Assembly (NCBI GenBank): GCA_001244265.2
Contig: LN717261.1
Coordinates: 3,177,591 to 3,241,590, forward strand
From: Microbotryum violaceum
Lineage: Eukaryota
Length of the DNA stretch: 64,000 nucleotides
Direction: 5' to 3'
This document shows positions 1 through 64,000 of this stretch, in pieces; the first letter of the stretch is position 1, and each line of letters starts with the position of its first letter. A program made the translations under genes and the position numbers. The notes below the pieces were generated by a model that ran no database searches, was not told the DNA's origin, and was given only the letters and a program-made list of their open reading frames with translations.

Positions 1-90
1 GTTACATCTCTGGCTCGTCCTGGTAGCACATCACCCCATGCCGTTTGTTACACGATGCTGGGTTCAGCCCAAACCTGCAACTTGACTGGC

Positions 91-291
91 TGAAAGGCAC
101 GAGATTGCTCTCGAGCCCCACTGGTTCCGAGTCCAAACTAAAAGGATCAAATGGTGTAATTCGCAGGCGAAGAAAGACTACTAAATGGACTAAGGTCAAG
201 AGACGCGGTGGCGCCGCGCGCAAGGGCAAGCGTGAGGCCGCAGAGGTTGGCTCGAGGTCGTCGTGAGGTGTAAGCGGAGCGGCGCCTTACA
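91..291 (-). mobile_element. Solo LTR (~200 bp, family A)
   Basis: TG...CA termini on the minus strand; 5-bp TSD CTGGC at 86-90 and 292-296; homologous to 47194-47393 and 33863-34010. Confidence 0.9.
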
Positions 292-587
292 CTGGCTTTC
301 ACCCGCTAGCTTGGCTCCGCTCGCGCGCTCTACGAAGGAGTCGACTTTCTAATGACTGCACACACCCGTGTCAGCCCAATCATCAGACACTGGAGCACGT
401 AAAGGCAAACATATACATTACTACTTACATCCTGGGTGTGATCAACTGGTGTTGGATGGAAACCACCTGCGGCTTCGCCGTTAGTAGGTTTGGCGTCTTG
501 AATGTGATCGCTGTCCGGGCCGGTGAGGGTGAGAAAGGGGAAGGAGTCAGGTCGCTGTCTTTCTTTGCAACGGATTCAACTTACATT

Positions 588-686
588 GATTGTTTCCCAA
601 TTTCCATGCCGTTGCCCCATGTTCAGAAAAAGAAGGATTGCTTCCCAATTTCCATGCCGTTGCCCCATGTTCAGAAAAAGAAGGAT
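588..686. repeat. 48-bp tandem duplication
   Basis: GATTGTTTCCCAATTTCCATGCCGTTGCCCCATGTTCAGAAAAAGAAG occurs twice with one T/C difference. Confidence 0.9.
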
Positions 687-932
687 CGCAACTTGTAAAT
701 GCCCTGAGTTGCAACTTTGCCTCGGACTCGGACGCCACGCGTCACGAGCAAGTGCTCCGGCCGCTGCCTTTCCGGAGGCAAGCTTGTGCTCGAGACTGAA
801 CACACAAAGTGTACCCTGAGTCAGCCTCTATAATCACATTCAGTAGTAGGTGTGCTAGCCCTCTAGGTCGTTCCGTCGATGGACCACGTGAATCAGTGAT
901 TGCAGCACACCACTCCTCGAAATCCAAACATT

Positions 933-3900
933 CATAGCAAGAAAGGCCAAAACGAGGCGACCGTTTAGACCGGTGCTGTACGGTTCCGCACCACCGCCCG
1001 AAGTTGGCAACCCCTACACCATGTGGCACCAGGTGCCAGAGTTGGGAACCGGGTATAATTTGAGCCCGAGGTTCCGAAACCGTGTCCGTAGTCCTGAACT
1101 TGGAGGCGAAGTTTCAAACTTGGGGCTCATGTTTTCAACTTGGGGCGCGAGGTTCCCAACTTGGGTCTGGGATTGAGAACTTTGCCTCGAGGTTTGGCAC
1201 TTGGGGCGAGGTTTTAGGACTTGAAAGATAAAGTCTGGGACTTGGGGCTTGGCCGAGGGACTTGGAGCGAAGGTCTAGAACTTGAGCTCGTAGGGATAAA
1301 CTTAAGTTACTAGTTCACGACTTTGCGGCGAAAATTTTCACTTCGGCTCAGGTTCTCAAACCGCAGCAGTGGGACTCGCACGGTCTTCTTCAAATCGAGA
1401 GAGGCATCGATCGCCTTGCACAGGAACTAGCAAACCCAGCCCACAACTATACCACGAGCGATAGTGCCATGAACTTGAGTGGACTCACCAACTTTGATCA
1501 TCATCAGAAACAGCTGTGCAAGGTCAAATCTTTGACTAGGTCTGGACTGGGTTTGGGACAGGAATGGGTTGGATCATGATAGCGTGTCAGTATAATATCG
1601 TGAACAAGGACAGAGATCGAGGAGGGTCAGTCCTTCGGGTGTTTCGAAGCAAGGAGCTCGAGCGTGACGAGAGGGGGTGCGAAGCTCCGACAGCGAGGTC
1701 GGTTCTACGAATCGGACTTGAACGTTCCACCATCCCAAGCCAATCCAGTGCTGTGAAGCAAGCCAAATCAGCAGGGCAGTATGCCACCACAAGCCCACTC
1801 ACACGGTGTCATCGATTAGAGAAGACCGTCACGGTAAGCAGGTGATGGTGCGACGCAATCAAGCACGATCCCAGGGCTCGCAAGGAACGTAAAAGCGCAC
1901 CAGTATTTTGATGGGTTGTACTCACCTTTGTTGGCGATGGCATGGGCGAGAAGGCTTATGATCTACATGAGATCAAGGTGATTGTTGATCAAGCTTAGCC
2001 AAGCGATGACGTCATGCTTCTGGCTAGGAGCTTGATCGCTCGGCCCTCCCACCCTGCACGAATAAAGGCCGGGACTGTAGTAGATGGGCTCGATACAGAA
2101 ATCTCTTTCACCTGTAACATCGCTGTTGAGGAACTAAGACACGAGCGAAAGCGTCAGCGCAAGTGCAGCTCCCACAGGGCCATCACCACAGCGAGTCTCG
2201 AAGCTGGTATCGCCACGGTCATACGAGGAGTAGCCAGAGCGGTGAAGCGCTTACAAGGAGGTGATGGTTCGTGCAAAAATATGTTTGTGGGCATGGGAAC
2301 GCTGGCGTTGGCACCGCAGCACATGGGTGGGAGCAAATCGAGTCATAGCCGCGAGCAGGCTTGAACGAGCGTCCACAGGTGTTTGAATGCCGGGTGAGAA
2401 TCGGAAGAAGATGACGACTGATTTGCAGCGAGTGATCAAAGGCCTTGTTGTAGGCTTGAAACAAATGTACGCAAAACGTGGATCGAGAAGCCGACCTAGA
2501 GAGCAAGGTGATGCGACGTAATCGTCGGCGAGATGACGATGAGGACGACGACAACGATGATGATGACGACAACGACAGGTCTTATAAGTTTTAGCCGAGC
2601 GAATGGTATGTCGGCTTCCGGTAGGTATGACCTCGTGCGCACAGCCGAGCTGGAACAAGTTGGTGCGACGGAGTAGGCAGCGAGATGGCGGTGGTGACGA
2701 CGACGCGACGTTCTTCAAAGTGGGACTTGTGTGCTACATGCAGACTTCGGTGACCTGGTGATCAACGAACGTGTGTCGCGCGCAAGTCCGAGTGAGAGGT
2801 CCAACTCGAGCGAGCGGCGAGTGATTGGTCAAAGGAGAAGAGCGGACCGACGACAAGGTGCCTATTTATAGTCCCCGCAGTCGAATTTCCGCAGACAGAT
2901 GAACTACCCCTAAGCTTCACGATCACACTCCCAAGCGAAGTCTCTCTCTTATCAACAGGTGGCATCGAGAGAAAAAAATGCATTGACGAGGTTGGAGCAA
3001 GGTTGCTGCATCGATTTCATCGAAGTGTCCGTGCCTCCGACAAGGCCGACGGCAGGAAGAGCACTTTGAAGACTGGAGCAATTTTCATGCGACGTCATTG
3101 CAAGTGACCCTAGATCACATGAACGCTCCATCAGATTGTCGAAACTTGGTAAGGGACTATGATGTGCAGTCCCAGCTCTGTGTAATCCCTCAGAATCGGT
3201 ACACCTTGCTCGCTCGAGATGGCATCGAGCCCGATGACTCTCGGTCGCTCCGCAGTCCCCGCGTGGAAAGGCTCGAGCACTCTAACCTGGCCAAGGTAGC
3301 CTAGTTTACGCGTCTGACTCTCGTCCATCCAGGTAACGAGGAGCAAGGTGAACTTCTCGTCTCGTCCGACGCTAAATATTGCTTCGACTTGGGCGAATAC
3401 GACACGGTCCCTTGAATCCGATGGAGCACCAAAAACGACAAAATCGCCGACGCGCACGGTGACCAGTCGAGCGCGGATCCGATCGTCATACCGTACTTTC
3501 GAGTGGTACAAGATGCGATTTGTTTTTCTCCAATACCACGCTGGAAATTTGACGTCGGAAGGCTTTCGATGAGCGGCGGACACCTCGGATCCGTTAAGCC
3601 ACTTGGCAACTTATCGGTCGCCCGGGGCGTGACTTCCAGGCCGAACGCACGGATTTGCTTCCTGTCAACACGACCCATGGGACGAACCCTTTCTACACTG
3701 TTTGTTGGAGAGGAAAAGGAAGTCGGTCCAATCAGTGATAAGGCTCTGGCCCTCCCGCGCAACAAATCGTTATCGGGCAGACTGACCGGTCTTTGATCGA
3801 GGTCGTCACTGTCGCAGAAACGGTGCGAGCGCGGAAGATAGATTTCCGACAGGAGAGAGTAAACAGCCGCGCGGGAAGGAAGCCCCGCGCGCTCCCTAAC

Positions 3901-5093
3901 TTAAGCAGAGCAAACTCCAATACCAAAGGTATATCAAATGACACCTCGGCTGGCGCCTTGAGGATGGCGAATCGGCTGCGGCTTACTAGGAGACTCGGAG
4001 GATGGTCGCGGATGTTCGGACCCAAGGGCGGCTCGATGACCGAGTCATACTTCTCCCGCACGCCGTCCAGCTGCTCTGGCGCAAGGAATGGATTCTGAAG
4101 CCGGAGGCCAGGTGGACCAGGTGGACGGAGAAGATGCTTTACAAAGATCTGTTCCCTTCGCCTCAGGATTGCCAGGATTTGATGCTGCCGAAACCAGTCA
4201 GTCGCGGGCTGTCGCGGGCGCAGCGCTGACGCGATGTCAATTTTCGAGTCGACACCTGCTGGGTTTGGGTCTTGCGTACTGCAGCTGACTCCCAAGGGAA
4301 CGCGCTCATTTGAATGCAGGGTCCCACCGCACTTTCTTCCCAATCTAGCCGCAAAACAGCTCGATTTTCTAACATCCGAGACATGGTCCACCGCCAACAG
4401 AAGAAACACTATCTCAGCCGCCCCAGCACTGTACTGTGCCGTGGACCCTATGAAGAGCTTAAAGCCACTCACTCGGTCCTGTACACAGATGCTTATCAGT
4501 CAAAGACGAATGGACGTCGCTTCTGCCGTGTGCCATACTGCCCACTGTATCTCAGTAGATCTTCGGTTTTACTACTCAGTTTTGCATACCCAGAAATCCT
4601 ATACTACAGCCAGTTAAAAAAATATCCAACAGTACAGTGTACTATGTACGTGTCCACCGCATCAAGGAGGTTTCAGGAGTGCAAACTTTTTTGACCGGTC
4701 TTCCACCCTTGGTAAACGAAGCGAACCGTGCGCAATCCGACCCCTGCTCTTGAACCATTGGCAACCTCGGCAAGGAGTTGAGATCTTGACTCCGAAGTTA
4801 CCGAACCTACCACCGAGGTTGTAGAACCTGACACCGAAATTGGAACCTCATACTGAAGTTGGAGAACCTCGGCACAATCCGAAAAACCTGAGCACCAAGT
4901 TGCCACCTTGGGACCGAGTGAATGCACGGTGACCAACCTCACCTCAAGCGCCCACACCGTGGTTCGGCGCGCGCGCGCGAAGTTTTTCACGGTGTGGGAC
5001 CTCGAGGAGCGTCCATGACGGCGAACCTCCCGGCCAGGTGCGGCACCGGTCTAAACGGTTGCCTCGTTTTGGCCTTTCTTGCTATGTTGTGGG
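933..5093 (-). mobile_element. TIR DNA transposon derivative, CACTA/CMC (EnSpm/Plavaka)-like
   Basis: ~45-bp inverted repeat (CATAGCAAGAAAGGCCAAAACGAGG... at 933-976 vs 5043-5086); arrays of subterminal AACTTGG/CCAAGTT motifs at ~1030-1330 and ~4740-4920; internal transposase-like remnant. Confidence 0.6.
3131..4100 (-). pseudogene. C-terminal fragment of a CACTA/Plavaka-like transposase (BAH-like VRVGDFV...FAQVEAIF region)
   Basis: ORF 3131-3583(-) VRVGDFVVFG...VVFAQVEAIF...LLLVTW resembles the C-terminus of fungal CMC transposases; upstream frames are broken. Confidence 0.45.
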
Positions 5094-5494
5094 CCACAAG
5101 TCAGAGCGCAAAGGAACATCTGTGAGCACCTCCAATCGGCCTCGGAAGGTTTGTCTTTGTCCCCACTGCCTCTTCCGGTTGCACAGATACGGTACCGGAC
5201 GCGTGAGCATTGAGCGGCGCAATTTTAGCATAGCCTTACTTCGCCGTGCCACAGGCCTCCTTCCGCGAGACACTGCTCGCGCGCCTGATCTCCCCTTTCT
5301 TCTTTGACGCGCGCGAACGATAATGGGGCACGCCGCGCGTCTGAAAGGGAAGGCCGGTCGGCTGCGCTACAAGATTTCGCCGTCTTCGAGGTGTGCTCTT
5401 CTGTTCCTCTCTTCCAATCCAATCCAATCCATTCTCTCTGCTCAATTCATTTCGTCACTCCTTCTACACCTCCAGCCTCAATACTTACATCTCA

Positions 5495-5686
5495 ATGGCC
5501 CCTGTTCAATTCTCGCTCACCGCCGAAGCCCCTGTCACAACGACTACTGCTTACCCCAAAGCCACCTACACCCTTCCCCAGTGCGTCGTCGCGGCGTACC
5601 CTAAAGCCACATACACTCTTCCCCAATGTGTCGTTGCCGCCTACCCCAAGGCGACCTACACTCTACCACAATGCGCCATCGTTTGA
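5495..5686 (+). CDS. Lipopeptide mating pheromone precursor (63 aa) with three tandem peptide copies ending in CAAX (rhodotorucine/RHA-type architecture)
   Basis: MAPVQFSLTAEAPVTTTT-AYPKATYTLPQCVVA-AYPKATYTLPQCVVA-AYPKATYTLPQCAIV*; C-terminal CAIV prenylation motif; units 1 and 2 differ at 8 synonymous and 0 nonsynonymous sites. Confidence 0.9.
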   Translation: MAPVQFSLTAEAPVTTTTAYPKATYTLPQCVVAAYPKATYTLPQCVVAAYPKATYTLPQCAIV

Positions 5687-6201
5687 GCCTGGGCGGCGAG
5701 CCGACGTCCATTTCGAACCGACTTGACAAGTGTTTAGGGGCCGAAGATCCAGAATTCGCTTGAGCCAAGGGCTGCTCTGTAAGTCTAGCCGGTGCCCAGG
5801 CTCCGACAGACTCCACTCATTGACTGATTGTATTTCCACTCCTTGGTCGCTTTGTCGCAGAGTGGAGCGCAAGCTCTAGACGGTGAATTTGCAAATCATA
5901 GCGGGCCGGATCACGCGAGTCACGGGTTTCCAATACTCAAGCGCCAACATCAGCGAACGAGAGCGTTCTGCATCGTAGCATTCCGCAGCTTAGCCAATGA
6001 TTCTTTTGTTCGTGTGGAATTTCAATGAAGAAAGTCCCCCTTCCCCGCCCCCTTCCCCGCCCCCTCCTAACGAATGCCTCCAGGATGGCGATCCTAAACA
6101 ACAGAAGGCCCAGATGAGCTTTCGAACACCATCCTTCACAAACCCGTGAAGGAAACCGAGTTCGGAAAACGTGAAAGGTGAAGAAAACGGGGAGACAGCG
6201 C

Positions 6202-7255
6202 TTAGTGATTGGAGTCTGGGGATTGCAAATGATACTTGATATCTTGATGGGCACGGTACAGCGAGGGGGCGTACGATTCCTCAAGGCGCTCGAAGTTGGA
6301 CTGAACAACGGCGGCGGCACCAGGGAGGAAGTACGCCAGCGCTCCACCAAAAAACATGCCAGGGAGGGCTAGTCGTAACATAAAGTTACCTGCAGACAGA
6401 TAAGCAGGAGACAGGGAGTGGTGAGCGCCGCGCAAACAGCCGGATCGATCGGCAAATAGAGTGACCCACGATTGCGTGCGAGAATCGAGCCAGTCAGTGT
6501 TGCGATTGCGACGCTGTTATCCAAGCGGGACAGGGATCGATATGTAAGTCCTGTAGAGACTATTCATGAATGACGTTGACAGAGGACAGGATGCGGCACA
6601 TACTATAGTCCACCCGGCACAAGTGTCTCGTCCGGAGCAATCATCGACTTCATTTGCGCTGCCCAACAGCCGGCGTCGATGTTACGCGTGAGCTCCAGTC
6701 GGCCCGACGCGGGTAGCTGCGAACTTTGATGGAACTGACCCTCGCCTTTTCCTTCCCATTTGATCCAAGTACAAGCTCCCTTGCGAACCTGGGCGTGGAG
6801 CTGAGCATAGGATGTCTGCAACCATCGGCGTGCCTGAGCTACTTCGTCTTGCAGGGGCAAATGTGCTGGCAGTAGTGTGAGGGGCACGGGAACCTTGTTG
6901 TAGATGGCCATCTGCTGTGGAGCAATGACCGAGTCGGATCAAACGACATTTGTCATCATATTGTGATACGGACGCGGACAACTTAAGGATCGCCATACAC
7001 CGTCAGTCGACTTACAGTGGCTGGGCGAGAGGCGGCTGCGGGTGCGAGCTCAGGATCCTTGTCTTCGGCATGTATGGTTTGCCTCTGAAGCAAGAAAGAA
7101 GAGGTTCCGCCAGCAATGGCAAGGCGCGTAGTGAGCTGTACGAACCAAGAGGTTCACGGGTCAGCGATTGAGTGACAGGCGCTCCGCCCGTGCAATTTCG
7201 CGGCGAGTCTGGAACTCCGGACATCGCGACTGACCCGCGGTAAGATGGAGGCCAT
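6202..7255 (-). CDS. MICOS subunit MIC26/MIC27 (apolipoprotein O family), multi-exon
   Basis: ATG at 7255 (MASILPR, then GTCAGT intron), LTTRLAIAGG...TIHAED, MAIYNKVP...ARRWLQ...WIKWE, MIAPDETLVPGGLY, NFMLRLALPGMFFGGALAYFLP; central exon boundaries uncertain and the gene could be degenerate. Confidence 0.7.
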
Positions 7256-7427
7256 AGCTGGGAGTGCGTGTGTCCTTTTGTTTTGCCTCGTGGGTCGTGG
7301 ATCGTGCCTCAGGCGTCCCTAGTCGGGAGAGGCGGTCCTCGCAGTCGTCAAGATGGTTGGGGGTGCGGGCGCTGCGTGTAGCCAGGACCCGGGAAAGCTC
7401 AGCCCAGAACCCCGAAAGCCCGGCCAG

Positions 7428-7550
7428 TGTAAGGGGATGCCTTACAGAACAGCCCTATAAGTAGTCTCTGAGTAGCTAGAACTGCCGAGTTCTAGTTACG
7501 ACTTGCTTTTAGCCTAGCGGTCAAGAACGACAGATTGTATTTTATGCACA
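7428..7550 (+). repeat. ~125-bp dispersed repeat (family B; possible short solo LTR or MITE)
   Basis: TGTAAGG...ATGCACA; inverted near-identical copy at 24830-24961; internal hairpins TGTAAGG/CCTTACA and CTAGAACT/AGTTCTAG; CCAG on both flanks. Confidence 0.7.
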
Positions 7551-8489
7551 CCAGTGGGAACCCGTTAAATTAACGGGAGGATGAAATTCAAAAAATAGCA
7601 GGATAATCGAACAGTCTACATGATCTCAGCGCAGAGGTTAAGAAAACACAATACGAAGTACAGCAAAGAAACAAAATCCATTCATCTTACATTCATCGCC
7701 GAAACAGCTTGCATGTCGCTTGTTGCCGGACGTGGCTTCAAACACTCGTGCGATGAGATCCGGACGGTTGCATGCTTTATCGGCCCCAGTGCAGCCTTGG
7801 TTTCCGGTGAGTCGGGGTCGTACGTCATCTTGATGAGCAGCGGAGGCTTCCCATCTTTGACAACGCACGCCATCGCATCCTGGTATCGCTGCGTGATGTC
7901 GCGATTTGGTTCGGGGTCAAGGCGTTGATGCCTTGGGTCGTGGTGAGGCGTAGGTTCTCTTGATGCAACCGGATGTGTAGAGTCGATCGGTCTCGACTTG
8001 GAGTATATCCATAAATCACAGACTCCAGGAAGGGACCGTGGGTGCAATGCGGGATTGAGAAGTACTCGTCGCCTTTGGCAAGTAGTGCGCAAAGAATGGT
8101 GAACGCGAGACTCGCCACCTCGACCCCTTTACTTGACCTTCGTCCTAGGTGTTCAAAAGTTCAATGTCAGTCTGTGCTTGCGCCTTAGACAGAATGGAAC
8201 ATCAGAGAAAGAGCTGAAGAAGCGTACGTTCGCCATCACCATCCTCTTCGTCCCCGTCCTCGCCGTCTTCATCCTCATCGTCGCGGTCTTCGTCCTCCTC
8301 TTCGTCTTCGTCATCCAGACCGAGACCGGCAACTACCTCGCGCAATTGGACACCATTGTCGATCTGCGATCTGCTCTCGGTTTCTGGCGATGGGCGGCCC
8401 GGCTTGGTGGAACCCGCAAAGAGGAATGTTGGGGTGGAAGCCATCTTCCCCTGCAGGAAATAGTAGTGGCTACCGGAGAGGCAACGCAG

Positions 8490-9628
8490 ACGGATGGATC
8501 GAGCTGATGGCTTGGTACTTGGGTCGACCCTCGGGACATCGATCACCGTGCACCTGGAGAATAAGGTCTTGACGTCCACGATCTCCCGTGTTGGTGTCGG
8601 AATGGCAGATAAGCATCGCCATTTCCGTGCTCGACGTAGGAAGGTTGTGGGCGCGTCGGTCTCGACCAGGTGGTAGGCAGAGGCGCAGGACCCTCTCTTT
8701 GGCCGTAGCCCAACCTGCGCGAGCTTTGGCCCATGCGAACTCCCTCACAAAGTGAATTTTGGTACGCAACATGGACTCGAGCTTGGTCAAAGCAGATATT
8801 TGTATGCGACTGTCTGCGCCGTCGGGTCCCAGTCGAGTGTCAGTGGCCTCGGCCGGGTCGATGGGCCATATTTGGGCCAAGGCTGGACGTTGATTGACGG
8901 TAGGAATCAGTACGGCGAGTCAATGCGAGTCAATGGTAAAAGCAGCCAAAAAAACGCAAAACATGCGGGGTCCTTGAGTGCCTGGTCGAGTCTGGTCAAA
9001 GTGGGCAGCCAGCGAGCGAAGTGAACGACAGCGCGTTGTTGTACGACCGGGCATTCTCGCGGAACGCCGGAATGCCTTAGCTTCTGTGTAGGTGGGTCGC
9101 ACAGTTCAGCATGTGTGTCTACTACGGACGAATGTCGTTGGACGGAGCAACTGACCGCTATCCGAGCCTTCAAGTAGCTATTGATACACGGGATTGGGCC
9201 GGAGAGAGGAGGTAGCTGCACCTTACCCTGCAAGCAGCACACGCTGAAGTGTCCGGTTCGTCCTTTGCACTCCCAGTGTCGAGCCTTGCAGTGGGCACAC
9301 ACGGCCATCTGGGGCCGAGTAAGTTGCGAATGGGAACGTGGGGCTTGAGTGGTTTGAGCTCGATTCGAGGCCTGCGCACTTGCCTCTGCGCAAGAAGAGG
9401 CGGTGGTGGGGCGAGCCCAGCGTCGGATCGGCCATCGGGCCCTCGCTGACCACGTTGTTCGTTCTACAAAGCTGTACGGCGGACGCTTATACGGGTCGTA
9501 ATACCAACATCGGTCGAGTGGTTGTCATTGTGCGCGGGGAGCTGATTCTGTTGATCGGAGCGGGACGAAGAGGAGAGTCAAGCAGCCGGCTCAGCAGCGG
9601 GCGCTCGAGCAGGCCCATGGTCTCCCAT
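8490..9628 (-). pseudogene. Helitron RepHel N-terminal region, degenerate and truncated
   Basis: CAHCKARHW...CCLQGKVQLPPL, then FRENARSYNNALSFTSLAAHFDQ and YAQIWPIDP...KLESMLRT, characteristic of the Helitron N-terminus; stops and frameshifts; no Rep or helicase core seen. Confidence 0.8.
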
Positions 9629-9949
9629 GGTACCGCGGTACGCTATCCTCGCGCCAGAGGCTCGGCGCGGTGGTCAAGAAAATTCGATGAATGGGAGGGA
9701 GAGGAAAGAATTAGAGAGAGTATCGCGGGACTATTTACAGCCCCTGGAAGATCATGATGTTGTCCAGCCCCTAAAACCGGTGTCGCGTTGTAAACAATAC
9801 GTCACGTGATCGACGGCGCATCACGCTGCACAGCGGGACCACGCCTGAGCTCTGTAGAAAAAGTGACATGCAGACCCACGCGCTTGCTGTACATTAAATC
9901 ATAAACAAACTGCTCAATAGGCCTTCAGACCTCCGAGACGCCGTGCAAC

Positions 9950-10990
9950 TATCAGTATTCTTGCTGTTTCCCCCCAGAAGTCAGCATTCTATCAAGCAAG
10001 CGTCGACGATTTGTGCAGGCGATGACTTGGGAATAATGGGAAGGGATCTTGAAAAAACTTGTCCCTTGATGTTATAGTCCAACCGGTCAGTCAGTCATGC
10101 TGCCCTGCGCTTTGCTTTTGAAAGGTTGGCACACACCTGCCAACACGACGGTTACTCCACCGAACTGAGGCGGGCCCCGATTCTCAACCGCACGAAGTCA
10201 AGCACCACCTCAACTTCTCCCCAGAAGTCAGAATTCCATGAAGCAAGCGTCGACGATTTATGCTGGCGATGACTTGGAATAACAGGAAGGCATTGCTTCG
10301 GATCCCCTGTGATGTTACAGTCCAACCGGTCAGTTAATCATGCTGTCCTGCGCTTTGCTTTTGAAAGATTGGCACATACCTGCCAACGGGATGGTCACCC
10401 CACCGAACCGAGCCGTGGAATAACGGGAAGGCATTGCTTCGGAACCTCTGTGATGTTGCAGTCCAACCGATCATTAGTCATGCTGCCCTGCGCTTTGCTT
10501 TTGAAAGATTGGCACACACCTGCCAACACGACGGGCACTTCACACTCCACCGAACCGCGCCGTTGAGGATGACGGGAAGGCATTGTTTCGGATTCCCTGG
10601 GATGTTACAGTCCACCCGGTCAGGTAGTCATGCTGCCCTGCGCTTTGCTTTTGAAAGATTGGCACATACCTGCCAACGCGACGGTCACCCCACCGAACCG
10701 AGCCGTGGAATAACGGGAAGGCATTGCTTCGGAACCCCTGTGATGTTACAGTCCAACCGGTCCGTTAGTCATCCTGCCCTGCGCTTTGCTTTTGAAAGAT
10801 TGGCACACACCTGCCAACACGCCGGTCACTCCACCGAACCGAGCCGTTGAGGATGACGGGAAGGCATTGCTTCGGATCCCCTGTGATGTTACAGTCGAAC
10901 CGGTCCGTTAGTCATGCTGCCCTGCGTTTTGCTTTTGAAAGATTGGCACACACCTGCCAACACGCCGGTCACGCCACCAAACCGAGCCAT
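9950..10990. repeat. Minisatellite, ~6 copies of a ~140-150-bp unit upstream of the Helitron ORF
   Basis: Recurrent GGAAGGCATTGCTTCGG...GATGTTACAGTCCAACCGG...CGCTTTGCTTTTGAAAGATTGGCACACACCTGCCAAC...CCACCGAACCGAGCC. Confidence 0.9.
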
Positions 10991-11336
10991 CCGTGACCAA
11001 GCGCCTTTCACCACGCCCCTTCAAGTCTATTCTGCTGGGTACGTTACAAAAAGTTCATTACAAAGGGAGGAGCACGTAGCCCATGCTTCCGTCTTGGCCC
11101 TAACGAACCTGCGTTTGTTACAGTGCATCGCTGTGAGGTTCCAGCCATCTGGCCATCGCCAAGCAAATTTCGGTCCGCCACATGTGGTGTAACCGCATAC
11201 GAATATAACAGCGATTTGTTTCTGTCGCTTCGAGACGTATTCACTGGTGCCCGCAATATGTGTCTTTGGAGGGGCCTACTTCAATGGCATCAATTTGATG
11301 GACTCACTCAATCCAATGGGGTCAATTGCGCATCTC

Positions 11337-16006
<4,670 letters not shown>

Positions 16007-16011
16007 ATCTC

Positions 16012-17400
16012 GCCACCGAACTCGTCCCAGATTTGCGCGCCACGGCTTCTTATAGCTGGTGGGTGTACAAAGGAAACCGGAATGCGCTGCGATCACTCAA
16101 TTCCTTTCTGACAAGGCGATGGACGACCTTGCTGGAATTGATGATTACCGACCTCGAGCCATCTGCTGCGCAAACGTACGGCGCACGCAGGCGAAACCCC
16201 GATGTGAACGCTGAGAGACCCTTACTACCGACCGTGGCTATGCTGCGTCAGCGCTACGAGGTCATGGGTCTGGAGTTGGACGTCGTGGAGGAGGGAGCAC
16301 AGGCGGGCCGCCAGACGTTCAAAAAATTCAGGCAAGCGGGCTCCGTCCGCAAGTACCAAATCGACAATTTACCGATTCTGGAAAAGGTACGTTCGGGGAC
16401 GTGATGGGCATTGGCTGCCACAATGGTGGTGTCACGGCCATCGGTTCTCTGAACATCCCCCATTTGTGCACAGGCTATCGGCTTGCACCCAGGGCATTCG
16501 CTGTTCGAGTACGAGTATTGGGCGCACAAGCCTGTCATGGTCAAGCTCAGATGCCCAACTTGTGCCACGGGAGGGCTGTGTGGAACGCCGGTCGCCTTCA
16601 CTCAGGACCTCATCCGCTGTAACTTATGCGGATTGTACTTACATAAGTTGCATGCCGAGATCTCCAAAGAGCAACAAAGGACGACAAGATGCATCATATG
16701 TGTGAACGTGGTGTCAACGAAAGATCTGCGCGCAGATGAACTTAAGAAGCTCTCTGGAACGTAAGTGGCCTCAATGTATGCCGCTTTGTGGAACTTCGTG
16801 CGTTCCATAATCAATACGGATTTTTACTACAGTATTTCGCTTGCTCGTTCATGCGCATAGGCTTACATCAGTGGGGCTTGGATGCTAGTTAAGGTCCATG
16901 ATTATGGGGTTCATCCGGATGGGCTCGGAGCGCGGGCACTGGCTGAAGTCTCATGTCCAGAAGAAAGCGTCAATCTCCAGCTGGTCCCGGGTAACAAACT
17001 GGCATGGTCTTTCAGCAATGCGAAGCAATTGGCAGGAAGCAAGAATCGGGAGATTTACTTCAGTGTGAGTCAGTATCCTGAATGGCATGGCAGAGTGTGC
17101 TGGCTTGCCTGACCGGCATTGCCTACTTGTCACTCTTCATCAGTTGCAGGTTCCCACTGAGGCAATACTCAAGAAGACTTGGGGCACATATGCTAGTTTG
17201 GTGAAGACATTTAACAAAGACACCAAAAAGACTATCAAGCATCTGAACTTAGGCAAGTGACCAAAAACCAGTTTGCACATAAAGAACTATCAAGCTGATC
17301 TTTCCCCCAAGCTCGACCTTGGTGCAGATCATCCAATCTGAACCAGAGGAAGTCACTGGGTGGGCATACAGCGTCCTGTAGAACCATAGCAGTTGTGTGA
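16012..17400 (+). pseudogene. Degenerate Cys-rich ORF interrupted by the copia (continues from ~11000-11336)
   Basis: Reading continues across the TSD (...MGSIAH/LATELVPDLRATASY); CPTC...CNLCGLYLH...CIIC zinc-finger-like motif; frameshifts. Confidence 0.35.
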
Positions 17401-18531
17401 TTCGGCCCCTGTATCGTTTCATGTACCATATCTCTTTTGCGCTGTAATCGATGCTCTATTAAGGGGGCTTGCGATTGCTACAGCACACATATCAACGCTC
17501 GTACAGAGCCTACTAGTAGTACAGGCCGGCCTCTTGTTGCGCGGTGCTCCGAGTCCGACACAGCTTCGACTTTGTGACCATCGACTTGTATCTGCTTCAT
17601 CCGCTAGAGGGTTGTACAGCCACACGCTTAGACCGAACTGGTGACTGTCAGAGTGCATACGATGCGCTGTAGCAGCCACAAATGTGATCTAAAGTTTTGG
17701 GGCGTACGTGTGCCAATTCACGTAGGCCCGGGGCGTACCGACCTCGGACCCGGTACGCCTTATTGGGCGGAGCCTGAGCCATTTCGACTCTCCAAAGCCG
17801 CTTGCACAGTGATTTCTAGCGAGAGATGTCATGTTGTAGCGGGGCTCGAGAAACCGAAAGGGACCGTGTCGTAACTAACAACTCGGTCACTCTTGAAATG
17901 TATCAAAGTAAGAAAGAGACATTAAAGTGTAAATAGGGAAGGTGGGCGGGAAGCTTAAAGGACCGAGAGATCGCTTTGCGAGGCGTAGCGATCGGGGATG
18001 ATAAGTAACAGGGCAACTATGACTGAGGCACGGCGTAGCATACCTTTGCGAGGCGTAGCGCAGGCGTTCAACACAATTGAACGAGCGTCCGCGGGAGGTA
18101 GCCTATGGGATGCTATGCGTTAGCTTGGTGCGCCCAACTAGGGCGATCCAGGAAAGGGTGGAGATCGTACAGAGAGGTCGCAGAGAACTACTGCAGGGCA
18201 AGTGAGCTATGAGTACGTCGTGCAACTAGCCGAGCGTATTCTGAACACTTACCTCGAGCGCGTGGCAGGCGTGCGTGCGTCGAGGGTTTCTGGAGAGCAG
18301 CGGGCTGCTGTAAGGTCCTGATGAAGGAGACTGCTGAGTGAGCGACGGATCGCTTGGATGAGGACCCAATGTTGGAGGACCAACTGACCCTTGGCAGAGG
18401 GTGGCAGTGCTGGAGCAGCGAGCTGGTCCCAGAACGTGTCGACGGTGCGGAACCGAGGAGAGGGTAAGCAGCGCGGACGCGAGGCACTCGCAGAGAGGCT
18501 GAGGGCTCTCAGGACCCCCGAAGCTCCCCGA

Positions 18532-21473
18532 AGGACCCATGAAAGCCCAGCCTGAGGCGCGTAGGTAAAATCCGCCAAAATCGCCGATTTAGGACCTCAT
18601 TTGTCCACCATTTTTTGTATTTTCTGGCCAAAAAGGTCCCCAAAATGTCCAGTCCATCTACGCGCCTCGAAAAATAGCTCTAGAATTGCTTCAAATGCTC
18701 TAAAACATCTCCAAAAATCGCGAAAACGCCGTCCGGACGTTTTTCGCTCGGGCCGAATCGGCGGAGCACGCGCACGTGTCAGCCAGTTCGGTTCTGCTTG
18801 GCTGAGGCTTGCTGCCTTCCTTTTTGACCCTACATCTTTCACACCCTTCATTTGATTACTCAAGGACACAGAAGCGTTCCGTATTCCGTTGCAGCGTCGA
18901 AGAAAACAGAGCCTTGCCTCAGCCTGCTGGCTTAAGTCGAAGACACGCTCCCCGAGGTATGTGACTGAATCCTGGGGTGCAAGAGTGAGGGCGGGCGTTG
19001 AGGATGACACCAAGGATTGAATAATTTGTCGAGCATCGAGTCCAAAGAAGCGAGTCGTGCCGTCAATCATATGCGTTGAATAACGGCCTTTGCTCATAAC
19101 TCGCCATTCTTGGAGGACGACATTCGAGAGTAATGCGAGGGAGTCGGTCTCCGCTCTGTCACAATGATTTGACGTGGCCTTGGCATACATGTAGCGTACT
19201 ACGAGAGGTAAAATCGATGCCAGTCACTCTGCAAAGTAGTAAGCTAGCTACAGTGAGATGCACGAACCAAGTCCAATGGACAGTTGTTCTTCTCCTATGT
19301 TGCTGGCGTCACAACTGCCAGGTATGAACCTCGTTTCAATCTGAAGCAGACAAGAGAGCCGATTTTCAAAGGCATGGCTGACGTGACGTTTCCGTCAATC
19401 GACCCAAACGTTGGGATCTTGGCGAATACCGTGTATTGCCTAGCTCGCAATTGCATCCGTACCTGGGCAAGAATGAACATTATTGATGAGCACTCTCTGG
19501 GCCATATGTGCACAGCACACAATTGTAGCTCACTTCTTTACGTCCGTCTTCGATGTATCCTATGTTGTCTGTCTCGTTTGCGGTCAAAAAGCGACTGAAG
19601 GTCCCTTGTCCTGTCCAACGAATGGACCTCGCAACTCCTGACATGGCTTCGAGACCGGCTGCACCCATTGATTGCACTAAGCCTTGGAGGACACTGGAGT
19701 GCACTTTACCGTGCTCGGACAATTTTGCTTTTGATGTGGGAGCGAAATCTTGGGCAGTCGAGGTGGGGGCGCCGTGCCTTCCCTTGAGTAGGACAGCCTT
19801 GAGGTGGGCACATTGATGGGCCCGACGGTGCTCGATCAAGCTTTTCAGATTAAGCACGAGCTGACGAGTGTCGTGACGCAGAAGGGATGGGAGCGGAAGA
19901 ATTTGAGCCTGCGAAAGAGTGCTGGTTCTGTTTAGTGGTTCTGCAAGAAGACAGTTGCTACTTAAATGAACCTACACGACCTGGCAAGTTTTCATTTGCT
20001 GTCTCAATGGCGTCGAGTAGAAAGCGTTCCTCTGCTTGAGCATCGGCCTCGTCATAGGCCTGTTGAACGGCAAGCCTAGAATTGGAAGAGACGTATCATC
20101 AGCTCGGAGGAGGCTGGTACAGGTCTCAAGCACTCAAATTACAGTGCAGCATCATTGTCAAGGCCAAGAGCAGCTAAAGAGCGAACAGCGTTTTCAACTG
20201 ACTTCCGCTCTTTCGGGTCCAGCACGACGAGACCTTTCTCCAAGCCACGTTGTCCCTAGGCAAAACCCGAAATATACTTTCAATCAATCACGCCATCGAA
20301 CAGACGAACAAATTGGCTGCTTACCCACGAAATCGAGCAGCGTGTGCAAGGACGCGCTACACCCGAGGATCATTGAGGGGGTATATTGCTCCTCAACGAG
20401 CAGTGGCGGCAGCACCTTCAGAGCCCTAACGATGAAAGGCTGACTTTCGATGTCGACACCCAGATAAATTTCCATCCACTTTTGGCTACTGATAACAATT
20501 GAACGCATGCGCTCGGCGTAATCTATCTGCCGCCAGATCCTTTCGACACCGAAAGGCAGCCGGTGCCTGGCAGCGATAACAATAGACCGGTAACCTTGCT
20601 TACGTGCCGCAGTAATTGCTCCACGATCCTTGAACTTGGACCTCCAAGCATCGAACGGCCTAGGAAGAGTATCAAACTCGAGAGGCTCGTCTGTTGACCA
20701 CGAAAGCTGTAAATAATTTAGGTCTCCGGGTTGTCGAAGCGGAAGGCGAGAAGCTCAGACTCCCTCATGTCCAAGAGGGGTGCCATTCGCTCGAAATCAT
20801 CGTCATGGAGCTCGATATCCAAATTGTCTAGATACATCTCGTCGAAGTTGGCTGAAGCGAGAGCCTAACCTAGGATGTTGATGACGATGATGGCACAGAC
20901 GACGCGACGCGGCGGGGGAGGCAAGAGACGGCGCACTCAGACGAAACGCCTCGTTCAACCAGCCAAGAAGCTTAGAAATGCAAAATTGAACCATTAGAGC
21001 CCTTGTTGTGAATTCGGTACAAGCCAGAGTGTTTCGCGCGCGCTGCGCACGTCTTTGAGGGTCGGCAAACTCTGGCGTACCAAGCCGAATGTGGCTGAAA
21101 TCAGCCGAGATTTGTCCACTGGCACCTACGGGCCTAGGACCCCACCCGCACCGGCGCACCCTGATTTGTCCACCCCCGACTACGCGCCTTGGCGATTTTG
21201 GCCCATCTGAGGCCCACAATTTGTCCAGTGAGGCGCGTAGGTAAAGAGTGGACAAAAGTTTTGGCCCTAGAAAAGCCAAAATCGCGATTTTTGGTGATGT
21301 TGTAGAGCATCTGAAGCAATTCTAGAGCTATTGTTGGACGACCGTAGATGGACTGGACATTTGAAGGTCATTTTTGGGCGAATACACCAAAAAAGGGTGG
21401 ACAAATGAGGTCCAAAATCCGGGATTTTGGCCGACTTTACCTACGCGCCTCAGGCTGGGCTTTCATGGGTCCT
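18532..21473. mobile_element. Long-TIR DNA element (family C), unclassified, with decayed internal coding sequence
   Basis: ~190-bp imperfect TIRs 18532-18722 vs 21283-21473 beginning AGGACCCATGAAAGCCCAGCC; TGTCCA/TGGACA subterminal motifs; related termini at ~7385-7425, 24546-24700 and 33720-33863. Confidence 0.75.
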
Positions 21474-23810
21474 GGGCTCTGAGGAACTCACGGAGAGACC
21501 TAGGACGCTGAGCGCGGAGCTCCGGAGTAGGAGGCGCCCGAGCTAACACGAGTTTCGCGCGAAAAAAATAAAATAAAACGAATAAGAAAAAAATAAAATA
21601 AAATAAATGACAGCACAGCACAGTCGTCCGTCATGACCCATGGCATGGCATGACTTCCCTCCAATCCAGGGGACAGAGAAAGCTCTCATGAATCTCATTC
21701 GTAGCCATGAGCTCTTCTATGCCCACCTGAGCTGAGCCTGCTGCTGTTACTGCTGCAGCGCTGCTTGACCCTGAGGCCCGCACTCTCCCGCACCCAGCGC
21801 CCAGGCAACCGCCTCGAGTTCGGCCTGGATTTGCCTCTTTCCCTCCTGCCACTCTCTTCCCCTCGCCTCTCCTAATGAACATGAACGGATCAACATCTGG
21901 TTCGACCGACGATTTGTTCAGCTTGGCCTTGAATTCCGATACGGCCTCTTGTTTTGGCGCTGCAACTGCTGGCGATGCACCCCTTTTGGTACAACAACGT
22001 ATCGAGCGCGTGCTGGGGCGAGCGCCCGACTGTTCTTAGGCCCATTCGCGCCCTCAACCTCAAGCTCCACTCACTCCAGCTCAACAGCTCGAAATGATGA
22101 ACATGATGGTAACGCTCCAGAAGATGAACAACAACCCGCTGCCATGGCTGCCAAAATCGAAGCGAGCTGAGCCGATCTACGCTCAATTGAACAACGCGCG
22201 ATGGCTTTCGGGCAGACGGATGCTAGGGTCGCGGCTGACAAACGAGGTCCAGCAGCAAATCTGGAGCTGATCAACTCTCACAACCTGGGTCTAGAGGAAA
22301 CAGGTCAGTCTCGTCGATTCACGTTTGCCGTTTGCCGTCCCTTGTTCCGTGTCCCATTGCTGATCTCTCGGCTCTCGCTTTCGTAGACTAGATCCGGGAC
22401 AATGTGCCTTAGGCTTACGTTAACGACTGGTCATCCCTTCAAATCCGGCTCGACTGTTTCCACATCCTCAAGTCGTCCCTCGTCTATCCCTCGGGTTCGA
22501 GCTCAACTCTTTTGCAGTCTTCGAGTCGCGCCTCGACCACCCGTCATCCAGCTCCCGCCGCGCCATTGCCCGACCCGGCTTTTAGCCGACAGACCTCGAG
22601 CGACGCAAGGACGTCGCGATCATCTCCGGTACATGCGAATGATCGCAATGGGGGTGGGCTCTTGACACCAGCGGCACGCTCGGCGCGTGGCCGGCTGAGT
22701 GGCGCTCAGCTAGGGCTCAAGAAATCCGCTTCGCACGCCCCCTCCCCCTCCCCCGCCGAAGCGATGCACTTGATGCCCGCTAGTAAGGAGGAGAGCAGGA
22801 AGGGCAAGGGCGTGCAAAGATTCGCAAGTGGGGAGCAAGCAGAAGAAGAGGAAGACCGGGGGAAGAGCGCAAGTGTTGATCTGCCGGGACGACGACGACA
22901 ACAAAGCGAGCGAGGATGAATCACCTTCGTCGGGACTTTCGGAATCAAGTGCGGAGAGGCGTCAAGTTCAGGACATCTTTGCGGGGAAGCAAAGGATTCA
23001 GGGGATGATTCTAAGTTCAGATCCGAAGAGGGATCAGAGGAGGAAACGTTACCTCCGCCGACGAACTTTGGTCCGAAGCGACAGCCAATGATTGTGCAAC
23101 AGATGCAATCACTTGCCGACTCAAGAGAACCTGCTACCGCTAGCTCTTCGACCGAAACTCCAGAAGACCCCACTCGCCTTGCTACCCCGCCTTGTCGAAC
23201 GGGCCTTCGGTTTTTTTTTCCCCTCGACGCTCGGAACGAACCTCTCGTCCCCCGCGGCCACGAGACTAACCATGCGTTGTAGACTAGCGAGTTCGGATTG
23301 AAACTATAGACATTAATTCGGAACATGTACCAAATTTTGACTCTTGTGCGAGACAGAGACGATCGGCGCATCGGCGACACTGCGCGGCTGTCACTTTGTC
23401 ACTCGGACGAGGCCCAGCTTGGACCATCAATTCCAGCTAGCGAGCGATAGGGTATAATTTGACAGCTGTCACATTGCAAGGTTCTCTTCCGACCATTGAA
23501 CAGCCACCAAATACTTCCGCCGCGCCTCCTCAATCTCAAGAGCATTAGATTGGAAATCTTGAACTCGGATCTCCTCGAATGGCGCTTTCTTGGCTTGTTC
23601 GTCCAGCCGTCCAGCAGTTCGTCGCCGATTTTCGTTCCTAGGGCATGCTGACCGCCGTCTTGAAGGTGGGTGGGAACAGGCACCAACGTAGCCATCTCGG
23701 GGCGTTGGGCACTCAAGGGGACCGAAGCAGACGAAGACTCGTCACCTCAGCCACTCGGCGACTCGGAGCTTCAGAGCTCCCGACTGCTCCCGAGGGGCAA
23801 CGTCCGAGTC

Positions 23811-23812
<2 letters not shown>

Positions 23813-23843
<31 letters not shown>
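23813..23843. repeat. Poly-T tract (~30 nt)
   Basis: Directly visible homopolymer. Confidence 0.9.
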
Positions 23844-24829
23844 CTCGCGCGGCGCGTATTTCTTTTTTCTTTTTTCTGCGGCGCTCGTGTAAGCAACGGC
23901 GCCTCATATAGATTACCTTATTACCCTAACTAGTCAAAAAATAATATGTGAGTTAAGAAGTGTACCTAAAATCGCTATTACTGAGTCGGTTGCGGCCATC
24001 CGGGCCGCCCGTTGTGGATGTACCAGCATGCTGTTGTGTCTTCCGCACCTGTCTGTGGTCCAAGTTCCGATCAGAAGTCATGTACAAGCGCTGTAGTGAC
24101 TTTTGTATGTTCCGCGCCGTTCTAACGAAGCCACAGCGCTCCCAGTATTTTCCTTCTTTTTTTCGCTGACATAAAATAATGCTTCTACTCATATTGCATT
24201 TAATGAACCGCAAGCGCTGCATGATATTGCTTCTACAGCAGAGCTCCGCCTGACGCGCGAGGCTTAGGCTGGCGTCTGTCACGTGATGCGGTGCGCCGGC
24301 GGTGTCAGTCAGTGTCATTCCGGCAGTCGACCAGCGGCACTAGGAGCTGAACAACAAATCAAACCACGTAAATAATCCTGCGCCACTGCCTCGAACCCTT
24401 CCTTTCTCCCTCCCACTCTCATCCAATTTTAGTGACACTCATTCAAAAACAAACCCTCGCTACTATGCCCCGGTCCCAAGGGCGCGAGGGAGGGCCATCG
24501 CAACCTCGCCAAGTCTTGGGCGCGAGGGTAGTGCCGTACCATGGGAGGACCCCCGAAAGCCCGGCCAAAGGCGGCCCGCAAATTTGGACATTCTGGGGAC
24601 CGGAAAATCGGCTAGGCAGCCCGCAAATTTGGACATTCTTGGCTCAAAATGGGTCGAGGCTCACTTCATTTTTGGACATCTTCCTCCCTCCGGTCGAACT
24701 TTGAAGCGCAGACCAGGGTAGCGGGAGGCTAGATCGGCTAGAGGCGCAGGGCATAGCCGGCCCAGCGGCGCGCTGTTTGCGTTTGGAGCGCGTTAGTGTC
24801 TGCATTTTCTATACGGTATGCGCCTCTGA

Positions 24830-24961
24830 TGTGCATAAAATACAATCTGTCGTTCTTGACCGCTAGGCTAAAAGCAAGTCGTAACTAGAACTCGGCAGTT
24901 CTAGCTACTCAGAGGCTACTCAGAGGCTACTTATAGGGCTGTTCCTGTAAGGCATCCCCTT
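24830..24961 (-). repeat. Family-B repeat copy
   Basis: Reverse complement of 7428-7550 with an internal 11-bp duplication (CTCAGAGGCTA). Confidence 0.85.
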
Positions 24962-24984
24962 TTGCGATCATTTATCGCCGTTTT

Positions 24985-25300
24985 TTGATCGTCTCTCGCT
25001 CGGAACGCCGACTTGTCGAGCTACATCTCCTCTTCTTCCTTTCGATCTGGAAGCTCGCCGAGAAATACCTTTCTTTTCCTAGTCGGTCGATAGATTCACA
25101 GGGTTCGCCGGCGCCGATCCTCGTCAAATTTTTTGGAACCGATCACCGAAATGGCACTCGAAGAGCTCGGGCGTCAATTCAGGAGTCCAAGGCTCGCCTT
25201 GTGTCTCTATAAATCACCCAAGGGGGATTTGGCGGGAATGATTGATCCTGACTCAGGGTCAATGAGTCCTACACTACTGACCTAGCCAGTGTAGTTACTG
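24985..25300 (+). mobile_element. Old diverged 3' fragment of the same LINE family (ORF2 end plus 3' UTR)
   Basis: VSRSERRLVELHLLFF...SIQESKARLVSL* vs VSRSERRPVELRLLFF...SIQESKGRLVSL* in the young copies; homologous UTR hairpins. Confidence 0.85.
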
Positions 25301-25530
25301 GTGGGTGATGGGGATTGTGGCGCGTGGTGTCTTATACCATATGCTCTTGATCTTGTCCTCTCCGTCCTCGCTCGCTTCGTCTACTTCAACCCCGCCAATT
25401 TGTTTAACATTTTTTGCAAAGTGAAATCTAAACCTAATTCTCTAACCCCCTTCTTCTTCTTTTTTGATCTAGTTTTTGACCCAGACAAAAAAGATCAAAG
25501 AAAAACAGGCAAGCCGGAGGCAGAAGATTC

Positions 25531-25607
25531 TTTTTTTTTTTATCTAATAGATTTCATTAACAGCATATCTATATTAATGCCTAAAAATCCTCGGAAAAGA
25601 CGGAGGG
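25531..25607 (-). mobile_element. Distal 3' UTR plus A11 tail of LINE copy 2, displaced by the insertion of copy 1
   Basis: Reverse complement of 30696-30772; rejoins with 30773 onward (CGGAGGG/GAATGCAG) to rebuild the complete minus-strand 3' UTR. Confidence 0.9.
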
Positions 25608-25630
25608 GGAGAAAACTGAGGGCGACACGC

Positions 25631-27048
25631 ATGAACAACCACAACAACAACGACACCAGCAATGCCACCCCCGGTGCTATAGCACCTAATCGCCCTCCCG
25701 ACCCCACCGGCGTCACCGTCACCGCCCAAACCAAGTCGTACTCCGCGGCCGTCTCCGCCCGTTCCCATGCGAAGACCAACGCCACCCCCGCCACCGCCAC
25801 GACTGTTGCCTCCCACCCGATGATTCACAACATCGCCAACTGTGTAATCATCAAAACCCCTCCCGCGACCACCTCCGAGAAAGTGCTCTCAGCACTCGAT
25901 CACCACTACCCGGCCCTTGCAGGCGCCATGCCCTGCGTCATCAAGGGACAACACGGCATCCGATTCCCTAAGGACGCCGACATCGCCGACCTGGTCGCGA
26001 ATGGTCTGACCGTTGGAAAGACCTTGTGCCAAGTCGAGAAACTATTCTCAGCCACTACTGGTCTAATTCAATGCACCCTTTCTGGCTTCTTCTCCGATGT
26101 AGAGGGCCTCCGCCTCTTTGATGAGCAGATTGCCGAGTACGGCAAGGTCCTCCTTCGCCGCACTCATTACATTGGCAAGACTAGGCACATCTCTGGGGTG
26201 TATGACTTTGTTCTTGCCCTCGGGACCCAAACAAATTGCCTCCTGCATCCATCTCCATTGAACGCGACGGCGTGACCGAGCGTATCCCGCTCAGGATCAC
26301 CGGTGGCATGCGCCACTGTGTTTTCTGCCGTTCCGCGGCCCATGTCCGTAAGGACTGCCCCGTCGCCCCGGCGTGCAAGTCGTGCGCAAGCACCTCGCAC
26401 GCCAGCCAGCATTGCCCGGGCCGCCGCTTCGCGTCGAGCCCCCAGGGCACTCCCGAGTCACGTGCCGCGCAAGCCTCCACCATGACCAAAGCCCCCCGGC
26501 CTCCAAGTCGATCCCTGCGCCACCCGCGCCCGACCGCTCGTTGAAGACCAAAAAACGTCGAGTGAACCCAGATCAGGACCTGGCTGCCCAGCCCCAAGAT
26601 CCATCTAACAGGGCTCAGCCTGAACCCCTGTCGGAGACTCCTCGCCCCGGTTTCTCCTTCAATTTCCCTCCCAACTCCGCCCCCTGCCCGCCTCCAACCA
26701 GTCAACTGCCCCTCCCCTCGTTGAAAAATCCTCCGAGTCCCCCAGCTCGGAGACGACCCCTTCGCCCCCAAGCCCTGCTCCGGCCACACCAACGCCAAAG
26801 ACGATCATCACTCGTTCCCAGTCAATTGCTGCCCTCTCCACACCAGCCACTCGTGAAGACCCGCCCACTCCGCCTGCCCCCGAAGCCTCCGAGCCGAACC
26901 CCCGGCCCTCCTCGCCGTTGCCCTCAGCGATCAAAGCCCGACCCGATGCCACCGACGCCGACGAAGATGCCGAAGAAGAAGGCAAAGACCAAGAAGCACC
27001 CCCGAGGACGTGGACGACGTTATGGAGCAAGACGATGAGCACAATTAA
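25631..27048 (+). CDS. LINE ORF1 (gag-like, CCHC zinc knuckles), with apparent single-base frameshifts
   Basis: MNNHNNND...; CVFCRSAAHVRKDC and CKSCASTSHASQHC; Pro/Ser-rich tail ending EDVDDVMEQDDEHN* (TAA 27046-27048) and overlapping the ORF2 ATG; shifts at ~26220, ~26495, ~26685, ~27000. Confidence 0.8.
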
Positions 27049-30000
27049 GATCCCAAACGTGTCTTTTGTTGCTGCCAACGTGCAGTCAATCAATGAAGAT
27101 CGTAAGCGTGCCTCTCTTTTCTCCAATCTCCGCTCCCATAACGCCGATGTCTTTCTCCTGAGCGAAACGGGCCGACCTTCCCCGGAAAGGGTTGCCCAGT
27201 GGACTCAGGAGTGCCAAGACTTAAAGCTCTCCGCTCTTTTCACTCCTCTCAACAACACCGCTATACTCTGGAAGAGCGACTCCGTGGTCATCACTATTGA
27301 TCCCGAGTCACCTCCCAACACTCTTCGTGCCTCTTTCGCTTTCCCCGACCGAGTCACCGACGCCACCTTTCGCGTGGGAGACTCAAAAATCCGGGTTGTA
27401 TCAATATACGCGCCTTCCTCCGACAAGCCAGACAAAAAGCGTTTCCTCTCACATCTCAGCACAGCCCTCCGACAAGTCGTGCGCGACGAGCCCTCGCCGC
27501 CTGCGCTCTTAGTCGGGGGGGACTGGAATTGTGTTGAGTCCCAACCCCTCGATTCGGAGAACCAAAACGGGACGAATTATGGGGGCCAGGAGATGCGCGA
27601 CCTTGCCACGGCCAACAACCTCTTTGATGTCTATCGGCTTCACCATCCCAAAGGACGAGCCACGACGAATCGCTCAGCGCCCGGCACGTGCCGTCGCCTT
27701 GACCGCATCTATGTCTCGCCTGATTGGGTCGACCTCTTCCACGACCACAAAATCTGGGCTCCTGTCCTCAAATCGACGCACTCGATGGTGGCGGCGCGGT
27801 TCCAAGTGCCGGGCGCAATCGACATCGGTCCGGGTAAATTCAAGTTGGGTTTGCACGTGATCGAGGGCGACGCGACCTGCGAATACCTCACTTCCACTGT
27901 CCAGGCCCTCTACAATGAAGCCCTCCTCCAGACGCCCGACGACCCATCAGCAGCTTGGACGTCCACCAAACAACACTTGCTGCCCGAGCTTCAGGCTCTG
28001 GCTCGCACACTTGCCCGCTTCCGACGTGGAGGATCGGAGGAGGCGAAGGCAGATCACTCGCGCTACGGCGCGGCGCTGCGGTCCCGCATTGATCCTTCCC
28101 TCGCGGGCCCATCTTCCATCTTCATCCGCCTACGCAAAGTGCGCGCATCCGACCTCATCCCTTCCCTCTCGGTCGACAATGTCGTCCACTCCGACCCCGA
28201 CTCGATGCTTGGAGCCGCTAGCAAGTACTTCGAAGGGGTCTACGAGGATCGCGCTATCGATGACGACGCCTTGGAGAAGATTATCGACGGTCTCGCCTCG
28301 ACTCGCCTATCCCCTGCCGATTCGGACAAGCTCGAAGGAGCGTACCCCCTAGAGGAGATAACAAAGGCACAAGAGGCGTGTAAGTCGAACTCCTCGCCTG
28401 GACCCGACGGTCTCCCGGTCGAGTTTTACCGCGCAACGTGGACAGCCACAGGCCCCATCCTCCGCGACGTCATCAACTCGATCCCCACCGACGACGCCAG
28501 TTCTCGAACGTCGGCCCGCCACACTGCCCACATCCACCTCATCCACAAGCGCGGCGAGAGGGATCGGCTGGTGAACAAACGCCCCATATCACTCATCAAC
28601 GCTGATGAACGCATCATCTCCCAAGCCCACAACCAGCGCCTTGCCCCTCTGCTCGAGACCCTGATCGGCTCGACCCAGCGCGGTTTCATTCCGAACCGCT
28701 GGATTGGCACGAACATCGCCGAGGTGCAGTGTCTCATGGATCCTGGGCTCCCGGGTTCAGAGCCGGTGTCCGGTCTGCTCGCAGTGATGGACTTCGAGAA
28801 GGCTTACGACCGTCTTTCCCACACCTACATCGATGCAGTCCTCAGCGCCGTTGGCCTTGGCCCGAAAGCCTGCCAATGGTACCGAGCGACCTATACAAAC
28901 CAATCCGCCTCAATCTACCTCAACGGATGGCTCTCGGCCGCGTTCGATATCCTCTCGGGAGTTCGACAAGGCGACCCGCTGGCTCCGTCGCTCTTCGTTC
29001 TCGCAATTGAGGGCTTCGCCGTACAGTTGCGGTCACAAGTCAAGGGCATCGCGAGCCCGGGACTCCCAACCATACGAGAACTTCTCTTTGCCGACGATGC
29101 CTGCTGTGCTCTCCACGACACCTCGGACCTCGACCACCTCAATCGGGCGATCGAGCTGTACGAGCGGGCAAGTGCCAGCAAGCTCAGCAACGCCAAATCT
29201 TTCCTCTACCCCTCGGGTCATTCAGGGACCGTCCGATCCCTTCACACCTCGGGTCCTGGCGTCTCAGCGACTCGCAGTTTCGTTACCTGGGAGTGCAGGT
29301 TGGGGTGGACATCGCCGAGGATGCGGGCTGGGAGGAGGTCAAGTCCGCGACCGTCGCCCGGATACGATCCATCCCAATGTACGACCTTCCGTACGCAGCG
29401 AAATGTTCGATAATCAATATCTACTGCTACACGAAGATTCTCTACCATAATCGTTTCATCCCAGCTTCCAAGAGCGTCGTCAAGGAGATCGAGGACGCGG
29501 TCATGATCGCTATCCACGGTCGAGCCTCGGACGGATCTCAGAAACCCCGAAGGTCTCTCGGCTGCGCCTCTGCACCCCTCTCGACCACGGCGGCTTTGGC
29601 TTGATTGACTTACCTCGGCGCCTCGCGGTCGATCACGCCAAGTGGGTCTTTCATCTTCGGGACCCGGACGGCTGCTTCATTCGGCACCTCTTCGACATCC
29701 GCACTCGCCTTCAGGCGGCGAACGAACGCACCCCCTTTACCTTGCCCAAATCAGGCCCCAACCCACATCGTCGCTCGTGGGTCTGGATCTGGTGGGCCTA
29801 CTTTTGCCACCCTCCTCCACAGTGGGAACGCGCAGTGAGGAAGACGAAGGCCCTGCTCCCTCCACGATGGATCCGCTTTTTCGAAGCCTGGGATTTGGTG
29901 ACAACGCTGAACCCCCCGAACTTTCCAAGAGCCCGAATCTGGAGCGGTGGGCAACACACGTCCTCTACTTCCCAGCAGGCCACGGAATCCGACTCTCGGT

Positions 30001-30603
30001 GAACCCGACGCTTTTCCGAGGACCCGATGGCGAGGTGATGACTCCGTCTTCGTTTGTGAACGCGTCCAAACGCCACCAAGCCTTCCTCTACCCTCCTATC
30101 CTCCCTCTCGGTCATCAGAGGGTTTTCTGTCTCCCGAGCAACGCTGGAATGCCTGGTGGAAGGCGCTACGCAAGATTCGCAGGGTTCATTCGGACGCCGA
30201 AGACACGGCCCACCTCCTCTCCCTAGGTTCACTTCATCCAGGTAGCCAAATCGCTTCTCCGAATAGCCGTTCTCTCCACAATCGATCTACCGCATGTGTC
30301 ATGTGCCTGTCGGAGGCTCCGGAGACCCTGGCACACCTTGCGGTCGGTTGCCCGTTTGCCCGCCGCCTCTGGTCTGCGCTCACTCCTATCCCACACCCCG
30401 ACTTTGTTCAGTTCGTGTGCCCGGTCGTTTCTCGCTCGGAACGCCGACCCGTCGAGCTGCGTCTACTCTTCTTCCACGCGATCTGGAAGCTCTCTCGTCG
30501 CCGTCGATTTTCGTCGGATCCTCTGGAGCCGATCGCCGAAACGGCATTTGAGGAGCTCCGCGCGTCCATCCAGGAGTCCAAGGGACGACTGGTTTCGCTG
30601 TAA
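27035..30603 (+). CDS. LINE ORF2: AP endonuclease, reverse transcriptase and C-terminal zinc finger, with apparent frameshifts
   Basis: AANVQS, LLSET, VSIYAP, GGDWN, RLDRIY, STH (APE); SPGPDG, RPISLIN, DFEKAYD, GVRQGDPLAP, FADD, FRYLG (RT); CVMC...HLAVGC; shifts at ~29210, ~29545, ~29915, ~30135. Confidence 0.9.
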
Positions 30604-30772
30604 CCGCCTAAGGGGGTTTTAGTGGGTATGGTTGATTTTGTTCCAAGGTCAACGAGTCCCACACTACTGGCCTCGCCAGTGTGCTTAACTGCATTCCCTC
30701 CGTCTTTTCCGAGGATTTTTAGGCATTAATATAGATATGCTGTTAATGAAATCTATTAGATAAAAAAAAAAA

Positions 30773-33406
30773 GAATGCAGTTAAGCACACTGGCGAGGCC
30801 AGTAGTGTGGGACTCGTTGACCTTGGAACAAAATCAACCATACCCACTAAAACCCCTTAGGCGGTTACAGCGAAACCAGTCGTCCCTTGGACTCCTGGAT
30901 GGACGCGCGGAGCTCCTCAAATGCCGTTTCGGCGATCGGCTCCAGAGGATCCGACGAAAATCGACGGCGACGAGAGAGCTTCCAGATCGCGTGGAAGAAG
31001 AGTAGACGCAGCTCGACGGGTCGGCGTTCCGAGCGAGAAACGACCGGGCACACGAACTGAACAAAGTCGGGGTGTGGGATAGGAGTGAGCGCAGACCAGA
31101 GGCGGCGGGCAAACGGGCAACCGACCGCAAGGTGTGCCAGGGTCTCCGGAGCCTCCGACAGGCACATGACACATGCGGTAGATCGATTGTGGAGAGAACG
31201 GCTATTTGGAGAAGCGATTTGGCTACCTGGATGAAGTGAACCTAGGGAGAGGAGGTGGGCCGTGTCTTCGGCGTCCGAATGAACCCTGCGAATCTTGCAT
31301 AGCGCCTTCCACCAGGCATTCCAGCGTTGCTCGGGAGACAGAAAACCCTCTGATGACCGAGAGGGAGGATAGGAGGGTAGAGGAAGGCTTGGTGGCGTTT
31401 GGACGCGTTCACAAACGAAGACGGAGTCATCACCTCGCCATCGGGTCCTCGGAAAAGCGTCGGGTTCACCGAGAGTCGGATTCCGTGGCCTGCTGGGAAG
31501 TAGAGGACGTGTGTTGCCCACCGCTCCAGATTCGGGCTCTTGGAAAGTTCGGGGGGTTCAGCGTTGTCACCAAATCCCAGGCTTCGAAAAAGCGGATCCA
31601 TCGTGGAGGGAGCAGGGCCTTCGTCTTCCTCACTGCGCGTTCCCACTGTGGAGGAGGGTGGCAAAAGTAGGCCCACCAGATCCAGACCCACGAGCGACGA
31701 TGTGGGTTGGGGCCTGATTTGGGCAAGGTAAAGGGGGTGCGTTCGTTCGCCGCCTGAAGGCGAGTGCGGATGTCGAAGAGGTGCCGAATGAAGCAGCCGT
31801 CCGGGTCCCGAAGATGAAAGACCCACTTGGCGTGATCGACCGCGAGGCGCCGAGGTAAGTCAATCAAGCCAAAGCCGCCGTGGTCGAGAGGGGTGCAGAG
31901 GCGCAGCCGAGAGACCTTCGGGGTTTCTGAGATCCGTCCGAGGCTCGACCGTGGATAGCGATCATGACCGCGTCCTCGATCTCCTTGACGACGCTCTTGG
32001 AAGCTGGGATGAAACGATTATGGTAGAGAATCTTCGTGTAGCAGTAGATATTGATTATCGAACATTTCGCTGCGTACGGAAGGTCGTACATTGGGATGGA
32101 TCGTATCCGGGCGACGGTCGCGGACTTGACCTCCTCCCAGCCCGCATCCTCGGCGATGTCCACCCCAACCTGCACTCCCAGGTAACGAAACTGCGAGTCG
32201 CTGAGACGCCAGGACCCGAGGTGTGAAGGGATCGGACGGTCCCTGAATGACCCGAGGGGGTAGAGGAAAGATTTGGCGTTGCTGAGCTTGCTGGCACTTG
32301 CCCGCTCGTACAGCTCGATCGCCCGATTGAGGTGGTCGAGGTCCGAGGTGTCGTGGAGAGCACAGCAGGCATCGTCGGCAAAGAGAAGTTCTCGTATGGT
32401 TGGGAGTCCCGGGCTCGCGATGCCCTTGACTTGTGACCGCAACTGTACGGCGAAGCCCTCAATTGCGAGAACGAAGAGCGACGGAGCCAGCGGGTCGCCT
32501 TGTCGAACTCCCGAGAGGATATCGAACGCGGCCGAGAGCCATCCGTTGAGGTAGATTGAGGCGGATTGGTTTGTATAGGTCGCTCGGTACCATTGGCAGG
32601 CTTTCGGGCCAAGGCCAACGGCGCTGAGGACTGCATCGATGTAGGTGTGGGAAAGACGGTCGTAAGCCTTCTCGAAGTCCATCACTGCGAGCAGACCGGA
32701 CACCGGCTCTGAACCCGGGAGCCCAGGATCCATGAGACACTGCACCTCGGCGATGTTCGTGCCAATCCAGCGGTTCGGAATGAAACCGCGCTGGGTCGAG
32801 CCGATCAGGGTCTCGAGCAGAGGGGCAAGGCGCTGGTTGTGGGCTTGGGAGATGATGCGTTCATCAGCGTTGATGAGTGATATGGGGCGTTTGTTCACCA
32901 GCCGATCCCTCTCGCCGCGCTTGTGGATGAGGTGGATGTGGGCAGTGTGGCGGGCCGACGTTCGAGAACTGGCGTCGTCGGTGGGGATCGAGTTGATGAC
33001 GTCGCGGAGGATGGGGCCTGTGGCTGTCCACGTTGCGCGGTAAAACTCGACCGGGAGACCGTCGGGTCCAGGCGAGGAGTTCGACTTACACGCCTCTTGT
33101 GCCTTTGTTATCTCCTCTAGGGGGTACGCTCCTTCGAGCTTGTCCGAATCGGCAGGGGATAGGCGAGTCGAGGCGAGACCGTCGATAATCTTCTCCAAGG
33201 CGTCGTCATCGATAGCGCGATCCTCGTAGACCCCTTCGAAGTACTTGCTAGCGGCTCCAAGCATCGAGTCGGGGTCGGAGTGGACGACATTGTCGACCGA
33301 GAGGGAAGGGATGAGGTCGGATGCGCGCACTTTGCGTAGGCGGATGAAGATGGAAGATGGGCCCGCGAGGGAAGGATCAATGCGGGACCGCAGCGCCGCG
33401 CCGTAG
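30773..33406 (-). mobile_element. 5'-truncated LINE copy 2 (RT to 3' UTR), antisense to copy 1
   Basis: Near-identical reverse complement of 28063-30696; TSD AGATTC at 25525-25530 and 33405-33410 brackets copy 2 together with nested copy 1. Confidence 0.95.
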
Positions 33407-33410
33407 ATTC

Positions 33411-33540
33411 AGCTGCAAAACCATGCTTAACTGCATTTCCTTCGGCTTTTCCAGAGATTTCTAGGTATTAGGATATAGCGCGCGGCTGAGAACCTTATTT
33501 TGGGGTGCATTCTTTTATGTAGTAGATTATAGTATCATTT
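33411..33540. mobile_element. Diverged LINE 3'-UTR remnants (plus-strand UTR followed by an antisense tail)
   Basis: TGCTTAACTGCATTTCCTTCGGCTTTTCCAGAGATTTCTAGGTATTA resembles 30682-30730; TGCATTCTTTTATGTAGTAGATT (33506-33528) resembles the antisense tail junction. Confidence 0.7.
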
Positions 33541-33862
33541 TAATTCATCAAATGATAGATGATAAACAAAGATGAGATCCTATTCGAGTCCATTTCAATT
33601 TGAAAAGGCTCGTTGGCGGTCGCGCTGGTGGCGCTCTTAACCTCTTGGTGCGCCCGCGCAACCTTTCCTGCCGGCGCGCGGCGGGAATGCAGTCTGCGCG
33701 TAGCGCAGAAAATTTCTGGGCGTTGTACAGCTCGCAGAGTAGTTTTGAGAAATTATCCAACACTAGGTCATATTTGGACTTTTTCAGTCAGAATCCGGGA
33801 AAATGTTGGACATTTTGCCTCGAAAAAGGCCGTTTTGAGAGGCCGCCTATGGCTGGGCTTTC

Positions 33863-34010
33863 GCCTCACGCTTGCCCTCGCGCGCGGCGCCGCCGCGTCT
33901 CTTGACCTTAGTCCTTTGAGTAGTCTTTCTTCACCTGCGAATTACACCGTTTGATCCTTCCAGTTTGGACTCGGAACCAGTGAGGCTCGAGAGCAATCTC
34001 GTGCCTTGCA
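33863..34010 (+). mobile_element. 5'-truncated family-A LTR
   Basis: Matches the 3' ~150 bp of 47194-47393 and ends in CA. Confidence 0.85.
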
Positions 34011-34149
34011 CCGCTTCGTCCCCGACCCATTGAGTCAATTCGTTCTTGACAGCTTTGCAATTGGACCGTCGCTTTGTGTAATGCGCGAAGTTTGACTACG
34101 CAGTTGCACAAATGCTGGAAATCTAGATATGTCATGGGACATCAGGGTT

Positions 34150-35980
34150 ATCAGGTGGCAATACTCATAAAAGATAGGACGCGCGCCGCACCTGAAGCTG
34201 CAAGCTCCTTCGTGCGATCGTATTCTTGTTGGTAAGTTCTTAGCTGTTGCTGCAAGCGAGCCTTCGCTTCATCGGAAGCCATTGGATCGAATCTGAACAC
34301 ACAAGGCCAAGACACAGTGTCAATTTTACGCCCTCGTCCTCCAATGGGGTTTGACGCGCCGAACGTACAGCCTTTCTTCCATGTGGTGTAGCCTCTGTAC
34401 AATGTTAAACAGCTCTAATCGCTCCTTGTCCTCGTTCTCCCGACGTTGACCCGCCGTTGTGGCCGCTTGAGCAGCTCGTTGTAAATCCCATTGCGCGAGA
34501 AGGTCAGACTCGGACCATACTGCCGAAACGTCACTCATATCAGTTTGTGCCCTTCCAAGCTGATCTTGAGCATTCGAAGGGACCGCACAATTAAGTAACG
34601 AACACGGCGTGAAAGTGTGGATGGCAGAGTATACCGAGGCTGTCAACACCGTTCTTGTTCATCAGGTCGATGCGACGCGAGATGTTGACGCGCCGGTGAG
34701 AACAGCAGTTCGTGTCTTGGCGCAGACGGAGTTCGTCACACCGACCCAAGACCGGTAGACCTGTTATCGAGCTATCCGTGCAGTGTCGAGGGTCGGCCCG
34801 GTGCGCATTCCGTCGTCTTGGCGTCGGCTGGGACAGACGCCAAGCGGGCTTGGAGGGGGGGGGGAGAGGGCGAAAATGGATCGAGCACCAATCGGTAGGG
34901 TGGGTTCTATACCCCAGCCTTCTTCAGTAGTAGGTAATAGCAAGACGGAGAAAACAAAAGACCATCGGTTTTGTCATCAGAAGCTGATTGCAGGAGGAGG
35001 AGCCTCCGACTTTCGGACCGACTCCCATCGAAAGAGACATAGAGGTAATTTAATTGAGGCCATTCATGCAAAGTGTGCTGAGTCATACCGACATCCGAAT
35101 GAAGGCCTCTGACAGGACTACGGAATCCGCGAGATTGCCCATTGACAATGGGCATATGTACTTCGGTAGGGGGATCACGGTAGAGTAACTTTGTCCATGA
35201 CGGTCGTCTGACTAGCGGTCGATGAGTCTGCCGATCGGTCGGGCATCGTTTTGCATCGGTGCCGATGCAGCTGCCGATCAAACTCACGGCGGCTCGGCGG
35301 CTCGAGCTTCTGCTTCTACACGTTGCGTTTGCCCGACACATAATTATTATTCTCTGCTTAGATCAGATATTCAGGCAAAAAGACAGCACATTTTGTTTGG
35401 CGAGTCCTGCCTACTTTAGCCGCTACTGAATGGTGAAGGGTGAAAGTCTTGGTGCGGCTACGTAGTGGCTTATCTTTTAGGTACATGTAACTTACTGCGA
35501 TGTCTTCACCGGCGTCAACAGTCAGCACTACTCGCATTGCTTCTTGAGTTGCCAAGGGAAAGGCGGCCCAGCCTTCTCAGCGCTCGATCTGATCCCCAGC
35601 GCTGCCGATTCGACTCGGTAGCGAGCCCAAGATTGTTGGCGCACTTTGGCAGTTTTCCATGGTAGCTGTCGAAGAAGGGATACATGGGGTGAATTTTATG
35701 GTAACGTGGTATAGTGATTCTCAGGAAGGTAACGAGGTCGGCACCCCTTCAAGAGCTTTCAGAGATTGATTGCGGATTCGAAAGTGGCTCGAAAACCGCT
35801 GCAAGGCACGCCTTTGGCTGCCGCCGCCGCCGACGTTTCGGCATCTTCTCTCGATGTATGCGTTTTAGTTCCGAAGAAAGCTAATAAATGTTTCTCTCGT
35901 TTCAATTCAAATTCGATCGAATCAGCAGGAAACATAGAAAACCTTAATCGCCACCGCCGGACCACCCTAGCTCATAGCAT
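34150..35980 (-). pseudogene. Decayed transposase-like ORF, possibly KDZ (CxC1-associated)
   Basis: WSESDLLAQWDLQRAAQ...KERLELF recalls the C-terminal region of basidiomycete CxC1-KDZ proteins; many stops; catalytic motifs not recognisable. Confidence 0.35.
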
Positions 35981-37724
35981 GGCAACGGCGCCTCGTGGGA
36001 AATTTCGATCGCTGAGGAAGCGAAGGGAAAAGCTTTCGGCTCCCTCGGACCTGAAGCACTCCAACCGACAAAAAGTCTTCCTTACCTTTTAATGAATACG
36101 TGGGACGGTGAACGGTTCGCGAAGGGCGCGGTTACAAGACGCCTACACTGCTTTTGAGTTTGTCATGCGAGGCACACGGCAGTGACGGGTTGATACGGTA
36201 CGGTAGGGTGAGGAGCTCGAGTCCACTGTGCGATCTCGACTTGTTGGGAGGTGGGCCACCTAGTGGCGTGCATGACCTGGCTCGAGCTTAGGGCACAAGG
36301 TACGCAGAAACTCGACCCTCTGTTAGACATTATCTGAAACTACGTGGTTCGGTCGCTTTGGGTATCGACTGGCACTACTGGGCCTTTTCGAGACTTTTGA
36401 TCAGCTGCAAGCCGGGCTAGGTACGGTAGGTACAGCGAAGGTAGGTAGGCCGGGCTAGGTAGCGGGCTAGGTAGGTACAGCAAGGCTGGCAGGGACTAGG
36501 CTACCACAACAAGCCAAGAAAACAAAACAAAAAATCAGCTGAACAGCATCGTGGAAGTCGTAATCGCTCGAGAACACGATCTATTAGGTAAAACTAGTTA
36601 GGTAAAAAAGGAAGAACACCAGTAGTGTGCCCCTGATCAACACGATGCAGGCGCGCCGAAATGATCCCTGTGAGATCCGGAAGTTGCAAGCACGAAGAAG
36701 CTCTTTGAGTGCGTTCTCGAAGGCCAGCTGATGGTGCGAGATGGAGACTCCGCGCCCGCTTCTTAGGGCGGGAGTTGAGGGGAAACTGAGATGTCTCACT
36801 TGGGAAGGCCCGCCGGAGGCTCAAAGAGCCAGAGGCGCGCACCCCGGAGTCCGACGCGTCGCGACGCGTTAATTTGGGTGGAAGGAGGCACGGGCCATTT
36901 CCCATTCTTCGAGCAGGTTTCAGCAAGTAGCTGCGGAAAGGGGGCGGGCAGCATTATCGAAGGAGCGATAATGGAGACTGTAGCAACTTGTCACCTATGC
37001 CGAGTGGGTAAATTGTCTCGTCCACCCGATCGGCCCGGTCTCGGGAGCTTTCTCAATGTTGGCACAACTTGGCGCATTTCTTCAAGGACCCCGGGGGTGG
37101 TCAAAAAGAAAGATTACAAGTAGAGCCAGTCATCGATGGACAATGATAGTTTCGATTCGAGACAACCGTCTTCCGTCATCGACGCGGTCGATGCCGGCAC
37201 CCGCAGTCCGATTGCGCTAGCTTCCATCGCCATTTGCCCACCCATCTCAACCTCACGAAGTCTACGTTTCGATTGAGCATGATCTGATCGTTCAGATCAT
37301 CCAAGCTTCAAGCGTTTCTCTATAGACTTGTCCCTAATGCAGCTCAAAGCCGAGCGGCTGGGCCTGAATTTGCTTGGGCTTGGACAAGGCCCAAGCTCTA
37401 TCATCGAATCGCTAATTCCGGAGCGCATGCGCCTCGTCGATCAGATGCTGCACCGATCCGTTAAGTTCCTGGAAACTCTATCACAATAGAGGTCCCTGCA
37501 GCTTCCAAACTCCGAATTGAATCCAATCAACGCCTGTAAGACGCGAGCAATCGAGCAAAATGAACTCGCTATCCCAGATTAGGTCCGTCGGGGTTGGTTG
37601 AAATCTTCGCGTCCAGCATATATCACCGTACCAGAGCCCGTGCGCGATATTCCGAGTGCAGAACTGGCTTCTATGGTATAGCAAAGCGGTCGATAAAAGA
37701 TGATATGGAATGTTAAGGGAAAAC

Positions 37725-37895
37725 GATGGAACCGAGACCGAAGACGAGGGAGACGAAATACGAGAGACGAGAGACGAGAGAGCGACCGGAACGGCCGAGA
37801 GACGAGAGACGAGAAAGGGGCCCAAATCGAGAAACGAGACCGAGTGCGAGAACGAAACGCTGAGACTGGAGACCGGAGATGAGAGACGAGACTTG
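37725..37895. repeat. Degenerate (GAGAC)n microsatellite
   Basis: Repeated GAGAC/CGAGA units; a similar shorter tract lies at ~55575-55605. Confidence 0.8.
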
Positions 37896-40800
37896 AAACA
37901 CGCAGAAAGTGAGAACCAGCTAATACGCTGTATTTAATCCTAGAATAAAAATAAGAAGCAAAGTCTCCTCAACCGTTCCGACGATTCAAACCGCTGCGCT
38001 CCTTTCGTTCCCCTTCATCCCTTCATCCGCGCATCCGGCCCGGTCTTCCACTCACATCCCTCCACATGATTCGTCGCTGGCAGTCAATCATCGAGTCACC
38101 GAAGTACTGAGTTAATCTGGGACCGCTTAAACGCTGAGAAATCTGCCGCAATCGGCGTTTTGACCCTGCCCGGACTAGTGGAAATTGAAACGACTCCCGC
38201 CTCGGCCCTCGAAACGACTTCGGAACTCGACCCTGCTTCGACCTTAACGACTTCGGAACTCGATCCTGCTTCGACCAAGACGACTCCGCTACAACCGCTG
38301 CTTACGATGGATTTCCGAGTACCACAGACCCCGCTAAAATGACGCGACCTCGCTTCAACCGGAATGACTCCTGACGGGGCCCGGTCTGTCGGAAATGACC
38401 CGACGGGATCCCGGGTACCACACTTCTGGTCAATGTTATGGAGCTTTAAGGGAGAGTACATGCGAGGATAGTATCGTCGTGAGTGAAGAGGCATGAAATG
38501 CCCAGGCATCGTGCAAGCAGTAGCGGTACGAGTGGGCGTCCAGCAGCGCGGTAACTTTTAGGGGTTAACACGGTCGACCGGGTGATTTGTGCACTGTCAC
38601 CGAAAGGAATGATCAAGTTAATTGTCTTAGTCTTATCACGTCCATCCTACTGCTATGTTTTTGGTTTCTACACCGCTTCCGTGATAGCACCTGAGATACG
38701 CATCAGTGAAACAGCTGCCGGCCGGCTTGGGCTCGAACCTGCACGATTCTGCAGTTCGTCTAGGGTCGGGTTTCGTACCGAAGGACCTGGAGAAAGAAGG
38801 GTCTCATCTGTCTCGGGTCTCACATTCCGTAGTGTGATTAGTAAGAAATGATAGCCTTCCGTTGGCGCTACTCGATTGTTCTTCGCGTGGCGTGACATTC
38901 CGAGACACTGGACTCGAGGCGCCAGAATAGGCTCATCTCGAAGTCTTTCTGGTAGTTCGAACACGCACTTTCGTAGATGTAGGAAGATACGGTCCCACAA
39001 CGAAGCGTTTGATCGTTTCGACTGATGGCTTGTGGGTGAAGAATAGGAGCTATTAGGGGGGCAAGCAATTATTACCCACTGCTGGTCAATTTTCAACGGT
39101 TCTCGGCGGCTTTCAATTCCAAGGACGCCGAGCCCATGGTAGTCGGTCCTAACATAATCTGGGAACTATCACAGGCCCACTGAAATATCCGCACGTGCCA
39201 AGACAACCTTGTCTACTCGTGCCGGGCTTGACGAGCTCCTGGCGTTGCGGGACCGGTAAATGTGAACTGCGGTCGAGTCCACGAGACTGCTCCCACTCGA
39301 AGGTGCTGCGCGCACGCAGTCCTTGTAAGGTTCTGATTCTGCATTGTAATGCGGTGAGTAATTTGCACTGAAATGCAATTAGTCGTCAAACCTCTGAAGT
39401 GTTGATCTCGGTGCTTGTGAGTGTCGCGAACAGTTAACTATGTCCGGGCCAAATTACTGTCGAAGATAAATGCTGAGCCCGCGCTGCGTGACCATGAAGA
39501 AAGGGTACCAAGCAGCACTTGACAAGCTTCCTAAGAAAAAGCTGCATTATCTGTTTGACGACGCAGTGGATGTCTCCCGTCCGACATGAAGTGTTAGGTA
39601 GCTGACCTTGGTAGGGTCGCCGGCGGCCGGGTCCGACTTAGGCGGCTTCGGAATTCTCTTAAGAGCCCTTTCATGTTGCCGCCTCGCTGATGGTTGGGGC
39701 TCAATTTATGCCGTTGAGCTAGATAGAAATGGACGTCTTCTGAGAAGGAGCTGAAAAGGACTCGGTACTGTGGTCTCGCGGATCAACAGCCCCGGGGTTA
39801 TTATTCTCTTGGATGGCGCCAATCCAAAAATACCCTCTTACGGGCTGGAGGCTGGAAGCGCACCGCGCACCGCTCACGCGCTCCCAGCCCCTCCCCTCAA
39901 CCCGAGCTTCTCATACGAAAAGAGCTCGCATAAAGGAGGCTGCTTTGAACATATTCGATCTTCGCTGGTCAAGACTCTGGCGCGCAGAGACGGCTGCTTG
40001 TTCCATGGAACTTATCATCCCTCACTGCATTTGAAGCTGTGAAAAAACCTCGGGATTTGCTCTACAAAAAGCGTGATCCTGTAATCGGAACGTTCGAGAG
40101 TCCTCACAAAACAAATGTACTACGAAGCGCTCACATCTAGATCGCGGCGGGAGGAAACAAAGCGACGTCAAAGGAGAATCATGACACACACAGCAGCAGC
40201 GCTGCAACATCCGATAGTCATCCGATCGGGCGCCGCATCGGCCATGCATCAGAATGTCGCCGCCCGAGTGTCGACTCGACCGTAATGAACGCGTCGACGA
40301 CGCGCCGGAACCCCTTCCGCGCGCGCGCCCCTTGTCTGTCTTATTACTTCTCTGCAGGCGGGACGGCCGTAACAGGCAATTTTGAAGCTTCACCGCGATG
40401 GGCCAGCTGCGCCCCCGGCGGCTCTGCTCTCTTTGAGTGAGTCATAACTACCACAAGGGGTCTCAAAACAAAGCGACATGAGTGTAACTGCGCATTGATT
40501 ATGTTCAACAAGGACCTAACATTCTTCCCTTAATCAGCCGCATAATAAAGAGTGGCGAATACGACCGAGTCTGTTGGGGACCCCGTGCGCACGCAGAGTC
40601 GGCTTGGACCAAGACAAGCCAAAGGTTTTACGTGAGAGCGATTCGGCGGCGATCGGGGAGCGAGTAGAGAAACAGCTCGAAGGGGGAGGTCCCAAAATCG
40701 AAATTGGAACGGCGGTCAAAAAAGGGCGCCGCGAGTTTTGGAAATACAATCGCAATCTGGGCCGCACAACGTCCAAGGGGGCTGGAGGGCGCGCGCGCCG

Positions 40801-41300
40801 GTGTATGCGCGCCTGCCTCTTGTGGCGATGAGGCGCCGGCGCTTGTGCATTGTGCCTTGGAGACTCTGACGAGTTTCGGTCGCCTCATACCCCTTCTTCA
40901 CTCGCTCAGCCTCCCCCTTGTACCCCGCCCCATACATACATCCAGCCCGCCTGTCTATCCGCCAGCACATCCGCCCCGTAGCCCGACCGTTCCTTCTACA
41001 ACGACACAGCTTCGACTCGTCACGATCATCTACACGCTCTACACCCACGTACCCTTCGTTGTACACCTTCCACCTCGTCTCGAGTCAGCCTTCGCACCCC
41101 GCGCATCGGCACCCGCACGAGCCTCTCGCAGCACGGATTCTGAGTGTACGCACATAGACGCACCCCCTTGGGTTGCCCCTCTCGACGGAGGCCGCGTAGT
41201 AGGTGGGCATCGCGTACTCATCACGACCGGAATTGTATCCCCACAGGTTACCTACTTCCACCCACCCCTGTAATCGACTGTCGATCTTGGACAGTGCTTG

Positions 41301-43948
41301 ATGCATTACCTGTCGGCGGCTCTCGGGAGTCCATTCGACACGGTCGCCGCTGCCACCGCCATCTGCTCGGACCGCCTGGCCTTTGAGGACGAGGTTGCGT
41401 CGTCTTGTTCGTCTTCGTCTTCGTCGTCTTCGGCTTCGTCGTCGAGTTCAGGCTCGCCAGCATCTTCCATGTCCCCGACCTTCTCCCACACGTCGTGCAG
41501 GGCCCAGGGCGCTTATGAGGATGAGCCCATGATCTCGCCCGCGGCGGCCGCACCCAGGGTGTCTCACCTCCCGAATCAACGCCCCCGGCGCGTGTCGCCG
41601 AAAGAGGCCCAGCCGCGCACCGCCGCCAGCGCTGCTGCCGCCCACGCCTCAGCTACCGGGCGCCGCGCCTCGACCGCCGCCATCGACTTCGACATTGACA
41701 GCAACGACGAGGACGATGATTTCTTCGGCACAACAAACCAACCGCCCGTCGCATCGACCTCGACTGGGCCTTCGCCTTCCTCTTCTTCCTCGTCGCCGAC
41801 ATCTTCTTCGTTCAACACGGGGAGGTCGTCCTCGCCGGCTTCGAGACCGAGCTCGAGCTCGCCCCCGGTCCACGAGCCGATTCTGCACCCCGAGCAGCTT
41901 CTCCAACCGCTCACACCTCCGCCCAACTCGTTCGCATCAGCTCAGGCCGCCATGGCGGCACAAAATTCGTCGCACTCACAGAATCTGATAGGCCACATGA
42001 TCGACAACTCGTCAAAGGGGTATCCGTCTCAGCTCGAGTTCATCTCGATTCTCGGCCTCGGCGCGTATGGCGTCGTCTACCTCGCTCGGGATGTCTTGGC
42101 TCAGCCGTCTGCATTCCCCTCTTCGAGAGCACATCCAGGACTTGGGAACCAGCCTTTGTACGCCGTCAAGTGCCTCAATAAACTCGGCCTCGATGAGCGC
42201 CAGCTCAAATTCCAGCGACGAGAGATTTTGCTGCATTCGCTCGCCTCGCCGCACGGGAACGTCGTCACGCTACACAATTACATCGTCGAAGAGAACTGCA
42301 TCTACGTCGTTCTGCAATTCTGCGAAGAGGGCGACCTTTTTGGGATGATCACGGAGCGACAGCGATACCTTGGCGACGACGAGCTCATCCGCAGCGTCTT
42401 CCTTCAAATCGTCGACGCCGTCGAATTCTGCCACCAAAACAGCATCTACCACCGCGATCTCAAGCCCGAGAACATCCTGTGTCTCGATGATGGGAAGAAG
42501 GTGGTACTTGCAGACTTTGGCTTGGCGACGCACGAAAAGACATCGGGCGACTTCGGCTGCGGCAGCACCTTTTACCTGAGTCCTGGTTAGTTTTTACATC
42601 CGCCTCCTGGAGGAAGTGTATTCCGTTCTAGTCAACTGACCCGGCTTGGCTTCGTCCCCTCTCCCCATGCTTCACAGAATGCCAAGGCGGTCTCTTCCAG
42701 CGACTGACATCGTACTCGACCCCCCACAATGACATCTGGTCACTGGGTGTCATCCTCGTCAACCTCACCTGCGGGCGCAACCCGTGGAAGCAGGCCTGCC
42801 CCTCGGATGAGACCTTCTGCGCCTACCTCGGCAATCCTGACTTCCTTCGCTCGATCTTGCCCATCTCGGAGCACACAAACCGCATCCTCAAGCGCATCTT
42901 TGCGTTAAACCCCAAGGCTCGCATCAACCTTAGGGATTTGCGCCGCGAGATTCTCAGCGTCAAGACATTTGTCATGACCGAAGAGGAGTTGCGCCACGCA
43001 ACCAAAGCGACCAAGGAGGCCGCGAGGGCATTCGCGCAAGGAATCGTCGACGAGGTGCTGGAGGAGGGGGCCGTGGAGGCTGAATATTGCGACGACCTCA
43101 TGTCGCAGGACCAAAGCATGGAGGAGGCCGTCAACCAGGGCGAAGACCTGCTGCTGCTGCAGTCGGCGATGGGTGAGTATAACGGAGACCGAGGCGACAT
43201 AGAATCAGAGGGCCTTTTACTCACTCGGAGCCGCTCGCCTTGCCTAAAAGATGTACTGCCAGCGACCCCAACCCAGCCCTTCCGCGCTGCACCCCTCATC
43301 ACCCCGCCTGCTACGCCCCGACGAGGCCATCGCCCTGCCGACATCACCCCCGTCTCGCACCAGGATGCGCTTAGAGCCTCGTACTCGCGAGGTTCCAGTG
43401 GAAGCGAAGAATCGTCCGACAGTTCCAATTCGGACGAGGAGGCGACTCCTCACCTCCGCCGCCGCCGCCGTCGCGATATCTTCCTTACCCCGCCATCGCA
43501 CTCTCGCAGCGTATTTGAATCGGTCGGACCGAGCCTCAACGACCCTCGCCCTCCTTCTCCTGTCACTCCGACGACTCACCGCCGCACGCGAGCCTCCAGG
43601 AACGCCTCTCCGCGCTCAGCGGCCGCTCGTCTCGCCAAAGTCACGGGCAGCGGACAGCGACGGCAGCGCAAGACCTCGTTCGATTCTTCGTCCTCTTCTT
43701 CGGGCGCGTCGGCTTCGCAGCCGCCGACGCCAACCGGACCCCCGGTCTACTCGCAAGCGCAACACTATGGCCGCGATGGGCAATACAGCAGCTTCGAAAG
43801 CAGCTACGTGCACCCCGCTGGCGTCGACGCCGCCAAGCAGCACCGCGAACTGCCGCCCGATGTCCTTACCGCCTACTACCCCGTATTCTCTGCTGGTGGG
43901 TCCTCATATCTCTCTCGCACATGCGACGAGTCCACGAGCCAGCACTGA
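41301..43948 (+). CDS. ran1: Ran1/Pat1 (Sks1/Vhs1)-family Ser/Thr protein kinase
   Basis: GLGAYGVVY, YAVKCL, REILLH, HRDLKPENIL, DFGLAT...DFGCGSTFYLSPEC, NDIWSLGVILVNLTCGRNPWKQA; GT-AG intron 42586-42677 restores the frame. Confidence 0.92.
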
Positions 43949-46900
43949 TTTTTTCCCTCTTACTCGTATAGATTGGCACGAAGCTGCGACCGAGCAAGCG
44001 AGTCACTATACCGTCACGCTCCCCCCACCCGTCTTGCTGCCGAGCTGCACCGAAAACGCCGACGGCACGCCTTTCGACTTCCCTCTTCCCCCTACCGGCC
44101 ACTACCATCGCGCACCCGCTCGTGCGGGTGAGATCCCTCGCGTGGAAATCTTCGAGACCTCTTACTAGAGAGACCGCTGGGCAATTTTCGCGGCAGCGGT
44201 CACGAAGAGCGAACCCCGGCGGCCGTGCCCCTCCTGCCTTGCCCCCCCCACCTCATACCCGTATCAAAATACAACCCCCCCCCCCCCCCCAACCTGGTGT
44301 CAAACACCCTAGAACAAGCCACACGACCTGTATTCCTCGCTCTACTCCGTCATTCGTATCGCATTCGGTGCTTATCTTTTCTCGCCGTCTAATACTGTAG
44401 GCTGCTCGTCCAATGAGCAAGCCCCCGATATCCACCGTCTCTGCCTCGCAACTGATACACCTTCCGTATAGCTTGTTGTTTCTATTAGTATTAGCGTAAC
44501 ATAATATGGAAAACCACGTATTGTGGTGAATTGGATATCTTACACCCCGAACGACACTGTCCTCGCCTCGTTCAGTTTTGGAGAGAGAAGAATGTTTAGC
44601 ATCTTGCGCTTGGTTTGTGCAGTGGTTGGGACTTGACATTGACAAGAAGGGGCTATTTGCTACGGTACCTCTCCGAATTTTTTAGTCAGTTTCCTTGTTC
44701 GAGATATATGCAGATTGTGAGGCATCGAGGCATATGTCCGATCAAGAGATCGGCAAGGTTCATGCGGCCGCGGATTCATTTTGCTCATTTTCTGGCGGCG
44801 CCGGCCGGCCGGCTGGCGAACGTAGCACGACTGAAGGTCTTTGCTTGTCATTCTTTGGAAGTACCGGGGCATGATTTGTTTCCTAGTTTCCTTGGGCACT
44901 CTCGTAATCAACGCCCTCGATCGTAGGATCGGAGGTCAGACTGCTCCGAGGCGCCGAGGCCGTTCCTTCCTTTTGGGCAGGCACGCCCTAGGCCTGAATT
45001 GTCGGTCGGCATTAAGGGGGCCGGCCATCTTGAATGTATGCGCACACATTGCATTCCGTCCGACCCGAATGGATCGCCCATTCTCATCGAGTTCTTCGCC
45101 AAGTTATCGTGGTCATTCGGTGTCGTTTTCGGGGATCACCTGGTTTGTTCTCGATCCCATCACAATTGGAAAATTCCGATCGCATTTTTTCACGGAGCAT
45201 GGGCTGCAAGTGTGATGATGGACAGCAGTCATGACTAGATCATCGCAAGCCAAGTCCGCCAGTGCGCCGACCCAAAGGGCCGGGCACAGCAACAGTTCAA
45301 GGGGAGCGTGCGAGCGAAGGCCCGTGCGCCCGCCCGATCACAAATGACTATCACGTGCCATTCACTCCCGGCTCGTCGGTCTCGATGGATCAGGATGCCT
45401 CGGTTTGCGTTCGCCTTATTAAAAGCTTTTGGGTCTTGCCGAGGACCAGGGACGTTGCACAGATGGTGGCAATTGAATTTAGATGAAGCGAGCCGGTTGG
45501 TAAGGGAACCACTGGCACACCGGCGAAAGGGTTGGGGAGCGAGGCCAAGTGGGGCGAGGGGAGGAGGGCAGGGTCGGTCCTGGTAGCCGATCACATGAGG
45601 GGCCAGATCGGGGGAGCATCGTGTATGCACCCCTGCGGAACGGCGCTTGCTAGTGGCGTTGCACCTAGGCGAAGGCAAAGGGTACCTGAGACCAGTTGCA
45701 GTAAAGACCAGATTTGAGCCCATCGTCCAAAAGGCCTCGGATGGATTGAAGCCAAGTTCGGTCAGAAATCGCTGATGAATAAAAGACCTAGGACGACATC
45801 CGCGGGCAGCAATTTTTATAGTAACCGGGCGAGCTGAAGCGAGCGCAACGGGTTAAACGTGGGTCCAAGCGGTCGAGAGGCAACAGCGCGTGGCTGCGTC
45901 TGATTTAGCCAAAGCTTTCGCCACGGGGCTCGCTAATCGTCGATCCGGCTGTCGGCCCCACGGCAGATCGGTCAGCTGACTGCCGCCCCACTCGACGCTA
46001 CCTGTCGCCACTACTACGCCACTTCAAGTTTGTGAAGCCCATCAGCTCTCATCTCGGCACCACAAATTGCACCGGATTTCTTTTCTACCAGAAAAAGGTG
46101 ACATCTACCCAGTACAGCCTGTTCCTACCTTGATGATCTGGCGGTTGCAAAGGTCAGCCCCACAAATCATGTCACGGTGCTGGCTCTTACCGTTGGCCAT
46201 GGCATGATCAGTTTATAGCAGGTTCCTGCAATCTAGACACAAATAAAACCGTTACTTCCTGAAGCGAAGATTCGACTGATGAACATGGGTGCCCACGGTG
46301 ATAAAGGTAACAACGTCTAGGACAGAAACTAGAAAAGAAAAAAAAGTCAGTCGGCAAATTATCCTGTTCTATTTCACTTATTATTAGTGACTTATAAATA
46401 ACCAAGAAGCTGGAGAAGACAGAGCTTACTGGCTAGGTGCGGCAGAAGTGTTCGTCAAGGCAAAAGGTTCCCGATCCTGGCGAAGAGTCGTTCAAGTGCA
46501 ACCTGTTGTCTCTGGGTTTCGGATCCAGCGAAGCTCACCTGCACGACTCGGAGTGTGAGCACGTTCTAGACTCTTCATCATTCTGTTTGGCCCTAACCAG
46601 AAGAATGCAAGCGTAATGCAGATGACAAGAATGATGTTTTGGTTTCGACTTCCTGCTCTGGCCGTTGACAAATTGAACCGGGACCTCGTTAGACTCGTCG
46701 ACTGTTTGCAGCCGTGCCATGCAGATCCCTTCCCGCACGAGTTGGCGGTCCCCAGACGCCCGTCGATCGAGGCTGGCCAGAACCGAGTTACTTCTAGTTC
46801 AGAACAGGGTCAATGAAAAATTTCGGACTGAAAAAAAAACAGAGTTCGTAGTTGTGTGTATGCAATGCCTTGCTTCTGGCTAGATTTAAAGTACCGCCAT

Positions 46901-47193
46901 GATCATTGCAGCCTGGCAACTCGCGAATCTCGATCCGTTCTGCCGTCCAATGCCTGCTCAAGATGACAAACCTGCTCTATGTTCCAAATAAAATATAAGC
47001 GGAACCTCCTATTGGGTTCTTTCGACAACTGTGCTGGAGCCGCGCAACACAACTCCATCGTAGTACTGTCCGCTGTCTATCTGTCACCACGCTGAGAGCC
47101 GCTGTCACGAATGGAAGCTCGCCACTCCGAGTTCGGCCTCTCAGCACTCTCGTCATCCGCGTGACCTCGGCCTTCCCGCGCCTCGGACCTCCT

Positions 47194-47393
47194 TGTAAGG
47201 CGCCGCTCCGCTTACGCCTCACGACGACCTCGAGCCAACCTCTGCGGCCTCACGCTTGCCCTCGCGCGCGGCGCCGCCGTGTCTCTTGACCTCAGTCCTT
47301 TTAGTAGTCTTTCTTCGCCTGCGAATACACCGCTTGATCCTTTCTGTTTGGATTCGGAATCAGTGAGGCTCGAGAGCATTCTCGTGCCTTTCA
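47194..47393 (+). mobile_element. Solo LTR (family A)
   Basis: TGTAAGG...CTTTCA; TSD CTCCT at 47189-47193 and 47394-47398. Confidence 0.92.
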
Positions 47394-49718
47394 CTCCTCT
47401 CCCCGCTTCGGCACCTGCACTCCTTTCTTCTCCAACTACACACTCACAACCCTCTCGCCCCCGACTCTTACGTGATCATCAACCGAGCTCTATTACGTGA
47501 TCCTCAGCCTCAACACTATTACGTGATCCTCGTGCCTCGCCTTCTCAAGCTCGCCACCTCATCCCCGACTCCTCTGGTCTAGTTCCCCTTTCCGTAGCTT
47601 ACTTCTCTCTTTCCTTTCTGCAACTCGAATCTCGTCAAAGGTCACATCCTTGCACTCGTCCCTCTTCCACGTCTCTCTTGAGAAGTCCCTAGAACCTCTC
47701 TCGACTTGTCCCTCGTCCCTCGCCCCCCGTCTCGAGCCCCTTCGTCCGGCTCATCCCTCCTATCTTTGTCCTTCGTGATAGCCGCAGGCCACCTACAAAA
47801 CCGTGGCGCCGAAAATGTAACCGTGCACTGCCACGTGGGAAGCGGGTTCGGTGTGATGACATCTTCTCTACGCGACGATCACAATACTATCACATGGGCC
47901 TCATCGGAGCCAACTCGCAAATGATCAATTTCGGTCTCGGAGTTGAGGCCCACTGCAGGGACACAAGAAGTGGTCCGCTTGATTGATCGCTGAGGGACAT
48001 TTCGGTGAGTCTACGGATTCGAAATCCAAGGGCCTAGAACTGGGCTACAATTCAAACGTTGTACTCTCTAAGTAATCAATTCCGACGACCCCAGAAATTA
48101 TGGTGTGTTCGTTTGGCTCACGTGCTCGTCGCCGAAGCTGAGGAGCGCGAAGCGTCCGAGGTTCCTCCGCAGTGGAACCAGTAGTCTGGCGCTGATCCTT
48201 CTTTTACACGGTCTAGAAAGCCCTGGGATAGGTCACAAATCTGGGCTTGAAGGAGTGCCATAAGTTCTGCCATGAATTATTCGGGTCCTGCTAATAATTA
48301 GCAATATGGAGGCGCCAGCTTTGCGGACCCAGACGCCGAAAGGAAGAGTTGGGCCGGACATGCGCGGAAGTTACTCTACAATCTGAGCATCAGCGCCTTT
48401 CTATCTCAGGAGCTTCAAACTATCCTCAATGGTCCTCTTCTTTTGATGGACTTCTGGGGCCGGGCGCGATGCTGCGACACCGCTCTCGGAGGCCACGGCC
48501 GCGAGGTCACATATAGGAGCTCTGATTCGGAGGTCCGCTCGCATATGTGGCTCTCCCCATGACATTCTGTCTCGTTAAAAGATCCAACCAATTAAAACTG
48601 ACGTTTCCATGATCGCAAGATCGCTCGCTGGGCTTGCTTAATTGGGGCGGACCGGTCTAAGCCCCTGAGACACTGCGTCGGCCTCTGTCCGCTCGAACGT
48701 CAGGTTTTGCACTTCAGACGCCGAGGGCGAGTGTGGACCCGTGCGCCTAGAACTTCGAGCAAGCACTAGCTGGGTCCCCTATCCCGCGTCCCCACACGCA
48801 ACTACCCTCCCTCCTCACGGCACGCAAGGTAAGCTCATGCTGCACTAAGCTCAACTAAGCCCTCCCTCTGATGGGCGTTGAGCTTAATGCTGCACTACCT
48901 TCCTCTTTGGGTCGCAGGCGCGCGAGACCGGCGGTGGGCTTTCCGGCAGCTCCGATTGAGCATGCCGTCAGCAGGTGGGATGGGCGGCCACGCTCTACAG
49001 TATGGTACAGCACTATGGTAGTGAAGGATGCACTGAGGCATACAGCTGAAACGGAATCTCGAGGCAACTTCCATGGCAGGCCGAAAATAAAGAACTTCTG
49101 GCCCCTGGGCCCCTCTCACTGCACTGTGGGTTCTCGAACTAGATGACACCGAGCCAATTCGCCCCGGCCCAGATATCGCTAGTTCGAGGTGTGCATGTGC
49201 ATATGTCATCGTCCCGGACGATACTAGGCTCTGTCAATTTGGATTTTTCTGGCGATGGGGCCATCTACACGGCCATCATGCACGACAGCAGCGCGTATTC
49301 TGGAAGTGGCTTTGTAAAGGCAAAACTTCCAAGTCAATATAAATGAAGCTAACCGGACACGCGCGGCCGCCGGCCTGCGGTGAACGCACCGGCGCCGCGC
49401 GCCCTCGATCACTGGGTCCAGCCGACTAGAACCGACCAGAACGACTTCTACCCGGACCCCATCCCCGACCGACGACCTCTGGTGCCTCGTCCCCTTCACG
49501 TCACCTTGACGACTCGGCCAGCTCCATTGCCCGTCTCTGTGACTCACGATCGTCCAGTCTACCGTGTTTTGAAGTAAACGAGCTTGCCCGGCGTCCGAGA
49601 CGTTCTCTTGGTCGCTCCCTCTCATTTGGGACGTCACGCCGCTCTAAGGCGCCAGCTGCCTCGACCGCTCTTCGCTCGCTCGTCAAGTGCTCATATCACA
49701 TCCCGGCCGGTGACCGCC

Positions 49719-52654
49719 ATGGCAACCGTCACCAGCATCAGGGCAGTCGAGCCGGCCTTTGATACTCACACCAACACGAACCAAAGTGAGTCCGCCTTCC
49801 ATCCCAAGTCCTTGATCGACTGAGTGAGCCAGCTGCGGAGGCAATTCGGCGCTCGCCGGCCCCCACGGGCTATCCTCGCCAAGTCCAGACCGGCCCCCAT
49901 TTAGGACCTGCGCCGTGGGGTGTGTGCTCTTCGGAGGCTCAGGTTCTGTCGCGGCTTATACCGCCTGTTCTCGTGTCCTGTTGCATTTCTTCCCTTTCTG
50001 TTGTCATTTTGGTCGATGTCATTCGAGGGCCATTGAGTGATCAGTTCCCAGAATAGCGACTGACCGTGACGACTTGTCCTCGGATCTCGCGCAGCCTCAT
50101 CGCCATTGTTCAAACCTTCGGCGCTCGGCCCCAAAAAGATTCATCATTCGCCCTCGTTCTCGTCGCCGCCTTCGCTAGGAGGCACCAAAAATGCCGGGGG
50201 ATCATTTCTTACACCCCTATCGGCGGATTCCAATAAGGGCTTGAATCGCAAGAACTCGGTCAGCCAGATCCCGCTGACCGCCGCGGCCGTCTCGTACCCG
50301 ACTATCGTGGCGCGCTCGGACGGGCATTCGAATTTTGTTCCCTGTGGTCCTGCACCGACCCCGACGTCAAAATCGAACTTGACCGGCAAGGATTTGCGAG
50401 AGAGCCTTTACACGCCAAAAGAGGACGACCCTTCTGGAGCAGTTATTCTTTCCGTGAAACGAGGATCCAAAACCCGACCAGCCCCGCTCAAAATCACGCC
50501 GAGCAACCACACCTTCCTCTCGCCGTTGTTCGAGAAGACGGGCATCTCGAACAAGCTCGGGTTTGGATCGGGAAAAGACGCCATGAGCTCGTCGTCAGAG
50601 CGAGTCACCCCACCACGGAGCTGGTCCTCTAGGAGGGCTTCCAGACTCGAGTCGAATGGCAGCGAGCCAAGAGCGACTTCTGCTGACGTGAGTCGACCGA
50701 AATCGCATCGCATTCGTGGGATCTTTTACGAAGCTCGCAACTGACTGAACCCATCCTACCCCACGATCGGAACGTGCAGAGGCCAACATCGGTCAGTTAT
50801 CCATATGCCGACGAAACACGAAGCACCGAGGCGATGCTTGCGCGGGCGATCGAGTCGCAAGGCGGCCAGGACCTTTCGCGCCAGAACGGCATTACGTACC
50901 CTTCCGGCAACACCCCCAACAGTGCACCTGCAGCGACAACCTCACCACGAGTTCCAGTGCACACGATTCCACCCCCATCAGCCGAACGGGTATCTGCACC
51001 GCAGTGGCCGCGGATACCCTCGATAGCCTTGCCGACCTCGGTCGTGACGCCTCCTCCACCTCCTTTGGAACTTCGGCGGCCGAGTGCTACTTTGCACCGT
51101 CGCTCGGCGTCGGCCGAGGAGTCGTCCCCCCAGCCGCTCCAACGCTCCACATTCGGGCTTCCGGAGCGGTCGCAGCTCGGGAGCCGACCCGTGACGTCCT
51201 ACGTGCCCTCGATCAGTGGTTCAGCCCCGTCACAGCACCCAATTTCGACCGAGACGTCTACGACATCGCATAAAGCAGCTCATCCGCCTTCAGTCTCGCC
51301 ACCTGTAAGCGCAACGGCAGAGCCCAACCAGTCGGCGGCCTTGCGAGGTGGTCGACGGTCCAGCTCGACGACGTCTTCTTCCGGGGGTTCGCTCTTAGGA
51401 ACCTACAACCAAGATCGTCGCGCTACGGTCCGAGTCGACGACTTTGCTTCGTCCAAACGACGTGGTAGCCCACCGCCTCCTGCGGGAACTTCTTCGTCTC
51501 GTCGACCTTCGACCGCGCACGCACCCCAGGTGCCGAGCGCGGAACATGTCAGCATTAGCCTTAAGGCGGCTACGCCCTCTGCTGCATCCCGCGAAATCGC
51601 ACAGCCAGCGCTGAGCAACGACGGCATCACCTTGCTTTTGACAAGTAATCACCGACCCGAGAACCTCGAGGTCGGATGGAGCTGCACGAGCGGCATCGGC
51701 GAAGATGGCGTGCCTTACTCCACGTACTCGCTGACGCTCAAACCCAAGGCGTTGGCGCCGGTCCGCCGCCGGTCTTCTGCTACTTCTGCGCGCAACATCC
51801 AGCCTGTCTCCCGCGCTGCTGCGGCACCCAACGACGTCGACTCGACTAAGGCGTCACTGTTCTCGTACAGGCTCAGCTCGGAATCGGCCTCCGACCGTTC
51901 ACCCTCTCAGAGCGGGCCTTCGGATCCTGGATCACCGAGATCGGCGCCGATCCCCAACAGCGCCAAGTTATCCGACGGTTCGGACTCTGTGCCCGCCCCT
52001 CAACTTTCCGCTGGCGGCGATGCAGCGAGTGCGATAGCGTTGGAGGCCCCGTGGCTCATCACACCTGCCGACGCCGTTCTGCAACGCCGCAACTCGGCCC
52101 ATCCCAAAGTGGCGCCGAGCCCTACGAAGCAGAGGTTCGACAAGTACCTTATGCAACAGAATGGGGCGGCTTGCGGTGCGTTGGGCCTCGGTTTCTCGTT
52201 TGGTCCTGCGTCTGTCCCTGCAGCCGCGGCGCAGACGATGACTCGTCCCTTTCTTGCGGACCGATCGCACTCGTCGTTCGAATCGGACCCTCGGACGCCG
52301 ACGCGCACACGTCCAAGTCACATCTCCTTCCCCGATCCTATGGGCACTCGGTCACGCCAAGATTCGATCTTCGTCGCTGGTATCCTAGGTGTCCCCGAGA
52401 ACGACGTTGACGAGTCGCTCAAGATGCTTAGTCAAATCCCCACGCCGAACCCTCAGGAGTCGTCCGAAGATTCGGAATACGACGACTCGGACGAAGAGGG
52501 AAAGATTTATGGTGTGACGAGGAAAGAGGAGAGGTTGGTCACGGCGAGGCAGAGGGTGAGGATGATGAGTAAATGGAGTGATACGGATGGGGATGAGGAG
52601 GAGGATGAGAACGAGATTGAGGCGAGTACGCCGGATTCAGTTGGGGAAGTGTAG
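49719..52654 (+). CDS. Hypothetical Ser/Pro-rich, largely disordered protein (~844 aa, 3 exons)
   Basis: Exons 49719-49785, 50095-50687 and 50780-52654 joined by GTGAGT...CAG introns in compatible phases; acidic C-terminus (SKWSDTD). Confidence 0.8.
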
Positions 52655-53064
52655 GGAGTGAAGCGCCGTCGCCGGTTGTCAAGGCGTGAAATTAGGATGA
52701 GGGGTTTGTGGTTGTTGATGTAGCTTGAAGTAGCTTTGCACTCCGCGTATATGTTGATGTTCTTACATTAACGTGTGTAGTTCCTGCCATTCATTCAGTT
52801 CTTGTATCGTCGCATCTGCTTATCAGCTTTCCGGTGGCTCGCGTGTCAGTTTACAATAGCCTCTTGCTGCTTTGCTCATTCGGAGGTCCATTCGTATTCA
52901 AGTGAGAGCCCGAGAGCCAGGGAGATGAATTTGAAAATCATATTTCACAGAACACAACTTTGTGAGGCTATGCAAAGATGAGACACGCTAGGAAGAAGGG
53001 CACGACCAGAGGAGAAGACTTTTTGAACTTGGGACAAAGCTGTCGGATCGCACTTTACCCTTCT

Positions 53065-54695
53065 TTAGTACCGGTAGCGCTCCCTGTCGTCGTAGCGTCG
53101 GTCTCGCGGGGGAACGGGAGGGTAATCGTCGCGCCTCCTATCGTCGTAACGACGCATCGGCTGGGCGTACGAGTCGTAACCTCCTCCACCACGACGATCA
53201 TCGTAGGCGCCGTAACCAGCAGGAGGGGGAGGGGGTCGGCGATCATCATGGTACGAACCACCACGGCCACCATATCCGCCTCCTCCTCCACCACCACCGT
53301 ATCCACTACGGTCGTAACCACGGTCGTAACCACGGTCGTAACCACGGTCGTAACCTCCTCCACCTCGGTCCGAGCCATACGCGCTACCTCGGGGAGGCAA
53401 TTCGTCGCGCTTGGGGGGTCCGTGGTATTGACCCGGGGTAGGGGTGCGCGCACGACCTCGGCGAGCGTGTTGGACGTTCATCGTGCGGCCCATGAGTTCG
53501 GTCGCGTTCAGGCCGGCGATGGCGGCGTCGGCCTCTTCGGGGGTTTCCATGGTGACGAAGGCGAAGCCGCGCGATTCCTTGGAGTGCGGGTCACGGACGA
53601 CTTGGCACTTGGCAATCTGTGAGGACAGAGTGGGTCAGGTCAAGGCTCGACGCCTATACGTTGCAATGGCGCGGCGAGACTTACTCGGCCGAACTTGGCG
53701 AAGACCTCATCAAGGTCGCGGTCCTCGACGCGGGTTGACAAGCCCGAGACATGCAAGTTGTTGCCCGGGTTGGTATCACCGCCGCCGTTGTGGGAAGGCC
53801 TACTGGGGCGGGGCAGAAGCGAGAGTCGGTTTGGGGTGCGGGTATTTCAAAAGAGAACACGAGGGATGGTGACGTACCTGGGACGCTCCTCTTGACGACG
53901 CTCGGGGGAGCGACTGCGCTCATCGCGCTGCTCGCGTCGGGGCGAGGGGGAGCGCTCGTCGTTGCGGAGTTCTGTCGTGAGCGTGAGGTGGAGGTATGAG
54001 GCGAAAAGGAGGATCAAGTGGGGGAGGTCGGAAGAGAAGCGTCAGTCGGTCGTGTGCGCGGGGGTCAATTGGGAGAGTAGTAGTGCGTGGCCAGTGCGTT
54101 GGCCAGTGCGTGGCCGGGGCCGAGGCTGGGGGTGGTGCAGGGGCGCTGGTACATGACTAGATCAAACGGCCGAGGGATCGATACATTCTTGTGAACCGAG
54201 ACGGCACGCTGCGAGCCGAGAGCGCCGGACATCCGTGGCAGACGACAAGGGGCGAGCGCCAGAAAGTGACTTGCGTCATACGGGGCCGGGCATGGCAATT
54301 GGCAGCTGGCGCGCTGGGCGACCAGGGCAGGCAGGCGACCAGGGCAGGCAGGCGACCAGGGCAGGCAGGCGAACAGGGCAGGCAGGCGACAGCGACAGGC
54401 GGGCGACCTTTAGTCGAGTACGGACAACCACGCAGCGAGAACCGAGGTCGACATCGACATCGACATATGCAGGCTCAGGAGCGACCACAAGGTGTGAGTG
54501 ACCGCGTCGTAATGACTAGCCGAGGGCGCAGGTGCGAGTGCGAGCGGTGTTTATCGCGCCAGTGCGAGGCGGTGCGGTGCATACAGCGGTCGATACCATG
54601 ACCGAGCATAGAGCTAAGGACAATGGTTGTGGGGGGACAAGCTCGGCTAGTGTGGCAGACGGTGGGGACGGTGGCTGACCTTGGGCATCGGCCAT
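53065..54695 (-). CDS. Transformer-2-like RRM/SR RNA-binding protein
   Basis: MADAQ then intron; RSPSPRR...RSRSP; NPGNNLHVSGLS...ESRGFAFVTM...ARRGRARTPTPGQY; (GYDR)n tail; GT-AG introns. Confidence 0.85.
54318..54400. repeat. 17-bp tandem repeat in intron 1 of the Tra2-like gene
   Basis: GCGACCAGGGCAGGCAG, about 4 copies. Confidence 0.85.
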
Positions 54696-55499
54696 GGTTG
54701 ATGTTGGGTTGGCGGCGTTTGCGTGGTGAGTGGGTAGCAGGAGCAGGAGCGCAAGCCAACGTGCGGCTGAGCGGGCGGCGCGCGTTACCATCGCTGTAAA
54801 ACCACCGAAAAAGTCTGCTTTGGAGCATTACAAACAGGTTGACCTGGCATCAACTCTGGCTGCGCATGCAGTCGCTATGCCCGCAGCACGCCTCAATAGT
54901 AGATATGTACCTTCTCAATAGTACTCATCAATCGCATCCGTCTACCTCTCGACTATACCACTGCATATAGCCCATACCGAACCCCGAAGCCTCGCTATGT
55001 CGTTGTAAGACGCGCGACTCAAAGTTCAATCATCATGCCACGATCGTCTGAGCCGTCCCTCTCGTGTGTACGTTCATTAGAACCGGTGATGGTATCAGGA
55101 TGTGGTAAATGAAATCGTTCTCTTGGAACTTACCGGAGTGAAGAATGCAGAGCGCATACGTGCTCCCCAAATTTGACGTGGCCGGGGATCAGTCCATTGG
55201 GTGGGCGCTACCTGAGCCTACATAATTCTCCTGTAATCGTGCAGGGTGTAGGAGCCAGCAGAACTGTATCTTCCACTCACTCCCCACCGGACATCGTAGT
55301 CTCAAGAACCGCCCTCGTTGCCGGCAGGAGTGCTGGGGAAAGACAGGTCGTGGTGGCGAGTGACACGAGACGGCGACACTTGCACACGTGCCGAAAGTCC
55401 AAAGAGAACTCATGTATTGTGGTAGAGCACAGTGTAAGCTCCAAGGTGATACAAGACGATAAGGTATGAAACGAGATTAGGGATCATTCATGCTGCCCA

Positions 55500-58400
55500 A
55501 GGTGGGAGAGTCGAAAAAGTGACCCGACCGGCCAAGAGACAGGGGTCGAGAGGAAGTGAGCGCGGGAGAGGGGTAGAACCGGGAACGAGACCGAGAACGG
55601 AAACGGGATTCTGAACGAGCGTTGAAGCAAGCCGAAAGTGAGAGCTGTATAAGATGCTGTGCTGGATCCTAGGAGTGGTCTACCTAAGAACAAGAAGCAA
55701 GCTCCCTTGAGACGTCCCGCTCCGCCCCCTTCCTTCCTGTTCCTTTTCACCTTTCACCACCTTCAACCCGCAAGTAACCGCCCTTCCCTTTTTTTCCTGC
55801 ACGTAACCGCTCTTGCCGCTGCATCCTCTTCCGGCCCGGTCTTCCGTCCGAACCCCGCACCCCGCCCTACGTTCCCCACCATTTCTCGTCAGTTTCCGAG
55901 TTTTCTCCGCGCAGAGGTGAAGGGGGCGTCATAATCGCCTCCTGTGAGCCGTCTTTAGCGTTCTTTATCCGTCCGACCCGGTGCTCCGTATGGACTTCTG
56001 CCGCCCGATTGTTGGATGATCGTTGATCCTTGAGAGATCGAAGTACTGACTTAATGTACCGGGAAGCGCTTTATTGATGAGATATCTGCTGTGAAGAGCG
56101 TCCCCCGGCCGTGCCCACAACTGAGACAGGCTCTCCTCTCCTTAAGCTCTTTACTTTCTTTCCTTTTCTGGGCTTCAGACTACCTAGACGTTGTGGATCG
56201 TCCTGAAATGACCCGAAACGTCAACAGCCAATTGCAGCAGTTCTCGCGACCTTTCAGAGATCACACCCTTAAATCCACCTGCCGTTAACCTGATCGATTG
56301 CCCGAGGTAACTTGTCGTCAAGGCGCCAAAGTCCGGAACTTGAGGGCTGTTAGGTCCATAGATCCGTGCGTTCCGGATCCGGGGACCACCAGCTGAGTGC
56401 CGCATCCAACATCCGAGGCCGGGGGGGTCCTTGCGCCGCGACGTATTGCGTGGCGCCATCCTGAACACCCCGCAGATTGAATTGTGCAAGGGGTGCGAAG
56501 GGAATGTTACGGCTCAACTAGGTAGAGTCTATGAGCAGAGCAGGTTCAAATGAATCGAGACAGTTGTGTCTGACCTTGCACGGTCAATACCAATAGTGTC
56601 CTTTCTGACACCCAGTGGCAGCTGACTTCGGAAATCGTGGTCCGCAGTCAGTTCCGGGACTATTCGCACTGTGCTCATCGGGAGTTCTTCTCCGGTCGTT
56701 AACGGATTTGAAATCACAGCAGTTCCGAGCTTGGTTGATTGCCGCCTTACAAATGTGTGCATTCAAAACATCGAATCTTTCCTCATTCTACTCCTTTCCC
56801 CCTCCTTCGCGTGCAGCTTCAGTGCTACAGCGTTCGAACATCATCTTGACTCGCAGCGGCGCGCTCACTGCTCCCCAAGTCATTGTAAATCGATCGAATA
56901 GATTTGCTTCGCAGACTCGGTCCCTGAAAATGTTTGATCCTCCTCGTTTTTCTTCGACCGAAGAGCAAACTTCTTCGTTACATTGCTTGAAGTTGAAGAG
57001 GGGTCCTTGCAGCCAGTCACGGAGGGGGATGCGTTCTTCATTGTCGAGCGCGAACGCGCTTCAACAAGAATTTTGTGGCGGGCATTGACTTGTGTGAGAG
57101 GAAAAGGAATCAGATGTTAGGTATTAGGGTGGAGTTTGGTAGTGGAAGGGGTGAGTTAGGGGTGCTTACGAGCGTGGAGGATGCAGACCGTGTAGAGGGC
57201 CCCGAGGATGACGGTGCAAAAATTCCATGACTATCGTACGGAACTCCAAATAGTGTGCCAGTTCAGAATACTAGGAGCGGTGGCGAGAATTGCGCACTAT
57301 CTGAAATTCCGGGTGGAAAATTACTCACCCGTCCAGAGGGATTGATGATCTGCAAAATCGCCATCACGGCCGAGACGATCGCAGGTGGGATGCAAGTCGT
57401 GACTGCAAGTGATGCGAGACGGCTGAGCATGTAGTCGAGGCTGTGGAATGGAATCGTGAGACCTGACGTGAGCTTCTGGGGTTGAATATGTAATCGATGT
57501 ATATCTCAAACAGAGCGACGTACCGGTGACCGACGGCTTTCTTCCTCGTCTGAAGCGCGTAATACGCGAATGCGGCGGAGAGGTAGACATCCGTGATCTG
57601 CGGCAAGAAATCGGAACATTCGAACTATCAGTAGTTGCCAAAACTAACTGCGAGTGTGCCACTCACAAAGAGACAGAAAGCCCAGCCTGGGACCCAGACG
57701 GTGTTTGCTCCCGTGTAGGCTTTCTTCCCTAGGCTATGCCCGACTACAAGAATATCACAGGGGGGTGAGCCGCTGTCCCTCTGTAGGCGATTGTATGCGG
57801 CTGTATAGCTTACCCAATTTCGTCGCAAGGATGGTGAAAGAAATGAGCGAAGAGAGTGTGCCCAAGACTCCCAGAAGCGTGGGAAGGATGCGTTTCAAGG
57901 AGGCCTACAGTGTCGAAGGAACGCGAGTGATTAAGATCGGAAAAGTACAAGTTTACTGGAAGGGAGCACTTACGACCCAAAGACGATAACAAAGATAGCA
58001 TTGAGCAGCGATGAGAGGGATGTCGTTCAGGACGATCGCGGCTCGGTCGGTCCAGGGAAAGGGGGGCGGGGTTCGTTTGCCGTAGCGGGCGAAGAGGCAC
58101 TGACAAACGCCACAAACGCCGGGGTCGAGGAGCATGGATTAGCTAGGGGCATCATCGAGAACTCGGAGGGAAGACGTACTGTAGCATAGACGGTCTTGAG
58201 ATTGCAGAGTGACTTAACGCTCAGAACAGACACGACAAAAATGAGGAGTACTCTGTCGGAATTCACCACCGCCAAAGTCCAGAGCGTGAGCTCCGTGTAT
58301 ACTACGAGCCGAGGCGCGGAAGCCCGAAGAAGTTGCTCACTTGAAATAAATCGGATCTTTCGAGCCGCGTCGGAAGTACCACGTTGTTTGAGCCGCAACC

Positions 58401-59000
58401 ATTCCAAGGAGGAAAGTTTGGAAAAAGATGCCGACTACGAAGGCGCCTGGCGAGATAACGGTAAGAAGGACATGGTGCGTGTTCGGTCAGTTTGTCTGCA
58501 CCGGAAACTTCCCCACGGGTTTCGTCCTCTCTCTCGCGATCGTCGACATCCAGTTGTACCCGGGCCAGCTTGCGCATGAGGATGTGTACTCACCTCGTTC
58601 ATGCTCCATAGCGCCCATCATCCCTCTCACTCCCGCGCCCGAAGGCTGCAAAAGGAAAGCCATAGTCGCCACGTTGCGCTTGGTCGTTGCGACAGGGGGG
58701 GTTTAATGCCGTTGTCCTTGGGTCGAAAGGGCGCGGGCAAGTGCCGAGCCGGAGCTGTTCTGGATAGGGCACAAGGGGGGAGCAATGCAGATGGGCCGGG
58801 CCGGTTACTGTAACCAATGCGATCGTGATAGGTACACAGATCCGAGCGAGGGTGCGCTGGGAGCCTCTCTTGATGAGAAAGGCCGATTCCCCTATCCCTG
58901 AAGCTCGTTAGAGCTGAAGGTCTCGTTTCGGAAAATGGGGGGTCCCAGCCTCGAAAGTGGTGCAATTCTGAGATTTTATTGGACGGAATGGCCGAAATAC
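55500..59000. repeat. Dispersed degenerate repeat family E
   Basis: 56560-56730 and 58390-58820 recur inverted at 63075-63235 and 63570-64000; short matches to 38030-38130. Confidence 0.7.
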
Positions 59001-59262
59001 CCCGCACGCGCGTGGCTATTGAAGTCCCATAGGAGAGCCCGATTTCAGCGCCGATTGGTGCAAACGCCAGTTCGTCGGATCCCCCGAACTGCGACAAATG
59101 ATGCAGGACCGTTACCATATGAACCGGTACATATATGCCCTCAAAACTAATTCTATCCACATCCTCAAACACAAGCAGGACGTACAGAGATGGTTCAACG
59201 AAATGCATGAGGCTTTAGAAAATGCAACACGACGACGTCTACAACAAGATAGAGGACACACT

Positions 59263-59830
59263 GAAGCAATCATGAAAGATTTAATGTTGTGTTTAATATT
59301 ATCTCAACTGGCCAATAAACATAATGGTAATGTAAATGTAGTTAATAATACAAAGTAAAGAGATAAGCCATCAACACCAAGTACCCAAGTTTCGTTCTGT
59401 AAACAGGCGGGTCCTTTTGGCACATCGAAAGATTTGGCAAAGTTTAGGCTAGTAAATGATTGAGTAAACTGGAAAGAACTTGAACTACTATCAAATTCAG
59501 CCCATAAAATCATTGATAAAATGAAGGTGATTACAGTAGCTAGAAGGGCAACACGTTTTACCCTTGAAACTTCTGCGGCTGTAGAGTCATTCATGGGGAA
59601 TAGAATTAGAGCCCCCAATAGAGGAATAATAATCAATGATGTAAGCATAATAAGGAAGGTACCTTTTAAAAGGAAGAATATGAACATGACACCCAGCGTT
59701 GTTTTACTTATACCGATTTCCTAAGGGAAAGAGTAAAACAAGCAGAGGGAATAAACATGGTATCCAATTAATTGATCTTCTTATATAATCATACCTTTTC
59801 ATTCCTTTTTCCTTTTCTTTTTTATACTCC
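59263..59830 (-). pseudogene. nad4: NUMT: 5' part of mitochondrial nad4 plus upstream AT-rich sequence
   Basis: ATG at 59648: MLTSLIIIPLLGALIL...LWAEFD...LGVDGLSLYFVLLTTFTLPLCLLAS(TGA=W)DNIKHNIKSFMIA; abrupt AT richness; mitochondrial code. Confidence 0.9.
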
Positions 59831-59899
59831 TTTATTTTCCTCGCGCGCTTTATACTCCTTTATTTTCCTCGAGTGACAAGCTCCCAGAGGACTCTAGAT

Positions 59900-61356
59900 C
59901 TGCACCAAGGGTAAAATTCGCTCCGCCCAAAACATCGACGTCGACATCGCTCGGTAGCACGATTGTGCAGCTCCACGCAGACTTCTGGCTTCGATCAGGT
60001 GAAGACGGGCCAGTCGTCATTATCCAAGGCCCGTGGAGCGATAATTCTTGCTGGATTGACTCAACGCTTATCGCATTGCTCTCGGTCGCCAACGGATTGG
60101 AACCATGGCTGCAGTGTCTGGATATCCTTAACACCCATACGGCCTACGTGATTCCTCCACTTGGCAATGAGATGGTGTTGAGGCCCCGCCCTCGATATTT
60201 GGCACTCGAGCTATGGGATGCGATTCGCGAATACACAGCATTGGCTCGAAAGTTTGATATGAAACCGGCGGCGAACGCCATTGATGCATACACACAATTA
60301 CGAGAACGGATGATTTCCACTGTGGTTGGGATGTCGAAAGAGCGCGGAAGCCATTTCACAACTCCATTTAAGCGGGGAGTTATAGTAGCCCAGTAGTCAG
60401 TCAATCACTTAGCGAACCCCGCCCTCCCAAGACGTTTAAAACTGGACGCTAATCATCACTTTTTTCGGCAGACCTGGCTCGAGACACTTCACTCGTTCAC
60501 CGTCGATCATCCGGTTCTGCCAAGCGCTGTCACGTTGAATGATCCCGACCGAACTCTCGTCGAATTACATCTTCAACGAGCCGGGTATTGCACTGCCTGC
60601 AACTGCATTCAGATTGAGGTGTCCCCAAAGACGACAGTTTGTGGTTGACTGGCCCCTTCTCATCTCAAGTCTCCACCTGCCTTCGCATTCGCTGGAAACG
60701 TTGTCGGACGTCCTCGCCTCAATCGTTGGGCAACCGTTGAAATTGTACACAGAGGCAAAGAACTCAGGCCGTCGGCATCACAAGCGCAATTGCCCCGGAG
60801 GCTCTTACGTGCAATTCGTTTCAATCACCTCGCTCCCCCGTGTTATTGTGATCAACATCAACAATATTCACCGGAACATTCACTGGCCCCAGCTGAGCTA
60901 CGCTTCGGTGTTTCGGACCAAATGCCAGAGATGGTCTGGCGCCTTCGGTCAGGAGTGTACAACATCAACAATTCACATTTCGTTACGAACGCGACGGTTG
61001 GATACGGGCAAGAGGCCGCATGCTATCATTTCGACGCAATCAAAGGCTCTCTCGCTAGGCCGATAGGGGACAGGAACGCTGGCGGATTAGTTTCCGTTCT
61101 TTTCTACGAGCTAGAAGAGGAGTCATTGAAATTCTTACAAGCCTTCAACCTAATGCTAACGCGGCAGTGGCACGAAATGTGGAGTCTATACCATGAGCCC
61201 TCCGATCCTACCGATATTGGCATTAAAGTGTCAAGTCTACCACCCAAAGGGACTCTTGAAGAAGGACAAGGTGTCTGGAAGATGGAAGATGCGTCGGCTT
61301 TTTTTCATGAATGCGAGATAGTGAGTGTCGGGAACGCCAAAAAAGCAGATCAATAG
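59900..61356 (+). pseudogene. USP-like (papain-fold) cysteine peptidase domain, frameshifted or spliced
   Basis: Cys-box-like WSDNSCWIDSTL; LPRVIVIN; His-box-like NSHFVT...YHFDAI. Confidence 0.5.
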
Positions 61357-61515
61357 AGCTGACGATGCTCTCCTCTTACAATGATTTCCAGAGGTGTAGT
61401 GCTCCTGGAGGAAATCACAGTGGGAACATTCATGTTGATGGCAAGTTTGACTCACAAAGTTGTGCCCAAGTGGTCCAGTGAAGTTTTGGCCTTGTCAATC
61501 ACTAATGTAGTGTTA

Positions 61516-62720
61516 CAGTAGGGGCTATGATAGCGGTCAGCAATAGTATGTATAACTAAACTTAGTGCAAAAATGGGCATGGCGATACTTTGACAACCAC
61601 TGGTGTGCGGAAAGAGTCAATTATTCACCAGCAGCAGCCAGTGCTCTTTGCGCGCGAGCGTATCCTTACGCATGTCACGTGCGCGCGCGGGCGTATCCTT
61701 ACACATGTCGACACATGTAAGGATACGAGGGTGCGGTAAGGATACGGGAGGTGCGGTAAGGACACAGAAATTTTGAATCACTACAAGTCTTGCAATATAC
61801 ATGCTATCATGTAGTCCTTGCAGACACCATTCAGAAATAGTTATATGTTGATGTTACAATATCAAGATGAACAGATTTGGTTGTGTATTGACCTTAACTC
61901 ATGTGTAAGGATATATCCTTACATGTATACAAGCCGACGAGCCGCCTGCTGGAACAGTCCGAAATGCCCCGAAACAGCCGAGAAGCGAGCACAGGATAGC
62001 AAAGGCGGCGGTTGACACATTGACAGGCTAGTCGCGACGTGCTTCTCTCTCCTCTTCCGCCGACAACGACACCGAAATGAACATCTTTACAATCCGAGAA
62101 GCCATCATCAGAAATTCCTCTTCATATCATCATGGTCTCATTCCCTTCCCGGAATTCAACTGCTGGCGCCACGCTCAGATCTTGTCTGATCGCAGGGATA
62201 AAGGATCGACCGACCATACACCTCTTCCCAACGGTCGCGGGCCTCTCGATGGCGATCGCGGCATCATTGGCAACGCGATGAACGCTCTGAAGACGGCGAA
62301 CGATGAGCTGGTCGAAAAGGGGGTAGTTACGAGCAACGAGAAGATGAGTATCCACTTTCTCGTCGATGTGGAGGAGAAGAGCCTTGCTGGTGGGGCTGAA
62401 ATGACCGATCAGGAGATTGTGGACCTGGGGCCATTGCCGAAGAGTTGGAGGAGAATTGCGAGGGAGAACTTGAAGGAGGAGAGGAGGAAGCAGAGATAGA
62501 GCTCGGACCGGCGGAGCGAACGACGCTGAAGGAGGCAATCTCAGCGCTTGGTAACTTCCTTAATTAGGGTTGCTATAAATGGGTACTCAGGTCCAACGAA
62601 TTTGGTTCCTTTTGAGGACGACGCTAAGAGGATTCGCAGGACTTTTGTTGCCGAGCAGGATGCCGCGAGGATTCAGACGACAATGACTTCGTATTTCCAC
62701 TGCAGCGTCAGTAGGTCAAG
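61516..62720 (+). mobile_element. pogo/Fot1-like Tc1/mariner remnant (internally deleted)
   Basis: TA then CAGTAGGGG start; NCWRHAQIL, MSIHFLV...MTDQEIV and QTTMTSYF are typical of the pogo transposase C-terminus; right TIR not found. Confidence 0.6.
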
Positions 62721-62939
62721 AATTTTTTTCTTGGAGCTTTCAAAGCTATGTCATCATGCCTCAGTAGAGGCCGTACATTGGCTGCAATTTAGTAATTCGG
62801 GGCCTTCTAAATTTCCTCCCCCTCAAAATTCAATGTATCGACTCAGACGATGCACCAAAATTCTTGATTTGATGTAGGAAGCTCAAGAACAGAGTTTCAG
62901 GTCATAATGCAGTGATCTGAAGCCGAAGTCTCCAAACTT

Positions 62940-64000
62940 ATACCTGTCTTGATTTATGGAAAAATCCGTACACCGCAAATTCGAATTTTCTCAGGTTTGA
63001 CTGTAGCTGACAACGTGTTACTCCGTCAGAGGTCCAGGGACCCGTCGCCCCCTCCGGGGGCGCGTTAATCAAGTTCAGAATTGCTGTGATTCCAAACCCG
63101 TTAACGACCGGAGAAGAACTCCCGATGAGCACAGTGCGAGTAGTCCCGGAAATGATTGCGGATCACGATTTCCGGAGTCAGCTGCCACTGGGTGTCAGAA
63201 AAGACACTATCAGTATTGACCGTGCAAGGTTAGACACAGCTAGCTCAAATCCCTGAAACTTGTTAGAGCTGAAGATTTCGTTTCGAAAATGGGGGGGGGG
63301 GGGGGGGGGGGGGGGCGGGGTCCCAGCCTCGAAAATGATGCTACATAGCCTTCTTAATAACGCCTCTGCGCCGAACATTCATGAGCCCCTGAGCAAGCAA
63401 TCGGCTCCTTTCCAACCGCCACCGGATCTCGTAAAACTGTTCGCGGCAGAGTCGACGGATGCGACGGTGCGACGGAAATCAAACTAAAATAGGGGAAGCG
63501 GCCATTCCCTTCAAAGGAAGCTCCCACCGCATCTCTTCCTCCTTGGGTTTGTGGGCCTACCACGATCTCATTGGTTACAGTAAACAGCCCTGCCCATCTG
63601 TATTGATTCCGGCTTGAGCCCTCTCCAAAACAGCTCCGTCTCGGCACTTCTCTGCGCCTTTCGACCCAAGGACAACGGGGCCGGGGCTAAACTCCTCTGT
63701 CTCGCAACAACAAGCGCAACGTGACCACTATGGCTTTGCTTGTGCAACCTTCGGGCGCGGGAGTGAGACGGATGATGGGCGCTATGGAGCATGAACGAGG
63801 TGGGTACACATCATCATGCGCAAGCTGGTCCGGGTCAACTGGATGTCGACGATCGCGAGAGAGAGGACGAAACCCGCGGGGAAGTTTCCGGTGCAGACAA
63901 ACTGACCGAACACGCACCATGTCCTTCTTACCGTTATCTCGCCAGGCGCCTTCGTAGTCGGCGTCTTGTTCCAAACTTGCCTCCTTGGAATGGTTGCGGC
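62940..64000. repeat. Inverted, internally deleted copy of family E, including a ~25-nt G run at ~63290
   Basis: Reverse-complement matches to 56560-56730 and 58390-58820. Confidence 0.8.

What the first reader, a model, noticed from the sequence alone, without database searches (positions are those of the whole stretch)
24985..33540. Self-targeting LINE that inserts antisense into its own 3' UTR at ATTC, building an alternating nest
Seen: removing copy 1 (25608-30772,+) rejoins CGGAGGG/GAATGCAG into the intact 3' UTR of copy 2 (-). Removing copy 2 (TSD AGATTC at 25525-25530 and 33405-33410) leaves a site ~20 nt upstream of the homologous motif in an older plus-strand 3'-UTR remnant. A third, decayed tail junction TGCATTC/TTTTATGTAGTAGATT sits at 33506-33528. 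At all three junctions the A-tail is followed by GAAT and the newcomer is antisense to the resident UTR. Known: Tx1-clade APE LINEs can be site-specific for multicopy targets. Inference: this family uses its own 3' UTR as a safe-harbour target, nicking after ATTC, so each insertion supplies a new target in the opposite orientation. I do not know of a described fungal LINE that does this.
Basis: partly seen in the sequence, partly recalled or inferred. Interest (0 to 1): 0.9.

Follow-up and report, generated by a model that had tools for sequence, protein, structure and literature searches.

The report
Nested antisense LINE copies in Microbotryum
A young, intact L1-like retrotransposon of an anther-smut fungus has repeatedly inserted, always after the bases ATTC and always in the opposite orientation, into or right beside the tail end of older copies of itself; it is a real nest and a likely, still unproven, variant of the self-nesting already known for other LINEs.

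Summary
The nest is real and its anatomy is as described. Copy 1 (25608-30772, +) splits the 3' UTR of a near-identical, 5'-truncated copy 2 (-). Copy 2 has the AGATTC duplication. A third, ~30-nt tail fragment (33513-42, -) sits inside the tail of an old diverged (+) copy.

All 3 junctions show poly-A next to GAAT (nick after ATTC), and all 3 newcomers are antisense. Two of three lie inside family 3' UTR sequence, at two different positions that share TGCATTC. The third lies in a 252-bp single-copy insert, 14 nt from UTR sequence.

The host is Microbotryum. The element is L1-superfamily (APE-RT-CCHC) and multicopy in four short-read runs. Its apparent frameshifts are homopolymer errors of the assembly.

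Genome-wide self-targeting could not be tested, because no genome is held and the read tool showed only part of its tables. Other copies do have unrelated flanks, so targeting is not obligate.

Self-nesting LINEs are already described: Cnl1 in the fungus Cryptococcus and Zepp in green algae, both in tandem orientation. LINEs that target other transposons are also known (Tx1).

Verdict: confirmed observation, partly supported interpretation. At best it is a new variant (antisense, interstitial) of a known kind. Interest is moderate.

The parts
24989..25292 (+). Old diverged copy ('copy 3'): end of ORF2 and first part of the 3' UTR. It is 76-87% identical to copy 1 positions 4818-5075.
25293..25530 (.). 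Main part of a 252-bp insert of unknown origin inside the old UTR (it continues at 33411-33424). It is single copy by depth in 4 of 4 runs and holds copy 2's target site.
   Evidence: (bin 25321-25527: depth 35/38/3.9/48 against hundreds to thousands for the LINE; run X5 loose end at 25292 runs straight on into UTR)
25525..25530 (+). Left copy of the AGATTC target-site duplication of copy 2. Its 3' end is the priming end.
25531..25607 (-). Split-off 3' end of copy 2: T12 (poly-A) plus the last 65 nt of the UTR.
   Evidence: (I4)
25608..30772 (+). Copy 1, carrying the full coding sequence. ORF1 is 25631-27038 (CCHC knuckles) and ORF2 is 27035-30603 (APE, RT, CCHC), with an ATGA stop/start overlap. 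The 3' UTR is 30604-30761 and A11 is 30762-30772.
30690..30696 (+). TGCATTC in copy 1's own intact UTR. It is the only TGCATTC in the element and corresponds to the site used in copy 2.
30773..33404 (-). Body of copy 2, 5'-truncated inside the RT-coding part (it aligns from copy 1 position 28065). It begins at the + strand GAATGCAG, which is the rest of its split UTR.
33405..33410 (+). Right copy of the AGATTC duplication.
33425..33512 (+). Continuation of the old copy's 3' UTR (motif decayed to CTGCATTT), up to the GTGCATTC used by the third insertion.
   Evidence: (D2)
33513..33542 (-). 'Copy 4': a 30-nt, heavily 5'-truncated tail fragment (T4 plus 26 nt), flanked by ATTC at 33509-12 and 33543-46.
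33547..33575 (+). Last part of the old copy's tail, with a decayed poly-A (ATAAACAAA).

Best explanation
This is a genuine nest made by successive target-primed reverse transcription events of one L1-superfamily LINE family of Microbotryum. The family is young, coding-intact and multicopy.

In each event the strand that primes cDNA synthesis ends in ...ATTC-3' (TGCATTC twice, AGATTC once). The element's endonuclease, or annealing at the nick, therefore prefers ATTC.

The only ATTC in the young 3' UTR lies on the sense strand. An insertion there is for that reason necessarily antisense.

On top of the short motif there is probably a local attraction to resident 3'-UTR DNA of the family, that is, a preferential but not obligate self-targeting. 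This would explain why three insertions fell within about 180 bp of one another, in or beside family UTRs.

Shown here: the anatomy, the order of events (old copy, then the 252-bp insert and copy 4, then copy 2, then copy 1), ATTC at all junctions, the youth and coding integrity of the family, and the existence of copies elsewhere.

Inferred: that the UTR itself is recognised. Possible means are DNA binding by the RNP; read-through RNA ending in GAAUGCAG that can pair with the ...CTGCATTC primer; or an R-loop that exposes the sense strand.
For: Structure, duplications and poly-A tracts.

ATTC at 3 of 3 junctions, against 6.7 ATTC/GAAT per kb. TGCATTC occurs at 2 of 3 junctions, yet only once in the 5165-bp element, which holds 23 ATTC/GAAT sites, and 13 times in the 64-kb window.

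2 of 3 sites lie inside family UTR and 1 of 3 lies 14 nt from it.

Intact family: eight 1-base additions, all in G/C runs, are listed for the short-read contigs; seven are carried in 4 of 4 runs and the one at 30132 in 3 of 4, run X5's contig lacking it. They open ORF1 (480 codons) and ORF2 (1347 codons). Domains are Exo_endo_phos, RVT_1 and zf-RVT. The best solved relative is human L1 ORF2p, E = 1.9e-36.

Multicopy: LINE contigs have depths of hundreds to thousands, against 35/38/3.9/48 for the single-copy bin. Copies 1 and 2 differ by 2 substitutions in 2.7 kb.

No RNA gene underlies the target: Rfam gave only hairpin artefacts and no tRNA was found.

Precedent that flanking target sequence in the RNA can help targeting: passages in PMC4494074 and PMC7265360.
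Against: There are only three events, all at one locus that was picked because it looked odd.

The three sites are at different positions, and one is not in LINE sequence.

Non-nest copies exist. Unrelated 5' flanks are seen in run X8 (25614) and run X5 (25625), and a variant tail in run X8 is followed by CCCATGAACG. P0047/P0055 carry an N-terminal extension unrelated to the antisense tail.

0 of 13 ORF1 gene models carry the extension (MPKNPRKRRRG...) that a canonical nest would encode. This test has low power.

Older UTR variants lack ATTC at the canonical place.

The read tables were cut (175 further loose ends and 1141 further pieces were not shown). Nest-type junctions elsewhere would map silently on the laid stretch. 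The fraction of copies in nests is therefore unknown in either direction.
Confidence: 0.55

Rival explanations
1. Short-motif preference only. The endonuclease nicks after ATTC (preferring TGCATTC) anywhere in the genome. The nest then reflects a tolerated or hot region where insertions persist, for example TE-rich, low-recombination DNA. The hits in family UTRs are coincidence plus selection of an odd-looking locus.
For: The three sites differ and share only ATTC or TGCATTC. One site is in non-LINE DNA. Other copies have unrelated flanks. The window is rich in repeats: a Copia element at 11.6-15.7 kb and small repeats. TE dimers formed through insertion-site preference are common in Drosophila (PMC5932611, abstract and sections 7 and 9 read).
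Against: Three family insertions lie within about 180 bp. By my own rough estimate (not a tool result), with tens of copies in a genome of a few tens of Mb this is expected far less than once, even if only a tenth of the genome is permissive. Copy 1 hit the single TGCATTC among the roughly dozen ATTC/GAAT sites that copy 2 offers; that figure is my estimate from the 23 counted in the whole 5165-bp element.
Confidence: 0.3
2. Strong form of the first reader's idea: an obligate site-specific LINE whose safe-harbour target is one defined site in its own 3' UTR, so that essentially all copies sit in alternating nests.
For: Copy 1 lies exactly at CTGCATTC|CCTCC in copy 2's UTR. All newcomers are antisense.
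Against: Only 1 of 3 events uses that site. At least three other 5' contexts and one 3' context are unrelated to the UTR. A chimeric gene model in M. silenes-dioicae, P0051, joins the closest ORF2 relative (93% identity) to Copia domains.
Confidence: 0.1
3. Assembly artefact: a fold-back or chimeric long read creating a false 2.6-kb inverted repeat.
For: The arms are essentially identical, and the assembly has many homopolymer errors. No listed contig spans the junctions (tables cut).
Against: A fold-back gives a plain palindrome. Here the missing 77 nt of copy 2's tail sits 5.2 kb away, exactly at copy 1's 5' end. Copy 2 also has a poly-A tract and a 6-bp duplication at its two ends, and the arms differ by 2 substitutions.
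Confidence: 0.03

Closest known systems
Cnl1, the LINE of Cryptococcus neoformans/deneoformans
   Same: It is a LINE of a basidiomycete fungus, described as inserting preferentially within itself and forming nested arrays with many 5'-truncated copies (PMC9942834, passages read).
   Different: Cnl1 nests in tandem orientation and sits in subtelomeric regions. Here 3 of 3 insertions are antisense, the locus lies among genes, and the window has no telomere repeats. No Cryptococcus protein appeared among the 49 and 51 ORF2 hits, so the two are not close relatives.
Zepp / Zepp-like L1 elements of green algae
   Same: [quoted passage not shown]
   Different: Zepp forms tandem arrays, with one cluster per chromosome (putative centromeres). 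The original paper was not held, so its target details were not seen.
Tx1-clade LINEs that target other transposons (Tx1 into Tx1D; Tx1-Mar into Mariner-N4_AMi; Tx1-8_Crp and Tx1-4_AMi into LTR elements)
   Same: These are APE-type LINEs that use a multicopy transposon as their target (PMC4494074, passages read).
   Different: Their targets are other families, at defined sites. Here the target is the element's own UTR region, at variable positions. Clade membership was not tested, and that paper describes Tx1 as an animal clade.
Ordinary L1-type short-motif nicking (human L1 endonuclease)
   Same: An APE endonuclease with a short preferred nick motif and variable duplications. The best solved relative of ORF2 is human L1 ORF2p.
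   Different: The primer end here is ATTC, which cannot pair with poly-A. The human L1 TTTT/AA motif is recalled from memory, not taken from a call.

Membership tests
L1-superfamily APE-type LINE | ORF2 with an N-terminal APE endonuclease, a reverse transcriptase and a C-terminal CCHC motif | tested here: met
   Exo_endo_phos 1.6e-10, RVT_1 1.9e-18 and zf-RVT 8.2e-05, the last below its curated cut-off. Human L1 ORF2p is the best PDB hit, 1.9e-36.
L1-superfamily APE-type LINE | Poly-A tail, variable 5' truncation and short target-site duplications | tested here: met
   A11, A12 and A4 tails. Copies of 5165 nt, about 2.7 kb and 30 nt. Duplications of 0-1, 6 and 4 bp.
Tx1 clade | Placement of the RT/APE domains inside the Tx1 clade in a tree with named references | not tested
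Strictly site-specific LINEs (R1, R2, Tx1, Keno type) | Nearly all copies at the same nucleotide of one target sequence | tested here: not met
   Three events at three different positions. Other copies have unrelated flanks.
Self-nesting LINEs (Cnl1, Zepp) | Preferential insertion into existing copies of the same family | tested here: inconclusive
   Locally, 2 of 3 events lie inside the family UTR and 1 of 3 lies 14 nt from it. The genome-wide rate is not measurable: no genome is held and the read tables were cut.
Self-nesting LINEs (Cnl1, Zepp) | Tandem (same-orientation) arrays at telomeres or centromeres | tested here: not met
   3 of 3 insertions are antisense. The window has no telomere repeat and holds genes such as a kinase.

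The most novel reading that the evidence does not exclude
The family homes to the 3'-UTR DNA of its own resident copies and always enters antisense. The reason would be that the sense strand of the resident UTR is exposed or recognised, for instance through an R-loop with LINE RNA or through read-through RNA ending in GAAUGCAG that pairs with the CTGCATTC primer. Each nest then becomes a perfect kilobase-scale inverted repeat that could feed hairpin RNA into silencing. The element would thus have a built-in, self-limiting safe harbour, which has not been described for fungal LINEs.
Probability: 0.2. Interest if true: 0.7.

Novelty: new variant of a known kind. Interest (0 to 1): 0.45.

Why it matters
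If the bias holds genome-wide, this would be a LINE that limits damage to its host by landing in its own tail, as Cnl1 and Zepp do, but in the opposite orientation. Every nest would then be a long perfect hairpin rather than a tandem array.

This bears on three questions: how target choice arises in APE-type LINEs beyond the nick motif, how inverted repeats and possible silencing triggers are born, and how repeats build up in Microbotryum genomes.

If the bias does not hold, the locus is simply a clear example of nested insertion by an active LINE with an unusual ATTC nick preference.

Tried and rejected

2. Reads: read laying could be used once and I laid only 24700-30900. The empty site for copy 2 (33411 onward) was therefore not covered. 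A single-copy contig of run X3 follows 25250-25530 and then runs on for 61 letters unlike the stretch. That would fit an allele without copy 2, but the letters were not shown, so I make no claim. Tables 7 and 8 were cut, and no junction-spanning contig was listed.

3. Metagenome scans: a 27-base pattern from the LINE found nothing. A profile scan kept 80 loci (of 438 relatives found), all only 24-32% identical and of no use for this family.

4. Earlier scan notes: five look-ups gave nothing relevant. The single hit was an unrelated bacterial locus sharing 2 of 67 words.

5. Clade naming: two protein searches and the Atlas returned no named L1, Tx1 or Tad1 reference.

6. Hidden RNA-gene target: Rfam and tRNA scans were negative. 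The miRNA-like Rfam hits at 30639-30831 are below the gathering scores and are the hairpin itself.

7. I first read the 252-bp insert as flanked by a roughly 12-bp duplication. I rejected this after the run X5 loose end showed that both segments are consecutive in the canonical older UTR.

8. A single-event origin (twin priming or template switch) was considered and rejected, because each copy has its own poly-A tract and its own junction features.

9. Literature: four full-text searches listed nothing on target choice of Microbotryum LINEs, and word finds in two Microbotryum papers turned up no passage on it. The searches were not exhaustive and supplements are closed.
Full report
**What is there**

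Copy 1 is 25608-30772 on the + strand and ends in A11. It is flanked on the left by the reverse complement of the last 77 nt of the same element (T12 plus 65 nt, 25531-25607). On the right it is followed by the reverse complement of the rest of that element (30773-33404).

These two pieces together are copy 2. It lies on the - strand, is truncated at its 5' end inside the RT-coding part, and is bounded by AGATTC at 25525-30 and 33405-10.

Copies 1 and 2 differ by two substitutions and two homopolymer indels in 2.7 kb. Rejoining copy 1's flanks restores the UTR with one surplus G/C. That means a 0-1 bp duplication or a run-length error.

An assembly fold-back cannot produce this pattern. The missing tail of copy 2 lies 5.2 kb away, exactly at copy 1's 5' end, and copy 2 has its own poly-A tract and duplication.

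**The older layer**

An older (+) copy, 76-87% identical, supplies 24989-25292 and 33425 onward.

Between these two parts lies a 252-bp stretch (25293-25530 plus 33411-24). It is single copy by depth in 4 of 4 short-read runs: 35, 38, 3.9 and 48, against hundreds to thousands for LINE contigs. Other copies of the older subfamily lack it, as the run X5 loose end at 25292 shows. Copy 2's target is inside this insert, 14 nt from where UTR sequence resumes.

I re-read the third junction. Removing 33513-33546 lets the old UTR align with copy 1's UTR right down to a decayed poly-A. 'Copy 4' is therefore a 30-nt antisense tail fragment inserted inside the old tail after GTGCATTC, with ATTC on both sides.

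**Tally of the three events**

- ATTC at the priming end: 3 of 3.
- Antisense to the resident element: 3 of 3.
- Inside family 3' UTR sequence: 2 of 3, at two different positions that share TGCATTC.
- Adjacent to UTR sequence: 1 of 3.

ATTC/GAAT occurs 6.7 times per kb in the window. Copy 1 holds 23 such sites but only one TGCATTC. TGCATTC occurs 13 times in the 64-kb window, against an expectation of 8.5. The young UTR has a single ATTC, on the sense strand, so antisense entry follows automatically.

**What the element is**

ORF2 carries Exo_endo_phos, RVT_1 and a weak zf-RVT match. Its best solved relative is human L1 ORF2p, with E = 1.9e-36.

43 of 49 protein hits are gene models of Microbotryum intermedium, M. 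silenes-dioicae or M. saponariae, at 53-88% identity. The host is therefore an anther-smut fungus.

The window's frameshifts are assembly errors. Short-read contigs carry one extra base at eight G/C runs, at seven of them in all four runs and at 30132 in three of four. With these bases ORF1 (480 codons) and ORF2 (1347 codons) are open. ORF1's stop and ORF2's start overlap as ATGA.

The depth ratios suggest roughly ten to forty copies. This is a rough figure, because contig depth is not a copy number. The family is young, intact and probably active.

**Is it self-targeting?**

The decisive census could not be run. No genome is held. The read tool allowed one call with truncated tables. The metagenome scans found nothing close.

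In favour is the fine-scale clustering. Three family insertions lie within about 180 bp, in or beside family UTRs. By my own rough estimate this is far below one expected case per genome, even if only a tenth of the genome is permissive.

Against an obligate rule, several copies lie elsewhere:
- Contigs of runs X8 and X5 show near-full-length copies with unrelated 5' flanks (25614, 25625).
- A variant tail in run X8 is followed by CCCATGAACG.
- Two M. silenes-dioicae ORF1 models share an upstream extension unrelated to the antisense tail.
- 0 of 13 ORF1 models carry the extension that a canonical nest would encode. This test has low power.
- One gene model fuses the closest ORF2 relative to Copia domains.

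These counter-examples are themselves biased. Nest-type junctions elsewhere would map silently on the laid stretch.

**Mechanism**

I favour an ATTC-preferring nick (TGCATTC best) combined with a local attraction to resident 3'-UTR DNA. I put this at 0.55.

One concrete possibility is read-through RNA. Such RNA from a nested or ATTC-flanked master would end in GAAUGCAG, which is complementary to the ...CTGCATTC primer. Passages in PMC4494074 and PMC7265360 describe how target sequence in the RNA can sharpen targeting in other LINEs. This is inference, not shown here.

The main rival is motif preference alone plus a tolerated region (0.3). The obligate safe-harbour form gets 0.1, and artefact 0.03.

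**Comparison with known systems**

[quoted passage not shown] - Tx1 families target other transposons (PMC4494074).
- TE dimers formed through site preference are common in Drosophila (PMC5932611, abstract and two sections read).

What would be new here is the antisense orientation, the interstitial location (no telomere repeat) and the resulting 2.6-kb perfect hairpin.

Four full-text searches listed nothing on target choice of Microbotryum LINEs, and word finds in two Microbotryum papers turned up no passage on it. Supplements were closed, and the original Zepp papers were not held.

**Verdict**

If the bias holds genome-wide, this is a new variant of a known kind. Interest is moderate.

Noticed in passing
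window 26221, 26491, 26679, 26998, 29208, 29544, 29911, 30132: The assembly lacks one base in G/C homopolymer runs relative to the short-read contigs (4 of 4 runs at seven sites, 3 of 4 at 30132, where run X5's contig lacks it). Coding frames elsewhere in this assembly are probably broken in the same way.
   Followed up: yes
window 24817-24961; also 7431-7557 (-): A ~145-bp repeat just left of the old LINE copy. Its depth is about 90 times single copy in run X1, with several different flanks in the contigs. A second copy in the window is 89% identical. It may be a MITE, a SINE or an LTR fragment.
   Followed up: partly
window 33863-34011; 91-238 (-); 47247-47394 (+): Another ~150-bp dispersed repeat, 92-93% identical between its copies.
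   Followed up: no
window 25293-25530 + 33411-33424: A 252-bp single-copy insert of unknown origin sits inside the old LINE UTR, without a clear duplication. This is a fourth insertion event at the same spot.
   Followed up: partly
window 28063-33406: The nest forms a 2.6-kb near-perfect inverted repeat with a 76-nt loop. Rfam miRNA-precursor models hit its centre below their gathering scores. If transcribed, it would give a long hairpin RNA.
   Followed up: partly
window 25250-25530 (run X3, record 9): A contig at single-copy depth follows the window up to 25530 and then continues for 61 letters unlike the laid stretch. This may be an allele without copy 2. The letters were not shown.
   Followed up: no
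window 11593-15743: A Copia-type LTR retrotransposon (gag, integrase, RVT_2) with a 959-codon open frame.
   Followed up: partly
window 41274-43948: A protein kinase domain is split over two 438-codon frames. The cause could be an intron or another assembly frameshift.
   Followed up: no
window 27035-27038: The ORF1 stop and the ORF2 start overlap as ATGA, which suggests termination-reinitiation.
   Followed up: partly
P0051 (M. silenes-dioicae gene model): A chimeric 2087-aa model joins the closest ORF2 relative (93% identity over 42% of the query) to Copia integrase and RVT_2 domains. A young LINE copy therefore lies next to or inside a Copia element there.
   Followed up: no
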